Shown: positions 1-64,000, counted from the first letter of the stretch. The stretch is 64,000 nt of DNA from Desulfatiglandales bacterium (GCA_963662465.1 OY759599.1:6944001-7008000); one strand, 5' to 3'. Notes: generated by a model not told the origin, from the letters alone. Numbers and translations: made by a program.

Positions 1-1239
1 TTCTGTTTCGATATGGGGGGCACCACCGCTAAATCGTGTCTCATTCAGGGAGGCGTTGCCAGCGTGGTGCCCACCTTTGAAGTGGGGCGGGTGCAGCGGT
101 TCATGAAGGGGAGCGGCCTGACTATTCAGGTGCCGGTGGTGGATCTTATGGAAATCGGGGCCGGCGGGGGCAGCATAGCGCAAGCGAGCAAGCTGGGCAC
201 TCTTCAGGTGGGGCCTGAAAGTTCCAGCGCTGAACCGGGTCCCATTTGCTATGGCAGGGGAGGGTCGGCGCCCTGCGTTACCGATGCGGACCTGGCCCTG
301 GGATATTTGGATGCGGATTATTTCCTGGGCGGCGAGATGAAACTGGATAAAGAGGCCGCCATGAAAGGGATCGAAACAGCCATTGCCCTGCCCTTGCAGG
401 TCACCCCCGTGCAGGCCATGTGGGGCATTCATGATCTCATCAATGAAACCATGGCGGGTGCTGCCAAGACCCACATTGCCGAAAAGGGGGGCAACCCCAG
501 CCAGGTAACGGTCATTGCCTTCGGGGGGGCCGGACCCGTGCATGCTTACGGGCTCACCAAGAAACTGGGCGCCAAACGATTGATTGTGCCGCCCAATGCG
601 GGCGTGGGGTCGGCCCTCGGGTTTTTTACGGCCCCCAGGGCCTTTGATCTGGTGCGAAGTCACAAAAGCGCTCTAATGGATGCGGATTTCGGTGAAATCG
701 AAAAGATTTTTGTGAATATGGAAACCGAAGGGGCCAGAACCCTGGAAGCGGGCGGGGAAACCGAAGGAATCCGGTTTGACCGGTCCGTGGATGTTCGGTT
801 TGTGGGCCAGGGATCGGAAACCAATGTCCGGGTTCCCGAAGGGGATTTTGCCGGCATCGATCCCGCGGATATTCGCCAACGGTTTGACCGGGTCTATGAA
901 AAGCTCTATGGACGGACCTATCCCGATTCCGCGGTGGAGTTTATCAACTTCAAGGTGCGGGCCAGCCTGCCCGAGCGCCTGTTGAAACTGCCCGAACTCA
1001 AAAAAAGCGATCATACCCTGTCCGATGCGGTCAAAGGGGAACGTCCGGCATTTTCAGGTATTAAAAAGGACTTCATTCCCCATACGGTCTATGACCGTTA
1101 CAAGTTGAATGCGGGTGCGGTCTTTCGAGGTCCGGCCATTATTGAAGAACGGGAATCAACGGTCATCGTGGGTGAGGATGCAGCTGTTTCCGTGGATCAA
1201 TACGGGTTTTTGTGGATTGAACTGGATGGTCAGAATTAA
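1..1239 (+). CDS. Hydantoinase A/oxoprolinase family protein (5' truncated by the window edge)
   Basis: Motifs DMGGTTAK, EIGAGGGSIA, GPESSSAEPGP..YGRGG, AFGGAGPVHA, GPAIIEE.ESTV. Confidence 0.9.
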   Translation, partial: FCFDMGGTTAKSCLIQGGVASVVPTFEVGRVQRFMKGSGLTIQVPVVDLMEIGAGGGSIAQASKLGTLQVGPESSSAEPGPICYGRGGSAPCVTDADLALGYLDADYFLGGEMKLDKEAAMKGIETAIALPLQVTPVQAMWGIHDLINETMAGAAKTHIAEKGGNPSQVTVIAFGGAGPVHAYGLTKKLGAKRLIVPPNAGVGSALGFFTAPRAFDLVRSHKSALMDADFGEIEKIFVNMETEGARTLEAGGETEGIRFDRSVDVRFVGQGSETNVRVPEGDFAGIDPADIRQRFDRVYEKLYGRTYPDSAVEFINFKVRASLPERLLKLPELKKSDHTLSDAVKGERPAFSGIKKDFIPHTVYDRYKLNAGAVFRGPAIIEERESTVIVGEDAAVSVDQYGFLWIELDGQN

Positions 1240-1249
1240 GGAGGAAACC

Positions 1250-2974
1250 ATGGGGCAACACTTTGATCCCATTACCATCGAAATACTCTGGCGACGTCTT
1301 ATCTCCATTGTGGATGAAGCCGACAGCGCCGTTTCGCGTACGGCTTTCTCAAGCCTCTTAAGGGACGCCCACGACTACACCTGCATGTTTACGGACCGCA
1401 AGGGGCGGGAACTGGCTCAGGGGTCCTTTGCCACGCCGGGTCAGTCGGGGGCCATGGCCCTCGGCATCAAGAAACTGGTGACCCAGATCCCCGTGGACAG
1501 TTACCATGAAGGTGACGTCTACATCACCAACGACCCGTGGGCACTGGCCGGCCATTTGAATGATGTGTGCGTCTTCAGCCCCATCTTTCACGAGGGAAAG
1601 TTGACGGCTTTTACGGCGTGCGTGTTTCACCATTCCGATATCGGCGGACGGGTGGCATCCGACAATCACGATGTGTTTGAAGACGGCCTTTTTATTCCTC
1701 TGGTGAAGCTCTATGACCGGGATATCCTCAACGATTCGGTGGTGGAGATGATCAAGTGGAATGTGCGGACCCCGGACGAGGTGATAGGCGATATCCGAAG
1801 TCAGATCGCGGCCAACCATGTGTGTGCGGAAAAGATCAATCAGATGTTGGATGAATATCAGCTGGAGGGGCTGGACGACCTGGCAGATGAAATCATCAGC
1901 CGCACGGAAAAAAGCATGCGGGAAGCCATATTGAAGGTCCCGGACGGCGTATATAAGGCGGAAGGAACCATTGAGCAGATGGCGGGCAAGGACGACATCA
2001 TCATCAAGGCCGCCGTTCATGTGAAGGACAGCGATATCCTGGTGGATCTGGCGGGGTCTTCCTCCCAGGTGGACTGGGGGGGGAACGTGGTGTTCAATTT
2101 TACCTACGCCTATGTTTTCATGGCCATGAAGAGCATGTTTGATCCCTATATTCCCAACAACGACGGCTGTACCGTCCCCATTGCCATGCAGGCCCCTTTG
2201 GGAAGTGTTGTCAACTGTAAATTCCCGGCGGCGGTTGCCGCCCGCATGCAGATCGGGCATTTCGTGACTGAGGTCATTTACCGGGCCATGGCGGATGTGC
2301 TGCCGGATCGGGTGATTGCCGGAAGCGGGGGAACCCCCGCCAACATGAATGTGCTCTATGGTCGGCACGGCGATGGCCGGCCCTGGCATTCGGTGCGAAT
2401 CCGCGGCGGCGGCATGGGCGCCAGTTCCCGGGCTGACGGCAATTACGTCTTCATATTTCCCGCCAACGGAGCCAACACCCCGGTGGAAATCTTTGAGAGC
2501 GATACCCCTCTCATCGTGGAAAAACGGGAACTGATGACGGATTCAGGGGGTATCGGCCGCATGAAGGGCGGCCTGGGACGGCGGATGGTGTTGAGAATCC
2601 CCGACGATGCATACGCCCCCCTTCCGCCGGTGAACTTAGGGATTCAGTCCGGGCGACATCAATATGCGGCGGAAGGTCTCTTTGGCGGCGGCAAAGGCGC
2701 CAAAGCCGCGTTTCTGGTGAACGGCAAACCCGGTAACCCTTACGGCCTCAGCCAGTTGAAGCCGGGGGATGTGGTGACCATCGACGCAGCCGGCGGCGGC
2801 GGATACGGGGATCCGCTTACGCGGGAAGTGGCGCGGGTGGAAGCGGATGTTCGGGACGGGTATGTGAGTCTGGAAGTGGCTGAAAAGAGTTACGGCGTGA
2901 TTATTGATCCCGCCACCGGCCTTGCCGATGGTGCGGCTACAGAGACAAAGCGGGCGGCCATGAGATTGCGGTAA
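1250..2974 (+). CDS. Hydantoinase B/oxoprolinase family protein
   Basis: DPITIEILWRRL, TNDPW..GHLND, HHSDIGG, GGGGYGDP; SD aaggagg before ATG 1250. Confidence 0.9.
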   Translation: MGQHFDPITIEILWRRLISIVDEADSAVSRTAFSSLLRDAHDYTCMFTDRKGRELAQGSFATPGQSGAMALGIKKLVTQIPVDSYHEGDVYITNDPWALAGHLNDVCVFSPIFHEGKLTAFTACVFHHSDIGGRVASDNHDVFEDGLFIPLVKLYDRDILNDSVVEMIKWNVRTPDEVIGDIRSQIAANHVCAEKINQMLDEYQLEGLDDLADEIISRTEKSMREAILKVPDGVYKAEGTIEQMAGKDDIIIKAAVHVKDSDILVDLAGSSSQVDWGGNVVFNFTYAYVFMAMKSMFDPYIPNNDGCTVPIAMQAPLGSVVNCKFPAAVAARMQIGHFVTEVIYRAMADVLPDRVIAGSGGTPANMNVLYGRHGDGRPWHSVRIRGGGMGASSRADGNYVFIFPANGANTPVEIFESDTPLIVEKRELMTDSGGIGRMKGGLGRRMVLRIPDDAYAPLPPVNLGIQSGRHQYAAEGLFGGGKGAKAAFLVNGKPGNPYGLSQLKPGDVVTIDAAGGGGYGDPLTREVARVEADVRDGYVSLEVAEKSYGVIIDPATGLADGAATETKRAAMRLR

Positions 2975-3040
2975 AGACCGGTTTAACGGAAGAAGAAATG
3001 TTTGTATTGCGGCGGGATGTTGTGGAAATCAATTCGCGGT

Positions 3041-4165
3041 TCAATTCATGAGGTTCCTTACAAATTCGGCGATCTGTTCCGCGCCGTTCGGTCCTTCCCG
3101 CTGAATGCGGGGAATTGCCGGCAGACGGGGAATAGCGGTCGCCCATTCCCCTGTCCGGAAGTGCTCTTCCTTGATGGCAAAACCGCTCATGTGTTTTTCG
3201 ATGTAGTCCGCCAGAATATCGGATTCCCGAAAATTCGACCGTTTGATGAATCCAAAGGGGATACCTTCATGATAGATCTCGGCAAGCGTACTGTACCCGA
3301 CTTTTCCGATGACCCCGTCGGCTGCGGCAATGAGATCCGGATGAAAGAACGCGGATTGATGCGGCAGGCTGATCCGGCGATCATGGATCTTAAATGAACG
3401 GTCTGCTCCGGGAATCACCAGGTAGAGATCTTCCGGCAGGGTCAGCGTTTCCATGAAACCATAGTTTTCGGGAACGCCGCCCATGGTCATGAGCAGGAGC
3501 CTGGCGCCGTTCGGTATACCCAGCCGCCACCGGATTTCGTGCCTGTCGCTCCTTGGACTCCGGCTCACGGGGGCGACCGTGAGATCAACCGCACCGGACG
3601 CACATGCGGGCTGCGTCTGCACATGGTAACTTGCCTGACGGAAAAGGGACTTCAGGTAGTCCGCGTGTCGCCTCAAGCCATTCTGAACAGCGAAGTATTC
3701 TTCATAAACCCAGTCCCAGGTAAAATTTTCCACCAGAACGGAAGGTACGCCAGCTTCATGGGCAACGGCAATACCCATGGGTGCAATGTCACAGATCACC
3801 AGTAAGCAGTCCATCCGCCTAATCTGTTTAGACTGCTCCCGGATCATCTCCGTCTCAAAAGGGATGAAGCGGTCGAGTTGCTCGACGGTTCCCGGAAGAT
3901 CCGCGTGCAGGGATGTCTTCTGAACCAGCCCGATATCCGTCAATAGGGGGTGATGGGAGAAGCCGTACCCGATGGAGTCTTCAAAAAACCAAGGGGGAAC
4001 CGTTGTAAAGATCTCGAAATGAATCCGGGGATCTGTTTTGTGGAGAGCGGCCATGACGGCTGAGGCTCTGGCGGCGTGTCCGAACCCGTGGGGGGAGATG
4101 AAGTAGGCGATCCGTTTATCCATTTTATCCGACCTGTGGCGTTTGTCTGAATTGGTTCCCAGCAA
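3041..4165 (-). CDS. GT-B glycosyltransferase-like protein (resembles the arabinokinase N-terminal domain)
   Basis: YFISPHGFGHAAR, IGKVGYSTLAE, RESDIL motifs. Confidence 0.7.
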   Translation of the reverse strand: MLGTNSDKRHRSDKMDKRIAYFISPHGFGHAARASAVMAALHKTDPRIHFEIFTTVPPWFFEDSIGYGFSHHPLLTDIGLVQKTSLHADLPGTVEQLDRFIPFETEMIREQSKQIRRMDCLLVICDIAPMGIAVAHEAGVPSVLVENFTWDWVYEEYFAVQNGLRRHADYLKSLFRQASYHVQTQPACASGAVDLTVAPVSRSPRSDRHEIRWRLGIPNGARLLLMTMGGVPENYGFMETLTLPEDLYLVIPGADRSFKIHDRRISLPHQSAFFHPDLIAAADGVIGKVGYSTLAEIYHEGIPFGFIKRSNFRESDILADYIEKHMSGFAIKEEHFRTGEWATAIPRLPAIPRIQREGPNGAEQIAEFVRNLMN

Positions 4166-4184
4166 TATTTAGCGCGGAAAATAT

Positions 4185-4769
4185 TCATTGCCGGGGAAAT
4201 ACTTGGCTCAAGTCCACGCTGAAATCCGGCAGAACATTTACGTCAATCACTTCCTCTTCCGAACAAACTTGAAATAGCGAATACCCACCGTCTTTGCCGA
4301 TTCTGTAAATATGGACCAGCCTGTAGGTGGGATCCACCAGCCAGTATTCTTTTACCCCGTGTTTTTCATAAAGTCTTCGTTTCTGGATATGATCCCGGGA
4401 AGCCGTGGAAGGTGAAATGATTTCGATGATCCAGTCCGGCGTTCCCCGACACCCCCGATCGTCAACTTTTTTTTCGTCGCAGATGACTGAAATATCCGGT
4501 TGTACGACGGTTTTCCAGTTTTTATCACTAATATCCGGCGTTCCCAGTCGAACGTCAAAGGGAGCGGCAAAAACTTCACACCCTTTATCCTCTACATGGT
4601 TGTAAATCATGCTGAAAAGGGCGCCGGATATACGTTGGTGTGCGGTTGTGGGGGCAGGCGACATGCCGTAGGCCACGCCTTCAATGATTTCCCACCGGGC
4701 CTCATTTGTCCAGGTGAGATAATCCTCATAGGTATAGCGGGCATCGGTTTTTAGCGACGGCGACGGCAT
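4185..4769 (-). CDS. Uma2 family putative endonuclease
   Basis: YTYEDY..WEIIEG..MSPAP..HQ, VQPDI, IEIISPST, GVKEYWLVDP. Confidence 0.92.
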   Translation of the reverse strand: MPSPSLKTDARYTYEDYLTWTNEARWEIIEGVAYGMSPAPTTAHQRISGALFSMIYNHVEDKGCEVFAAPFDVRLGTPDISDKNWKTVVQPDISVICDEKKVDDRGCRGTPDWIIEIISPSTASRDHIQKRRLYEKHGVKEYWLVDPTYRLVHIYRIGKDGGYSLFQVCSEEEVIDVNVLPDFSVDLSQVFPRQ

Positions 4770-4973
4770 GGGATTTCCTCCTGCCGGAAAAACATTTTTT
4801 TAAACGATTCAGCGAAATTTCTTAAAAATACTAACGTAGATTCTGTTCCTTGTAAAGGGCTTTGGGTGGGCCTTTCCGAGCATCCTTCATTTCTCGGTTT
4901 ACAGTTCCGGTTTTCCAATCATTTAAACAGCGTAAACTACTTTTTGCGCCTCATGAAGGATGCCGTAAAATTC

Positions 4974-5003
4974 TTGACAAATCGGGAACTTTTAGCGAAT
5001 AAT
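4974..5003 (+). promoter_or_regulatory. Possible sigma70 promoter for the Rpn gene
   Basis: TTGACA-N18-AATAAT about 95 nt upstream of ATG 5097. Confidence 0.3.
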
Positions 5004-5096
5004 TTTGTAAATGCATTAAATGAAAGATGACAGGAGGGTGGCGAAGCCTCCCTTATCAACAGGTTCCAGCAATACCGGATCACAGGGAGGGTAAAT

Positions 5097-5996
5097 ATGC
5101 CAAAAAGAAGATTAATCAGCTTTGACTGGGCTATGAAGAAGCTCCTGCGGAGCAAGGCCAATTTCGAAATTTTGGAAGGTTTTCTCAGTGAACTCCTGAA
5201 AGAGGATATTCATATCCTTGAAATTCTTGAAAGCGAGAGCAACAAGGAAACCCCCATCGACAAATTCAACCGCGTCGATCTTAAAGTTAAAAATCAAAAA
5301 AATGAAATCATTATCATTGAAGTTCAATATGAATGCGAGTTTGACTACCTGCAACGAATTCTATTCGGCACATCCAAAGTCGTCACTGAGCATATCAACA
5401 AAAAAGAAACCTATGCAAATGTCGTCAAAGTGATATCCGTCAACATCCTTTACTTTGATTTAGGACATGGAGAAGACTATGTATATCATGGTGTTACGTT
5501 CTTTAAAGGCTTGCACAAACAGGATATCCTGCAACTTTCCGCTGATCAGCAAAAACTTTATAAAAGGGATAAAATCCATGAGATATTCCCGGAATACTAT
5601 TTAATCAAGGTGAATAATTTCAACGACGTGGCCAAAGACAGCCTTGATGAATGGATATATTTTCTTAAAAATGAAGAGATAAAAGAAGATTTTAAAGGCA
5701 AGGGGCTTAAAAAAGCCAAAGCGGAACTCGATATTTTGAAACTTCCGGAAAATGAACGTATTGATTACGAAAGATATCAGGAGGATCTTCGTTACCAGGC
5801 GAGCATGGTTGAATCGTCCTACACCATCGGCATGATGAAAGGCGAAGAAAAAGGGATCGAAAAAGGGATTGAGCAAGGTGGTAAAAAGAAAGCCATGGAA
5901 ATCGCAAAAAATCTGATGGGCTTGCTGGATACGGCAACAATTGCCGCGAATACCGGTTTGACGGAAGAGGAAATTATGGTATTGCGGCGGGAATAG
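5097..5996 (+). CDS. Rpn family PD-(D/E)XK recombination-promoting nuclease/putative transposase
   Basis: SFDWAMKKLL, RVDL..IIIEVQ, C-terminal GIEKGIEQG repeats and IAKNL..TGLTEEEI. Confidence 0.9.
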   Translation: MPKRRLISFDWAMKKLLRSKANFEILEGFLSELLKEDIHILEILESESNKETPIDKFNRVDLKVKNQKNEIIIIEVQYECEFDYLQRILFGTSKVVTEHINKKETYANVVKVISVNILYFDLGHGEDYVYHGVTFFKGLHKQDILQLSADQQKLYKRDKIHEIFPEYYLIKVNNFNDVAKDSLDEWIYFLKNEEIKEDFKGKGLKKAKAELDILKLPENERIDYERYQEDLRYQASMVESSYTIGMMKGEEKGIEKGIEQGGKKKAMEIAKNLMGLLDTATIAANTGLTEEEIMVLRRE

Positions 5997-6107
5997 ATGA
6001 GGTTTGGGATGATGTCTAAACCGGGTGATTTCGTGGGGGTACTTTTTCCCTATTCCGACTTGACAACCAAGAAAAGACGTCCGGTTTTGGTTTTGACGGC
6101 GCCTGAC
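5996..6107 (+). pseudogene. 5' fragment of a PemK/MazF toxin gene (copy of 10221-10332)
   Basis: Near-identical DNA to 10221-10332; encodes KPGDFVGVLFPYSDLTTKKRRPVLVLTAPD. Confidence 0.85.
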
Positions 6108-6143
6108 GGGATGGGGTATATGTCATTATTGGCCTCCTCTCCA

Positions 6144-6185
6144 TTTTGAACACGATTCACAGGATTTAACACGATGAACAGGATT
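6144..6185. repeat. 42-bp periodic repeat, exact reverse complement of 11501-11542
   Basis: ttttgaacacgattcacaggatttaacacgatgaacaggatt. Confidence 0.9.
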
Positions 6186-6260
6186 GGAATACAACGTTCT
6201 GACTCCTTCTAAGTGATTTTTATGATTGGCCATATTGATGGACGCAGAGCGTCCGAAGTG

Positions 6261-6285
6261 CGTTCCCACGCGGAGCATGGGAACG
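6261..6285. repeat. REP-like hairpin (CGTTCCCACG...TGGGAACG), the intron target site
   Basis: cgttcccacgcggagcatgggaacg; relatives at 12921, 23933 and 32349. Confidence 0.8.
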
Positions 6286-8188
6286 GTGCGCCTGTGAAGG
6301 CGCTTTATCAGTGCGGTGAAAGTCCGTACCGGAGTATGCCATAGCTCCGTAGCCGAAGGTAACTGCGTCGCCGCGAGGCGGGGTGGAGAGCAACCGGAGG
6401 CGAAAAGTCAGTCCGTAGGATGACGAACCCGATTCGGTGTCATGTGGTGGCGAGCCTACCGTTCCATGGTGAAGCCTGAAACTCACAGACCACGCTGTAA
6501 TGGCGGTTAAAGCGATGGTTTGACGGCATGGTATGTTTGGGGTCGGAATGACTGGAAGGTAAAGCGAGATAAGCAGGGAGACCTGTCTCTTGGGGTGACA
6601 GGAGGCAGGAGTCAGAGTCCTCATAGTACCGTAGCGACAGAACGGTCCTGCTAACAAGGCTTACGGCGTGAGACCAGTACCCGCCGCCTGCGTCGGATAC
6701 CGGGTTGTGAAAAGCGCGGATAGCAAAACCGTGCCGAGGGAAGGAGGATAGGAAGATAGATACGGAAAGGTCATATAGATGCAGCTAAATCAAGCAGTCT
6801 CGGCAGTGTTGGAAACAACTAAACGCGAGGCAGAAACCCGATGGGATTGGGTGGAAGCATCGGTGTGGACGGAACGTATGTTGGCAGCCCTGGGTAACGG
6901 GGTGAAAGGTGGTAAATGGTACAGTTTGATGGATAAGGTGTTCGCCTTGTCGACGCTGGAAGCGGCTTGGGGACGTGTCAAAGCCAATAAAGGAGCGGCA
7001 GGGATAGACCGTATCAGCATAAAGCGCTTTAAGGAGCAGGCGGAGAAATACCTTGCCGAACTGCATGAAACCTTGAAAGCGGGAACGTACCGACCGGAAG
7101 CGGTAAAACGGGTATACATTCCGAAAAGCGACGGCAAACAACGCCCGCTGGGGATACCCACGGTCAAAGACCGGGTAGTGCAGGCAGCGGTTAAAATGGT
7201 TATGGAGCCCATATTCGAGCATGAATTTCTGCCGATGAGTTACGGCTTCAGGCCGCAAAGAGGTTGCAAGGACGCGTTGCGAGAAGTAGACGCGCTTATT
7301 AAGGAAGGCTACACCTTCATACTGGACGCCGACCTGAAAAGTTACTTTGATACGATTCCGCACGATAAGCTGATGCAACAAGTCGAAATGCGCATCAGCG
7401 ACGGCAAATTGCTCAATCTGATTCAAATGTTCCTGAAACAGGACGTGATGGACGGCTTGGAAAGATGGACACCGACGGGTGGTTCGCCACAAGGGGCGGT
7501 AGTCAGCCCCTTGCTTGCGAATATTTACCTGCATCCTCTTGACAGCCTGATCGCGGAATCAGGTATGCGGATGGTGCGTTACGCGGACGACTTTGTTATC
7601 CTCAGCCGCAGTCAAACGGAAGCGGAGAATGCTTTGCAAAAGGTACGGGAGTGGGTACAGGCTAATGACCTGAGCTTACACCCGGACAAGACGCATCTTG
7701 GCGACTGTCGACAAAAGGGTCAGGGATTTGAATTCCTGGGATACCGGTTTGAGGCAGGAAAGCGCTGGATACGCAGTAAAAGCCGTAAAGCCCTTCGTGA
7801 TAAAATCCGGGAAGAGACCCGGCGCAAACGTAGCGGAAGTATGGAAAGCATCATTGATGATCTGAACCCCATGCTTGAAGGCTGGTTTGGTTACTTCAAA
7901 CACGCCTACCGCACTGAGTTTGCGGCGGTGGATAAGTTTGTCCGCCGACGCTTACGCGCCGTATTATTGCGTCGTAACAAACGCAAGGGCTGGGGCAAAA
8001 GCCTTGAAGCCCACCGCCGCTGGCCGAATGCCTACTTCGCGAAAATCGGGCTTTTCACTATGCATGAGGCCCGGTTAGCAGCGTGCCGATCCCGATGAGG
8101 AAACTATCGACCGGAGAGCCGTGTGCGGGAGAACCGCATGCACGGTTCGGAGGGAGGGGAGAGCCAAGAGGCTCTTTCCTACCCCTAT
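6286..8188 (+). mobile_element. Group II intron (complete, endonuclease-less)
   Basis: 5' GTGCG at 6286; domain V gagccgtgtgcgggagaaccgcatgcacggttc and domain VI ending cctacccctAT at 8188; EBS1 cgttcc (6460-6465) complements exon ggaacg (6280-6285); joined exons match the empty site at 12921-12974. Confidence 0.93.
6779..8098 (+). CDS. ltrA: Group II intron reverse transcriptase/maturase
   Basis: GAAGID, RPLGIPTVKDR, PQGAVVSPLLANIYL, RYADD, FEFLGY, maturase X domain GWFGYF; no HNH domain. Confidence 0.95.
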   Translation: MQLNQAVSAVLETTKREAETRWDWVEASVWTERMLAALGNGVKGGKWYSLMDKVFALSTLEAAWGRVKANKGAAGIDRISIKRFKEQAEKYLAELHETLKAGTYRPEAVKRVYIPKSDGKQRPLGIPTVKDRVVQAAVKMVMEPIFEHEFLPMSYGFRPQRGCKDALREVDALIKEGYTFILDADLKSYFDTIPHDKLMQQVEMRISDGKLLNLIQMFLKQDVMDGLERWTPTGGSPQGAVVSPLLANIYLHPLDSLIAESGMRMVRYADDFVILSRSQTEAENALQKVREWVQANDLSLHPDKTHLGDCRQKGQGFEFLGYRFEAGKRWIRSKSRKALRDKIREETRRKRSGSMESIIDDLNPMLEGWFGYFKHAYRTEFAAVDKFVRRRLRAVLLRRNKRKGWGKSLEAHRRWPNAYFAKIGLFTMHEARLAACRSR

Positions 8189-8249
8189 AGCCCTCAAACA
8201 ATCAAAGTGTAACCCACAAAATGAAGGATGCTGTTAGCAATTTGTTGGC

Positions 8250-8297
8250 CATTGGCAATCCTGTCCATCCTTTAATCTTTTAAATCGTGTTCAAAAA
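8250..8297. repeat. 48-bp repeat, exact reverse complement of 11018-11065 (GxxExxY upstream repeat); degenerate copy at 9305-9350
   Basis: cattggcaatcctgtccatcctttaatcttttaaatcgtgttcaaaaa. Confidence 0.9.
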
Positions 8298-8368
8298 CAT
8301 GTGCCTTGATTGCAATCCTTTTTGTCAGTATATTGGGAACAAAATAGACTGAAAAATCCCATCTATCG

Positions 8369-9187
8369 ATGCAAAAAAGTCAAAACGAGGACATGAATAT
8401 AATGCAAAAACACTTGTTGCTGCGTGCTTTCATCGTTCGCCTTTTACTGTTTTTCCTGTTGGCATGCCTCGCGACCCCCGCCTTCGCCAGCGACAAAATC
8501 GGCTTGGACCTGGAATGGCGGCCCATTACGGGGATTCCGAAAGCGCCGCCTGTGGCTACCGAGAGCAGCAGCCGTCCCGGAAAAACCTGGACCGACCCGG
8601 TCACCGGCATGGAATTCGTGTGGACGCCGGGCGGGTGCTACCAGATGGGGTGCGGGAGTTGGGCCGGGAATTGCGATAACGATGAAAAACCGGTCCATGA
8701 GGTGTGCCTGGACGGATTCTGGATAGGGAAGCATGAGTTGACCCAGGGCCAGTGGGAAAAAATGATGGGAGGTAATCCGTCTCGTTTCAAGGGAACAAAC
8801 CGTCCGGTGGAAAAGGTATCCTGGAATGACTGCCAAAAATTCATTGATCGGTTAAACGGAAAGCGCTAGGGGCGTTACAAATTTCGCTTGCCCACGGAAA
8901 CGGAATGGGAATATGTTTGCCGAAGCGGCGGAAAAGCGGAGAAGTATGCGGGCGGAAATGATGTGGACCGGGTGGCGTGGTACACGAAAAACAGCGGCAA
9001 TAAGACCCATGATGTGGGCGCCAGGGCGCCCAACGGCCTTGGGGTTTACGACATGAGCGGGAATGTGTGGGAATGTGTGAGGACAGATGGGCGGACAAAT
9101 ACCCGTCCGGTTCTCAGCGAAATCCCACGGGTCCTGCCGGCGGCGCCGGCGGCGATTTGGGCTTTCGCCTCGTGAGGACAAATTAGC
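8369..9187 (+). pseudogene. Secreted FGE-sulfatase (SUMF1/CLec fold) domain protein, disrupted
   Basis: Signal peptide, GMEFVW.PGG.Y.MG, PVE.VSW.D, RLPTETEWEY, GVYDMSGNVWE, LGFRLV; in-frame TAG at 8867, frameshift near 9075, RGGSW segment missing. Confidence 0.85.
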
Positions 9188-9347
9188 TTTTGGTTTTTTA
9201 CCTTTTTACCTTTTGCCGAAATGCAGCGGAAGCGGACCGACCAAGGGGGGGAGAGATCCTCTCACATTCAAAATTTCGGCTACGACCACAAGCTGGAACC
9301 GTTGTTTGAACACGATTTAAAAGATTAAATGATGGGCAGGATTGCCA

Positions 9348-9525
9348 ATGATCGATAAACCGCAAACAAATTGTTTTCTCATAACGAGCGGCGGGATTAA
9401 CGAATTGACGCATGTGATCATCGGTTGCGCGATGAAGGTTCACAGTTCGCTCGGCAATGGATTCGAAGAGGTGATCTATCAACGCGCCCTGGTGATTGAA
9501 ATGACTTTTCAGGGGTTATCGTTTG
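9348..9525 (+). pseudogene. 5' fragment of a GxxExxY protein gene
   Basis: GNGFEEVIYQRAL; near-identical to 11063-11240 and truncated after GLSF. Confidence 0.85.
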
Positions 9526-9555
9526 ACAAAGGGCAAGAAAGAATTGTCGGAGACG

Positions 9556-9834
9556 ATGGAAATGCAGATTGAAGAAAAAGACGTGGTCGATAGACTCCAA
9601 GCATATCTGGATCACCATATTTCTCTGTCACAACTGGTTAACTGGGCGGAGCGGGCGATGATGGATGGGGCTTTTGTTGGAGAAAACCGGGAAAAGGTCA
9701 GGGATATTGTGGCTCGTCTTGGAGTGGCCGATGTTTTTGCCTTTGGTCTATCCTGGGAGGATTTTGAACAGGCATTGACCGCATTGAGATACGGTACGGA
9801 AGTGCGGATTTTTTGTGTTTCGGGATTGAATTGA
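9556..9834 (+). CDS. Small hypothetical protein (possible orphan antitoxin)
   Basis: ORF with ggag SD in a TA-rich context; no recognised motif. Confidence 0.5.
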   Translation: MEMQIEEKDVVDRLQAYLDHHISLSQLVNWAERAMMDGAFVGENREKVRDIVARLGVADVFAFGLSWEDFEQALTALRYGTEVRIFCVSGLN

Positions 9835-10043
9835 TGTTGTGTTTTTTTGAAGCACGGGATGAAAGTCTTGAGGGTTTGGACGCAGATCGTGCGGGAACAC
9901 CCTAGAATCTTTCTGATACCCGTACACCCAGGAAAAGGGGGTTTCCATGAAAAGCTTCATTTATTTTCAAGAACCTTTTGTCGGCAAAAGCAATACGGGA
10001 TGTACCACCAACCACCCGTGATTTTTCAGGGAGCTATTTGAAT

Positions 10044-10244
10044 ATGGACATTGCCCAAAAAATATATAACGAAGCGCAACGACTTCCAGAGGTTTTGGCC
10101 AGAGAAGTTCTTGATTTTATCGGGTATATCGAAGCAAAACACCGGCTGAATGCCATGGGAACTGATGAACTGAAAAAAGCTCAGGAAAAAGTTATGGAGC
10201 ATATCTGGGATAATACGGAAGATGAGGTTTGGAATGATCTGTAA
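10044..10244 (+). CDS. DUF2281-like antitoxin
   Basis: LPE.LAREVLDFIGYI, acidic tail WDNTEDEVWNDL; overlaps the toxin start. Confidence 0.75.
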   Translation: MDIAQKIYNEAQRLPEVLAREVLDFIGYIEAKHRLNAMGTDELKKAQEKVMEHIWDNTEDEVWNDL

Positions 10245-10587
10245 ACCGGGTGATCTCGTGGGGATACTTTTCCCCTATTCCGACTTGGCAACCAAGAAAA
10301 GACGTCCGGTTTTGGTTTTGACGGCGCCTGACCGCCACGGCGATTTTATGGGTTTAGCTGTTACATCAGTGGAAACGGAAGTGTCAGCGGTCGAAATAGT
10401 GAAAGAAGATATGGAAACCGGGACTCTGCCAAGAAAAAGCTGGATAAGATATGACAAACTTTTTACGCTGAGTTCTGATATTATTTCAAAAACTTATGGT
10501 TCTATAAAGAACCAATCGCGCGAGGCCGTCACGGAAAATTTGTGTCGATATATTGGTTGTGATACACTACCCAAGCCGAAAACGTGA
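10234..10587 (+). CDS. PemK/MazF family toxin
   Basis: GDLV..FPYSD...KRRPVLVL, LAVTS, SWIRYDKLFTL. Confidence 0.88.
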   Translation: MICKPGDLVGILFPYSDLATKKRRPVLVLTAPDRHGDFMGLAVTSVETEVSAVEIVKEDMETGTLPRKSWIRYDKLFTLSSDIISKTYGSIKNQSREAVTENLCRYIGCDTLPKPKT

Positions 10588-10660
10588 ACTCTTTCCCGCC
10601 CCAGCTTGTCAGTATATTTCGGTCAGTGTGCGGTCCGAGCCCCCTCGCACTGCCCAATCC

Positions 10661-10956
10661 GACCGCCCCGGCCAAACCTGGACCGACCCGGTCACCGGCA
10701 TGGAGTTCGTGTGGGCGCCGGGCGGGTGCTACCAGATGGGGTGTGGGAGCTGGGCCGGGAATTGCGATAACGATGAAAAACCGATCCATGAGGTGTGCCT
10801 GGACGGATTCTGGATAGGGAAGTATGAGGTAACCCAGGGCCAGTGGGAAAAAATGATGGGAGGCAATCCGTCCTATTTCAAGGGAACAAACCGTCCGGTG
10901 GAACAGGTATTCTGGAACGATTGCCAAAAATTCATCGAGCGCTTAAACGGAAAGCG
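10661..10956 (+). pseudogene. Internal fragment of the FGE-sulfatase gene (duplicate of 8571-8866)
   Basis: Near-identical DNA; lacks both N- and C-termini. Confidence 0.85.
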
Positions 10957-11062
10957 CCAAGGGGGAAGAGACCCACTCACATTCAAAATTTCGGCTACGG
11001 CCACAAGGCGGGACCGTTTTTTGAACACGATTTAAAAGATTAAAGGATGGACAGGATTGCCA

Positions 11063-11476
11063 ATGACCGATAAACCGCAAACAAATCGTTTTCCCATAAC
11101 GAGCGGCGGGATTAACGAATTGACGCATGTGATCATTGGTTGCGCGATGAAGGTTCACAGTTTGCTCGGCAATGGATTTCAAGAGGTGATCTATCAACGC
11201 GCCCTGGTGATTGAAATGACTTTTCAGGGGTTATCATTTGCGCGTGAAAAGGAAATGTCGATATTTTATCGCAATAAACAAATTGGAACGAGAAGGGTCG
11301 ATTTTTTTGTTGGCCATCGTGTGATGGTTGAATTGAAAGCTGTGGAAAAAATACAGGATGTTCACAAGGCACAGGCTATCAATTATCTGGAAGCCTATGG
11401 TATTGCCGATGGATTGTTGATGAATTTCGGAGGACGGCGTCTTGAATTTAAACGGCTTTACAATAAGGGCGAATGA
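11063..11476 (+). CDS. GxxExxY protein
   Basis: GNGFQEVIYQRAL, RVDFFV, VELKAV, AQAINYL, GLLMNFG. Confidence 0.92.
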   Translation: MTDKPQTNRFPITSGGINELTHVIIGCAMKVHSLLGNGFQEVIYQRALVIEMTFQGLSFAREKEMSIFYRNKQIGTRRVDFFVGHRVMVELKAVEKIQDVHKAQAINYLEAYGIADGLLMNFGGRRLEFKRLYNKGE

Positions 11477-11500
11477 TTATTCGTTCCTACGCCATCTTCT

Positions 11501-11542
11501 AATCCTGTTCATCGTGTTAAATCCTGTGAATCGTGTTCAAAA
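11501..11542. repeat. Downstream periodic repeat of the GxxExxY unit
   Basis: aatcctgttcatcgtgttaaatcctgtgaatcgtgttcaaaa; imperfect inverted repeat of 11018-11058. Confidence 0.85.
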
Positions 11543-12048
11543 CGGATAGCAGGCTGCGTATCCACTGTCGATTGGACTTTAAAAAAGGCCGGTCTTATCT
11601 TTTCCCCGCATGTGTGGACCCGCAAAACGTCAGCTATCCCGTGGACCCGCCCCTGGGCCGGATGGTCTTTAAGGTGATCGGGGTGTCCGCGGATGACCCC
11701 CATGCGGATCTGGCGGAGGGTCTGGATGCATCTTTGGGTTATTATCAGCTGCATCAAAAGGATCTTAAGACCCTCATCGGCAGACTTCTGGTTCTGCCGC
11801 CGTCTGCCTGGTGGGAAGAGAGCGTCGATTTCTGGGTGATGGACTGATGGAAGGGGTGTCATGTTTACCTTTCCGTTACAACATGTTGTCAGTTGAGAGG
11901 CCCTAAGGGCCTAATGCGGCTTTGTCTTTTTGAAAGTGAGCAAAATAGATCGGGCGTGTTTTAAAGACCGGCGTTATTTCACCCTGGGACAGGATCTCAA
12001 TGGCCTTTTGAAAGCGCAATATCAGGTCTTTAAGGGGTTTGGCGGGGT

Positions 12049-12552
12049 TCAAAGAACAGGAAGCAGGCGGCGTGCGTCCTTCAACAATAGTAAAAGCTGT
12101 TGCTCTCGAAGTGGTGACGGAACAAAGCCGAAACGCAAATAGAACCGGGCTGCATTGTCATCAAGAGGGTGCGCCGGCAAGGCGCGTATGCCGGCTTGTT
12201 CAGCTACCGTGAGAGTACGGCGAATAGCGTCTTGAAGGAGGCCTCTGCCAATACCGTGGCCTTGATAATGGATGGAAACGGCAAGTCGGGCGAGGATAAC
12301 CACGGGAATAGGATAATGCCCCATGCCCTTCCGGATTCGCTCAGGCGCTTCCATCGTGTCTACCTGTCCGACGGTCAGGCTGTAGTATCCAACAACTCGG
12401 TCATCAGCGACCACCACAAAAGTCTTGGCAGAACCACTGGCCTGTGCTTGAAGGGCATAACGAATCAACCACTCATTCATGGGCGGCCTGCCGCAGTCGA
12501 AGGACTTGAGGCGATGATCCCTGTTTATAGCCCCGGGGGCACTCAGGTACAT
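12049..12552 (-). CDS. GNAT acetyltransferase toxin (TacT/AtaT type)
   Basis: FDCG..MNEWL..YA, GYYSL, PIPVVILARLAV..YQGHGIG, FYLRFGF. Confidence 0.9.
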   Translation of the reverse strand: MYLSAPGAINRDHRLKSFDCGRPPMNEWLIRYALQAQASGSAKTFVVVADDRVVGYYSLTVGQVDTMEAPERIRKGMGHYPIPVVILARLAVSIHYQGHGIGRGLLQDAIRRTLTVAEQAGIRALPAHPLDDNAARFYLRFGFVPSPLREQQLLLLLKDARRLLPVL

Positions 12553-12848
12553 GGATCATTCCATGGTGCAGGTTTGGCGTAAAGTTCCCGCAATCCGGCG
12601 TTGTCCTCAGCGGTACGGTCCAATAACCCCAGGAATTCCTCATATCGTTCACTTGAAACCATGAACATACGGCGATTTAGCAGGGTCTGTTCGGCGGCTT
12701 GGCACGCACTGTCCATGATGAACTCGGTCAGTGATTTGTGGCAAGTCTCTGCCGCGCGGCGAAGGACCGCCTCCTGTTCCGGCGTTGCCCGAAGTCCAAG
12801 ACGGGAGGATTTTGCGGTTCGTTTTCTAACAGGTTCCGTGGCAGCCAT
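12543..12848 (-). CDS. DUF1778 RHH antitoxin (TacA/AtaR type)
   Basis: KSSRLGLRATPEQ..LRRAAE...SLTEFI..SA. Confidence 0.9.
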   Translation of the reverse strand: MAATEPVRKRTAKSSRLGLRATPEQEAVLRRAAETCHKSLTEFIMDSACQAAEQTLLNRRMFMVSSERYEEFLGLLDRTAEDNAGLRELYAKPAPWNDPCT

Positions 12849-12920
12849 GGCAAATCTCCTTCATATGGGATGTACTTCTGAAATGTTAGTACGTCCAACG
12901 TACAATATCAAGCCAAATCT

Positions 12921-12974
12921 ATGGGAACGAGTCCTTAAAACAATCAAAGTGTAAACCACAAAATGAAGGATGCT
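12921..12974 (+). repeat. Intron-free copy of the group II intron insertion site
   Basis: atgggaacg|agtccttaaaacaatcaaagtgtaaaccacaaaatgaaggatgct versus joined exons atgggaacg|agccctcaaacaatcaaagtgtaacccacaaaatgaaggatgct. Confidence 0.85.
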
Positions 12975-13038
12975 ATAAAATCTAAATCTTTACTTCATTT
13001 TCCATTGAGGCTTTTGACGTGAAACAACGTCAAGGCCT

Positions 13039-14361
13039 TTAATCGGGCAAGAGATTGTAATAGTATCTCATGGTGTCGCTTCGGGTAATGATGCCGATCA
13101 GGTTTCCTTCTTCAATGACGGGGAGCCGCCCGATATCCTCCCGGACCATAAGTTTAACGGCGTTGATGATGCCGCTCTGGAGATCCACCTGCCGGACTTT
13201 GGTGGACATGAACGCTTTTACGGGGGCGCTCATCTGGGAATTTTTTCGGACTTTCCGGAAGTCTCTCCTGGAAATAATGCCCACGACTTTAGGGCCTTCT
13301 GTAACGGGAAACCCCGTGCAGCCTTTTTCGCGCAAAAGATGCGCGACTTCTTTCATGGTTTTATCAGGCGATACGGAAAAGACGGGATAGCTCATGAGAT
13401 CGCTTATTTTTACAGTGGCGCTGTGATTTCCTTTCAGTAATTCAAAGACCCATGCCGCTGCATCTTCAAGGCTCATGGATCGGACCAGGGCTGATCCGGC
13501 GTTGGGATGCCCACCGCCGCCCAGGATTTGCATGATGGCCCCGATATCCACCGTATTGGGAGAGCTTCTGCCGATCACGAGACATAGATCTCTGGCTTCC
13601 TCAAGAAAGATGCCGACGGCGACGTCAACATTGACGATATCCTGATACATATTAACCACCAGGGAAAGTCCCGGAACGTGACCTTTGATTTTTGTCATGC
13701 CGATGCTGACGGTATGGCCGCCTAATTTCTTTCTTCCGGCGGTTTTAAGCATTTCAAAGAGGACATCTTTTTGTTTGGGGCCATAAGCCGGACGAAGGAA
13801 ATTTTTGATCATGGTGAGGTCGCCTCCCTGCTCCAAAAGAAAAGCGACGGCTTTTGCGTCCTTGGGGGTGGTGGAAGGAAAGCTCATGCTTCCCGTGTCT
13901 TCATAGATGCCTGCAAGAAACAGGGTTGCTTGAATGGGAGTGATGCGCTTTCGATTTTTTTTAAGTTGAAGGGCAAGAAGCGTGACGGCGGCGCCGACTT
14001 CCTCGATATGGGTTTTTGAAGCGCCAAAATTACCTGAGGGTTTATGATGATCCCATATGTGAATATCCAGATCCGGTTTATCCTTGAGGTCTATTAAGTC
14101 ATCCAACCGCGACCAACACGGCGCATCCACCACCACGAGCCCGGACACTTCACGCATGTTAATGTCGCCCGGCGTCTTAAAGGAAAAGAGGTCTTTATGA
14201 AGCGACAGAAAGGCTTTTACATTGGGATTGATGCTCTTGGGAAGAACGGCCAGTGCGTCTCTGTAAATTAGAGTTGCGGCAAAAACAGATGCAATTGCGT
14301 CAAAGTCGGCGTTTTTATGCGTCGTTATGATTTCCATGGATAACGTCCTTTGCAAGACCAA
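13039..14361 (-). CDS. DHH/DHHA1 phosphoesterase with C-terminal CBS pair
   Basis: THKNADFD, WDHH, GIYEDTG, GGGHPNA, two CBS domains. Confidence 0.85.
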   Translation of the reverse strand: MVLQRTLSMEIITTHKNADFDAIASVFAATLIYRDALAVLPKSINPNVKAFLSLHKDLFSFKTPGDINMREVSGLVVVDAPCWSRLDDLIDLKDKPDLDIHIWDHHKPSGNFGASKTHIEEVGAAVTLLALQLKKNRKRITPIQATLFLAGIYEDTGSMSFPSTTPKDAKAVAFLLEQGGDLTMIKNFLRPAYGPKQKDVLFEMLKTAGRKKLGGHTVSIGMTKIKGHVPGLSLVVNMYQDIVNVDVAVGIFLEEARDLCLVIGRSSPNTVDIGAIMQILGGGGHPNAGSALVRSMSLEDAAAWVFELLKGNHSATVKISDLMSYPVFSVSPDKTMKEVAHLLREKGCTGFPVTEGPKVVGIISRRDFRKVRKNSQMSAPVKAFMSTKVRQVDLQSGIINAVKLMVREDIGRLPVIEEGNLIGIITRSDTMRYYYNLLPD

Positions 14362-14424
14362 GCGCGTTCTTTAGTATAACGTGTGAATATCCGAAAGGCA
14401 AGCTTGGGCTGATGAGACGCCAGG

Positions 14425-15785
14425 GTGAATTTATTCTTCCGAATTATCCAAATAAAATATAAAAGTTGCGCTACATTATGGACAGAAACCCTCGGATGGT
14501 GTATATACTGTGACAGGCACCAAACCAATTCGGGGTTTAAATTCTTGAACGTTAAGCAAGTCCGCATTCAAATAGTCCGCCCGCTTGAAGAACAACGCTT
14601 TCAGCATCTGATGCAGTCGCATCATTATTTGGGCGCTCTTCCCAAGATCAGCGAAACCCTCTGGTATACAGCTAGACTAAATAGTGAGTGGATTGCGCTT
14701 GTCAGTTTTTCTGCTCCCGCTTTGAAATGTACACCAAGGGACAGCTGGATCGGATGGAATTTTCGCCATCAATACGATCGACTGAAACTGGTAACCAATA
14801 ACAGTCGTTTTCTAATTTTGCCCGAATGGCATATTCCGAATCTCGCATCCCGTATCCTTTCATTATGTCGGAAGCGAATGCAGGCTGATTGGCAGGAGCG
14901 TTTCGGGCATCCGGTTGTACTCCTGGAAACCTTTGTGGACCCAAAGCAATTCCACGGAACCGTATATCGAGCGTCCAATTGGATATATGTTGGTAAAACA
15001 AAGGGTTTTCATCGAACTCGCCAAGGCTACAGCGATAAAGCGGATTCACCGAAAATGGTTTTTCTTAAACCATTGGTTTCCAATGTTCAAGCACTGTTAT
15101 CCCGACCTGTTCTCAAAAAACCATATCTTACAGGAGGTTACAAAATCATGCTCAGTGCGGAACATATGAAATCTCTACCCGACTTTTTTGCTCAAATTCC
15201 CGACCCGCGTCGATCCCAGGGACGACGTCACAGGCTCTCCACTGTTCTGGCCATTGCCACCGCCGCAACACTGTGCGGAATGCGCGGTTATCTGGCGATA
15301 TCCGATTGGGTAAATGGTCTTGGACAAAAAGCCCTTGAGCGTTTCCGTTGCCGATATGAAAATAAGCGCTATGTAGCTCCCAGTCAGTCTACTATCCGTG
15401 ATGTTCTGGTTCGCGTTGACCCCACAGAACTCGACAAAGCTCTCCAGCGTTGGAATCTGCTTTACGGTGAACAGGACGAAAGCTTGGCCATCGATGGAAA
15501 AACCATGTGTAATGCCATCGATGAACAAGGTTATCAGACTCACATCATGAGTGCTGTCGGCCATCAAACTAAGACCTGTTACACCCAAAAAAAGTCGGTT
15601 CTCTCCCTGTAGAAGGCAAAGACGAACTCAAGCGAACCAATGAAATCAAAACGGCTGCCCCTTTACTGGACGCGATCGATATCGAAGGCAAAGTCATTTC
15701 AGCTGACGCACTGCTAACCCAAAGGACTTTTGCTAAATATTTGGTCGAGCAACGCAACGCCCATTACCATTTCATCGCCAAAAAC
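14425..15785 (+). pseudogene. DUF4338 (DruA-like)-ISAs1 transposase, N-terminal part, with -1 frameshift at about 15590
   Basis: HHYLG, NNSRFLIL, ETFVD..F.GTVYRASNW..G.TKG; then PDPR..QGRRH, AIDGKT; -1 frame gives TNEI...SADALLTQ. Confidence 0.85.
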
Positions 15786-16034
15786 TTCAACGCTAATCAA
15801 AACTGAACCAAGTTTGCTAATGGAAATTGAACCATTGGCTGTCACCGCCAGTGAGTACGGCCCTCAGGTATAGCGGACGATGAGGGATCCATAAGTGGCG
15901 GCAAAGGAGTCGTTGATGTAGATTTACTTTTCAATAAATTTTTATAAAATCTATTTTCTTTGGATTTGGTTTTCTTCTTCCAAGACAGAGGCTTGGTTAA
16001 GTGGAAATGCGATTTACTTTGTAGAATGGATGGT

Positions 16035-16070
16035 GAAGGCCCGAAGTAGCCGCTTCGGGCCTTCTTTTTT
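16035..16070 (+). terminator. Intrinsic terminator inside the element leader
   Basis: 12-bp stem gaaggcccgaag/cttcgggccttc followed by a T tract. Confidence 0.75.
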
Positions 16071-16119
16071 GACCACCGGATAGAGCCGGAAGCCACACAC
16101 ACGCCAATTTTATATAAGT

Positions 16120-16563
16120 GTGTTTCCGGCCAATTGCAAGGCTGGAATGATGGGAGATGTCCTTTTAAGAGTGGTTCAATGCCGATGTTGTGGTTGCTTT
16201 TTTCACGTCTGTCGGTCGTGTTGGCGTGGCCAGGCCTATTGTGGGGAACGATGTCGCAGGATACGCCAAAGACAGCTGCACCGGAAAGCTCAGGGGAAAT
16301 ACCGCAATTCGAAAAAAGGGAAAGAGCGCCGTCGTTTGTACGAAAAAACAAAAAAATCCAAAAAAAATGGACTGAACCCTGGTGATGATAGTTCAACACC
16401 TCAAAAAGACTGTGATATTGAACCCAAAAAGCGGTCGGGGAACCGACCCAGCTGTCTTTTTTGCGGGTCGATCGGGGTTGTTGTGGACCATTTTCCTCGC
16501 CGTGCTTATGCAGGGAGGGTTTTTTCAGATGTAACAGGCTTTGAGAAAACCCCATATCCATGA
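16120..16563 (+). CDS. Cys-rich basic protein (putative Zn-binding)
   Basis: CRCCGCFFHVCRSCWRGQAYCGERC and CLFCG; K/R-rich middle; first gene of an apparent operon. Confidence 0.65.
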   Translation: MFPANCKAGMMGDVLLRVVQCRCCGCFFHVCRSCWRGQAYCGERCRRIRQRQLHRKAQGKYRNSKKGKERRRLYEKTKKSKKNGLNPGDDSSTPQKDCDIEPKKRSGNRPSCLFCGSIGVVVDHFPRRAYAGRVFSDVTGFEKTPYP

Positions 16564-16575
16564 CAGGAGAAAAAA

Positions 16576-16995
16576 ATGATCAAAAAAAGAGTCCTTTTTC
16601 CCGAAAGAGTGCGTGTCATCAATGGAAGCTTCGGCTTTCTGGAGCATCGTTTTTTGAGAAACGGCTTTTGGGAGAGCCTGAATCATCATGAGCTGCTGCT
16701 CTACATTTTTCTGGTGTTGGTATCTGACAAAAACGGGCTCTCTTATTATGGTTACGACAGAATCTGCCGGATTTTAAAGGTGCATTTGGATCAATATATC
16801 GATGCCCGCGATGGCTTGTTGGACAAGGATCTGATTGGGTTTGATGGCCGTCTGTTTCAGGTTCTTTCGCTTCCCAGACGTCCTGTGATTGTGAAACAGG
16901 TAAAGGAGATCCGGCAAGGAAATTGGGTCAGTCTTGGAGAAACCATAGAGGAAATCTTTCGGGAGACTGGGTATGGAATCCATCCGAACCGTTGA
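16576..16995 (+). CDS. Winged-HTH-like protein (replication-initiator N-terminal-like)
   Basis: SD caggag; ELLLYIFLVLVSDKNGLSYYGYDRICRIL pattern. Confidence 0.6.
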   Translation: MIKKRVLFPERVRVINGSFGFLEHRFLRNGFWESLNHHELLLYIFLVLVSDKNGLSYYGYDRICRILKVHLDQYIDARDGLLDKDLIGFDGRLFQVLSLPRRPVIVKQVKEIRQGNWVSLGETIEEIFRETGYGIHPNR

Positions 16996-17857
16996 TATTC
17001 ATTTGCTGGAGTTGCGTTACGCTCATTGCCGGATAATGAATCACCAGGCTTTAAAGCGATTGAGGGATTCCATCGAAACTTACGGGCAGATCGTTCCGGC
17101 CCTGGCTATTGAAGAAAAAGACAAACTGATTCTGATTGATGGCTACCTGCGTGTTCGAGCGCTTTGTGCTTGTGGAAAGGACCGGATATGTGTCCAATTC
17201 TCAAAAGAAAACGAACAAAATGCCATGTTTTCGCTTTTAACCAAGGCCAATGAACGGCAATGGGAAGTCATTGAGCAGTCTGTTTTACTTCAGGAATTAC
17301 ATCGGCGTTTTGGGTGCAGCCTCTCCCATATTGCAACCCGAATAGGGCGCGACAAGAGTTTTGTAAAACGGCGGCTGGACCTGGTTGAAGCCCTGCCGGA
17401 AAATATTTTGAGAACCGTGATTGCAGGCTCACTTTCAACCTGGGCTGCCAGCCGTGTCATGGCGCCGTTGGCGCGCGCCAACGGTGAAGACGCACAAAAA
17501 CTGTTGGCCCACCTGGAAAAAGAACCTCTATCCACAAGGGAACTGGCCCGTTTCTACGCACATTACCAGAAAAGCAACCGGTCTGTTCGAGACCACATGC
17601 TGGAAAATCCATCCCTTTTCATAAAAGTTCTCGAACAAAGAACCCAGTCTAAACAAGCCAAAGAAGTTCATGATGGACCGGAAGGCAAATGGTTCAAGGA
17701 TATTGAAATGGCATATGCGGTTCTCAAACGTCTGGTGAAAACCGTTTCGCATGTCCATTACCCAAAAAGCGATCAGTTGAAGAAACAAACGCTCAAAACC
17801 TGGGTGAAAAAGATAGAAAAACAAGCACTGGAACTCAAGAAAGCGACCCAATTATGA
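16973..17857 (+). CDS. ParB/Spo0J-like protein
   Basis: LRDSIETYGQIVP, LIDGYLRVRAL, HTH SLSHIATRIGRDKSFVKRRLDL. Confidence 0.85.
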   Translation: MESIRTVDIHLLELRYAHCRIMNHQALKRLRDSIETYGQIVPALAIEEKDKLILIDGYLRVRALCACGKDRICVQFSKENEQNAMFSLLTKANERQWEVIEQSVLLQELHRRFGCSLSHIATRIGRDKSFVKRRLDLVEALPENILRTVIAGSLSTWAASRVMAPLARANGEDAQKLLAHLEKEPLSTRELARFYAHYQKSNRSVRDHMLENPSLFIKVLEQRTQSKQAKEVHDGPEGKWFKDIEMAYAVLKRLVKTVSHVHYPKSDQLKKQTLKTWVKKIEKQALELKKATQL

Positions 17858-19236
17858 TCCGACAATCCAAAAAAGATGCCATTGTGGAATTGAAAAAAAC
17901 CGGCATGAGTTTGCGCGACATCGCCAAAACCCTGAAGGCCGGTCGCAATACCGTCACGAAGGTTTTAGATGATCATGACGAAGAGGCGGTACCCCAAAGG
18001 AACTCCCGGTATGAAGAACATGTCCCGTTGATCCGCGAGCTTTTCAAGGAATGTAAAGGAAATGCCGTGCGAGTAGCCGAGGAACTGGAAAGCCGCCAAC
18101 AGATCAAAATCCCTTATCAGAGTCTGACCTGGATTATGAGAAAGTACGAGATCCGGGAACGTAAAAAAAGACGGGCGGGCCAATACCATTTTAAACCCGG
18201 TCAGGAGATGCAGCATGATACGTCACCCCATCTGGTTGTCATTAATGGGAAAAAAATGTCGACCCAGTGCGCGTCCCTGACCCTGGCCTTTTGCCGAAGG
18301 ATTTTTATTCAGTATTACCCCTGTTTTACCCGGTTTGAGTGCAAGGTTTTCCTAAAAAAAGCATTCGAGTTTATGGACGGGGTGTGTTCCCGGTGCATGG
18401 TTGACAACACCAATGTTATTGTGGCCGGCGGCACCGGGCCTGATGCATTGATTGCGCCTGAAATGAAATACTTCGGCGATATGTATGGAACCCGGTTTGA
18501 GGCCCATGCTGTAGGAGACGCCAATCGAAGTGCCCGTGTGGAAAGGCCTTTTCATTTTGTGGAAAACAATTTTCTTCCCGGTAGAACATTTGTTAGCTGG
18601 CAGGATTTGAACCGGCAGGCAATCGACTGGTGCCGGAATACAAGCGATAAAAAGTTTAAACGGGCTTTAGGGATGACGCCGGATGAGGCCTATGTCATTG
18701 AAAAGCCATATCTCATTGATTTACCGGCATACCAGCCGCCAGTCTATGTGGCAGAACACAGGGTAGCCGATGTTCAGGGATATGTGCACTTGGACACCAA
18801 CCGCTATTCAGTCCCTGAAGCGCTGATTGGGAACTCCCTGGAAGTACAGAAACATTGGCTCAAGGTCATCGTTTACGACAAAAACACAAAAGTGGCGGAA
18901 CATGACCGCATACTGGATAAACGCAACACCCGAACAACCCTGCCCGGTCACCATGTTCCCATTCGAAGAAAAAAAGATCCCCGAATCCCTTCAAAAGAAG
19001 AACAGCTGTTGACGGGAGAGGATGCCATCCTGGATGAGTATGTGGCTGAACTGAAGAAAAGAAGTCACGGTCGCGGTGTGGTCAAGTTACGTCGGTTGCT
19101 TCATCTGAAACGCACTTATCCCGGGGAACCTTTTTTGAAAGCCATAACACAGGCGCTTAAATATGGACTTTTTGATTTGTCGCGTCTGGAAAACATTATT
19201 CTCGATTATATCGCGGGAGACTTTTTTGATCTATGA
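17854..19236 (+). CDS. istA: IS21 family transposase
   Basis: N-terminal HTH, PGQEMQHD, MVDN, ARVERPFHFVENNF, DTNRYSVP. Confidence 0.92.
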   Translation: MIRQSKKDAIVELKKTGMSLRDIAKTLKAGRNTVTKVLDDHDEEAVPQRNSRYEEHVPLIRELFKECKGNAVRVAEELESRQQIKIPYQSLTWIMRKYEIRERKKRRAGQYHFKPGQEMQHDTSPHLVVINGKKMSTQCASLTLAFCRRIFIQYYPCFTRFECKVFLKKAFEFMDGVCSRCMVDNTNVIVAGGTGPDALIAPEMKYFGDMYGTRFEAHAVGDANRSARVERPFHFVENNFLPGRTFVSWQDLNRQAIDWCRNTSDKKFKRALGMTPDEAYVIEKPYLIDLPAYQPPVYVAEHRVADVQGYVHLDTNRYSVPEALIGNSLEVQKHWLKVIVYDKNTKVAEHDRILDKRNTRTTLPGHHVPIRRKKDPRIPSKEEQLLTGEDAILDEYVAELKKRSHGRGVVKLRRLLHLKRTYPGEPFLKAITQALKYGLFDLSRLENIILDYIAGDFFDL

Positions 19237-19952
19237 AAAAGAAAATTGAACAGTTACTCATTGATTTGAAGTTTAAAGGCATGCTGAAGGCTCTCGAAGA
19301 ACAGTTGGCTTCGGCTGAAAAGAACGGTTTTTCCATTCACGAGGTCATCTACAATCTCCTGGCTGAGGAATTACGTTTCCGGCAGGAGCGCAGCATGATC
19401 TATCGGGTCCAGATTGCAAAGCTTCCATGGGAATGGACCCTCAACTCCTTTCCGTTTGATCTTCAGCCGGGAATACAGAAGAGCCGGATCATGACGTTGT
19501 CCGGCCTTGACTTTATCAGCCGAAGAGAAAACATCGTGTTCCATGGAAAAACCGGCGTCGGCAAAACGGGATTGGCCGTGGGGATCCTTCGTCAAGCCAT
19601 TATTGCCGGGTACCGGGGGCGTTTTTATAATGTTCAGGATTTGCTGGATCAGCTCTATGCGTCTTTGGCAGATCGGTCCACCCCGAAACTCCTCAATGCC
19701 CTTTGCAGATATGACCTGCTTCTGCTCGATGAACTGGGATACCTGACCCTCAAAAAAGAGCAGATGAACGCCTTTTTTAAACTCATGAAAGATCGCTATG
19801 AAGCCGGTCGGTCCACAATTATTACGACCAATCTTCAACCTGAACAATGGTATTCGCTGCTTGAACCAAAGGACATGGTCGATGCCTTGCTGGATCGTCT
19901 CAACCATCGCTGCATCAACATTCATATTGATGGTCCTTCCCTCAGAAAATGA
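19233..19952 (+). CDS. istB: IS21 helper AAA+ ATPase
   Basis: GKTGVGKT, LLLLDELGY, TIITTNL, ALLDRL.H. Confidence 0.95.
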   Translation: MKKKIEQLLIDLKFKGMLKALEEQLASAEKNGFSIHEVIYNLLAEELRFRQERSMIYRVQIAKLPWEWTLNSFPFDLQPGIQKSRIMTLSGLDFISRRENIVFHGKTGVGKTGLAVGILRQAIIAGYRGRFYNVQDLLDQLYASLADRSTPKLLNALCRYDLLLLDELGYLTLKKEQMNAFFKLMKDRYEAGRSTIITTNLQPEQWYSLLEPKDMVDALLDRLNHRCINIHIDGPSLRK

Positions 19953-20038
19953 GATGTTCGCCAAAGGGCCGGTTTTGAGGTCTGAATATCACCGGTCTGT
20001 TTGAATCTCGTTACACGAATATCAGAAATTACCTTGTC

Positions 20039-20248
20039 TTGGAGCTTGAAATGAGAGGTGGAAAACGGGTAGGCGCCGGCCGAAGAAAGAAACCGGAACA
20101 TTTGAGACGTGAACTGCTCACCATTCGTCTCCCCAAATGGATGATTCTACAGCTGAAAAAAAACGGGGAAATTGGATATTTGATTGAGGATCAATTGGCG
20201 AAGGGAGGCCTCCTGAATTTACCGGACGACTATGACATAGACAAATAG
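20039..20248 (+). CDS. Small putative DNA-binding protein (RHH-like)
   Basis: RGGKRVGAGRRKK then LLTIRLPKW; lies inside the IS21 element. Confidence 0.55.
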   Translation: MELEMRGGKRVGAGRRKKPEHLRRELLTIRLPKWMILQLKKNGEIGYLIEDQLAKGGLLNLPDDYDIDK

Positions 20249-20508
20249 TTCCTCAATAAGCATTGCCCTTAACCGAAAAATCTAATCCCCTCTTCTCTGC
20301 CATCACCATATTGATGGTATCCTCATCACTGATTCTTCAACCAGAACGCTACGTGTCTCACCAGCATTTTTAAAATACCATCTGATATACTCTTTCATGC
20401 AACCTCTAACAAATTTACAAGAAAACCCTTCTAAAAGGAAAAGACCAGTGCGCAATATCTGGTTCCGTTTGGAGTAGCAAAACTGGTTCCATTTTGGTTA
20501 GCGCCCAA

Positions 20509-21048
20509 GCCAAAAACAACCAGCCCACATTACTTCAAGACATTTCCCTGTATTTTGAGGGCTGCAACGATCCTGATTTCATACAACACGATGCTCCCGA
20601 TCATGGTCGCATCGAAGTGCGCAAAATATGGACGACTACCGAACTTAACCTATACCTGGATTTCCCGTATGTCGGCCAGGCTTTTATGATCCAGAGAGAA
20701 GTTACAAACAAGAAAACCGGTAAATGCACAGTTGAGGTTGCTTACGGCATAACGAGTCAATCACCTGATCAGGCGAATCCCGAACGTGTACTTTCTATCA
20801 ATCGCGGTCACTGGACCATTGAAAACGAGTGCCATTACATCATCGACTGGAACTACGACGAAGATCGAAGCCGAATAAGAACCGGCAATGGTCCTGAAAA
20901 CATGACCAGGCTGCGTAGATTCGCGGTGGGCGTCATTAAGGCGAAAGGCGTTCGCAGTGTAGCCCAGAAAATGCGCCAGCTCACGCAGAACGTAAGGGGT
21001 GTCTTCGACTATCTCAAGATGACCAAAAATTCAGTGCCCCAAGCGTGA
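20509..21048 (+). pseudogene. ISAs1 transposase, C-terminal part
   Basis: AKNNQPTL, HGRIEVR, YGITS, RGHWTIEN..HY..D...DEDRSR. Confidence 0.9.
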
Positions 21049-21227
21049 TACCTGTTAGAACAAATTTACCGTGTGATGAGACGTGAAAGGAATCGTGAAG
21101 CGGGGAATCTTGGTTTTTAAGCCCATAAGGGTTGCAATGATTTGCCGATTTATGAGATACTGCCCAATTATGGCATTGAAGATGACTTCGTGCTCCTTCA
21201 AAAATATCACTCAGCAAGGACTATGGA

Positions 21228-22511
21228 ATGACACAGCTAAAGGATGCAAGGTCCGGCATTATAACGCCGGAAATGGAAAAGGTCGCTGAATATGAACAGG
21301 TGAATGTGGATTGGCTTCAGGAGAAGATGGCTTTGGGAAGGGTCGTCATTCCCGCCAACAGACGGCATCAACGTCTGGTTCCCTGCGGTATCGGCGAGGG
21401 ATTGTTTGTGAAAGTCAATTCCAATATTGGAACTTCCTCGGACAGGTCCATTCTTGAAGAGGAACTGGAAAAACTTCGGGTGTCCATTGAAGCCGGCGCC
21501 GATACGGTGATGGATCTTTCCACGGGCAAGGACATTAATGAGTCCAGGAACCGTATTTTAGCGCAATCCACAGTCGCTATCGGTACGGTTCCCATCTATC
21601 AGGCTATTGTTGAGACGGTGGAGGAAAAAGGCGCTCTCGTTAAGCTCGATCGCGACAAACTTTTTGAAGTCATTGAAAAACAGGCGCAAGACGGCGTGGA
21701 TTTCATCACGGTTCATTGCGGATTGACCCTGGCAGCCCTTGATATGTTGAAAAAGCAGGGACGCATCACCAATATTGTCAGTCGGGGCGGGGCTTTTCTG
21801 ACCACATGGATGTTGCACCATGGAAAGGAAAACCCCCTTTACGAGGCGTACGACCGGCTCCTGGAAATCGCGAAAAAGTATGATGTGACCCTGAGCCTTG
21901 GGGACGGGCTGCGGCCGGGGTGTTTGGCTGATGCAACGGACAGAGCCCAGATCCATGAACTGATGACCCTTGGGGATTTGACCCGGCGGGCCTGGGAACA
22001 GGATGTTCAGGTGATGATCGAAGGTCCGGGTCACGTGCCCCTGGATCAGATTGAAACCAATATTATCCTTCAAAAGAAGATGTGCAATCATGCGCCCTTT
22101 TATGTTCTGGGACCCCTGGTGACGGATATCGCGGCGGGTTACGATCATGTGGCCTGCGCCATTGGCGGCGCCTTGGCCGGTGCGGCGGGGGCCGATTATC
22201 TCTGTTATGTGACGCCCGCGGAACATCTCTGCCTGCCGAGCGTTTCGGATGTGCGTGAAGGCGTGGTTGTGACCAAAATTGCCGCCCATGCGGCGGACAT
22301 TGCAAAAGGGAACAAACAGGCCATCGAACGGGACCGGCAAATGGCCGTGGCCAGGAGAAACCTGGATTGGGAAACCCAGATGAAACTGGCTATTGACCCG
22401 CAAAAAGCCAGGCGCTATCGCGAAAAAAATCCGCCTGAGGAGGATGATGTGTGTACCATGTGCGGAAAATTTTGCGCCATCAAGCAGGTGAGAGACTATT
22501 TTAAAGATTAA
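21228..22511 (+). CDS. thiC: Phosphomethylpyrimidine synthase (ThiC/Bza family)
   Basis: KVNSNIGTS, MDLST, GDGLRPG, EGPGHVP, CTMCGKFC. Confidence 0.88.
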   Translation: MTQLKDARSGIITPEMEKVAEYEQVNVDWLQEKMALGRVVIPANRRHQRLVPCGIGEGLFVKVNSNIGTSSDRSILEEELEKLRVSIEAGADTVMDLSTGKDINESRNRILAQSTVAIGTVPIYQAIVETVEEKGALVKLDRDKLFEVIEKQAQDGVDFITVHCGLTLAALDMLKKQGRITNIVSRGGAFLTTWMLHHGKENPLYEAYDRLLEIAKKYDVTLSLGDGLRPGCLADATDRAQIHELMTLGDLTRRAWEQDVQVMIEGPGHVPLDQIETNIILQKKMCNHAPFYVLGPLVTDIAAGYDHVACAIGGALAGAAGADYLCYVTPAEHLCLPSVSDVREGVVVTKIAAHAADIAKGNKQAIERDRQMAVARRNLDWETQMKLAIDPQKARRYREKNPPEEDDVCTMCGKFCAIKQVRDYFKD

Positions 22512-22522
22512 CCCTCACCCTG

Positions 22523-23917
22523 TTATTTTCCAAGACAGAATTGGTTGAAAATACTGTCCAGCACCGCATCATCGGTGGTTTGGCCCGTGATTTCTCCTAA
22601 ACGCTCAAGTCCGCTTCTGAGTTCAAAGGCCACGATCTCCATGGGCGCCCTTGTTTGAGCGTTGACGGCCGCGCTCTTGAAGCATTCTCTTGCCGCCTCC
22701 AAGGCTTCCCGATGTCTCAAGTTCGGGATCGCATGAGAGGTTGCGTCAAGAGCGCTGTCCTCAAGGATGCAATCCCTTATGGCTTTTTTCAGGGGTTCAA
22801 TGCCCTCACCCGTAAGGGCCGAGATTGGGACGGTCTGGAAGCGGTTCAGTAAATCAGTGTTTTCTGAGCCTTCTGAGGCCCGCGGTAAATCAATTTTATT
22901 GATCGCCACCAGGGATTTCTTGTTTCCGCTTTGCGTCAGAAGGCTCAGGTCGTCCGAGTTCAGGGGGCGACTCCGGTCGATGACGATCAACAGAAGATCG
23001 GCTTCGGCGGCTTTTTGCCGGGTGAGATGAACACCCAGTTTTTCCACCTCGTCTTTGGCTTCCCTGAGGCCGGCGGTATCCATAATCCGGAGGGGAATGC
23101 CGGAAATGTTGAGGGTGGATTCAATGACGTCCCGCGTCGTTCCCGGTATGTCCGTTACAATGGCCCTCGGTTCATCCAGAAGGCGGTTTAATAGACTTGA
23201 TTTCCCTGCGTTGACACGGCCCACGATGACGGTGTTGATGCCGTCAACCCATATGCGGCCCGCGTGGGATTTGATCAGGACCGTGATGGGTTGAAGCAGA
23301 TCCTCCTTTATGGCCTTTGCCCCTTCGTTCCTGAAAATGTGTTCGATGTCGTCTTCGGGAAAATCGATGGCGGCTTCCGCGTGGGCAAGAATGTGAATGG
23401 CTTTTTCCCGCAAGGCCTCGGTATCTCTTTTGATGGACCCCTGGATTTGTTGTGCGGCCAGAACCAACCCCCGTTCGGATCGTGCATTCATAAGATCCAC
23501 GACGGCCTCTGCCTGTGTTAAGTCAATCCTGCCGTTTAGAAACGCACGTTGGGTGAATTCTCCCGGCCTGGCCATTCGGGCGCCCAGGCGCATGAGAATT
23601 TCCAGTATTTTGGCCAGCAAAGCATATCCGCTGTGTGAGTTGATTTCGACAACGTCTTCGCGGGTATAGCTGTTGGGCGCCGCCATAAAGGACAGCAGCA
23701 CTTCGTCGATAATGTTTCCCGAGGCGGGATCGCAAATATATCCCATGTACAGGCGATGACTTTTGAAAAGAGGCTGGGTCGTTTTAGGTTTGAAAAGGAT
23801 TTTGGCGATTTCAAGGGCGCCGGGACCGCTGATCCGGATGATCCCGATCCCTGCCTGGCCAATGGGGGTTGCGATGGCCGCGATGGTATCTTCTGATGAT
23901 GGCATGAGCCTAACCAA
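22523..23917 (-). CDS. mnmE: tRNA modification GTPase
   Basis: DTIAAIATP, GEFTQRAFLNGR, NAGKSS, PGTTRD, terminal FCLGK. Confidence 0.96.
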   Translation of the reverse strand: MVRLMPSSEDTIAAIATPIGQAGIGIIRISGPGALEIAKILFKPKTTQPLFKSHRLYMGYICDPASGNIIDEVLLSFMAAPNSYTREDVVEINSHSGYALLAKILEILMRLGARMARPGEFTQRAFLNGRIDLTQAEAVVDLMNARSERGLVLAAQQIQGSIKRDTEALREKAIHILAHAEAAIDFPEDDIEHIFRNEGAKAIKEDLLQPITVLIKSHAGRIWVDGINTVIVGRVNAGKSSLLNRLLDEPRAIVTDIPGTTRDVIESTLNISGIPLRIMDTAGLREAKDEVEKLGVHLTRQKAAEADLLLIVIDRSRPLNSDDLSLLTQSGNKKSLVAINKIDLPRASEGSENTDLLNRFQTVPISALTGEGIEPLKKAIRDCILEDSALDATSHAIPNLRHREALEAARECFKSAAVNAQTRAPMEIVAFELRSGLERLGEITGQTTDDAVLDSIFNQFCLGK

Positions 23918-23919
23918 AG

Positions 23920-23970
23920 TTCGTTTCCGTCCCGTTCCCAGGCAACGCCTGGGAACGGGACGGAAACGAA
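23920..23970. repeat. Perfect 24-bp hairpin with a REP-like core
   Basis: ttcgtttccgtcccgttcccaggc-aac-gcctgggaacgggacggaaacgaa. Confidence 0.9.
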
Positions 23971-23981
23971 AACCCTAGAAT

Positions 23982-24815
23982 CTACTGGGCCCGAGAGGCC
24001 CTTGAAGCGCCGTATCTTTTTGGAATAATCACCACTTTTTTCAGAATGCCTTCTCCCTTTCCTTTGGTGCCGAGATCTTCGTCGTTTCTGAGTGCCAGAT
24101 GAACGATCCTTCTATCGTGGGGATTGAGGAGGTTCGTGGTGACCGGCCTTTTGATTTTTTTTGCCTTATCCCCCATCTTCAATGCCATCTGGACCAGAAA
24201 CTCCTGCCGTCTCAGCCGGTAGTTCTCGGAGTCTATGATAACACGGGTCCTCTTTTCCAAAGACTTGTTGACGATTTTATTGACGATAAACTGAAGCGCA
24301 TCCAGGGTTTTACCTTTGCGTCCGATCAAAAGCCCCGTTTTATCCCCTTCTATATTGAGATTTACGGAGCCGTCTTTCAGGCTGGCCGCGACGGCGATCC
24401 CCTCCATGGGGATTAAGGCCAGAATGTTTTCCAGTGCTTCTTTCGCAATGGCAATTTCACCTTCCCGAGCATCTTCAGGGGGTGTTTCCTGGTCAGTTGT
24501 TGACGGCTTGTTTTCCGGAGGGGCGGGTATTTCGGCGGCCTCTTCTTCCGGGGCCGCGGCTGCTTCAATAACCTCTTCTTCCGGGGCGGCAGGCACTTCT
24601 GCCGCTTCATCCTCCCGCATTTCAATCGGGTCGGGTTCTTTCCGCTTTATCGTGACTTTGATTTTAGCTTTTCGGCCTCCGACCAGGCCGAAAATGCCGG
24701 ATGAGCCTGGTTCAATGATGACGATGTCCATCTGATTTCTGGTTAGACCCAGTTTGCGGCACGCTTTTTCAATGGCATCTTGATCGTTTTTTCCTTCAAA
24801 TTCGTAGGTTTCCAT
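23982..24815 (-). CDS. jag: RNA-binding protein Jag/KhpB
   Basis: Jag_N, KH LIGRKGKTLDALQ, R3H RRIVH. Confidence 0.93.
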   Translation of the reverse strand: METYEFEGKNDQDAIEKACRKLGLTRNQMDIVIIEPGSSGIFGLVGGRKAKIKVTIKRKEPDPIEMREDEAAEVPAAPEEEVIEAAAAPEEEAAEIPAPPENKPSTTDQETPPEDAREGEIAIAKEALENILALIPMEGIAVAASLKDGSVNLNIEGDKTGLLIGRKGKTLDALQFIVNKIVNKSLEKRTRVIIDSENYRLRRQEFLVQMALKMGDKAKKIKRPVTTNLLNPHDRRIVHLALRNDEDLGTKGKGEGILKKVVIIPKRYGASRASRAQ

Positions 24816-24831
24816 GAGTGTCCTCCATATA

Positions 24832-26484
24832 TTACGCCGGTTTTTTGTAAATTCGGTACTGCTGTCCTATGGAAAGGAGGTTGTTGACCAACCAGTAAAG
24901 AACGAGGCCGGAAGGGAAATTTATAAACATAAAAGTGAAAATGACGGGTAAAAACATCATGATTTTCGCTTGCGCGGGATCTCCCGGGGCAGGGGTCATT
25001 TTCTGCTGGATGAACATGGAACCGCCCATCAAAAGGGTTAGTACCGGTATCCCGTAAGGCGGGGTCATAAACGGAATATCAAATGAGAAATGAAATAATC
25101 GATCGGGCGCCGAGAGGTCGTTAATCCATAGCATGAAGGGCGCATGCCGCAGTTCGATGCAGGCCCCCAGAACCCTGAACAAGGCAAAAAACACCGGAAT
25201 TTGAACCACCATGGGCAAACACCCTCCCATGGGATTCACCTTGTAGGTTTTATACAGACCCATCATTTCCTGGTTTAATTTTTGCTTGTCGCCTTTATAT
25301 TTTTCCCTGAGCTTGGCCATCCGGGGCTGAAGTTTTTGCATCTCCTTCATGGACTTATAGCTTTTGTGGGTGAGGGGCCAGAAAAGAATCTTGACGAGGA
25401 TGGTCAAAAGGATAATGGATACGCCATAGTTATGAAGGTATTGATCGAAAAAACGCAGAATATAGAGCAGGGGCTTGGCGATAATGTCCGTCCATCCAAA
25501 ATTAATGGCGCGATCAAGGTTTTTCCCGAATTTTTGGAGGGTTCCCAGCTCGCGGGGACCCAGGTAAAGTTGATACTGGTTTGTGGCCTGGCCTGATGGT
25601 TGTAAAGAAACGGGGGTCGGTAAAAATACCCCTTCCAACACCCCTGATGAGAGACGTTTTCCCGTAAAGGCGCCCTTGGCGGGAATGTCGGGAACAACGG
25701 CTGAAATGAAGTAGTTGTCTTCATAGGCGACCCAACCGATATTTCCTCTGGCCGATTCTTCTTCACCCGGATCTTCCACTTTTATTTCGTCCAGTTTGTC
25801 ATCCAGGAGCAGGGCAAACCCCACATAGGCATAATAACTTCCCTTTTCGTTGGGGGGAATGGTTCTCAATGTCGTCCTGAAAACGCCGTTTACCGGCGCT
25901 GTGGTTGGATTGATTGCCGTTATCGCAAGATCAATGCCATACCGATCGGGAAAAAAGCGGTAGGTCTGGGTAATGTCAATCCCGTTTTGACCGATCCCGT
26001 GAAAAGCAATTGTTGCGGGCTCTGATCCCGGCTGGAGCGTCAGGGAATCTTTGTCCACTTCAAAAACCATGTTGCTTCCACCGGCATTATCGTCAAATTG
26101 GACGGTCAGGTAGTCGCCCATTCCTTCTTCCAGGGTGACCAGTTCAACAAAAGGCGAGTCGGGATTGGTCGTTTGACGATATTTTTTCAGTTTGAAGCTC
26201 TTTATGGTGGGGCCGACATTGCTGAAGACGGCTTTATAGAACGGTGTGTTGATTTCAATCTGTTTTTCTTCCATGTGAACGCCGGGCAGTTGTGTTGTGC
26301 TTCCGGGCGATGGTGGAACAATGATGCTTGCTGGGCTATTTTCACCGTTGGGCATTGACTGTGTGTTTACAGGGGCAATATCCTTTTGTAGCGGTGTCTG
26401 TTTCGGATTGGGTGAGAAAAAAAGAGACCATCCCACAAGAACGACAAACGATAAGGCAAAGGCCAGTATTGTTTTTTTATCCAT
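24832..26484 (-). CDS. yidC: Membrane protein insertase
   Basis: NPMGGCLP, WINDLSAPD, GLVLYW. Confidence 0.96.
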   Translation of the reverse strand: MDKKTILAFALSFVVLVGWSLFFSPNPKQTPLQKDIAPVNTQSMPNGENSPASIIVPPSPGSTTQLPGVHMEEKQIEINTPFYKAVFSNVGPTIKSFKLKKYRQTTNPDSPFVELVTLEEGMGDYLTVQFDDNAGGSNMVFEVDKDSLTLQPGSEPATIAFHGIGQNGIDITQTYRFFPDRYGIDLAITAINPTTAPVNGVFRTTLRTIPPNEKGSYYAYVGFALLLDDKLDEIKVEDPGEEESARGNIGWVAYEDNYFISAVVPDIPAKGAFTGKRLSSGVLEGVFLPTPVSLQPSGQATNQYQLYLGPRELGTLQKFGKNLDRAINFGWTDIIAKPLLYILRFFDQYLHNYGVSIILLTILVKILFWPLTHKSYKSMKEMQKLQPRMAKLREKYKGDKQKLNQEMMGLYKTYKVNPMGGCLPMVVQIPVFFALFRVLGACIELRHAPFMLWINDLSAPDRLFHFSFDIPFMTPPYGIPVLTLLMGGSMFIQQKMTPAPGDPAQAKIMMFLPVIFTFMFINFPSGLVLYWLVNNLLSIGQQYRIYKKPA

Positions 26485-26599
26485 AATTTGGGCTACTCAG
26501 TCCTATTGATTTTATTTGGAAAACCATCACATCGCCACGTTTCAATGCCAGGCGAAGACGCGAAGGTTGTCACGTGTCTTTCGAGTGAGGTCGGATTCC

Positions 26600-26848
26600 T
26601 CATGTCAGAGGGTCATATCCGCCGGGGTGAAACGGATGACATTTTAAAATCCTCATAAGGGCCAGCCAGGCGCCTTTTAGGATTCCATACTTTTGAAAGG
26701 CATGGCGAGCATAGGTAGAGCATGTAGGGTAAAAACGACAGGAAGGCAACCAAAAAGGCGAAATACACTGCTGATACACAACTATCAAGGAGATAGGGAT
26801 ATATCTACATTTATACATGAAACTTTTTTTAGACAACGATCTGTTCAA
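26600..26848 (-). CDS. yidD: Membrane protein insertion efficiency factor
   Basis: [21 protein letters not shown]. Confidence 0.93.
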
Positions 26849-27197
26849 GTTCTTTTTCGGCTTTTCGGAGGTTTAGATAGTCGGCGCCCTTTTTTGCAAT
26901 GACGACGATGTCGTATCCCTGGGGAAGGCGTGCTTTATTGAGCCTGAAAAATTCCCTGATCAATCTCTTGGCTCTATTCCTTTTGACGGCATTGCCCACC
27001 TTTTTGCTGGCTGTTACCCCAAGTCTGGTTGTTCCTAGCTCGTTCTTTCCGGAAATGGCAATAAAATGCCTCATGTGGCAACGCTTTCCCGAACGATTTG
27101 CATTGACAAAATCCGCACGGCGCAATAGCCTCTCACTTTTTGGGAAAGAAAATGCCCCCTGCAAGCTTGGGGAAAACCGTTTCGGTTTGAAGGGCAT
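26829..27197 (-). CDS. rnpA: Ribonuclease P protein component
   Basis: [21 protein letters not shown]. Confidence 0.95.
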
Positions 27198-27332
27198 TTA
27201 TACGGTCAGTCTTTTTCGTCCTTTGGCTCTTCGCCTTTTCAGAACGTTTATTCCGGCCCGTGTTTGCATCCTTGCCCTGAAACCGTGGGTTCGTGCTCTC
27301 TTTATCCTGCTGGGTTGATAAGTCATTTTCAT
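27198..27332 (-). CDS. rpmH: 50S ribosomal protein L34 (absent from ORF track)
   Basis: Manual translation [44 protein letters not shown]. Confidence 0.96.
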
Positions 27333-27594
27333 AATTCAATAGAACCCCTTCGCTGAAATTTTGTTTAAACAATAATATAAACACATGCATTTATGCTTGT
27401 CAAGCTACAATTCCCACCCGTAATTAAAATTCTGAAAATCATCCGAGTTTATTCGAACGTTCAACTAGGGGAGTGAGCGTATGATATCGTTTTTAACGCA
27501 TTCTGGCGATTACGGTTTTTTCACATTTTTAATTGATAATTTTCGCTGCATCCTATATCTACTTGGGTGAGCGTGAATCGCTCATTGCCCATGA

Positions 27595-28725
<1,131 letters not shown>

Positions 28726-28861
28726 AATCTTTTTCATGATTCCCTTTGCCCTTCGATTGCCGTATGCCGAGTCATGGTGTTTGGCTTCCGTATCGATAAA
28801 TAAAACATTCGTATATCTGAAATCGTCCTTTGACGGGTGTGGGTCATGGAGGGGGTAGTCA

Positions 28862-29731
28862 TTGCAGCGTGAAAGACGTTTCCCAAAAATATGGATCTGG
28901 TTGGCCTTTATTTGTTTTGCGCTGATTTTGCTGTCCTCGAATTCCAATCCGAGGAGCAGCTGGAATAGCGCTGAACAATTGGTGGTAGAAGGCGCAACGC
29001 CCCTTCAGAATGTTTTCAAGCAAACCGTGAACCTGGTGGTAAACCTTTGGGAGGATTATTTTTATCTGGTCGATGTTCACCAGGAAAACAGGCGTTTGAA
29101 GTTGGAATTGGACTCCCTCAGACGGGAAAATGGGTTGTACAGGGAACTGGTTGCCACCCATGAGCGCCTTCGCAATCTTCTGCGGTTTAAGGAAGCCGTC
29201 AGCCGGCCGGCGGTTGCCGCCCAGGTTGTGGCTTTGGATCCCACGGGCTGGTTTCAGTCTGTTGTGATCGACAAGGGAACGAACGCCGGCATAGAACCGG
29301 ATATGCCCGTGGTCAATGCTTCCGGCGTTGTGGGTCGAATCGTTTCCGTTTCTCCGAACTATGCTAAAGTGCTGCTGGTGATTGATCAGAACAGCGCCGT
29401 CGACTGCCTTGTGCAACGATCTCGCGATCGGGGAATGGTCAGGGGGCAGTCAGCCCAGATTTGCAGCTTGGACTATATGGTTAAGTCCGGCAGTGTGAAG
29501 GAAGGGGATATGGTGATCACGTCCGGACTGGGGGGGGCTTTTCCAAAAGGCCTTCCCGTGGGAACGATTTTGAATGTAAAAGAAGGGGATGGGGCCCTTT
29601 TCAAGGAGATAGCGGTGACGCCCGCCGTGGATTTTTCCAAGCTGGAAGAGGTCCTGGTTATTCCGCGGGCGAATAGCGGAGAACCCGAAATAGACGCGTT
29701 TGAACCGGACGGGGCGAGGGAGCATTTTTAA
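28862..29731 (+). CDS. mreC: Rod shape-determining protein MreC
   Basis: TM plus coiled coil, TSGLGG.FPKGLPVG. Confidence 0.93.
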   Translation: MQRERRFPKIWIWLAFICFALILLSSNSNPRSSWNSAEQLVVEGATPLQNVFKQTVNLVVNLWEDYFYLVDVHQENRRLKLELDSLRRENGLYRELVATHERLRNLLRFKEAVSRPAVAAQVVALDPTGWFQSVVIDKGTNAGIEPDMPVVNASGVVGRIVSVSPNYAKVLLVIDQNSAVDCLVQRSRDRGMVRGQSAQICSLDYMVKSGSVKEGDMVITSGLGGAFPKGLPVGTILNVKEGDGALFKEIAVTPAVDFSKLEEVLVIPRANSGEPEIDAFEPDGAREHF

Positions 29732-29819
29732 AACCGAATATCGAATATCGAACAAGGAATGTCCGATTATGAAGTTTTCATTCGACATTCATCATTCCTT
29801 GTCTGACATTCTGCGGTTC
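29732..29819. repeat. Heptamer-based imperfect inverted-repeat element
   Basis: aaccgaatatcgaatatcgaacaaggaat ... attccttgtctgacattctgcggtt. Confidence 0.7.
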
Positions 29820-29937
29820 AAAAAACAGTCCATAAATACAAAGTGTTACATTTGAGGAAAGCGCCGTCAAAGCTTCAGGAACCAGGCCGATAGGCTTTTA
29901 CATATGTGCATGGCTGGGCGGGGGCGTCGTAACGCTC

Positions 29938-30408
29938 TTGACGGGCATATGGGGCGATCCCTGGGGTTTAGATTTACTAGACCTGGATTTTCTGACGATT
30001 TTGACCGGCTATCTTTTTTTAACATTCGGTCAGATTCCCGCGGGTATTTTTGTTCTGGGTCAGGGGTTTCTGATTGATGTTTTTTCAGGAGGACTGCACG
30101 GCCTGTTTACCGCTTCCTATCTGAGTGTATTTTTTGTGTTTCTTTTGGGATCTCGGTTCTTTAATCTTTTAAACCCGAAGGGGCAGATCATTATTGTTTC
30201 GCTGTCGGTTTTAATTAAAAATGCCATGCTGTTAATTCTGCTTCGCATTTTTTCCCAAGATGTCGTTTATTCAAAAACACTTCTGTTGGTTTCCCTTGTC
30301 TCCATATGCGGCACCGGGTTGGTTGCACCACTTTTTTTTCAATTGTTCAACCATTTGCGAGGAATTCCTCCCAGAATTGTTGGCGGCCCTTCTCCGGAAA
30401 AGCCTTAG
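29938..30408 (+). CDS. mreD: Rod shape-determining protein MreD (start uncertain)
   Basis: Hydrophobic, GFLIDVFSG; located between mreC and mrdA. Confidence 0.8.
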   Translation: MTGIWGDPWGLDLLDLDFLTILTGYLFLTFGQIPAGIFVLGQGFLIDVFSGGLHGLFTASYLSVFFVFLLGSRFFNLLNPKGQIIIVSLSVLIKNAMLLILLRIFSQDVVYSKTLLLVSLVSICGTGLVAPLFFQLFNHLRGIPPRIVGGPSPEKP

Positions 30409-30495
30409 GAAAATGACGTCTCCGATAAAAAATAAGTCCACCATTTGCCGACCATTTTGAAACAACGGATAGAAACGCAAGGGTGAAAAAGAGCT

Positions 30496-32328
30496 TTGAA
30501 AACATCAAATTTTGATCCTGTTTCTCAGGATGTCTTTGCAAAACAGTTGAAAATAGCCGTGTTGTTTGTTTTGGTAATATTCGGCATCCTCATTCTCAGG
30601 CTGTGGTTTTTGCAAATCGTAAACGGCTCAGCCTATCGCGCCAAGAGCGAACTGAACCGGATACGTCTTCAGAGCATGGCGCCTTTCAGAGGGGTGATTC
30701 GGGATGGCAGTGGTGAAATCCTGGTGGATAACCGACCGTCCTATGACCTTTATGTTATCCCGGAAGAGATTCAGGACCGTGAGGCTTTGCTGAACCGGCT
30801 GAGTTGCCTGGGGAATCTGGAGATGGGGCCGGTGATGGAAAAACTGGGTCGGGCCGCTCGTGGATACCCCTTTAAGCCGGTTTGTTTGAAGAAGGATCTT
30901 TCCCGCCGGGAGCTGGCCATGATTGAGACGCGCCGGTTTGATCTGCCGGGGGTTATCATCAAGGTACGACCTCAAAGACACTATTTTTACGGCGCCTTGG
31001 CCGCGCATGTGGTAGGGTATCTGGGGGAGATCAGCGAGAGGCAGTTGAGAAGCGGCAAATTCCCCGATAATAGGTCGGGGGATTTGATTGGTAAGACCGG
31101 GATAGAAGGAAAATGGCAGGCGTCGCTGAATGGGGGGCGTGGCGGAGAGCAGGTGGAAGTTGATGCGGCGGGCCGAAGAATTAAGGTGATTTCTAGAAGG
31201 TCCCCAGTCTCCGGAGCGGATGTCTGCTTGACCATCAATCGGGAATTGCAGGCCCTGGCGGAGAACGCCCTTGATGGAAAGCACGGGGCTATTGTGGCCA
31301 TGGATCCCAGAAATGGGCAGATTTTGGCTTTGGCAAGCAGCCCTTCGTATGATCCCAATCTGTTTATTACGGGTTTTGATGACGATACGTGGCAAAATAT
31401 GGTGTCGTCAAAGGATTATCCCCTGCATAACCGTGCGCTTACCGGCCAGTATCCTCCCGGAAGCGTGTTCAAGATTGTTGTGGCGCTGGCGGGTCTTCAG
31501 GAGGGAGTTATCAGTCCCCAGGAAGCGCTTTACTGCAATGGTCGGTATTCTCTGGGGCGAGGGAAATATCAATGCTGGAAGCGTTCCGGGCATGGAAAAG
31601 TAGACCTGCATCGAGCGCTTGTGGAATCCTGCGATGTCTATTTTTATCATTTGGGAATGAGGCTCGGGGTGGACAGGATTGCGGATTATGCCCATCAACT
31701 GGGGTTGGGACAAAAAACCGGTTTTAATCTGGGACATGAAGAAAGCGGACTTATTCCTACTGCCGAATGGAAACGCAAACGGTGGGGGACGCCATGGCAG
31801 GGAGGGGAAACCGTATCCACTTCCATTGGTCAGAGTTTTGTACTGGTCACGCCATTGCAGGTGGCCACGTTTGTTTCGGCGGTTTTTAACGGCGGCCACG
31901 TTTACAGGCCCCAGGCGACCAAGTGGGTTCGGAAAACGGGCGGTGAAAGCATCTTTGAGTTTACGCCCCAATTGATCAGAAATGTAGCGATTAAACCGGA
32001 ATATCTGGAGTTTGTGAAGAACGCCCTTACAGGCGCGGTCAACGATCCCAGGGGCACCGGATCTCAAGCCCGTTTGGCGGATATTATGGTCGCCGGGAAG
32101 ACCGGTACGGCCCAGGTGGTGAATCTCAAGAAGGAGAAAGACGCCAAAGTGGGGGGAGAAATTCCCTGGAAGTACCGGGATCATGCCTGGTTCGTTGCGG
32201 TTGCGCCGGCAGAAGCCCCAAGGATTACCGTGGCCGTTCTCATTGAGCATGGCGGGCACGGCGGCAGTGCCGCTGCCCCCATTGCCAGGACGCTTATTGA
32301 TGCGTATCTCAGGGTCCCGGTCGATTAA
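30496..32328 (+). CDS. mrdA: Penicillin-binding protein 2
   Basis: PPGSVFK, SCDVYFY, GKTGTAQ. Confidence 0.95.
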   Translation: MKTSNFDPVSQDVFAKQLKIAVLFVLVIFGILILRLWFLQIVNGSAYRAKSELNRIRLQSMAPFRGVIRDGSGEILVDNRPSYDLYVIPEEIQDREALLNRLSCLGNLEMGPVMEKLGRAARGYPFKPVCLKKDLSRRELAMIETRRFDLPGVIIKVRPQRHYFYGALAAHVVGYLGEISERQLRSGKFPDNRSGDLIGKTGIEGKWQASLNGGRGGEQVEVDAAGRRIKVISRRSPVSGADVCLTINRELQALAENALDGKHGAIVAMDPRNGQILALASSPSYDPNLFITGFDDDTWQNMVSSKDYPLHNRALTGQYPPGSVFKIVVALAGLQEGVISPQEALYCNGRYSLGRGKYQCWKRSGHGKVDLHRALVESCDVYFYHLGMRLGVDRIADYAHQLGLGQKTGFNLGHEESGLIPTAEWKRKRWGTPWQGGETVSTSIGQSFVLVTPLQVATFVSAVFNGGHVYRPQATKWVRKTGGESIFEFTPQLIRNVAIKPEYLEFVKNALTGAVNDPRGTGSQARLADIMVAGKTGTAQVVNLKKEKDAKVGGEIPWKYRDHAWFVAVAPAEAPRITVAVLIEHGGHGGSAAAPIARTLIDAYLRVPVD

Positions 32329-32348
32329 TAAAATTATGCTTATCCTCT

Positions 32349-32373
32349 CGTTCCCACGCGCCGGCGCGGGAAC
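32349..32373. repeat. REP-like hairpin
   Basis: cgttcccacgcgccggcgcgggaac. Confidence 0.7.
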
Positions 32374-32383
32374 CCGGTGAATC

Positions 32384-33487
32384 ATGCTTGATCGAAGACT
32401 GATCCAGAATTTTGATTGGGTTTTGCTGTTGCTGCTTCTCATGTTGGCGGGAACCAGTATCCTCAATCTCTACAGTGCTACCTATGCCATTCGGGATGTG
32501 GGGGGGGCGCGGATCTTTTTAAAACAGGTTTATTGGTTTTTAATCGGGTTCAGCGTTTTTTTGATGATGATCACTTTCAATTATTATTCCCTGGAGCGGC
32601 TGGCTTACCCGTTTTATTTTTTTACGGTGACGCTTTTAATCATGGTCCTGGTGGCGGGCAAGGTGATATCCGGGTCCCAGCGCTGGTTGAGTTTGGGCCC
32701 CGTTATTTTTCAACCTTCGGAACTGGCAAAGATTTCAATGGTGCTGGTTCTGGCAAAATTTTTTAATGATAGAGGCGAGATCGAAGAATACCGATTAAGA
32801 GACCTGTGGCAGCCTTTTATCCTTATCCTGATACCGTGCGGTCTTATTTTAAAAGAACCTGATTTGGGTACGTCCCTGTTTTTGGGGGCCATATCCCTGT
32901 CGATGATTTTGATTGTCAAGGTCAACTGGAAATCGTTATTGATCTTTATGGGCGGTTGTTTTCTGGTTGCGCCGGTGATCTGGTTTGGTTTGAAGGATTA
33001 CCAGCAGAAACGCATCTTTACCTTTCTGAGGCCTGATATTGACCCCCTGGGCGCCGGATATCATATCAATCAATCCAAAATTGCCATTGGTTCCGGTCAA
33101 TTCTGGGGCAAAGGATATTTGCGGGGAACACAAACACGGCTGCATTTTCTGCCTGAACAACATACCGACTTCGCTTTTTCCGTCCTGGCCGAAGAGTGGG
33201 GGCTGGCAGGCGTCACGGCGCTGTTGCTGCTGTACCTTTTTCTGATTTTGTGGGGATTGAATATTGCCAAAGGTTCCAAGGACAGGTTTGGGGCAATTCT
33301 TGCCGTGGGCATTGTTGCCATTGTGTTCTGGCAGGTCGTCATTAATGTGGGGATGGTCACGGGCCTTTTGCCGGTAGTGGGTATTCCGCTGCTGCTTTTC
33401 AGCTACGGCGGTTCATCCCTGATTTCAACCATGGCGGCCATGGGTCTTTTGATGAACATCAGTATGAGGCGTTTTATGTTCCAATAG
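32384..33487 (+). CDS. rodA: Rod shape-determining protein RodA
   Basis: QPSELAK, LPEQHTDF, SYGGSS. Confidence 0.95.
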   Translation: MLDRRLIQNFDWVLLLLLLMLAGTSILNLYSATYAIRDVGGARIFLKQVYWFLIGFSVFLMMITFNYYSLERLAYPFYFFTVTLLIMVLVAGKVISGSQRWLSLGPVIFQPSELAKISMVLVLAKFFNDRGEIEEYRLRDLWQPFILILIPCGLILKEPDLGTSLFLGAISLSMILIVKVNWKSLLIFMGGCFLVAPVIWFGLKDYQQKRIFTFLRPDIDPLGAGYHINQSKIAIGSGQFWGKGYLRGTQTRLHFLPEQHTDFAFSVLAEEWGLAGVTALLLLYLFLILWGLNIAKGSKDRFGAILAVGIVAIVFWQVVINVGMVTGLLPVVGIPLLLFSYGGSSLISTMAAMGLLMNISMRRFMFQ

Positions 33488-33634
33488 TTGTTACTGCAGG
33501 GTGCAGGGTGCAAAAAAATCAGCTTTATCCTGCCCCCTGACAACTGCTTCTGTTTTTGTTGCATGAAAACGGAATCTTATGCTATAGGTCCTTGCATTTT
33601 GCTTATTGAGCGATAGATTTGACCGAGGTTTACA

Positions 33635-34630
33635 TTGACGAAATCATCTTCCAAGAAAAAGAGTTCCTTGATCAGCAAAAAGATCAGTTTTCCGGATAAT
33701 GAATTGATGCGGGCTCTCTGTGGAGAGCAAAATGCTCATTTGCACCTGATTGAAAAGAAGATCGGCGTTTCCCTGAATTTGAGGGGGAATGTGTTGTTGC
33801 TTCAGGGCGGGGATTGGGAAGTGGAACTGGCTGAAAGGGTTTTGTCTCAGCTTTATCACTTGTTGGAGTCTCAGTATCCCTTATATATCAATGACGTGGA
33901 TCATGCTGTAAGGATTTTGAGCGGTGACCGTTCCGTGGATTTGAAGAAGATATTCAAAGATGAGGTTTACATTACCTCCCAGAAGAAAATTATTACCCCC
34001 AAAACCATCAACCAGAAAAAATACATCGACAGCATTAAAAAATATGATATCGTGTTTGGAATCGGGCCGGCGGGAACGGGAAAGACCTACCTTGCCATGG
34101 CCATGGCCGTGGCCTCATTGATCAAAAAAGAGTGCAGCCGGATTATTCTGGCTCGACCGGCGGTGGAGGCGGGGGAGCGCCTGGGCTTTCTGCCGGGAGA
34201 TCTGTATGAAAAAATAAACCCCTATCTTCGGCCTTTGTACGATGCGCTTCACGATATGATGCCCTTTGAAAACGCATCCGACCTGTTGGAGAAGGGGGTG
34301 ATCGAGGTGGCGCCCCTGGCGTTTATGAGGGGCCGGACGTTGAACGATTCCTTTGTGATCCTGGATGAGGCGCAAAATGCCACGCCTGAGCAGATGAAAA
34401 TGTTTCTGACTCGCCTGGGTTTTAGTTCCAAGGCGGTGATTACCGGTGATATCACTCAAACGGATTTGCCCAAAGGGCAGATATCGGGTTTGATTGAAGC
34501 GCAGCAGACCTTGACGGGAATTGAAGGCATTCAGATTGTTTTGTTTTCCAGGGAAGACGTGATCAGACACCCGTTGGTTCAGAAGATTATCGATGCTTAC
34601 GAAGAACTGGAAAACCGGAAAAAGGCTTGA
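33635..34630 (+). CDS. phoH: PhoH family ATPase
   Basis: GPAGTGKT, LGFLPGDL, RGRTL, DEAQN. Confidence 0.93.
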   Translation: MTKSSSKKKSSLISKKISFPDNELMRALCGEQNAHLHLIEKKIGVSLNLRGNVLLLQGGDWEVELAERVLSQLYHLLESQYPLYINDVDHAVRILSGDRSVDLKKIFKDEVYITSQKKIITPKTINQKKYIDSIKKYDIVFGIGPAGTGKTYLAMAMAVASLIKKECSRIILARPAVEAGERLGFLPGDLYEKINPYLRPLYDALHDMMPFENASDLLEKGVIEVAPLAFMRGRTLNDSFVILDEAQNATPEQMKMFLTRLGFSSKAVITGDITQTDLPKGQISGLIEAQQTLTGIEGIQIVLFSREDVIRHPLVQKIIDAYEELENRKKA

Positions 34631-37170
34631 GGCGGCACTGCGCTGTTATGTCAAGGCATACCTCATATGGCTCTAAATTGAAGATATTTCACCCAAAAAA
34701 AATATCCGGCCGAAGGGAAAAGGATGTGTCTTCCAGAGTTAAAACAGCTCGGTCGGTACGTGCGTTCTGGCTTCGGGATGATACCCGGAAATGGTGTATT
34801 CTGATGGGCCTCAGCCTGATCATTTCCGTTTTGCTTTTTCCCAGCATTTTGACGCCTCCCAAAACATACAATCTGGGCGATGTGGCCGACCGCGATATCA
34901 AGGCCTCCAGGGAATTCCTGGTTGAAAACAGCGAACTCACGGAAAAAAACAGACAGGAGGCGGTCCGGGCGGTTATGCCCGTTTATGATTTTGATCCCAC
35001 TGCAAGCGATGTGGTTCCCCGAATACGAGAGGCCTTTGCGATCGGTCGGAAGTATTCGGCCGATTCTCTGAAATCGGCATGGATGTCGACGTCCCCTGAA
35101 AATGCTCAAAACGAACATCTTTCGATCACAAATGCCTTTCGAAAGCGATTTTTTGAAATCCTGGACATCCCCGAAAACGATGCCTTGGTCCATATCCTGG
35201 TCATGAACGATTTTTCTCCGAAGGCGGAATCGGCTGTTGTCAAACTGGTCGGCGATGTTTTTAGAAAGGGTGTGGTGGGCAATCAGGTGATGCTGATGAC
35301 CTACCGCGGCAAGGGGATCATCCTTCAAAATATTCAGGACGGAAAGGAGGAGACTATTTCCGATCTTGAGCGTTTTTATGACCTTAAAACCGCGCAAGGG
35401 TTTGTTCGAAACCAGGGGAAGTCGCTTGCGCTGAACATATGGCCTGAAAAATTGGCGGAAGCCTCTTTAGAACTGGCCGTATCGCTTATTAAGCCCAATC
35501 TTACATTTAACAAGCGCGAAACCGCGCTATTGAAGGAAACCGCCGGAAGGTCCGTTAAACCCTTTTTCTTCAAGGTCAAAAAAGGAGAAATCTTTATTCG
35601 GGAAGGAGAGCGGGTTACACCGGAACAACTCCTCAAATTAAGCGCTCAGTATAAGAGTTTAAAACAAAAAAAGATGCTGGGAAGGGTTCCCGCTATGGTG
35701 GTTCTCATGACCTTTCTGCTGATTTCCATGTATCATATGGGCTTGGGAAAGAGCCGGGCGACCGGTTCCGAGATCAGAGATCTGGCGCTGAACGCCGTGA
35801 TGCTGCTGGTCATATTCTTTGTGGTGATTGCGTTTAATTTCGTAGCTTTTGAAACCGCCAGGGGGTTCCATTTTTTCTCTCCAAGAGCCCTGCTGTATGC
35901 CGTTCCGGTCGCCGGCGGCGCCATGCTCATTTGCATCTTTCATGGCATGGTAACGGCCGCCGGTTTTTCTCTTATTGCGTCTGTTCTGGCCTGTATGGTT
36001 GTGGACGGTCGCGTGGAGTTTTTTGTCTATTTTTTCGTCAGTTCTTTTTTGGCGGCGACCTGGGTGCGTCGGTACAGGGCAAGGGGCGTTTTCATTGAGG
36101 CCGGTCTTAAGGTCGGCTTGTGCAATATGATCCTTGCCCTTGCCATGGAAGGATTGTATGGGCCCTTTTTTAACGTGGAGACCCTTATCGCCTGTTGTTC
36201 GGCATTTATCGGCGGCGTGTTGGTGGGCGTAATCGCCACGGGACTGATGCCGCTCATTGAAATGACCTTCGGCTATACCACGGATATCAAGCTCATGGAA
36301 TTGGCCAATCTCGACCAGCCGCTTCTGCGGGAGTTGATGGTTCAGGCGCCGGGAACTTATCACCACAGTGTTATCGTCAGCAATATGGTGGAGGCGTCTG
36401 CCCGGGCTATCGGTGCAAATCCGTTGCTGGCCAAGGTGGCCGCCTATTATCATGATATCGGCAAGATCAAAAAGCCGCTTTATTTCATCGAGAATCAAGG
36501 GGGAAGGGCCAACCGGCATGAAAAACTGGCGCCCTCCATGAGTAGCCTCATCCTGATCGCCCATGTGAAGGACGGGGTGGAACTGGCTAAACAGGCCAAG
36601 CTGGGACGGGAGATCATCGCGATTATCAAGCAGCATCATGGGACGTCCCTGATTATGTTTTTCTATGGGAAGGCCAAGGAACGGGCCGAGAAAAAAGGGG
36701 ATAAATCAATTCAGGTCAAAGAGGAAGATTTTCGTTATCCGGGGCCTAAGCCTCAGACCAAGGAAGCGGGCCTCGTGATGCTGGCGGATGTTATCGAGGC
36801 GGCTTCCAAGACGCTGGTAGACCCGACGCCGGCGCGAATACAGGGAATGGTGCAGAAAATTATGAACAAGATTTTTTCAGACGGGCAGCTGGATGAGTGT
36901 GAGTTGACCCTGAAAGACCTGCATGCCATTGCTAAAAGCTTTAACCAGACGTTGAGCGGCATTTTTCATCATCGGATTGAATATCCGGACCCTGTGGCGA
37001 AGATTGCATCCGTGCGGAATCGAGACGGTGTGGGAAGCGGTAAAAACGGGATGAACAGGAAGGGAGAAAATGGAGATACAGATCAAAACGGAGCGTCCGG
37101 CCCCCGGGTTGGACGAGCAGAAAATAAAAGTGAAAGTGAAGAGAGTCTTAGAAGACTTGGACTGTCTTGA
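34627..37170 (+). CDS. 7TM-HD phosphohydrolase (PgpH-like)
   Basis: 7TMR-HDED domain, TM helices, APGTYHHS, YHDIGK, QHHGT. Confidence 0.88.
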   Translation: MRRHCAVMSRHTSYGSKLKIFHPKKISGRREKDVSSRVKTARSVRAFWLRDDTRKWCILMGLSLIISVLLFPSILTPPKTYNLGDVADRDIKASREFLVENSELTEKNRQEAVRAVMPVYDFDPTASDVVPRIREAFAIGRKYSADSLKSAWMSTSPENAQNEHLSITNAFRKRFFEILDIPENDALVHILVMNDFSPKAESAVVKLVGDVFRKGVVGNQVMLMTYRGKGIILQNIQDGKEETISDLERFYDLKTAQGFVRNQGKSLALNIWPEKLAEASLELAVSLIKPNLTFNKRETALLKETAGRSVKPFFFKVKKGEIFIREGERVTPEQLLKLSAQYKSLKQKKMLGRVPAMVVLMTFLLISMYHMGLGKSRATGSEIRDLALNAVMLLVIFFVVIAFNFVAFETARGFHFFSPRALLYAVPVAGGAMLICIFHGMVTAAGFSLIASVLACMVVDGRVEFFVYFFVSSFLAATWVRRYRARGVFIEAGLKVGLCNMILALAMEGLYGPFFNVETLIACCSAFIGGVLVGVIATGLMPLIEMTFGYTTDIKLMELANLDQPLLRELMVQAPGTYHHSVIVSNMVEASARAIGANPLLAKVAAYYHDIGKIKKPLYFIENQGGRANRHEKLAPSMSSLILIAHVKDGVELAKQAKLGREIIAIIKQHHGTSLIMFFYGKAKERAEKKGDKSIQVKEEDFRYPGPKPQTKEAGLVMLADVIEAASKTLVDPTPARIQGMVQKIMNKIFSDGQLDECELTLKDLHAIAKSFNQTLSGIFHHRIEYPDPVAKIASVRNRDGVGSGKNGMNRKGENGDTDQNGASGPRVGRAENKSESEESLRRLGLS

Positions 37171-37519
37171 AAAAGAGTTGAGCATTCTATTTACGGGCGA
37201 TGAATACATGGCGGAATTGAACCGTCAATATCGGGACAAGGAAGGCCCTACTGATGTGTTGTCCTTTCCCATGCAGGACCCCACGAGGGATGTCGGCAAT
37301 CGCTTTCCTGAAACAGGCATGCTGGGGGATGTGGCCATTTCCGTGGACACGGCGTTGCGGGATGCGGAGGAACTCGGCGAACCCCTGGAAAGGACCATCG
37401 ATCGACTCTTGATTCATGGTATTTTACATCTACTGGGGTATGATCATGAGAGATCTTCAGTGGATTCCATGTTGATGTCAAAAGAGGAAGAGCGTTTGAT
37501 GAATTTTTTCTGGATGTAA
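37070..37519 (+). CDS. ybeY: rRNA maturation endoribonuclease
   Basis: PTDVLSFP, HGILHLLGYDH. Confidence 0.95.
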   Translation: MEIQIKTERPAPGLDEQKIKVKVKRVLEDLDCLEKELSILFTGDEYMAELNRQYRDKEGPTDVLSFPMQDPTRDVGNRFPETGMLGDVAISVDTALRDAEELGEPLERTIDRLLIHGILHLLGYDHERSSVDSMLMSKEEERLMNFFWM

Positions 37520-37599
37520 AGTGACGAGTGAAGAGTCATCCGAGGGTTTGTTTTTCAACTCTTCACTTTTAACTTTTAACTCCTTTGGAGGTTGAATGA

Positions 37600-38346
37600 A
37601 TGGCAAAGTTGACCGTAAATGTGGATCATGTGGCAACGGTTCGTCAGGCCAGAGGCGTTGATGCTCCCGACCCGGTCCTGGCAGCAGGTCTTGCCGAGCT
37701 GGCGGGCGCCGATGGCATTATCTGTCACCTCAGGGAGGACAGGCGTCACATCAACGACAGAGATCTCCGATTGTTGCGGGAGACCGTCAAGACCAGGCTC
37801 AACATGGAAATGGCCCCCGTTGATGAAATGGTGAAAATCGCACTGGATGTCAAACCCCATATGGTCACTCTGGTGCCGGAAAAAAGAGAGGAACTGACAA
37901 CGGAAGGCGGCCTGGATGTTGTGGCGCGATCGGACCATTACCGCCATGTTGTTGAGCAATTCCATGAGGCGGGGATCAAGGTCAGTTTTTTTATAGACCC
38001 CGATCCGGAACAGGTGAAGGCCGCACATTTGTGTCGGGGCGATATTGTTGAACTCCATACGGGTCATTATTCCGAGGCAAGATCTGAAGATGAGGCCAAG
38101 AGGCGCTTTGCGCGGCTGGTCCTTGCGGCACAATCCGCTTCGGCGCTGGATCTGAGCATTAGTGCCGGTCACGGGCTTGACTATATGAATGTTAAAAGGT
38201 TCGAAGCGCTGCCGCTGGTGGAGGAGTACAGCATCGGGCACAGCATCGTTGCCATGGCGGTGATGGTGGGGTTTGAACAGGCGGTTCGGAAAATGATTGA
38301 ACTGGTGAAATTCTTTGGAAACCGCGGGGGCATGCCGTCATGTTAA
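37600..38346 (+). CDS. pdxJ: Pyridoxine 5'-phosphate synthase
   Basis: VNVDHVATVRQAR, HLREDRRHI, TTEGGLD. Confidence 0.96.
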   Translation: MAKLTVNVDHVATVRQARGVDAPDPVLAAGLAELAGADGIICHLREDRRHINDRDLRLLRETVKTRLNMEMAPVDEMVKIALDVKPHMVTLVPEKREELTTEGGLDVVARSDHYRHVVEQFHEAGIKVSFFIDPDPEQVKAAHLCRGDIVELHTGHYSEARSEDEAKRRFARLVLAAQSASALDLSISAGHGLDYMNVKRFEALPLVEEYSIGHSIVAMAVMVGFEQAVRKMIELVKFFGNRGGMPSC

Positions 38347-38789
38347 ATGCAAGCGATATTATGACTGCGGCGGTGATTACCGTTAAGAAGGAGACTTCCC
38401 TTACGGCGCTTGCCGGGATTCTCGCCAAAAACCATATCAACGGGGTTCCCGTGGTGGATGAGGAAGGATTGCTGATCGGCATTATTTGTGAAAGCGATCT
38501 GATTCGGAAGGACAAGAAACTGCATATTCCCACTGTGGTTGCGCTTTTCGATGCCGTGTTTTATCTTGAAAGTTCGAAAAAACTGGAAAAGGAAATTCAA
38601 CTGATCAACGCTACCACCGTTGAAGAGCTGTTTACCCGGAAGGTGATTACCGTGGATGCCAAAACGCCCGTCGATGAAATTGCCACCATCATGACCCGGA
38701 AAAAGATTTATACGATTCCCGTGATGGATGGCAACCGCATGGTAGGCATTGTCGGCAAGGCCGATGTGATAAGGTCTTTTGTCTCTTGA
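38340..38789 (+). CDS. CBS domain protein
   Basis: Tandem CBS domains. Confidence 0.88.
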   Translation: MLNASDIMTAAVITVKKETSLTALAGILAKNHINGVPVVDEEGLLIGIICESDLIRKDKKLHIPTVVALFDAVFYLESSKKLEKEIQLINATTVEELFTRKVITVDAKTPVDEIATIMTRKKIYTIPVMDGNRMVGIVGKADVIRSFVS

Positions 38790-39268
38790 AAACAAAAAAC
38801 GTGTGTTATCGGACTCGCTCCCCTGAAGAAACCGTGGCGCTGGGCCAAAAACTGGGGAGGCTTCTTCAAAAGGGAGATCTGGTTGCTCTGGCGGGAGAAC
38901 TGGGTTGCGGGAAGACGTGGTTCACCAAAGGCATTGCGCTGGGTGTGGGGGTTTCCCCCCGTACGGTGGTGACCAGTCCCTCTTTTGCGCTGATGAATGA
39001 ATACCAGGGGGAAACCACGCTTTTCCATATGGATGTTTACCGTTTGGAAACGGATGAGGATTTCCTGGCGACGGGTCTCGATGAATGTTTTGACGGCGGC
39101 GGCGTCGTGGTGATGGAATGGGGCGATAAATGGCCGGATATTCTGCCGGATTGTCGGTTGAATGTGGCATTTTCAATTCTGGGTGAGCAATCGCGGGAAT
39201 TGCGGATGACGGGAAATCATTTTCGGGTGATTGAAATATTGGCAGGGCTTGAAAAATCAGGCGTTTGA
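38786..39268 (+). CDS. tsaE: t6A biosynthesis ATPase
   Basis: GELGCGKT, VTSPSF, HMDVYRL, MEW. Confidence 0.94.
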   Translation: MKTKNVCYRTRSPEETVALGQKLGRLLQKGDLVALAGELGCGKTWFTKGIALGVGVSPRTVVTSPSFALMNEYQGETTLFHMDVYRLETDEDFLATGLDECFDGGGVVVMEWGDKWPDILPDCRLNVAFSILGEQSRELRMTGNHFRVIEILAGLEKSGV

Positions 39269-39281
39269 ATGAGGAAAGGGT

Positions 39282-40514
39282 ATGGCACGCATTGTACAAA
39301 AGTATGGCGGTACTTCGGTGGGCAGCATTGAAAAGATAAAGGCGGTGGCTGAGCGCGTTATTGAGGCCCATAAGCATGGCAACCAGATGGTCGTGGTGTT
39401 GTCCGCCATGGCCGGTCAAACCGATGGACTGATCAATATGGCAAAAGAGATCAATCCCGACCCGGATTCACGGGAACTGGATGTGCTGATGTCCACGGGG
39501 GAGCAGGTCAGCGTGGCCCTGTTTGCCATGGCGGTGAAATCCTTTGGGTATGACGCCCTGTCCCTGCTGGGGTTTCAGGCCGCCATCCATACGGACGATC
39601 TATACGGCAGGGCCAGGATTCAGGATATTGAAATCGATCGGATTGTTCAAAATCTGGATGCCGGTCGGATTGTTACGGTGGCCGGGTTTCAGGGTCTTAA
39701 CGCCTGCGGCGACATCACCACCCTGGGTCGCGGCGGGTCCGACACCACGGCGGTGGCCCTTGCGGCGGCGTTGGATGCTGATGTTTGCGAGATCTTGACG
39801 GATGTGGATGGGGTTTATACCACGGATCCCAATGTGTGTCGCAAAGCCAGGAAGATGGATTTCATTTCATACGATGAAATGCTGGAGATGGCCAGCATGG
39901 GCGCCAAAGTCCTTGAAATCCGCTCGGTGGAGTTTGCCAAGAAATTCAATGTGCCGATTCACGTAAGGTCCACTTTTACCAATGAAAGGGGTACGATGGT
40001 GGTTGCTGAAACAAAAGACATGGAAAAAGTCGCGGTATCGGGTGTGGCTTATAATAAAAATGAGGCCAGGATCACCATTCGAAAAATTCCGGATCAACCG
40101 GGTGTGGCGTCCAGGATATTCGATCCGGTCTTTAGAGCCGGCATTGTGGTGGACATGATTGTGCAGAATACCAGTCAGGATGGATTTACCGACCTGACGT
40201 TTACGGTGCCCAAGGCGGACTTTTATAAAACCATGAAGCTCGTTAGCGACGTGGGGGAGGATGTGGGCGCTGAAACGGTCCTGGGGGACGAGGATATTGC
40301 AAAAGTGTCCATCATCGGCGTCGGCATGCGGGTTCATGCGGGCATTGCCAAAAAAATGTTCGCGGCCCTGGCCAATAAAAACATCAATATCATGATGATC
40401 AGTACATCCGAAATTAAAATCTCCTGCATCATAGAGGAAACATATACCGAACTGGCGGTACGTGTTCTTCACGACGTTTTTGGCCTGGATCATGAAAAAG
40501 AGGAATTCCAATAG
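39282..40514 (+). CDS. lysC: Aspartate kinase
   Basis: KYGGTSV, TLGRGGSD, ACT domains. Confidence 0.95.
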   Translation: MARIVQKYGGTSVGSIEKIKAVAERVIEAHKHGNQMVVVLSAMAGQTDGLINMAKEINPDPDSRELDVLMSTGEQVSVALFAMAVKSFGYDALSLLGFQAAIHTDDLYGRARIQDIEIDRIVQNLDAGRIVTVAGFQGLNACGDITTLGRGGSDTTAVALAAALDADVCEILTDVDGVYTTDPNVCRKARKMDFISYDEMLEMASMGAKVLEIRSVEFAKKFNVPIHVRSTFTNERGTMVVAETKDMEKVAVSGVAYNKNEARITIRKIPDQPGVASRIFDPVFRAGIVVDMIVQNTSQDGFTDLTFTVPKADFYKTMKLVSDVGEDVGAETVLGDEDIAKVSIIGVGMRVHAGIAKKMFAALANKNINIMMISTSEIKISCIIEETYTELAVRVLHDVFGLDHEKEEFQ

Positions 40515-40863
40515 CGGCGCCGGCGCGTTTTGCCTGCTTTTTTTGCTGTTGCTCATTCATTCTTTGGGACAGCCTTTAAACCCGGGCAGCCGAGTGCTTG
40601 TAGCGCGTCCCGCGGAAAAGGTGGATATTCGGTCCGGTGAATTGTCGCCTTTTTACCGGTTGACCCTGGGGATGCCCATTTCCGTTAATGGAAGCACGGC
40701 CGTGGGGTTAACCGCCGTGCCTGGCATCGGACCCAAAACGGCCGCGGCTATTGTTCGCGCCCGTGAGCAGGCCGGTGGGTTTTCAGCGTTGAAGGATCTG
40801 ATGTCCATCCGGGGGATCGGCCCTTCCCTTTATCAAAAAATAAGCCCTTATCTGACATTATAG
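40462..40863 (+). CDS. ComEA-like helix-hairpin-helix protein (start uncertain)
   Basis: VPGIGPKTA, IRGIGP. Confidence 0.85.
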   Translation: MFFTTFLAWIMKKRNSNSGAGAFCLLFLLLLIHSLGQPLNPGSRVLVARPAEKVDIRSGELSPFYRLTLGMPISVNGSTAVGLTAVPGIGPKTAAAIVRAREQAGGFSALKDLMSIRGIGPSLYQKISPYLTL

Positions 40864-40879
40864 GGGAATTGAGGATAGG

Positions 40880-41908
40880 ATGATTATCCTGGGAATAGAT
40901 ACCTCCTGCGACGATACCTCGGCCGGAATTGTGGTGGATGGAACAGAGATCCCGGCCAATGTGATTCACTCCCAGGTGGCCGTACACCATCCCCACGGCG
41001 GTGTCGTTCCCGAGCTGGCTTCCAGGGAGCATGTGCGAAATATCGTGCCTGTAGTGGAAGAGGCCCTGAAGCATGCGGGGCTTAAAATGGCGGAGTTGGA
41101 CGGCATTGCCGTCACCGTGGGCCCCGGATTGGTGGGGGCCCTTCTGGTGGGACTCTATTATGCCAAAGGGCTGGCCTATGTTCTGGATAAACCGTTAATG
41201 GCGGTGAACCACCTGGAAGGCCATATCCTTTCCATTTTTCTGGAAGGGGAACATCCGGCCTTTCCCTTTGTGGCCCTGACCGTCTCCGGTGGGCACACAA
41301 GCCTCTATCATGTGGAAGATTTCGGTCGCTATGCCCTTCTGGGGCAAACCCTTGATGATGCGGCCGGCGAGGCATTTGACAAAATCGCCAAGATTTCCGG
41401 AATGGGATACCCGGGAGGCGTTGCCATTGAAAAAGCAGCTGTAAAAGGACGGCATGACGCGGTGGCGTTTCCACGGGCCTATATGTCCAAATCGTCTTTA
41501 GACTTCAGTTTCAGCGGGCTTAAGACTGCGGTTTCCCTGTTCCTGAAAAAATGGCGCGAGGACCCCTCTTTAAGCGCCGAGATCAGTCTGTTCGATATCG
41601 TTGCGTCTTTTCAGGAGGCCGTCGTGGATGTCCTCGTGGACAAAGCCATGGTTGCCGGAAAACGGATGGGGGCGGCTTCGGTGGTGTTGGCAGGCGGTGT
41701 GGCGTGCAACAATCGCTTGAGAAGCCGCTTGGTGGAAGCTGCGGGCCTGGACGGCATGCGGGTTTATTTTCCGCGCCCCGCCTATTGCACGGACAATGGG
41801 GCCATGATCGCTTTGGCGGGCTACCACAGGCTTTTGAAAAACAAAATCGCCCATATGGCGGTGGACGCACGGGCCAAGTATCCGATTCAGGACCTCATGT
41901 CCGAGTGA
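40880..41908 (+). CDS. tsaD: tRNA threonylcarbamoyltransferase
   Basis: GGVVPELASREH, HLEGH, SGGHT, TDNGAMIA. Confidence 0.96.
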   Translation: MIILGIDTSCDDTSAGIVVDGTEIPANVIHSQVAVHHPHGGVVPELASREHVRNIVPVVEEALKHAGLKMAELDGIAVTVGPGLVGALLVGLYYAKGLAYVLDKPLMAVNHLEGHILSIFLEGEHPAFPFVALTVSGGHTSLYHVEDFGRYALLGQTLDDAAGEAFDKIAKISGMGYPGGVAIEKAAVKGRHDAVAFPRAYMSKSSLDFSFSGLKTAVSLFLKKWREDPSLSAEISLFDIVASFQEAVVDVLVDKAMVAGKRMGAASVVLAGGVACNNRLRSRLVEAAGLDGMRVYFPRPAYCTDNGAMIALAGYHRLLKNKIAHMAVDARAKYPIQDLMSE

Positions 41909-42003
41909 TGGATGGTGTCCGTAAAACAATATTTTTCTAAATCTCTATTCGGCGGAAACATGGAGACGAAATCACTTCGGTAAATTTCCATGTCTGAGAA
42001 ATC

Positions 42004-42522
42004 TTGAAAGTACGCAGGCTGGTTCGATATTATTATCTCCGATTCATTCGATTGAGGGGCGATCCCCACGAGTTGGCGCTCGGCATGACGTTTGGGATTT
42101 TTACGGGTATGATGCCCGTGATGCCTTTTCAAATGGCCCTTTCCGTTGCGTTGGCACTCGCTTTCAAGGGAAGTAAAATTACGGCGGCTCTGGGAACCTG
42201 GGTTAGTAATCCGCTGAACTGGTATTTTCTTTACTACTTCAGTTATAAGCTGGGGGCCTGGAGCCTTGGCATGGAAGGCCACAACGCCATGTTTGGAACC
42301 ATTATGACCATGGTTCGCTCGGGTGAGGAATCAATGGTCATTGTGGAAAAAATTCTGGCTGCCGGCGGGCTCATGGGCGCCTGTTTTTTAGTGGGCGGTT
42401 TGATCATGGGGACGTGTGTGGCAATTCCCTCTTATTTTATTTTCCTCTATATTTTTAAACGGATACGGAACTGGCGCGAATCGCGAAAGGGGCGGGGGCA
42501 TTGGCATTTGTCGGATCACTGA
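42004..42522 (+). CDS. DUF2062 membrane protein
   Basis: PHELALG, TWVSNP. Confidence 0.8.
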   Translation: MKVRRLVRYYYLRFIRLRGDPHELALGMTFGIFTGMMPVMPFQMALSVALALAFKGSKITAALGTWVSNPLNWYFLYYFSYKLGAWSLGMEGHNAMFGTIMTMVRSGEESMVIVEKILAAGGLMGACFLVGGLIMGTCVAIPSYFIFLYIFKRIRNWRESRKGRGHWHLSDH

Positions 42523-43358
42523 AAGCAGGTGTGTCCCTTCGACCCAAAAAGCGGCTGGGCCAGAATTTTCTGGTGGATCCGGCCCTCAGCGACAAAATCG
42601 TGTCCCTTTCGGGATTTGCCGCTGAAGATACGGTTTTGGAAATCGGACCGGGAAAGGGCGCCTTGACCCTGCCTCTGGCAGGACGGGTGAGACATGTGGT
42701 GGCCGTTGAAAAAGATGTCGATATGGTGGACTGGCTCAAACACAGACTTTTTGAGGCCGGCGTCAGCAATGTGACATTGCTGCATGAGGACATTCTTAAA
42801 GTGGATTGGGGTGCTCTCAGAAGTCATTTTCCCGGAAAAATCCGAGCCATCGGCAATCTGCCCTACAATATTTCATCTCCTGTTCTGGAGAGGATGTGCC
42901 GGCGCCACCAATGGATGGGGCGGACGATTCTCATGTTTCAACTGGAAGTGGCGGAGCGTTTGGCCGCTGTTCCGGGAACGAAAGCCTACGGGGCACTGAC
43001 CCTCCTGGTGCAATACCATGCCCGGGTCGTGCGATTGCTTAAGGTCTTTAAGGGGTCTTTTTTTCCCGTGCCCAAGGTGGATTCCATGGTGGTTTCCCTC
43101 GATTTTGAAAAACCCTATCCCGAGCGGGCGGTTCATGAGGCATTTTTCAGGAAAGTGGTCAAGGGGGCCTTTGCTCACCGAAGAAAGACCCTCATCAATT
43201 CATTGAAGGGGGCGTTGCCGGATCAAACCCGTGAATCTTTGATAACGGCCATGGCGGCAAGCGGCATAGATCCGGGGAAACGGGGGGAAGTTCTTGAAAT
43301 GGCCGATTTTCTGAGGTTATCGTCCGCCCTCTCCATTGACAAGGAAATGACCAAATGA
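42501..43358 (+). CDS. rsmA: 16S rRNA dimethyltransferase
   Basis: LGQNFL, EIGPGKG, NLPYNIS. Confidence 0.95.
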   Translation: MAFVGSLKAGVSLRPKKRLGQNFLVDPALSDKIVSLSGFAAEDTVLEIGPGKGALTLPLAGRVRHVVAVEKDVDMVDWLKHRLFEAGVSNVTLLHEDILKVDWGALRSHFPGKIRAIGNLPYNISSPVLERMCRRHQWMGRTILMFQLEVAERLAAVPGTKAYGALTLLVQYHARVVRLLKVFKGSFFPVPKVDSMVVSLDFEKPYPERAVHEAFFRKVVKGAFAHRRKTLINSLKGALPDQTRESLITAMAASGIDPGKRGEVLEMADFLRLSSALSIDKEMTK

Positions 43359-43421
43359 TATTAATTTATGTTACGCAAAAAACAACCTACATGAAAATGG
43401 GTTCGCTGGAAGGATTTCTCC

Positions 43422-44270
43422 ATGAAAGTCATTGAAACCGTTGAACACATGCAACAGGCCTCCGATGCCATGCGGTTGGCGGGAGAGAGCCTGGCGCTGG
43501 CGCCCACCATGGGCTTTCTTCACGAGGGTCATCTCGCCTTGATGCGAGCGGGAAAAGACCATTGCGACCGGCTGATTGTGAGCCTTTTTGTCAATCCCAC
43601 GCAGTTTGGTCCCAATGAAGATTTTGAGGCTTATCCCAGGGATACCGAGGGCGATCTCAAAAAAGCCGAGAGTGTTGGGGTCGACATCATGTTTATGCCG
43701 TCCGCCGGGGCAATGTATCCCCGGGGCGCACAAACCAGCGTGGTGGTGAAGGACCTGCCGCGTCATTTATGCGGTCTCTCCCGGGCCGGACATTTTGACG
43801 GCGTTACCACCGTTGTGGCCAAGCTCTTTCATATCGTGAAGCCCCATGTGGCGGTTTTTGGACAGAAGGATTACCAGCAGTTGGCCGTTATCAGCCGGAT
43901 GGTCATGGACCTCAATATGGATGTTCAGATCATGGGCGTTCCCACGGTACGGGAACCGGATGGATTGGCCATGAGTTCCCGGAACAGCTATCTGAACCCG
44001 GAAGAACGAAAATCGGCCCTTTCCCTTAAAAAATCCCTGGATCTGGCCGGAAAACTTTTTAGCGAAGGAGAAAGGGGCGCTGAAGCCGTGAAGGCGGCGG
44101 TTCGATCCCTTATCCTGGGGCATTTGTTTACCGAAATCGATTATGTCTCCCTGTGCGACCCCGTGACCCTGGAGGATGTGGATACCCTTTCAGAAGGCAC
44201 ATTGCTGGCGCTGGCGGTGCGGGTGGGAAAAACCCGGTTGATTGATAACGGCCGGTTGAAAAAAATATAG
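43422..44270 (+). CDS. panC: Pantoate-beta-alanine ligase
   Basis: PTMGFLHEGH, FGQKDYQQ, AMSSRN, RLIDN. Confidence 0.96.
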   Translation: MKVIETVEHMQQASDAMRLAGESLALAPTMGFLHEGHLALMRAGKDHCDRLIVSLFVNPTQFGPNEDFEAYPRDTEGDLKKAESVGVDIMFMPSAGAMYPRGAQTSVVVKDLPRHLCGLSRAGHFDGVTTVVAKLFHIVKPHVAVFGQKDYQQLAVISRMVMDLNMDVQIMGVPTVREPDGLAMSSRNSYLNPEERKSALSLKKSLDLAGKLFSEGERGAEAVKAAVRSLILGHLFTEIDYVSLCDPVTLEDVDTLSEGTLLALAVRVGKTRLIDNGRLKKI

Positions 44271-44316
44271 CGTTAACGGGCCATGACGCGCCCATTTTAC
44301 GTAAAGGAGAACTTTT

Positions 44317-45480
44317 ATGAAGAGCGCAAACTTTTTGTTTACTTCGGAGTCCGTGACCGAAGGGCACCCGGACAAGGTGGCTGACCAGATATCTGATCAT
44401 GTTTTGGACGAGATTTTCAAACAGGACCCCAAATCCCGGGTGGCCTGCGAGACTTTGGTGACCACCGGAATGGCCATGATTTCCGGAGAAATTACCACCA
44501 CCGCCTATGTGCATATGCCGGAAATTGTCAGGGAAACCATCAGGGATATCGGATACAAAAATTCCTCCATGGGGTTTGACTGGGAAACCTGCGCTGTGCT
44601 GTCCACCATTGACAAGCAATCTCCGGATATTGCCATGGGGGTTGACGGAACGGGCCTCTTTAAGGAGCAGGGGGCCGGGGATCAGGGGCTCATGTTCGGG
44701 TATGCCTGCAAGGATACCGATGTTCTGATGCCCATGCCTATTTATCTGGCCCACGGTCTCACCAAGCGTTTGGCCCATGTGAGAAAATCCGGCCAATTGC
44801 CATGGCTCAGGCCCGACGGGAAGAGCCAGGTGACCGTCGAGTATGAGGATGGAAAGCCCATCAGAATTCACACGGTGGTCATCGCGGCCCAGCATAGCCC
44901 GGACGTGGATTACGACACCCTCAGGGAAGCGATTATCGAAAAGGTCGTCAGGAAAGTGATTCCGGAGCATATGCTGGATGAATCCACCCAGTATTTTATC
45001 AACACCACCGGCCGTTTTGTGGTGGGGGGGCCCCAGGGGGACTGCGGTCTGACCGGTCGCAAAATCATCATGGATACCTACGGCGGGTTCGGCTACCACG
45101 GCGGCGGCGCCTTTTCCGGAAAAGATCCGTCAAAGGTGGATCGAAGCGCCTCTTATATGTGCCGCTATGTGGCCAAAAACATCGTGGCGGCGGGGCTGGC
45201 TGAAAAGTGTGAAATCCAGGTGGCCTATACCATCGGTCGTGCTGATCCGGTGTCCGTGATGGTGGGCGCTTATAGCACCGGAGTGCTGTCTAGTCCGGAA
45301 CTTACACAGATTGTCAAAAAGGTATTTGATTTCAGGCCGGCGGCTATTATTGAACGTCTGGATCTGCTTCGGCCCATTTACCGCAAGACGTCCAATTACG
45401 GCCATTTCGGGCGTGAGCTGCCCGAATTTTCCTGGGAAAAAACCGATATGGTGGATACCCTTAAAAGTGCCGTTAAATAG
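44317..45480 (+). CDS. metK: Methionine adenosyltransferase
   Basis: [25 protein letters not shown]. Confidence 0.97.
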
Positions 45481-45514
45481 GACAACGCGATGTTAATGCA
45501 TAAAAAAACCATAA

Positions 45515-46852
<1,338 letters not shown>

Positions 46853-46907
46853 TACGATTGCGGATTTCGGATTGCGGATTTTAACATGCGATAATTAGGA
46901 GTGCTCC

Positions 46908-48002
46908 ATGTCGGAAGATGTTTTTCGTCGTTTGCAGGAACAGTTGGATCAGTATTCCGTGGGGTTTCCCGCCACTGAATCCGGTGTGGAAATTGAAATT
47001 CTAAAAACGCTTTTCACCGAAGACGAAGCTGAATTGTACCTGAAAATGAGCCTGATGCTGGAAACGCCTGAAAGTGTGGCCGGTCGCTTGAAACAGGATG
47101 TTGCACCGGTGGCGTTACTGCTTGACGGTATGGCTGAAAAAGGGCTGTTGTTTCGGGTGCGAAAAGGCAGTGAACCCAAATATGGGGCCGCGCCTTTTGT
47201 GGTGGGCATCTACGAATTTCAGTTGAAGACCATGGATGTCCATCTGGCCCGGCTTTTCGAGGTGTACTTTGAGGAGGCTTTTTCCGAACAGGGTTCGCGG
47301 CAGACCGTACCCATGCGGACCATTCCCGTGAACAAGTCCATCGGCGTTTCATGGAATGTGGCCCCTTACGAGGATGCTCGGGAGATTATCAAATCCAAAG
47401 ACCGTCTCGCGGTGGCCAACTGCATTTGCCGGACGCAGCAGGGGCTTTTGGGCCAGGCCTGCGACAAACCGGTGGAGGTCTGTTTTCTGGCCGGGTCTCA
47501 TGGGGCCTACTATGTGGATCGCGGCATGGGCCGGTGGGTGACCCATGCGGAGGCCCTGGAAATTCTGGATCAGTGTGAGGCGGCAGGGCTGGTGCCCCAA
47601 CCCTTTAATGCCGTCAACCCGGGGGGATTATGCAACTGCTGCGGCGACTGCTGCGGTATGCTTCGGGCTTTGAAAAAGCACCCCCGGCCCGCGGAAATGG
47701 TGGTGGCCAACCATTTTGCCCGGGTGGATGAGGACCTGTGTGTGGGGTGTGAAATCTGTCTGGATCGTTGTCAGATGGATGCCATTGCCATGGGGGACGG
47801 GGGGACGGCACAGGTGAACCTGGATCGGTGCATCGGCTGTGGGTTATGTGTGACCACCTGCGAGGTTGAAGCGATGACGCTTGTCCCCAAATCTAAGGCA
47901 GATCGCCGTGAACCGCCCGCCAAGGCCCAGCTTACCCTCATGGAGTTGGCCCAAAAGCGGGGAAAATCGCTGGTGCCTCTTGCGGTCATGAGGGGGGCAT
48001 AA
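46908..48002 (+). CDS. 4Fe-4S binding protein
   Basis: CICR, CNCCGDCCG, two CxxCxxCxxxC motifs. Confidence 0.88.
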   Translation: MSEDVFRRLQEQLDQYSVGFPATESGVEIEILKTLFTEDEAELYLKMSLMLETPESVAGRLKQDVAPVALLLDGMAEKGLLFRVRKGSEPKYGAAPFVVGIYEFQLKTMDVHLARLFEVYFEEAFSEQGSRQTVPMRTIPVNKSIGVSWNVAPYEDAREIIKSKDRLAVANCICRTQQGLLGQACDKPVEVCFLAGSHGAYYVDRGMGRWVTHAEALEILDQCEAAGLVPQPFNAVNPGGLCNCCGDCCGMLRALKKHPRPAEMVVANHFARVDEDLCVGCEICLDRCQMDAIAMGDGGTAQVNLDRCIGCGLCVTTCEVEAMTLVPKSKADRREPPAKAQLTLMELAQKRGKSLVPLAVMRGA

Positions 48003-48014
48003 GGAAAAAGACCC

Positions 48015-48980
48015 ATGTTTAAAACAAAAATCACCGAAATGCTCGGCATCCGGTATCCCCTCGTGGGTGGAACCATGATGCATCTTTCCACTGCTGAGTT
48101 CACCGCTGCCATCTCCAATGCCGGCGGTCTGGGGGTGCTGGCGTCTGCTATCTATCAGAACCGGGAGGCGTTCGCAGGGGCCCTGGACCGGCTCTTTGCA
48201 CTGACGGACCAGCCCTTTGCCGTGAACCTCAACCTGTTTCCCATGATGCGTCCCATCGACAACAACGACTATCTGGATGTGCTGCTGGAAAAAGGCGTTA
48301 AAATTGTGGAAACATCGGGGCATTCGGCGCCGGAGGCGCTTTGCGCCCGCTTTAAAGCGGCGGGTCTTACATGGATTCACAAATGCGTGGGGGTTCGCTA
48401 TGCCCTGAAGGTGCAGGACATGGGCGCCGATGCGGTAACGATGGTGGGGTATGAAAACGGCGGCGCAACGGGGAAATTGGACGTGGGAACCTTTGTGTTG
48501 GTTCCTCGTGCCGTGGAAAGTCTGCACGTTCCGGTCATCGGTGGGGGCGGTGTTTCAGATGGCAGGGGATTGACGGCGTTGCTGGCCCTGGGCGCGGAGG
48601 GAGTGATTCTGGGAACCCGGCTTCTGGCCACAACGGAGGCCCCCATTCACGACAACCTGAAACAGGCGTTGATCAATGCCGGTGAACTGGATACCATGCT
48701 GGTCATGCGCTCCATCGGCGCCACCCACCGGGTATGGAAAAACGCCGCGGCTCGCCGCTGCGTGGAACTGGAGGTGGACCAGGCGTCATTGCCGGAAATC
48801 CTGAATGTGACTACGGGAGAAAAAGCCAAACGCATGTACCGTGAAGGGGATATTAATCTGGGGATTATTTCCTGCGGCCAGGGGATCGGCATGGTTCATG
48901 ATATTCCTAACGTGAAGGACCTGTTTGACCGAATGATGCGGGAAGCCGGGCTTGTGGTCAGTCGGTTGGCCGCGGATTAA
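48015..48980 (+). CDS. Nitronate monooxygenase/FabK-like flavoenzyme
   Basis: SNAGGLG, GYENGG, PVIGGGGV.DGRG, GTRL. Confidence 0.88.
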   Translation: MFKTKITEMLGIRYPLVGGTMMHLSTAEFTAAISNAGGLGVLASAIYQNREAFAGALDRLFALTDQPFAVNLNLFPMMRPIDNNDYLDVLLEKGVKIVETSGHSAPEALCARFKAAGLTWIHKCVGVRYALKVQDMGADAVTMVGYENGGATGKLDVGTFVLVPRAVESLHVPVIGGGGVSDGRGLTALLALGAEGVILGTRLLATTEAPIHDNLKQALINAGELDTMLVMRSIGATHRVWKNAAARRCVELEVDQASLPEILNVTTGEKAKRMYREGDINLGIISCGQGIGMVHDIPNVKDLFDRMMREAGLVVSRLAAD

Positions 48981-49051
48981 ATCCCATCATATTTACTCTC
49001 TTTCCCAATTCGTTCTGTCTGCTCGGCTAAAGAATAGCCACGGAGGCACGG

Positions 49052-49570
49052 ATGCCCATGAATGCTGTTCCCGAAATTCTCATAAAAACCGGATATATTC
49101 CCGGCGTAATCGGTCGGATTTCCGAACTTCATGGGACTTATTACCACCAACATTGGGGGTTTGGGCTATATTTTGAGGCAAAGGTCGCCACCGAACTTTC
49201 GGTGTTTTTGCGGCGATTCGATCCGAACTGTGATGGAATTTGGCTTGCAACTCAAGATGGTCAGGTCGAAGGTTCAATTATCATAGACGGTATTCATGCT
49301 GAAAATGAAGGCGCTCATCTACGGTGGTTCATCGTATCCGATGCTCTGAGGGGAAAAGAGGTGGGCAGGAAGCTCATCAACAGCGCAATGGATTTTTGTG
49401 GGCGTAAGGGCTACCAAAGGACATATCTTTGGACTTTCGAAGGACTTGCTGCGGCGAGGCGCCTGTATGAAGCGGCAGGCTTTGAACTCATCAAGCAACA
49501 AAGCGGCAATCAATGGGGCGTTCTTGTTAACGAGCAATATTTTGAATTCAATTTAAAAACCTGCGGTTAG
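49052..49570 (+). CDS. GNAT N-acetyltransferase
   Basis: LRWFIV...RGKEVGR, LWTF, ARRLYEAAGF. Confidence 0.85.
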   Translation: MPMNAVPEILIKTGYIPGVIGRISELHGTYYHQHWGFGLYFEAKVATELSVFLRRFDPNCDGIWLATQDGQVEGSIIIDGIHAENEGAHLRWFIVSDALRGKEVGRKLINSAMDFCGRKGYQRTYLWTFEGLAAARRLYEAAGFELIKQQSGNQWGVLVNEQYFEFNLKTCG

Positions 49571-49688
49571 CTGTTAGCTTTTAGCAATTAGCCGTTAGCC
49601 AAAAGATTACAATGAGTTGCATAAGAACATCTCATTTTTTAAGCTAACAGCTAACAGCTAACAGCTAACAGCTTCATTTTCATGGTAA
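49566..49688. repeat. GCTAACA heptamer inverted-repeat element ending CATTTTCATGGTAA
   Basis: gttagctgttagc... then (gctaaca)4 gcttcattttcatggtaaa; same end at about 58100-58144. Confidence 0.8.
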
Positions 49689-50272
49689 AAATGAAAAAAA
49701 GATGCGAATGGTGCGGAGACGATCCCCTCTACGTGGCGTACCACGATGACGAATGGGGTGTTCCGGTTCATGATGATCGGCGGCTGTTTGAAATGCTGGC
49801 GCTGGAGGGCGCACAGGCCGGTTTGAGTTGGTTGACGATCTTGCGGAAACGAGAGGGGTACCGCAAGGCATTTCATGGCTTTGACGTCGAGAAAATCGTT
49901 GAATATTCACAACACGATATCAAACGCCTGCTTGCGGATTCCGGTATTGTACGCAATCGTCTCAAGATCGAATCCGTCATCCGGAACGCACGGGCTGTCT
50001 TGGCTGTTAAGAAGGAATTCGGGTCTCTGGACGCTTTTCTCTGGCGATATGTCGATGGCGTTCCCCGGCAAAATGCCTGGCGGTCAATGACGGAATTGCC
50101 CGCACATACGGTTCAATCCGATGCCATGAGCAAAGATCTTAAAGGCCGTGGATTCAACTTCGTAGGCCCGACAATCTGCTATGCCTTTATGCAGGCCGTG
50201 GGCATGGTCAATGACCATACGACGGATTGTTTCCGATATCGAGAAATTGAGGCTGCCCGGCAAGACCGTTGA
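49682..50272 (+). CDS. tag: DNA-3-methyladenine glycosylase I
   Basis: YHDDEWGVP, EGAQAGLSW, QAVGMVNDH...C. Confidence 0.95.
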   Translation: MVKMKKRCEWCGDDPLYVAYHDDEWGVPVHDDRRLFEMLALEGAQAGLSWLTILRKREGYRKAFHGFDVEKIVEYSQHDIKRLLADSGIVRNRLKIESVIRNARAVLAVKKEFGSLDAFLWRYVDGVPRQNAWRSMTELPAHTVQSDAMSKDLKGRGFNFVGPTICYAFMQAVGMVNDHTTDCFRYREIEAARQDR

Positions 50273-50354
50273 AGACGGCACGGCCATGATGTGCGGTTTT
50301 TGTTAACCCGTTGCAATGTAATGGATAGGCAGTTCTATCCAGGGAGAAAAAAAT

Positions 50355-50708
50355 ATGTCAACCGAAAACGTGCCTCAGGGGCCGGATACGATCGTAGGTT
50401 CCATCGAAAACCAGGCCGATCCTTCACAGCGCGTCGATATCAAATATTTGCAAGAGGATAATGCCTTCGTGACCTCGGGGATTCAAACCCATTTCGCGGA
50501 GAAAGAAATTTTTATTCCGGCTTATCTGGTGGTCACGGATTTTCAACTCATAGGCGCCATTGTATCTGAAATACTGGAAAAACTCTCCCTGGCCCGGGAG
50601 GGGGAAACCACCTTCGATTATGTTCCCCGGTTTCAGGTGTTGGACAAAGTCTACACCCTTGTGGATGCGGGAGAATACATGAAGCTGTCGGTGGCGGAAC
50701 CGGCGTAA
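50355..50708 (+). CDS. Hypothetical protein
   Basis: ORF with SD gggag. Confidence 0.6.
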   Translation: MSTENVPQGPDTIVGSIENQADPSQRVDIKYLQEDNAFVTSGIQTHFAEKEIFIPAYLVVTDFQLIGAIVSEILEKLSLAREGETTFDYVPRFQVLDKVYTLVDAGEYMKLSVAEPA

Positions 50709-50731
50709 ACCTTTTCATCGTAAAAAGAGGA

Positions 50732-51394
50732 ATGTTGGTGGCTGAAGAAAGCGTTGTTTTCGAATCCGGGGGTTTGAAACTGGAAGGGCTTATGGACCGG
50801 GTTCAGTATGGTGCGGGGGTGGTGGTAACGCATCCACACCCCCAATACGGCGGAAGCATGCACAACAATGTGGTGGAATCGTTGGTAAAGGCCTATGGAA
50901 AGGCAGGCTATGCGACCCTTCGCTTTAATTTCAGGGGGGTTGGGAGAAGTGAAGGCCGATATGATGAAGGCGTTGGGGAACAGGCGGATGTCCGTGCGGC
51001 GGTCAAATACCTGAGGGATCTGGGCATGTCTTCCATCGACCTGGCTGGGTACTCCTTTGGGGCATGGGTCAATGCGCGTGGCATAAAGGATGTAAATGAT
51101 GTTGCCCGAATGATCATGGTTTCTCCGCCCGTGAATTTCATGGATTTTTCGTTTTTGGAATACAGCGCCAAAATTAAGCTCATCATTGCCGGCGAAAAGG
51201 ACGACATTGCGTCACCGGATATGATCCGAAAAATGCTTCCAAAGTGGAACAAAGAGGCGGTTTTTCACATCATTCGTGGGGCGGATCATTTTTATGGGGA
51301 TAAAACCGATGAAATAGAGGCGATTATCGGGAGCTTTTTGAGGCAGGAAGCGCCGGTCGCTGTTTTGTCGACGGAAAACCCTGGATGGCTTTGA
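50732..51394 (+). CDS. Alpha/beta hydrolase
   Basis: HPHPQYGGSM, FNFRGVG, GYSFG, GADHF. Confidence 0.9.
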   Translation: MLVAEESVVFESGGLKLEGLMDRVQYGAGVVVTHPHPQYGGSMHNNVVESLVKAYGKAGYATLRFNFRGVGRSEGRYDEGVGEQADVRAAVKYLRDLGMSSIDLAGYSFGAWVNARGIKDVNDVARMIMVSPPVNFMDFSFLEYSAKIKLIIAGEKDDIASPDMIRKMLPKWNKEAVFHIIRGADHFYGDKTDEIEAIIGSFLRQEAPVAVLSTENPGWL

Positions 51395-51413
51395 GTCTTT
51401 AGGCATTGTGAGG

Positions 51414-51571
51414 CAGTTATCAGTTGTCAGTTATCAGCGCTGGAGGTTGTTTTAAAATTTGAGGACTTGGGAGTATGGAAGAGCGCTTCACCACGCAATG
51501 CTCGTGGGACTCAGCAAATCCCTTCTGAAAATAAATCGATATCAATACGCCGTTACTGACAACTGATAACT
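51414..51571. repeat. Heptamer inverted-repeat element
   Basis: agttatcagttgtcagt ... actgacaactgataact (17-bp perfect IR). Confidence 0.75.
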
Positions 51572-51609
51572 TTCTTGTTCTTTATGACAGAAAACCAGGA
51601 AATAATGCA

Positions 51610-52026
51610 CTAATACCAGGGACCCCACGGTCCCCATGGTCCCCACATGCCAAAATTCATTTGGGCATCCATATTGGACTGTGCGGCCCAGCGGTAGTCC
51701 TGGGCAATTTTTCTCTGGGCGGCCAGCTTTTGAAACTGCTGGTAAGATTTTTCGCTGCCCACATACATGCACTCGCATGAAGTGGCATCCGCATAATAGA
51801 AATAAAGTTTTCCATCGTGCTGTTGCGGTACCAGTTTGCGTTGGGGAAGTCCTTTCAATGCGGCTAGTTTTTCAGGCGTTTCGGCGAGCTTCATTTTGAA
51901 ACCCGAGGCGGCGAGCAGTCGTTCCATATCCATGGCATTTTGATTTTGAATGCCGGCGCATGACGCCAAAAGGGTTGATAAGGCAATTAGAACAGTGACG
52001 AAAAAGAGTCTTTTAATCTTGATCAT
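51610..52026 (-). CDS. Hypothetical lipoprotein
   Basis: Signal peptide with LASC lipobox; WGPWGPWGPW tail. Confidence 0.75.
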   Translation of the reverse strand: MIKIKRLFFVTVLIALSTLLASCAGIQNQNAMDMERLLAASGFKMKLAETPEKLAALKGLPQRKLVPQQHDGKLYFYYADATSCECMYVGSEKSYQQFQKLAAQRKIAQDYRWAAQSNMDAQMNFGMWGPWGPWGPWY

Positions 52027-52082
52027 TCTTCATTTCTCCTTATGCAGGCAGGTTTAAGAACAATGGCTCAGCGGTCTCAGGA

Positions 52083-52673
52083 TCAGGCGGTTGGCGGTTT
52101 CTGAAGCTTTGTTAAAACGATGTATTTATCCTTGAAGTCAACCCTGAACCTGTCGCCAACCGCAAACCCGGTTTCAATCAAGTGGCCTCTTGAAATATCA
52201 ATGCCTTCATCCGTGAATTTCACGGGGCTTGTTTCTCGATAGAGACCCTCTACTTCAATGTAGCGCTTGAGTTTATAGGCCAGATAGCCGATTTTTTGTT
52301 GAAGGGTTCGAAGCGAAATCCCCGCTTCCTGGCAGATTTTTTCCGCTTTTTTGTATTTTTGTATGAAAAAAAGCAACTGTTTGTCAGAGGTGAGGATTTC
52401 CTGTTTTCTGGGAAGCTCCGTGACTTTTTCTTCCCTGGCAACCGTTTCAGGCTTGGGCTCAGCATCCTTTACAGCGGCGATTGGTCCTGCTATCTCGGGT
52501 TGTATGGCTTTGACCGGTTTTTCCCCGTCAGGAAGAAGCTGCTTAAGGTCGTTATTCCATCGATCCCAATTTGGGAGGGCTTTTTCCAGATCTTCGTTCC
52601 AATGATCCCAAGTTTCCCAGTCAGTTTCTAAAGCGGCGTTCCCGGTACTCTCCTTTAGCTTTTCCTCTTCCAT
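52083..52673 (-). CDS. Hypothetical protein with HTH and AbrB/SymE-like C-terminus
   Basis: ICQEAGISLRTL; LIETGFAVGDRFRV...IVLTK; SD aaggag. Confidence 0.55.
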   Translation of the reverse strand: MEEEKLKESTGNAALETDWETWDHWNEDLEKALPNWDRWNNDLKQLLPDGEKPVKAIQPEIAGPIAAVKDAEPKPETVAREEKVTELPRKQEILTSDKQLLFFIQKYKKAEKICQEAGISLRTLQQKIGYLAYKLKRYIEVEGLYRETSPVKFTDEGIDISRGHLIETGFAVGDRFRVDFKDKYIVLTKLQKPPTA

Positions 52674-52981
52674 TTTAAATCTCCTTTATCTTTGAAATGT
52701 TATGGTGGAAGTGTATGGGGAATCAAACCTAGATCAATTAATATTAAAAATCCTTGCTGTGTAAAACTATGAATCAACAATATGCGCTAAATATGGACAT
52801 TAACATGCAATATGGTATAATATCAAGGTGTTTTTAGCCAAATGTTAGCTTTTTGTTAAAATGAAAACAAAAAACCGCTTGCTCTGTTAAATTCACGAGA
52901 GCGATGTGCGAAGCGTATTTATCTGGGGCGGAATCAGCGTAACCTGCCCGCAATCCTTAGCAATGTAAGGCAGGTGGGTTC

Positions 52982-52996
52982 GCCAAATTCGTGCCA
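52982..52996 (-). promoter_or_regulatory. Possible sigma54 -24/-12 site
   Basis: TGGCACGAATTTGGC with GG-N10-GC spacing, upstream of the gene starting at 52673. Confidence 0.3.
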
Positions 52997-53040
52997 AAAA
53001 AGCCTTGACAACCCCACTCCCTTTCCATAACACTCTTTTT

Positions 53041-53190
53041 ATAAACAATCTCTATGAACAGGAAATACACTATCATCTCCTAATGTTCCTGACCTCGGAA
53101 ACGAACCTCTCCCAACGGAAAATGGCCAAACGGGTGGAGGTCAGTTTGGGTAAAATTGACTCTGTCAGTTCACGGAACTGACAGAGAAAT
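53041..53190 (+). pseudogene. EPS-associated MarR-family regulator remnant
   Basis: EQEIHYHLL...NLSQRKMAKRVEVSLGKI, then frameshift and truncation. Confidence 0.65.
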
Positions 53191-53355
53191 GCATCTTTTT
53201 AGGCCCCAAAATAGGCTGAAATAACGAGGTCTGTAATCCAAAGGGCGGAGCTGTATCCCCCCAAAGCTAAAAAACCCATGAAATCCGTGCCAAAACAATA
53301 ACGCCAATAAGGAAATCCTGACCCCATGATTCTCATGGGTGTTCCTCCGGTTATC

Positions 53356-53628
53356 ATGATATTTGAGTGGGATGATGAAAAAAGCCGCAGCAACCAAATC
53401 AAACACGGCATTGATTTTGATACGGCGAGGGTATTATGGGATGACGGCAGTCGCGTTGAAATCCAAAGTCCGTATCCGCTTGAAAGTAGAAGTATTCTGA
53501 TAGGTAAAATAGACAGGAAACTATGGACTGCGATTTTCACGAGACGCGAAGGTGCCGTGCGAATTATATCAGTCAGACGGGCCAGAAAGCGGGAGGCAGA
53601 ACTCTATGACCAAAATAAAATTGGCTAA
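53356..53628 (+). CDS. BrnT family toxin
   Basis: FEWDDEKSRSN.IKHGIDF, VRIISVRRA. Confidence 0.92.
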   Translation: MIFEWDDEKSRSNQIKHGIDFDTARVLWDDGSRVEIQSPYPLESRSILIGKIDRKLWTAIFTRREGAVRIISVRRARKREAELYDQNKIG

Positions 53629-53872
53629 AACTATTGAGGAATTTGACCAGAGATTCGACGACGGTGAAGATATCCATGAATTGATCGATATGTCCGAGGC
53701 CAAGGTTCTTCGGCACGGTCGGAAGATTCGTATCACACTCGACGTGGCGGAAGACCTGGTTAGAGAAATCGATAGCATCAGAGATATGATAGGCGTGGAT
53801 CGAGGGGCCTTGATCAAGGTGTGGCTATACGAAAGGGTAAAACGAGAAAGAGACTTGAATGCCAAGGGTTGA
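53606..53872 (+). CDS. CopG/BrnA-like antitoxin
   Basis: EFDQRFDDGEDI, RITLDV, GVDRGALIKVWL. Confidence 0.88.
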   Translation: MTKIKLAKTIEEFDQRFDDGEDIHELIDMSEAKVLRHGRKIRITLDVAEDLVREIDSIRDMIGVDRGALIKVWLYERVKRERDLNAKG

Positions 53873-54368
53873 AGGCTGCTTTATAAAAATACTTTTTCAT
53901 AACATGCACTTTACTCAATTCAGCAGGCAACGCCAACAAAATCCAAATGTGGCACAAACCCCAAAAGGTCAAACATCCTCGGACACCAAGGCGTTGCCTT
54001 TTCCTGATCGGTTTTACCCCGATCCGGAAAAAACAAAAACCCTTTGCGCTCTTCGCGCCTTCGCGGTTCAATATTTTTTTGTCTTTCAATCGTCAATCAG
54101 CAATCATCAATCCCAATGCGTCCCCCATTACACGTTTGATGTAGTCATGGCGACAAGGCGCCAGCGTCCCCCATTACACGCGAGTTCTGAAAAAACCAGC
54201 TTGCTGGAAAAGCCGGCAAAAATTTAACCATCCGGATCTGAGAAAGCCCCCGGAACCGAACAACCAACCCTGAGTGATATTGTAACCCAAGGGGCGGAGC
54301 TATGCTGGTCCCCAACCCCGGGCGCCCAAAATCTGAAAGCTATTTGAACAATAAGCAAAGCCTGATTC

Positions 54369-55280
54369 ATGAAAATCAACCATCTCGGAGCAAAAAATTG
54401 CGTCACCGGCTCATGTCACCTGCTGCAGACCCGTCCGGCTTCAGCCGGTGGGCTGAGCAATGCCGGCCACATTCTGGGATCATGTTTTATCCGTTTTGAA
54501 ATCCCCACGGAAACCCCCTCTTCAGTGATTTTCTCAGGAGACCTCGGATGCACGGACACACCCATTTTACCCGACCCTGACACACCCGACGCCTGTGATC
54601 TTCTGATATTGGAATCCACCTATGGAGACAGAAACCATACCAACAGAAAAGACAGACTCAACGCTTTGGAACAATTACTCCATAAAGCCCATGCTGACAA
54701 AGGCATTGTTTATATCCCCGCATTTTCCCTTGGAAGAACCCAGGAGCTGATTTATGAACTGGACCGGATAGGAACAAAGGTTCCCGTGTTTGTGGATTCT
54801 CCCCTCGGCCTTAAAATTACAAAAATTTATTCAGACCTTGAAAAATTCTGGGATAAAGAGGCAAAGGCTCTCAAGGCAAAGGGCGACCACCCCATTGATT
54901 TTAAGAATCTCTACGCAGTGGAAAAATACCGGGATCATAAAAAACTCCTGAATATCTCCGGCCCTGCCATCATCATAGCCGGCAGCGGCATGTGTACAGG
55001 CGGCCGCATTGTGGATCACCTGGAACACGGACTTGAAGATCCGGCAAATGATATCTTTTTTGTGGGATACCAGGCAAAGGGAACACCCGGAAGGCGAATG
55101 ATTGAGAAACAAACTCCGGTTAAAGCAGGCATCCATACCCTTACAGGTTATTCAGCCCATGCCGATCAGAACATGCTTGTCAACTGGGTGAAATCCATGC
55201 CCACTCCGCCAGGGGAAATCCGGCTGGTTCATGGGGAAAGCCACGCCCGCCATGCCCTTGCCCGAGCATTGGAATTATAA
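54369..55280 (+). pseudogene. MBL/beta-CASP metallo-hydrolase with internal deletion
   Basis: VTGSCHLL joined almost directly to AGHILGS, HxHxDH absent; FSGDLG, ESTYG, SAHAD, VHGE retained. Confidence 0.8.
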
Positions 55281-55304
55281 TCAATAACCACAATTCGGAT
55301 ACAT

Positions 55305-55754
55305 TTAGTAAAGCAGGAAAATCAGCTTGTCATACACCGTGGGCAATTTGCCTTTCTGACCTCCTCCTGCTTTACGCTGACGTTTACCCTGAGCAAGCTG
55401 TTCCTGATACACCCGCTCTTTCTCTTGTGTCAATGCTATACCAAAAGCATTTTCAAGAGTTCCCCGTTTTTCTGTTGGCACTCCTGTTAAAGTTCGGAGT
55501 TGACGATCATCTTTGATTTCTGGTCTCATTCTGGTATATCCTCCTCAATAAGATTTTGAAGAAGTATACCACCATTTTTTATTGAGGAAGGCCTCTAATC
55601 AATCGGCTATTAGAAATCCCAGACACGATATATAAAAACCTCCAGGATGGTTGGTGGCAGTTTCAACATGATTGATCAGAATTTTTTTCGGAGATATTCA
55701 AGAAATATTTTCTGAGCGTGCGAAATGTAAGGTATAGTTGTTCGGAACAGTCTT
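55305..55754 (-). mobile_element. IS5/ISL2-like transposase N-terminal remnant
   Basis: DDRQLRTLTGV...RKAGGGQKGKL...KLIFLLY; possible end aagactgttccgaa. Confidence 0.6.
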
Positions 55755-55859
55755 TTAAGAGGTGAAACAAACCTTGACATGTGTAATCAGATATGGGCTA
55801 AAATAGGATAAGTTACGTTTGTTTCCAACATTTCCAGCGCAGCACTGGAGAAAATAACT

Positions 55860-56051
55860 ATGGAATTCAACATGTTTTATAAAAAAAAGAATGACTGGTT
55901 TATCGGCCATATCCAAGAATACCCCGATTATGAAAGCCAGGGTAGAACCTTGGATGAATTGAGAGAAAATCTAATAGAGATCTATAGTGATATCAATGAA
56001 GGCCTGGTACCTGACGCTGAACCATTTCAGTTAATGGAAGTTGCAATTTGA
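55860..56051 (+). CDS. HicB family antitoxin
   Basis: YPDYESQGRTLDELRENL. Confidence 0.85.
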   Translation: MEFNMFYKKKNDWFIGHIQEYPDYESQGRTLDELRENLIEIYSDINEGLVPDAEPFQLMEVAI

Positions 56052-56221
56052 AAAGAAAAGAATTGCTTAGGATTATCAAAGCAAACGGTTGTGTGTTTGT
56101 GCGTCATGGCGGCAATCACGATTGGTATAAGAATCCTACATCCGGCATAAGCCAACCTATAGCGAGACATACTGAAATAGAAGCCGGCCTTGCAAAGAGA
56201 ATCGTTAAAAGGCTTTCTTAG
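56048..56221 (+). CDS. HicA family toxin (absent from ORF track)
   Basis: Manual translation MKRKELLRIIKANGCVFVRHGGNHDWYKNP..SQPIARHTEI. Confidence 0.88.
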   Translation: MKRKELLRIIKANGCVFVRHGGNHDWYKNPTSGISQPIARHTEIEAGLAKRIVKRLS

Positions 56222-56371
56222 GCTTTTCAAAAAAGCCCTAAAGTGGGGTGAAAATAACCTTGAAATGGGGAAGTAGCGGTGGGACAGGTAAGTTACTTTT
56301 GTTACCAACGTTCCCCATTCATGTGCCCATTGCAACGCGTCCAATCCTTAATATCGGAGTTTTAGAATATT

Positions 56372-56683
56372 ATGATCTCAGCATTACACGCAAAAGCATA
56401 CCCCTATGTTGATTGTGATCCGGAAATCGCTGACGGAAAGCCAATAATTTCCGGAACGCGGATTACAGTCAGATGCATTGCCGGCTATTACCAAATGGGA
56501 ATGAGCGCTGACGAAATTTTGACGACATTGGCGCATCTAACGCCCTCACAGCTACATTCTGCTTTGGCATACTATTTTGACCATCAAGTTGAAGTTGATT
56601 CTGATTTGGCTGAATCTTCAGACGTAGAGTTCTGGAAATCGCAAGTTACACACCGCTCCAATCTGAAAAGCTTGAACTCATGA
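56372..56683 (+). CDS. DUF433 antitoxin
   Basis: PEIADGKPIISGTRITV, ALAYY. Confidence 0.9.
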   Translation: MISALHAKAYPYVDCDPEIADGKPIISGTRITVRCIAGYYQMGMSADEILTTLAHLTPSQLHSALAYYFDHQVEVDSDLAESSDVEFWKSQVTHRSNLKSLNS

Positions 56684-57020
56684 AAATCGAATTATTTCTT
56701 GATGAAGATGTGCATTCGGGATTAGCACATGCCTTGCGAAAGAGAGGGTATGATGTCATTCACGCTCAGGAATTGGATAGGAAGGGACTGTCCGATTTAG
56801 ATCAACTGTTTTTTGCAATAGAGCAAGAACGCTGCCTTTTTACTTTCAATGTGAAAGATTTTGTGATTATCCACAACGAGCAGGCAAAAGCCCAACAAGA
56901 ACATTGGGGGGGATCATAGTCTCAAAACAACTCCCATTCAGAGAAACCATGTATAAATTTTTAAACCTGCTTCAACGATATCGTAAAGAAGAAATGAAAG
57001 ACCGATTAGAATTTCTATAG
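56680..57020 (+). pseudogene. DUF5615 PIN-like toxin, frameshifted at a G7 tract
   Basis: LFLDEDV, LFTFNVKDF, HWG; continues IIVSKQL...LEFL in another frame. Confidence 0.8.
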
Positions 57021-57182
57021 ATCTTAACACTTTGCGGCTTTGTGCCTTTGCCGCTTTGGACCTTTTCTTCCACATATTGACAAGCGAAAAGACATATGGG
57101 ATTTTTCCAGAATAGTGGAATAGTGACAACGTTCCGCATTACATGCCAACGTCCCCCATTACTATTAACATAAGGTGAAAAT

Positions 57183-57428
57183 ATGATCCCGAAACCACTG
57201 TTTATTCGTGCCGAATGGGACGAAGAGGCCCGTGTCTGGGTTGCAACAAGTGACGATGTTGCTGGACTGGCCACTGAGGGACCGACTTTAGAGGAATTGA
57301 TCGAAAAGCTGAAAATAATTATTCCAGAACTTCTTGATGCTAATCAAAACGAGACTGTCGGTAGAGGTGAAGTGCCTTTCGAGCTTCTGATCCGTCGCTT
57401 TGAGATTGCCCAACGCCTGGGCCACTGA
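57183..57428 (+). CDS. DUF1902 (HicB-like) protein
   Basis: AEWDEEARVWVATSDDVAGLATEGPTLEEL. Confidence 0.88.
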   Translation: MIPKPLFIRAEWDEEARVWVATSDDVAGLATEGPTLEELIEKLKIIIPELLDANQNETVGRGEVPFELLIRRFEIAQRLGH

Positions 57429-57557
57429 TGGCCGATCCAAAAGATTAAAGCAACAAAAGTGCCAACGTCTCCCATTCCCGTCCCCCATTCCAGGAGCATT
57501 ATAGGATGTCCCCCATTACACATTTCAACAACCCATTGCGATATTTGGGAGGAGCCA

Positions 57558-57782
57558 ATGAAAAAATATGAGAGTATCGAGAGCAATCCCAATGTCATGT
57601 TCGGGAAACCGGTAATCAAGAATACCCGAATTACGGTTGAACAGGTCTTACGGAAACTATCCGGAGGGATGACAACTCAGGAGATCATTAGGGATCATCC
57701 ACACTTAAGACCTGAGGATATCTTTGCCGCTCAAGAATTCGCGGCTGATTACTTGGCTGCTGAAGAAATTGCTTTCGGATAA
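57558..57782 (+). CDS. DUF433 antitoxin
   Basis: NPNVMFGKPVIKNTRITVE, HPHL.PEDI. Confidence 0.9.
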   Translation: MKKYESIESNPNVMFGKPVIKNTRITVEQVLRKLSGGMTTQEIIRDHPHLRPEDIFAAQEFAADYLAAEEIAFG

Positions 57783-57793
57783 GAGCCGACAAA

Positions 57794-58271
57794 TTGAGAT
57801 TCCTGACCGATGGGTGTTGTGATGCTGGACTGGTGATGTCCTTAAGAGGTGATGGGCATGATGTCTCATGCGTATCGGAGAGGCACGCCGGCGGTTCTGA
57901 TGACGAAGTCTTGACTGAAGCCTACATCGAAAAACGATTCTCATAACAGAGGATAAAGATTTTGGAGATCTTGTATATCGACTTAAAAAGCCTGTAAGGG
58001 GAGTAATCCTGATTCGAATGGATGTAAACTCTCATGGCAAGGGGCTTTGCCACCCCCTCGCATGAAAATGACATTAAGCTAACAGGTAACAGTTAACAGG
58101 TAACAGCTAACGGCTAACAGCTAACAGCTGCATTTTCATGGTAAAGAAAGACACATGAAGTGGCGCCGATTGAAGAATCTGCTAATAAATCACGAGATAC
58201 GGTTGTCGGGTCATTTTGTTGTCGTTGATGTTAACAAATTTCGGTTTCGGCCCTTGCTTTTTTCAGTATAG
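57794..58271 (+). pseudogene. DUF5615 PIN-like toxin, frameshifted and interrupted by a MITE-like insert
   Basis: RFLTD, ITEDKDFGDLVY, GVILIR, C-terminus FVVVD..KFRFRPL. Confidence 0.75.
58029..58144. mobile_element. MITE-like element with CATGAAAATG/CATTTTCATG inverted repeats and a heptamer array
   Basis: Removing it restores the DUF5615 reading frame (MDVKERHMKW). Confidence 0.7.
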
Positions 58272-58457
58272 CACCACAAAATTCCTTAAAAGCCCCTTTT
58301 TAGCCCCGAAAAAAACTGTTTAAGGACCAAAATCAGTCCAATTTGAAAGCTTTTCAATAATATATCAGTAGGTTGTTGCGGTCCGACCCCAAGAGGCCCA
58401 CATATCAATCAAAAAGAGCAGTATGTAACTGACGTTCCTCTTTTCACCTTGCTCTTG

Positions 58458-58959
58458 ATGCCCCGCGCCAACCGACATTTTATCCCCGGCTATATTTGGC
58501 ATATCACCCATCGATGCCATAAGAAAGAGTTTCTTCTAAAATTTGACAAGGACAAAAGTCGCTGGTTATGGTGGCTATTTGAGGCGAAGAAGCGCTATGG
58601 AACGTGTATCTTGGATTACATGGTTACGCGATCTCAATAGGGTCCGAGCTGGAGTGGTGAGCCACCCATTGGAGTGGGGGCGTTTTAGCGGTTACAACGA
58701 AATTCAGAACCCTAAAGAGAGATACTCGCTCATTGATCACGCACAATTGGTGACTCTTCTCGGCAAGGAGGGCATAGATGACCTCATTGGTTCGCACGCC
58801 ACTTGGGTGGATGAAGCCGTGAATCAGGGAAACAAGCCACGTGAGGTCAAGTGGACGGAAAGCATCGCGGTTGGAAGCAAAGAGTTCGTGGAAAAGATCA
58901 AAGAAAAGCTAGGGGCCTTATTTCTGAGTCGTAAGGTGGAAGGGGAAGAGGCGTTATGA
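58458..58959 (+). pseudogene. REP-associated tyrosine transposase (RAYT/Y1 HUH), internally deleted
   Basis: MPRANRHFIPGYIWHITHRCH..DYMVT joined to DLNRVRAGVVSHP.EW, WTESIAVGS; HUH and catalytic Tyr region missing. Confidence 0.85.
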
Positions 58960-58983
58960 ACTCCACGATCCACAACGCCCCTA

Positions 58984-59154
58984 CAGGCTTACAGAGAATT
59001 CCTTTCCATGGCGGGATCTTTAGCGAAAACTTTCAGAGCTCTTTCTTAAAACCCGTTTTTTAGGGTCAAAAGGGGGGGGGTAAGGGTCTAAAACAGGCCT
59101 CTTTTTGTGGTTATCGTAGTTATTACAAGTTGTTGCTGAGGACCGACCCCAAGA
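58984..59154 (+). repeat. RAYT 3' tail ending G(T/A)CCGACCCCAAGA; copies at 61788-61959 and (partial) 63009-63109
   Basis: Near-identical sequence of about 170 bp. Confidence 0.85.
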
Positions 59155-59159
59155 GAAGG

Positions 59160-59245
59160 AAAAAGAATGGGATAAATCAAATTGTCACATTCAACATAAA
59201 GGATTTCCAGAAATATCCCTGGCTGACCGTTGTGGATCCGCGTGG
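59160..59245 (+). pseudogene. C-terminal fragment of a PIN toxin
   Basis: NGINQIVTFNIKDFQKYPWLTVVDP. Confidence 0.6.
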
Positions 59246-59637
59246 CAGACGCAGTTCATTTCGAACTTCCGCGATATGCCCTCTGCCTTCAGACTCCCAC
59301 AGTCGTCGAGAATAGTGGAATAGTGGCAACGTCCCCCATTACACAAAGAGCGCTGCTTGTGGAGCGCGGGAGAGGGCAGGCTGGTGAAATGGCGGGTGCC
59401 TCGGCTGGATGGTAAAACGGTTTAAAATAAATGGGTTACTTCAATTTGGAGCGTGTAACCCAAGGGACGGAGCTGTATCAGCGCATCGATATTTTCAAAG
59501 GAAGAAGGGGAGTCAGGGGAGTAACCTTACACATTAGACGCTCAAGCCCTTAATTATGTGACGAGAAACTAAATAATTAAAGAGCGTTCCCCTGCCCACG
59601 TCCCCCCATTCACCTTTAGAAAAATGGGAGGTAAGTA

Positions 59638-59859
59638 ATGGAATCGGTTTTAATTGAGAAAGAAGCCATGAAACTGCCGCTAGTTGAAAGAGCTTTGCTT
59701 GTTGATCGTCTTTTGCAGACGTTGGATGCTGAAAAGGATTTATCAATAAAGGCTTGGACAGAAGTGACAGAGAAACGATTGGAGAAATTCCGTGCAGGAG
59801 AAATGGAAGCGTATGATGGTCAAGCCGTTATCGAATCTCTTAGGAAAGAATTACGATGA
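59638..59859 (+). CDS. Addiction-module antitoxin
   Basis: AMKLPLVERALLVDRLLQTL..AW.EV.EKR. Confidence 0.88.
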   Translation: MESVLIEKEAMKLPLVERALLVDRLLQTLDAEKDLSIKAWTEVTEKRLEKFRAGEMEAYDGQAVIESLRKELR

Positions 59860-60155
59860 CCAAATTTCGTATTCTTTCAATAGCTGCCCGTGATTTGGCA
59901 AATGCAATTGAGTATTATGAGACCAAGAGTGTGGGATTGGGCGGTGACTTTCTTGATGAATACGAAAGGACCATTTCAAGGATTTGCAGGTTTCCAGAGG
60001 CTTGGGCGCTTGTCAGCCCAAACCAGCGAAGATGTCTCATGCGTCGTTTTCCTTATGCTGTATTTTATTCCAGGATGGGTGAAGAAATCATTGTAACAGG
60101 TGTCGCCGATCTTCGTATGGATCCTGAAAAGATTCGAAAAGTGCTCCTGAGATAG
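59856..60155 (+). CDS. RelE/ParE family toxin
   Basis: YYE....LGGDF, RRFPYAVFY; ATGA overlap with the antitoxin. Confidence 0.9.
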   Translation: MTKFRILSIAARDLANAIEYYETKSVGLGGDFLDEYERTISRICRFPEAWALVSPNQRRCLMRRFPYAVFYSRMGEEIIVTGVADLRMDPEKIRKVLLR

Positions 60156-60209
60156 GGGATTCGTTATGCCTCGTTTGTCAAGTTGGCGCTGAATGGCATT
60201 GTGGCCATT

Positions 60210-60320
60210 GAACGCCTTATAGCACGCGCTGCCGATTTTGAGGGGAAGACCATCAGTCATTTTATAATGACCAGTGCCTTGGAGCGTGCGGAAGAAACCG
60301 TTCAGAGACATCAGATGAAA
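60210..60320 (+). pseudogene. DUF1778 antitoxin fragment
   Basis: LIARAADFEGKTISHFIMTSALERAEETV. Confidence 0.65.
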
Positions 60321-60419
60321 ATTCTGCACGATATGCGTATATTATTTTCTTCCAGTTCCCTAACGACAACGCCAAAGGCTTTTATGAGCAATTCGGGTTT
60401 ATCCGCTTGTGAGGTAGAG

Positions 60420-60644
60420 ATGAAATTTAGAGCGGTCATAAAGAAATCAGAGGGCTGGTGGATTGGCTGGCTGGTCGATTTGCCAGGTGTAAATGCTCAG
60501 GAAAAGACACAAAAGGAACTGCTTGACTCTTTAAGAATCGGCGCTGAAGATATGCTTTCGATGGAAGTCCCTTTTGAGCCCGAAGCGCAAATGACGACCG
60601 TTATGGTCAAAGACCCGGCATGGGCGGAAAACCAGACTGCCTAA
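60420..60644 (+). CDS. HicB family antitoxin (orphan)
   Basis: WWIGWLVDLPGVNAQEKTQKELLDSL. Confidence 0.85.
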   Translation: MKFRAVIKKSEGWWIGWLVDLPGVNAQEKTQKELLDSLRIGAEDMLSMEVPFEPEAQMTTVMVKDPAWAENQTA

Positions 60645-60802
60645 AATTGCAACAGCTATCGTCCCAACCTGTAGCCCATGGCCCATCGCCTAATGCCTTT
60701 TCATTCTTCGTTTCCTTCGTTACCTTCTGTAAATAGCCCTTAAAAAAAATCCTGTAAAATCCTGTAAATCCTGTCTAAAAAAAAATAACCGGAGACCCTT
60801 TA

Positions 60803-61142
60803 ATGCAACAACACCAACCCAATACAACCATTCAAAAAGCCCACCCTCCCGACACATCCACCTCTCCCAGGGGAGAGGCTTTCCCCTTGCCGCGGCCCGA
60901 GGACTATAACCAGGAATTCAAGAGACTCAAGAAACTGGTGAATGAACAGCGCCTCAAGGGTCGGGAAATCGTCGTTGTCATGGGTGTGGGGTTTGTAGGC
61001 GCTGTTATGGCGGATGGGTGGTAGTGGATGTTCAGTGCGATTACCACAAGGAGAGTCTGGGGAATGTTCGTCAGGGACATGCCGACATAGAGGCGCTGGA
61101 AGAGAGTCTCAAGATTATCGGGGAGAAGATTGAACCGCATCT
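60803..61142 (+). pseudogene. Nucleotide-sugar dehydrogenase fragments
   Basis: IVVVMGVGFVGAVMA (Rossmann) fused to VVDVQCDY...LKIIGEKIEP; ends at the CAACGTCCCC motif. Confidence 0.65.
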
Positions 61143-61182
61143 ACCAACGTCCCCCCCATTCCATATAAGTATTGGAGGAATT

Positions 61183-61416
61183 ATGGAAGCTTTTGAGTTT
61201 GAAACTGTTCATGAAAATGGAATGATCACAATACCCGATGAAATTAGACATAACTTAACGAAGAAACTTAAGATAATTATTCTGACCCAAGAGGAAAAAG
61301 AAACTGCTTTAAGTAAACTGTTGCTTGATGCTCCTACATGGAATGAATCTTATATAACGGAGTTTTATAAAGAAATTCGAGAAGGATATGCAGATTGGAA
61401 GATAGACGAATTCTAG
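61183..61416 (+). CDS. Antitoxin-like protein
   Basis: FEFETVHENGMITIPDE; overlaps the downstream PIN gene. Confidence 0.7.
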   Translation: MEAFEFETVHENGMITIPDEIRHNLTKKLKIIILTQEEKETALSKLLLDAPTWNESYITEFYKEIREGYADWKIDEF

Positions 61417-61790
61417 TTGACACTTCTGTTGTTATTGATCACTTCAGAAAGAAAAATAACCAAAAGTCATTACTTTATGAACTGTCAAAAGATAACAAAT
61501 TGTTTTTGTCTGCGATAAGCAAATTTGAGTTTTTGGTAGGTACAAAACCTTCCCAAATTAGTCAAACAGAAAAACTAATTGAAGGGTTTTTTATTTTATC
61601 TTTCAATTCTAATGTTGCTGCTGTTGCAAGTGATATTGCCAAAAAATTAAAAACAAAAAATAAAATTATCGAATTTAGAGATATGCTTAAGAATTTATCA
61701 AGCCGGGATGTCGCATGGGTGTTGAGTCAACTTGGCATTACCTTTAAGAGGCATGGGAAAGAAGACGTTTTTGATGGGTTGTACTGGCAG
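61395..61790 (+). pseudogene. VapC PIN toxin truncated and fused to a HicA-like fragment
   Basis: ILVDTSVVID, SAISKFE, IEFRDM then LKNLSSRDVAWVLSQLGITFKRHGKED. Confidence 0.75.
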
Positions 61791-61983
61791 ACTTACAGAG
61801 AATTCCTTTCCATGGCGGGATCTTTCGCGAAAACTTTCAGCCGCTCTTTCTTAAAACCCGCTTTTTAGGGTCAAAAAGGGGGTTTTAAGGATCTAAAACA
61901 GGCCTCTTTTTGTGGTTATCGTAGTTATTACAAGTTGTTGCTGAGGTCCGACCCCAAGAAAAAAACAAAGGCGAGGTGAACTT

Positions 61984-62202
61984 ATGATTGATATGTCTGT
62001 TGTAAAGACGCTCTCTATAGAAGAAAAGCTGCGGGTCATGGAAGCCATATGGCAGGATCTAACTGAAGAAGAACATAATGTTCAATCTCCTGCATGGCAT
62101 CTGGAGGCATTGAAAGAGACTGAGCAGAGACGCAAAGAAGGAAAAGAGGCGGTTCTTGATTGGGGAGATGCAAAGAGAGAACTGAGGAAACGCTTCGAAT
62201 GA
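61984..62202 (+). CDS. Addiction-module antitoxin
   Basis: LSIEEKLRVMEAIWQDL..SPAWH..L. Confidence 0.9.
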   Translation: MIDMSVVKTLSIEEKLRVMEAIWQDLTEEEHNVQSPAWHLEALKETEQRRKEGKEAVLDWGDAKRELRKRFE

Positions 62203-62495
62203 AGCTGAAGATCCTTTCTTCTGCAGTTGAAGATCTTTATGAAGCCCGGTTATTTTATGAAAGACAAGGTGAGGGGTTGGGCGATTACTTTTTTGACTCG
62301 CTATTTTCGGACATTGATTCTCTGACGCTCTATGGTGGCATACATGCGAAATTCCATGGCTATCACCGTATGCTATCTAAGCGGTTCCCTTACGCCGTGT
62401 ACTATACCGTACAAAGAAAAGAGCTTGTCCTTGTTCGGCGTGTTTTGGATTTACGTCAAAATCCAAAAAAGATTCGAAAAGCTTTACAGTCGTGA
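62199..62495 (+). CDS. RelE/ParE family toxin
   Basis: FYERQGEGLGDYF, KRFPYAVYY, VLDLRQNP. Confidence 0.9.
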   Translation: MKLKILSSAVEDLYEARLFYERQGEGLGDYFFDSLFSDIDSLTLYGGIHAKFHGYHRMLSKRFPYAVYYTVQRKELVLVRRVLDLRQNPKKIRKALQS

Positions 62496-62683
62496 AAAGG
62501 TTACGCGAAAAACTCCCTTCACGCCTTTCTGTTCGCATGGGTGTTCAAAAGGCAGTCATGAGAGGTTCGGAATTAAGAACGAATCACCCAGTGTTGGAAA
62601 AATTAAGTTGACAAAGTTGCCAACGTTTCCCCATGCGGGCATCGAATCCCTGGGGGGCAAGATCGCCATAAGAAACTATTAAG

Positions 62684-63109
62684 TTCATATCAAGCAAAAA
62701 GCCGTATGTAACTGACGTTCCTCTTTTCACCTTGCTCTTGATGCCCCGCGCCAACCGACATTTTATCCCCGGCTATATTTGGCATATCACCCATCGATGC
62801 CATAAGAAAGAGTTTCTTCTAAAATTTGACAAGGACAAAAGTCGCTGGTTATGGTGGCTATTTGAGGCGAAGAAGCGCTATGGAACGTGTATCTTGGATT
62901 ACATGGTTACGCGATCTCAATAGGGTCCGAGCTGGGGGCCTTATTTCTGAGTCGTAAGGTGGAAGGAGGAGAAGGCCGATATGAACTCCACGATCCGCAA
63001 CGCCCCTACAGGCTTACAGAGAACACCTTTCTATGGCGGGATCTTTAGCGAAAACTTTCAGTAGCTCTTTCTTAAAGCCCTCTTTTTGGGGTCAAAAAGG
63101 GAGTTTTAA
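62684..63109 (+). pseudogene. Second RAYT remnant (duplicate of about 58400-59090 with a further deletion)
   Basis: Identical 63-aa ORF at 62732-62923 and 58449-58640. Confidence 0.9.
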
Positions 63110-63130
63110 CTTACATTAGGATGAAGGAGG

Positions 63131-63415
63131 TTGCAGATGGAAACACAAACATCAAAAACAAAAACCTCTTCTTTGAAAGCCATTGTTCGCGAAACCATAC
63201 AGAGCAATTTGTTGGAAGGGATTATCGAAATTCCTAACGAACTTAGGGATCGTTTGGTGGAGGTGATTCTTTTGCCTGTTGTTAGTGAAAAACACAACGG
63301 TCAAAGTAATATGAAGTCAGGTTCCTCTCTGAAGCGCTTCGCAGGTGCATGGTCCGGGGGACAACTCGTCAGGGAAGATCAGGGAAGCTATGAGGTCCGT
63401 GAGGAGCTGTTATGA
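63131..63415 (+). CDS. Antitoxin-like protein
   Basis: IEIPNELRDRLVEVILLP..FAGAW; precedes a PIN gene. Confidence 0.75.
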   Translation: MQMETQTSKTKTSSLKAIVRETIQSNLLEGIIEIPNELRDRLVEVILLPVVSEKHNGQSNMKSGSSLKRFAGAWSGGQLVREDQGSYEVREELL

Positions 63416-63718
63416 TTGCCGGATACCAATGTCTGGATTCGCTTCTTAAATCCTGGAGAGAACCATGTCAAAAATCACTTTCTTTCAGCTGATCCAGCAA
63501 CAATTTGGCTTTGTTCGGTTGTAAAAGCCGAATTGTTCTTCGGTGCCCTGAAAAGTGCTCGAATCAAAGAAAATCTTCGGCTTTTGGATGAATTGTTTGC
63601 AAATTTCGATTCTGTTTTTTTTGACGACGATGCTGCTCGAAAATACGGCGAGATCCGTTCGGATCTTGCTCGGAAGGGTACTCCAATTGGTCCGAACGAT
63701 TTGATGATTGCGGCTATT
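63412..63718 (+). pseudogene. VapC PIN toxin, damaged start and truncated C-terminus
   Basis: PDTNVWI, VVKAELFFGA, GTPIGPNDLMIAAI. Confidence 0.85.
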
Positions 63719-64000
63719 GATGGTGGTTTCAGTGCGAATGTAATACCCGGTTTTGTTGTACTGCTTGATGGCGTTACCTCGAAACCAGTGTTTGATGCAC
63801 GCATTATTGTCATACAGCCGCCGGAATGTCTTGGATGTTGATCGGCGATGAGGCCGACGATTAAAAATCTGTGAAATCGTATCGGGCAATCCGAGACGGT
63901 GGAACTTATCCAAGAGTCGTTCAAAGAGGCTGGTACAAAAACGCGCTGATCGAAACACAATATTAGAAGAAACTTCGACCTGGCTTGAATACCAGTCGTG
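63715..64000 (-). pseudogene. Fragment of an uncharacterised putative transposase
   Basis: QVEVSSNIVF...IKQYNK.G..IRTETTIN; frame open to the window edge. Confidence 0.5.

Follow-up and report, generated by a model that had tools for sequence, protein, structure and literature searches.

Toxin-antitoxin (TA) genes at this locus are separated by right ends that belong to a poorly studied transposase family acting on single-strand DNA, and further DNA has repeatedly been joined just behind these ends, which suggests an undescribed, integron-independent route to very long gene arrays. We put at roughly 60% the probability that RAYT-driven one-ended joining, copying and trimming DNA at these right ends, built the array, a reading based on sequence comparison. 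The window, that is, the whole stretch of 64,000 nt that was analysed, contains just the first 10.5 kb of a same-strand array of ~93 kb, which continues for ~82 kb beyond the window end; the limits 53190..63720 given by the first-pass annotation hold for the part under study here, in which all modules lie on the + strand (Table 1).

Extent and content of the array

Contigs of run X21 showed no differences from the window in the listed pieces, which rules out misassembly as the origin of the patchwork; this run is possibly the source sample and hence not independent. The third repeat family, a 26-nt leader element that we take to be ops-like, heads each array here, in G109 (another genus, with a 122-kb array and 162 cores) and in G084, and also lies directly 3′ of the second NusG-family gene. 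The first-pass annotation had listed a dozen-odd TA modules or remnants on the + strand, and Pfam/NCBIfam matches confirmed BrnTA, HicA, two DUF433/DUF5615 units, DUF1902, two PF09720 antitoxins and TacA/DUF1778. Two of the three PIN ORFs have a family match and the third is a 3′ fragment with 81% identity to another PIN that lies later in the array; the ORF at 60420-60644 labelled HicB exists but has no match in Pfam/NCBIfam. Broken modules predominate in the window. Just four pairs appear whole, namely BrnTA, HicBA and the two addiction pairs; each of the DUF5615 genes carries a frameshift, and two PINs, at 61395 and 63416, are truncated. None of 18 window proteins matched a PADLOC defence family.

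Table 1. Features of the array part that lies in the window.
Feature	Position	Strand	Evidence and remarks
EPS-associated MarR regulator gene fragment, locus head	53005..53181	+	TIGR04176 E 2e-6, under cut-off; full copies further down array
Ops-like leader element, array 5′ end	53232..53257	+	Repeat family D8
Right end, arm + TGACCCC core	53305..53331	+	Motif scan
BrnT-BrnA pair, intact	53356..53872	+	PF04365, NF047399
Two A-type right ends	54119..54177	+	Motif
Second ops-like leader copy	54281..54306	+	Repeat family D8
Beta-CASP metallo-hydrolase gene, internal deletion	54369..55280	+	PF10996, PF07521; longer paralogue at genome 7,040,750
HicB-like + HicA pair, intact	55860..56221	+	PF21748 (UPF0150, HicB-like) weak, PF07927
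A-type right end, one mismatch	56292..56321	+	Motif
DUF433 + frameshifted DUF5615	56372..57019	+	Family match
RAYT-A-type arm + stack of two A-type ends (degenerate at 57127, exact at 57147)	57106..57162	+	Motif
DUF1902 antitoxin, no partner	57183..57428	+	PF08972
Three stacked right ends; the last terminates a 270-bp TIR mini-element present elsewhere in the genome	57440..57519	+	
DUF433 + broken DUF5615	57558..58026	+	Family match
Heptamer tandem repeat, second junction class	58078..58130	+	Sequence; loose ends pile up here
B-type right end of RAYT-B paralogue: weak hairpin, arm, motif 58380	58283..58394	+	
RAYT-B remnant 1 + own right end (59140)	58419..59157	+	96-98% to intact gene at 7,018,215
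PIN module 3′ fragment fused mid-gene to B end; closed by arm + exact A end (59327)	59160..59342	+	
Third ops-like leader copy	59454..59479	+	Repeat family D8
Arm + two stacked ends	59570..59611	+	Motif
Addiction-module antitoxin + RelE-like ORF, intact	59638..60155	+	PF09720 (antitoxin); toxin without family match
TacA/DUF1778 fragment	60168..60320	+	PF08681
Small ORF, HicB-like per first-pass annotation only	60420..60644	+	No family match; 94% copy at genome 8,109,925
UDP-sugar dehydrogenase gene fragments	60803..61139	+	87-98% to genome 7,084,019-7,084,604 (PF03721)
A-type end, arm just 8-9 nt	61140..61162	+	Motif
Antitoxin-like ORF + PIN truncated at 61684	61183..61684	+	PF01850
RAYT-B 3′ end, hairpin + exact B motif (61945)	61788..61963	+	96% to intact gene's end
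Addiction-module antitoxin + ParE-like toxin, intact	61984..62495	+	PF09720; PF05016 weak (E 4e-4)
Arm + degenerate A-type end	62598..62636	+	Motif
RAYT-B remnant 2, right end lost	62686..63109	+	98% to remnant 1
Antitoxin-like ORF + PIN, cut by multi-copy element ~63708	63137..63717	+	PF01850

The motifs are right-hand terminal repeats of TIRYT genes

The motifs that separate the modules are right-hand terminal repeats (TIR ends) of TIRYT genes, of the TnpA-Y1 subclass 2.1 type. Each begins with a paralogue-specific arm (~20-35 nt), continues with a CGTCCCC or CGACCCC core and closes with a tail of 4-6 nt, and is the sequence found 3′ of the stop codon in intact RAYT genes; copies within a block are co-oriented. 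With at most two mismatches, CAACGTCCCCCATT occurs seven times in the window, six of these on the + strand inside 53190..63720 (expectation 0.74; 0/100 shuffles reach seven), while GGTCCGACCCCAAGA has exact copies at 58380 and 61945 and a copy with one mismatch at 59140. The claims that the motifs share a strand and that genes begin shortly after them held up. The shared 7-nt core YGWCCCC is found 12 times on + and twice on − in 53190..63720, compared with 9 + / 14 − over the remaining 53 kb of the window, and all six starts named by the first-pass annotation lie 33-63 nt downstream of the core start; 7/13 listed module starts fall at core +20..+70, a zone that makes up 6.8% of the region. A random orientation or distribution was not seen in the genome scan either: exact copies of CAACGTCCCCCATT (15 + / 1 −) are confined to three loci, and strict motifs number 31 + / 0 − in the main block and 108 / 2 in G109, compared with 51 / 52 outside arrays, where they display neither strand bias nor clustering. 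Both orientations are seen within one replichore, which does not support a lagging-strand rule.

The first-pass annotation had the array delimited by RAYT/REP motifs, and here the link to a RAYT-type HUH/Y1 enzyme stands and the REP identity falls. The motifs were rejected as REPs: the array copies lack the GTAG/GTGG foot before a short hairpin, share no common hairpin or other structure (folding z −2.6 to +1.1; −2.2 for the hairpin of the B-type end at 61945), are not dispersed genome-wide and do not form inverted doublets. In these respects they differ from those of the REPtron/REPIN-RAYT system, whose related enzymes cleave beside a short repeat and leave a 3′-OH usable for strand transfer or priming (excerpts of PMC8266576); both array RAYTs scored under the cut-off of NF047646.

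TIRYT/TIRtron elements (Di Nocera et al. 2013, PMC3733652) are the TnpA-Y1 subclass 2.1 (Quentin et al. 2018, 10.1101/279083), probably the same as RAYT group 1 (Bertels et al. 2017, PMC5581495), an equivalence given in 10.1101/2020.03.09.984088. Published passages on TIR families describe singles, dimers or clusters, without cargo or mechanism. The array elements resemble them in the Y1 core of RAYT-A with HUH, Y-x3-NP and Bac_DnaA_C tail, and in a non-REP terminal repeat whose bottom strand starts GGGG[AT]C. Set against the published GGGGWSAS, the first six bases fit and the seventh is G, not A, in both motif types, as it also is in the paired elements of the source genome. The array elements differ in a conserved tail past the core and in having dozens or hundreds of ends in head-to-tail stacks that enclose cargo genes.

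A RAYT clade without a left end

Two intact RAYT genes lie inside the array, 5 and 10 kb past the window end, so the supply in trans proposed by the first-pass annotation is unnecessary. RAYT-A (genome 7,013,342; 360 aa) carries Y1_Tnp (PF01797) and Bac_DnaA_C (PF08299, E 3e-10) with the catalytic motifs HFH (HUH) and YIHLNP (Y-x3-NP), the features of subclass 2.1. RAYT-B (7,018,215; 253 aa) has HIH and a variant Y motif, YIDLNM, and no Bac_DnaA_C-type helix-turn-helix was found in it. The two interleaved remnants that had been noted in the window were both recovered; they share a deletion (58627/58629 in remnant 1) through which both the HUH motif and the catalytic Tyr are lost, and remnant 2 has a second deletion. 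A literature search found no published biochemistry for subclass 2.1.

As judged from flanking sequence, the RAYT clade of the array has lost its left-hand end and kept the right terminal repeat. No left inverted partner was found for RAYT-A or RAYT-B, nor in any of 15 full-length close relatives with at least 170 nt upstream (best inverted match 11-15/25; the search reached 300 nt upstream, in short contigs). Distant relatives that have the right end showed paired ends in 11/11 cases (20-25/25 match), and dispersed relatives in the source genome are ordinary paired TIRtrons. The 18 right-only proteins form one branch (local support 87; 93/90 in an 8-row tree) and share a variable insert. Because no inverted repeat pair surrounds RAYT-A, RAYT-B or their close relatives, we regard them as a variant of the TIRtron rather than a plain member.

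Homology breaks at the tail of right ends

In duplicated segments, homology stops 7-16 nt past the core and unlike DNA is joined there, often in mid-gene; 417/438 same-arm pairs diverge at +7..+16, and the break is spread over ~10 nt rather than placed at one bond. Homology ends fall at the tail in 17/152 cases in the source genome (2.4 expected) and 71/242 in G109 (5.7 expected), homology starts in 15/156 (3.3 expected) and 49/297 (9.2 expected); these counts include pairs and events that are not independent of one another, and two control windows also exceeded expectation (7/156, p 0.046, source genome; 14/242, p 0.002, G109). Truncated copies start mid-ORF at the tail in 6/51 cases in the source genome (0.8 expected) and in 16/33 in G109 (0.9 expected). 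Among near-identical pairs ending at the tail in G109, 20/25 have one copy that starts at another tail (background 0.053); in the source genome 4/155 near-identical pairs end at the tail in both copies. Stutters (short tandem) were seen at 14/148 ends in G109 (42/2578 controls), at 5/64 in the source genome (59/2763 controls) and at none of 33 ends in G084.

Individual units illustrate these breaks. A 92% copy of the 56372..57019 unit occurs in different surroundings both in G010 and in run X24 and stops at arm 57125-57133, and related strains carry 57529/57532-58393/58395 as a single block. The PIN fragment at 59160..59342 is at 89% to genome 7,015,079-7,015,261, with divergence after the tail; the 61183..61684 unit has a 99% copy at genome 56,767-57,304, which starts at the motif with different upstream DNA; and copies of the 61984..62495 pair in G007 and G109 start 17 and 24 nt past the core, also after other upstream DNA. 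A 210-nt mini-element piece between two ends in the array has near copies 1.6 and 4.1 Mb away. In G005, a 90% copy of the 59638..60155 pair starts 16 nt past the core and is flanked by heptamer repeats, which indicates that cargo also moves without right ends.

The observation made in the first-pass annotation is thus confirmed, and its interpretation partly supported. That cassettes are inserted at the motifs agrees with junctions far above chance here and in G109, although about nine in ten breaks in the source-genome array (~89% of homology ends) lie elsewhere. The motif does not open a cassette, as had been assumed, but closes a unit at its 3′ side; since the DNA that follows often starts mid-gene, the units are not precisely bounded cassettes. 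As a separate observation, 5/22 indel pairs in relatives are filled and empty from tail to tail (some maybe chimeras of repeated arms), and they fit insertion as well as excision.

One-ended joining and its alternatives

In our preferred reading, a right-end-only TIRYT (RAYT-like HUH/Y1) clade would have built the array. RAYT would bind the arm and core, the DnaA-type helix-turn-helix of RAYT-A being a candidate binder, and nick one strand a few bases past the core. The strand from the donor end would run back into whatever DNA sits upstream and be moved; with no left end to stop at, it would have the right end as 3′ boundary and an arbitrary 5′ boundary, much as IS91 one-ended transposition fixes one boundary and leaves the other arbitrary. 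The preferred acceptor would be a nick at another right end, so that polarity is kept and the array grows, and joining to a nearby site would yield short tandem stutters and adjacent deletions. The site of growth would be the leader region of surface-polysaccharide operons, bounded by the ops-like element on one side and the sugar genes on the other, with TA pairs as cargo that persists because it is small and resists loss. In the source genome, IS insertions and heptamer-repeat junctions would occupy the locus alongside this process, and much of the cargo is wreckage. Tentatively, and with more doubt than belief, one may extend this to a dedicated non-integron platform that would capture and shuffle genes by means of a one-ended HUH/Y1 recombinase and be kept under selection in sulfate-reducer relatives, in which polar ends would serve as donor and acceptor, an antiterminated polysaccharide leader would express promoterless cargo, and >100 kb of TA/defence genes would be stocked.

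The position of most source-genome junctions away from motifs, the crowding of the locus by IS elements and heptamer repeats, the several crossovers inside the shared core, as expected of short-homology recombination, and the abundance of TA genes genome-wide (70/97 TA-family matches lie outside arrays, without motif excess there) would suit a passive hotspot, in which TIRYT elements and TA modules piled separately into a tolerant leader and host repair joined ends that are just fragile or recombinogenic repeats. We consider this unlikely, because the DNA joined after the tail usually has neither motif nor homology, the excess lies on one side of the motif only, the left ends and both orientations predicted by separate two-ended insertions are almost never seen, and intact catalytic motifs are retained across the right-end-only clade.

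The ends could also be att-like sites of a true cassette system, with RAYT excising and inserting whole cassettes as circles and truncated pieces arising by later decay. End-to-end units are indeed common to loci and genera (1404, 817 and 1166 nt, the 817-nt antitoxin-PIN unit spanning end to end in G000 and G109), and the five tail-to-tail pairs, the leader element heading each array and the window cassettes that start 16-24 nt past the core where relatives' upstream DNA differs point the same way; but many joins begin mid-gene right at the tail, the crossover is imprecise, most window modules are broken and none of 42 indel pairs in the source genome had a tail-to-tail empty site, which makes such a system quite improbable. 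Very little speaks for solo ends as REP-like mobile units of 35-45 nt inserting into an existing TA island: the ends are often stacked and 354/438 same-arm pairs share <40 nt upstream, yet for just 4/175 homology starts at the tail is the other, upstream part of the split sequence still present within 400 nt, the right end moves together with segments of 100-1800 nt, and the ends are confined to arrays and one strand.

Relation to integrons and other systems

That the array is a CALIN, an integron array without its own integrase on which IntI acts in trans, is scarcely credible, even with TA-rich same-strand cassettes typical of integron arrays and five IntI genes above cut-off in the genome, since our own attC heuristic (not IntegronFinder) detected no site in the 10.5 kb or in the 34 kb that follow, as against 7 beside one IntI, and the motifs, which are not palindromes, can be traced back to RAYT genes. 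Near 6 other IntI loci this heuristic detected no site, so that its sensitivity is limited. The first-pass annotation's report of no attC in the array agrees with this result, and that of no integrase is correct locally and not genome-wide; the nearest TIGR02249 match over cut-off lies ~204 kb from the array and the nearest partial match ~149 kb. The array and integrons/CALINs have in common a long same-strand arrangement, small promoter-poor TA-rich units, a repeat that closes the 3′ side and possibly a shared leader; the array differs in having no attC found and no adjacent IntI, in its enzyme class and in its arbitrary 5′ boundaries.

No IS91-type family was detected among the array ORFs scanned (148 of 256 listed); the transposase genes of the array match PF01797. 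ISCR elements are associated with gene capture. In IS91 one-ended transposition, according to excerpts of PMC13181058, an HUH enzyme moves variable upstream DNA when termination fails. The junction pattern of the array is compatible with rolling-circle, one-ended mobilisation of neighbouring DNA. The likeness to the array (an HUH enzyme, a fixed end 3′ of the transposase gene, variable upstream DNA moved) concerns only the way of working: the array enzyme is of the small Y1 TnpA-REP type, palindromic ori/ter sites are missing, another end appears to serve as acceptor in place of a tetranucleotide, and the break is imprecise. The tnpA-REP/prochlorosin system belongs to the same subclass, and there too full genes and 3′ fragments lie among an expanded cargo family, with a hairpin 3′ of the gene as in RAYT-B ends; in that system the cargo is oriented towards the transposase, repeats were not detected, and the claim of causation was withdrawn by its authors (10.1101/2020.03.09.984088), whereas here the cargo is co-oriented and the junctions map to the end.

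Motifs of the TA-rich stretch

Pfam and NCBIfam searches bore out the toxin-antitoxin (TA) modules listed in the first-pass annotation, apart from the first RelE-like toxin and a HicB-like ORF, which had no match, and every module lies on the + strand, as had been claimed. Only four TA pairs of the stretch look whole, the others being frameshifted, cut or single. The same-strand A motif (up to two mismatches) occurs seven times in the window, six of them on the + strand inside the stretch (0.74 expected), and the B motif occurs twice exactly and once with one mismatch (Table). The two motifs have the core YGWCCCC in common, which is found 12 times on the + and twice on the - strand of the stretch, and 9 and 14 times in the remaining window. 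Genes had been said to begin soon after a motif; indeed, 7 of 13 listed module starts fall 20-70 nt past a core, a zone making up 6.8% of the region. Contigs of run X21, possibly the source sample, showed zero differences from the listed window pieces. Runs X1, X23 and X24 gave partial cover with mixed strains; evidence was drawn from the covered parts, and the joints of uncovered parts were excluded. Rfam returned no match in window 50000-64000, the promoter and terminator scan was uninformative (23 and 14 sites vs 18.6 and 12.7 in shuffles) and PADLOC matched none of 18 window proteins. Further along the array, five proteins matched PADLOC candidate-system models and one matched peptidase-type models.

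A search for an intact RAYT, proposed with the motifs, turned up two intact Y1 genes further along the array, at 5.3 and 10.2 kb from the end of the window. RAYT-A encodes 360 aa with PF01797 and PF08299, and RAYT-B 253 aa. The A motif begins 3 nt past the RAYT-A stop codon and the B motif ∼120 nt past that of RAYT-B, and the arms of the arrays are the 3′ ends of different RAYT paralogues. The RAYT remnants of the window show 93-98% identity to RAYT-B and have a common deletion that takes out the HUH motif and the catalytic Tyr. Other RAYT genes of the host genome (G000) are flanked by inverted pairs with a similar core on both sides, which is the TIRYT/TIRtron layout described, with a GGGGWSAS consensus, in the consulted part of PMC3733652; the accessible text of Quentin et al. 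(10.1101/279083) places TIRYT in TnpA-Y1 subclass 2.1. The proposed identity of the motifs as REPs did not hold, the GTAG foot being absent and no hairpin being common to them. Because the motifs follow intact RAYT genes, and other RAYTs of the genome have the TIRYT/TIRtron layout, they are, judged from sequence, right-hand terminal repeats and not REPs. Some 60-95 nt ahead of the motif, the right ends of RAYT-B include a hairpin, and in some copies an inverted word resembling the core lies in its loop.

Extent and content of the arrays

The main array (∼93 kb) holds 31 strict motifs on the + strand and none on the - strand, and is followed by a short opposite-facing block. Two smaller loci of the genome have the same layout. 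In all three, the + and - blocks of ends converge head to head. The smaller two lie at the contig ends, which are paralogues of each other: 12 kb agree at 99.99% and the final 10 kb at 99.5%, with ∼95% identity in further common blocks. Real duplication or untrimmed overlap may be the source, so that these two loci may not be independent. The expected motif polarity held within the arrays; outside the three loci orientation was unbiased (51 / 52). A rule based on the lagging strand was dropped, since one replichore holds arrays of both orientations.

Beyond the window, the 148 array ORFs scanned of 256 listed included TA families, ORF6N, Bro-N, GxxExxY, EPS-type MarR and beta-CASP, together with IS transposases and fragments of sugar-pathway genes. 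Of the 97 genome-wide matches to five TA families, the main array, with 1.6% of the genome, accounts for 19; the three loci together, with 3.6%, account for 27. The predicted genome-wide enrichment of motifs beside TA genes was absent at the 70 TA matches outside, and the motif was rejected as a general TA signal (same-strand core at 17/70, opposite at 17/70, background 0.25). The array of G109, from another genus, carries 162 same-strand cores in 122.5 kb, with 31 TA-type and 4 Y1 matches among 115 of 168 ORFs scanned; that of the relative G084 gave 15 TA-type matches among 34 of 39 ORFs scanned. Within the first of the smaller host loci, a 105-bp unit is also repeated ∼25 times in tandem.

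Coordinates of array features and of related sites (genome, G000:C1)
Feature	Sequence	Position	Strand
Window	genome	6,944,001-7,008,000	
HicB-like ORF without match	window	60420	
B motif, exact	window	58380; 61945	
B motif, one mismatch	window	59140	
RAYT-A	genome	7,013,342-7,014,424	
RAYT-B	genome	7,018,215	
Hairpins before RAYT-B right ends	window	61850-61889; 63080-63101	
Main array, start	window	∼53,200	
Main array, end	genome	∼7,089,500	
Head-to-head meeting of + and - blocks	genome	7,089,073-7,090,028	
Smaller loci	genome	28-110 kb; 8,080-8,161 kb	
Paralogous contig ends	genome	29,146-108,114; 8,082,092-8,161,625	
105-bp tandem units	genome	86,282-88,975	
1404-nt block, two copies	genome	7,019,179; 7,087,682	
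270-bp element, near copies	genome	5,365,430-5,365,689; 2,927,207-2,927,467	
Heptamer/octamer tandem repeats	window	58078-58130; 60706-60783	
Heptamer/octamer tandem repeats	L251		
1609-bp units beside IntI gene	genome	4,412,723-4,425,185	
RAYT-A, with in-frame insert	L001	5342-6424	
Third repeat (candidate ops-like site)	window	53232-53257; 54281-54306; 59454-59479	
Third repeat, elsewhere	genome	4,821,069; 6,342,654	-
Third repeat, elsewhere	genome	2,483,900	+

Homology junctions at right ends

The counts of junctions, pairs and duplications given here are not independent events. In the G000 array, with multi-copy elements masked, homology ended at +3..+20 from a core start in 17/152 cases (2.4 expected) and began at +7..+30 in 15/156 (3.3 expected), with controls at 1, 2, 0 and 7. 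The G109 tails held 71/242 ends (5.7 expected) and 49/297 starts (9.2 expected), one upstream control also being raised (14/242). Same-arm pairs of ends diverged at +7..+16 in 417/438. To guard against a purely intergenic effect, the count was limited to copies with a homologue that begins within an ORF: such mid-ORF starts lay right behind a tail in 16/33 cases in G109 (0.9 expected) and 6/51 in G000 (0.8 expected), with controls of 0 and 1.

Among near-identical pairs of G109, both copies ended at a tail in 25/67; 20 of these 25 have one copy starting at another tail (background 0.053), as do 20 of the remaining 42. The corresponding G000 figures were 4/155 and 1/4. Examples are a 1404-nt block present twice in the main array, an 817-nt antitoxin-PIN unit common to G000 and G109 end to end, and 210 nt of a 270-bp mini-element that has near copies elsewhere in the genome. 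This gene-less element follows a primase-like ORF and is bordered by the TIR core in either orientation; its two copies break off immediately past the right core, next to TA genes. Window modules occur singly, with other DNA upstream, in the relatives G005, G007 and G010 and related strains, and a syntenic array copy sought in 40 relatives was not found, the matches being to single modules only.

We put at roughly 60% the reading that RAYT-driven one-ended joining at right ends copies and trims DNA. HUH enzymes leave a 5′-phosphotyrosine and a 3′-OH able to prime or attack (PMC8266576, in the part consulted), and IS91 moves upstream DNA upon failed termination (PMC13181058, from the text available). 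A nick just past a right end would, where a left end to stop at is missing, fix the 3′ boundary and leave the 5′ boundary free; if joining then takes place at the nick of another end, polarity and array growth would follow. The strand, exact bond, intermediate and gain-or-loss direction of the reaction are what we infer. That the ends form a passive hotspot is unlikely. A precise cassette system is less likely still. Tail-to-tail filled/empty pairs made up 5/22 indel pairs in relatives and 0/42 in G000. Solo ends as the moving units are very improbable, their insertion being rare (4/175).

Short tandem duplications overlapped ends in 14/148 cases in G109, 5/64 in G000 and 0/33 in G084 (controls 1.2-2.1%). 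Target-site duplication as the source of the tail was dropped, because rare tails keep to their arm family. A second class of junctions consists of tandemly repeated heptamers and octamers, and a G005 copy of the window addiction module has tandem repeats on both sides in place of TIR ends.

Search for an integron origin

The stretch had been described as free of integrase and attC sites. Five IntI genes above cut-off exist in the genome, the nearest ∼204 kb away, and a home-made scan detected no attC site in the stretch and the next 34 kb; at the IntI loci, the same scan picked up seven sites next to one gene and nothing near six further ones. A CALIN is hardly credible, though its exclusion is likely rather than complete. 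Beside one IntI gene stand eight tandem 1609-bp units, each with the same 399-aa ORF of apparently IS91-like sequence; seven identical attC-like sites recur at this period, and the units may be an amplified cassette or an assembly artefact.

A clade with a right end only

We looked at 52 of the 71 metagenome loci returned for RAYT-A. All 15 full-length relatives (at least 60% identity, at least 170 nt upstream) possess the right end and lack a left partner within the 300 nt searched, the best inverted match being 11-15 of 25; two of the 15 may be one locus. Of 13 distant full-length relatives, 11 have a right end, all with a left partner (20-25 of 25). A tree of 38 proteins, drawn up after removal of 2 near-duplicates and of 9 rows that were redundant, too distant or lacked a scorable end, placed 18 right-only proteins on one branch (local support 87) and two more right-only genes among paired ones; in a smaller tree the right-only branch of 8 rows had support 93/90. 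Behind the catalytic core, the RAYTs of the array clade have an in-frame insertion that varies in length and sequence; in RAYT-A (residues ∼150-180) it consists of short tandem repeats. For RAYT-B, a left motif is present in 10/17 full-length relatives and absent from the gene of G000 and from the relative closest to it. The exact 14-mer motif occurs in 32/105 genomes of the family, its reversed control in one. Among the matches listed, the named records that share these arms belong mostly to Deltaproteobacteria/Thermodesulfobacteriota; of the at least 80 matching loci, many of the others look like chance.

The enzyme family and its repeats are already known. The literature searched, which comprised few subscription papers and no TnpA-Y1 supplementary tables, yielded no description of polar cargo arrays built by a clade with right ends only; the nearest precedent is the prochlorosin preprint (10.1101/2020.03.09.984088), whose authors withdrew the causal claim. 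The portion of PMC5581495 consulted notes group 1 as the most IS-like true RAYT group, without more. What appears new from the sequences is the lack of a left end as a trait of the clade, the ∼100 kb arrays and the junction counts. For the largest non-REP RAYT-like group, the literature consulted gives terminal repeats, and neither a reaction nor a role. One clade now offers a candidate substrate with defined parts (arm, core and tail), a cut predicted to be strand-polar and to lie a few bases past the core, and hundreds of natural junctions, which makes the role of the group testable with the existing cleavage and strand-transfer assay. If true, this reading would provide another way, next to integrons, of building ordered TA/defence gene arrays of great length, an HUH enzyme appending DNA at a short non-palindromic site, and an account of the common fragmented TA-rich leaders in polysaccharide loci that integron searches miss.

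Leader repeat and polysaccharide setting

A third repeat stands at the head of each array in G000, G109 and G084 and directly behind the second NusG-family gene of G000. Copies elsewhere in the genome include some that precede two other islands. This repeat is a candidate ops-like recruitment site of the lineage. The part of PMC7593976 consulted supports the general role of ops leaders only. Intact polysaccharide genes lie downstream of the G109 array and of the two smaller G000 loci.
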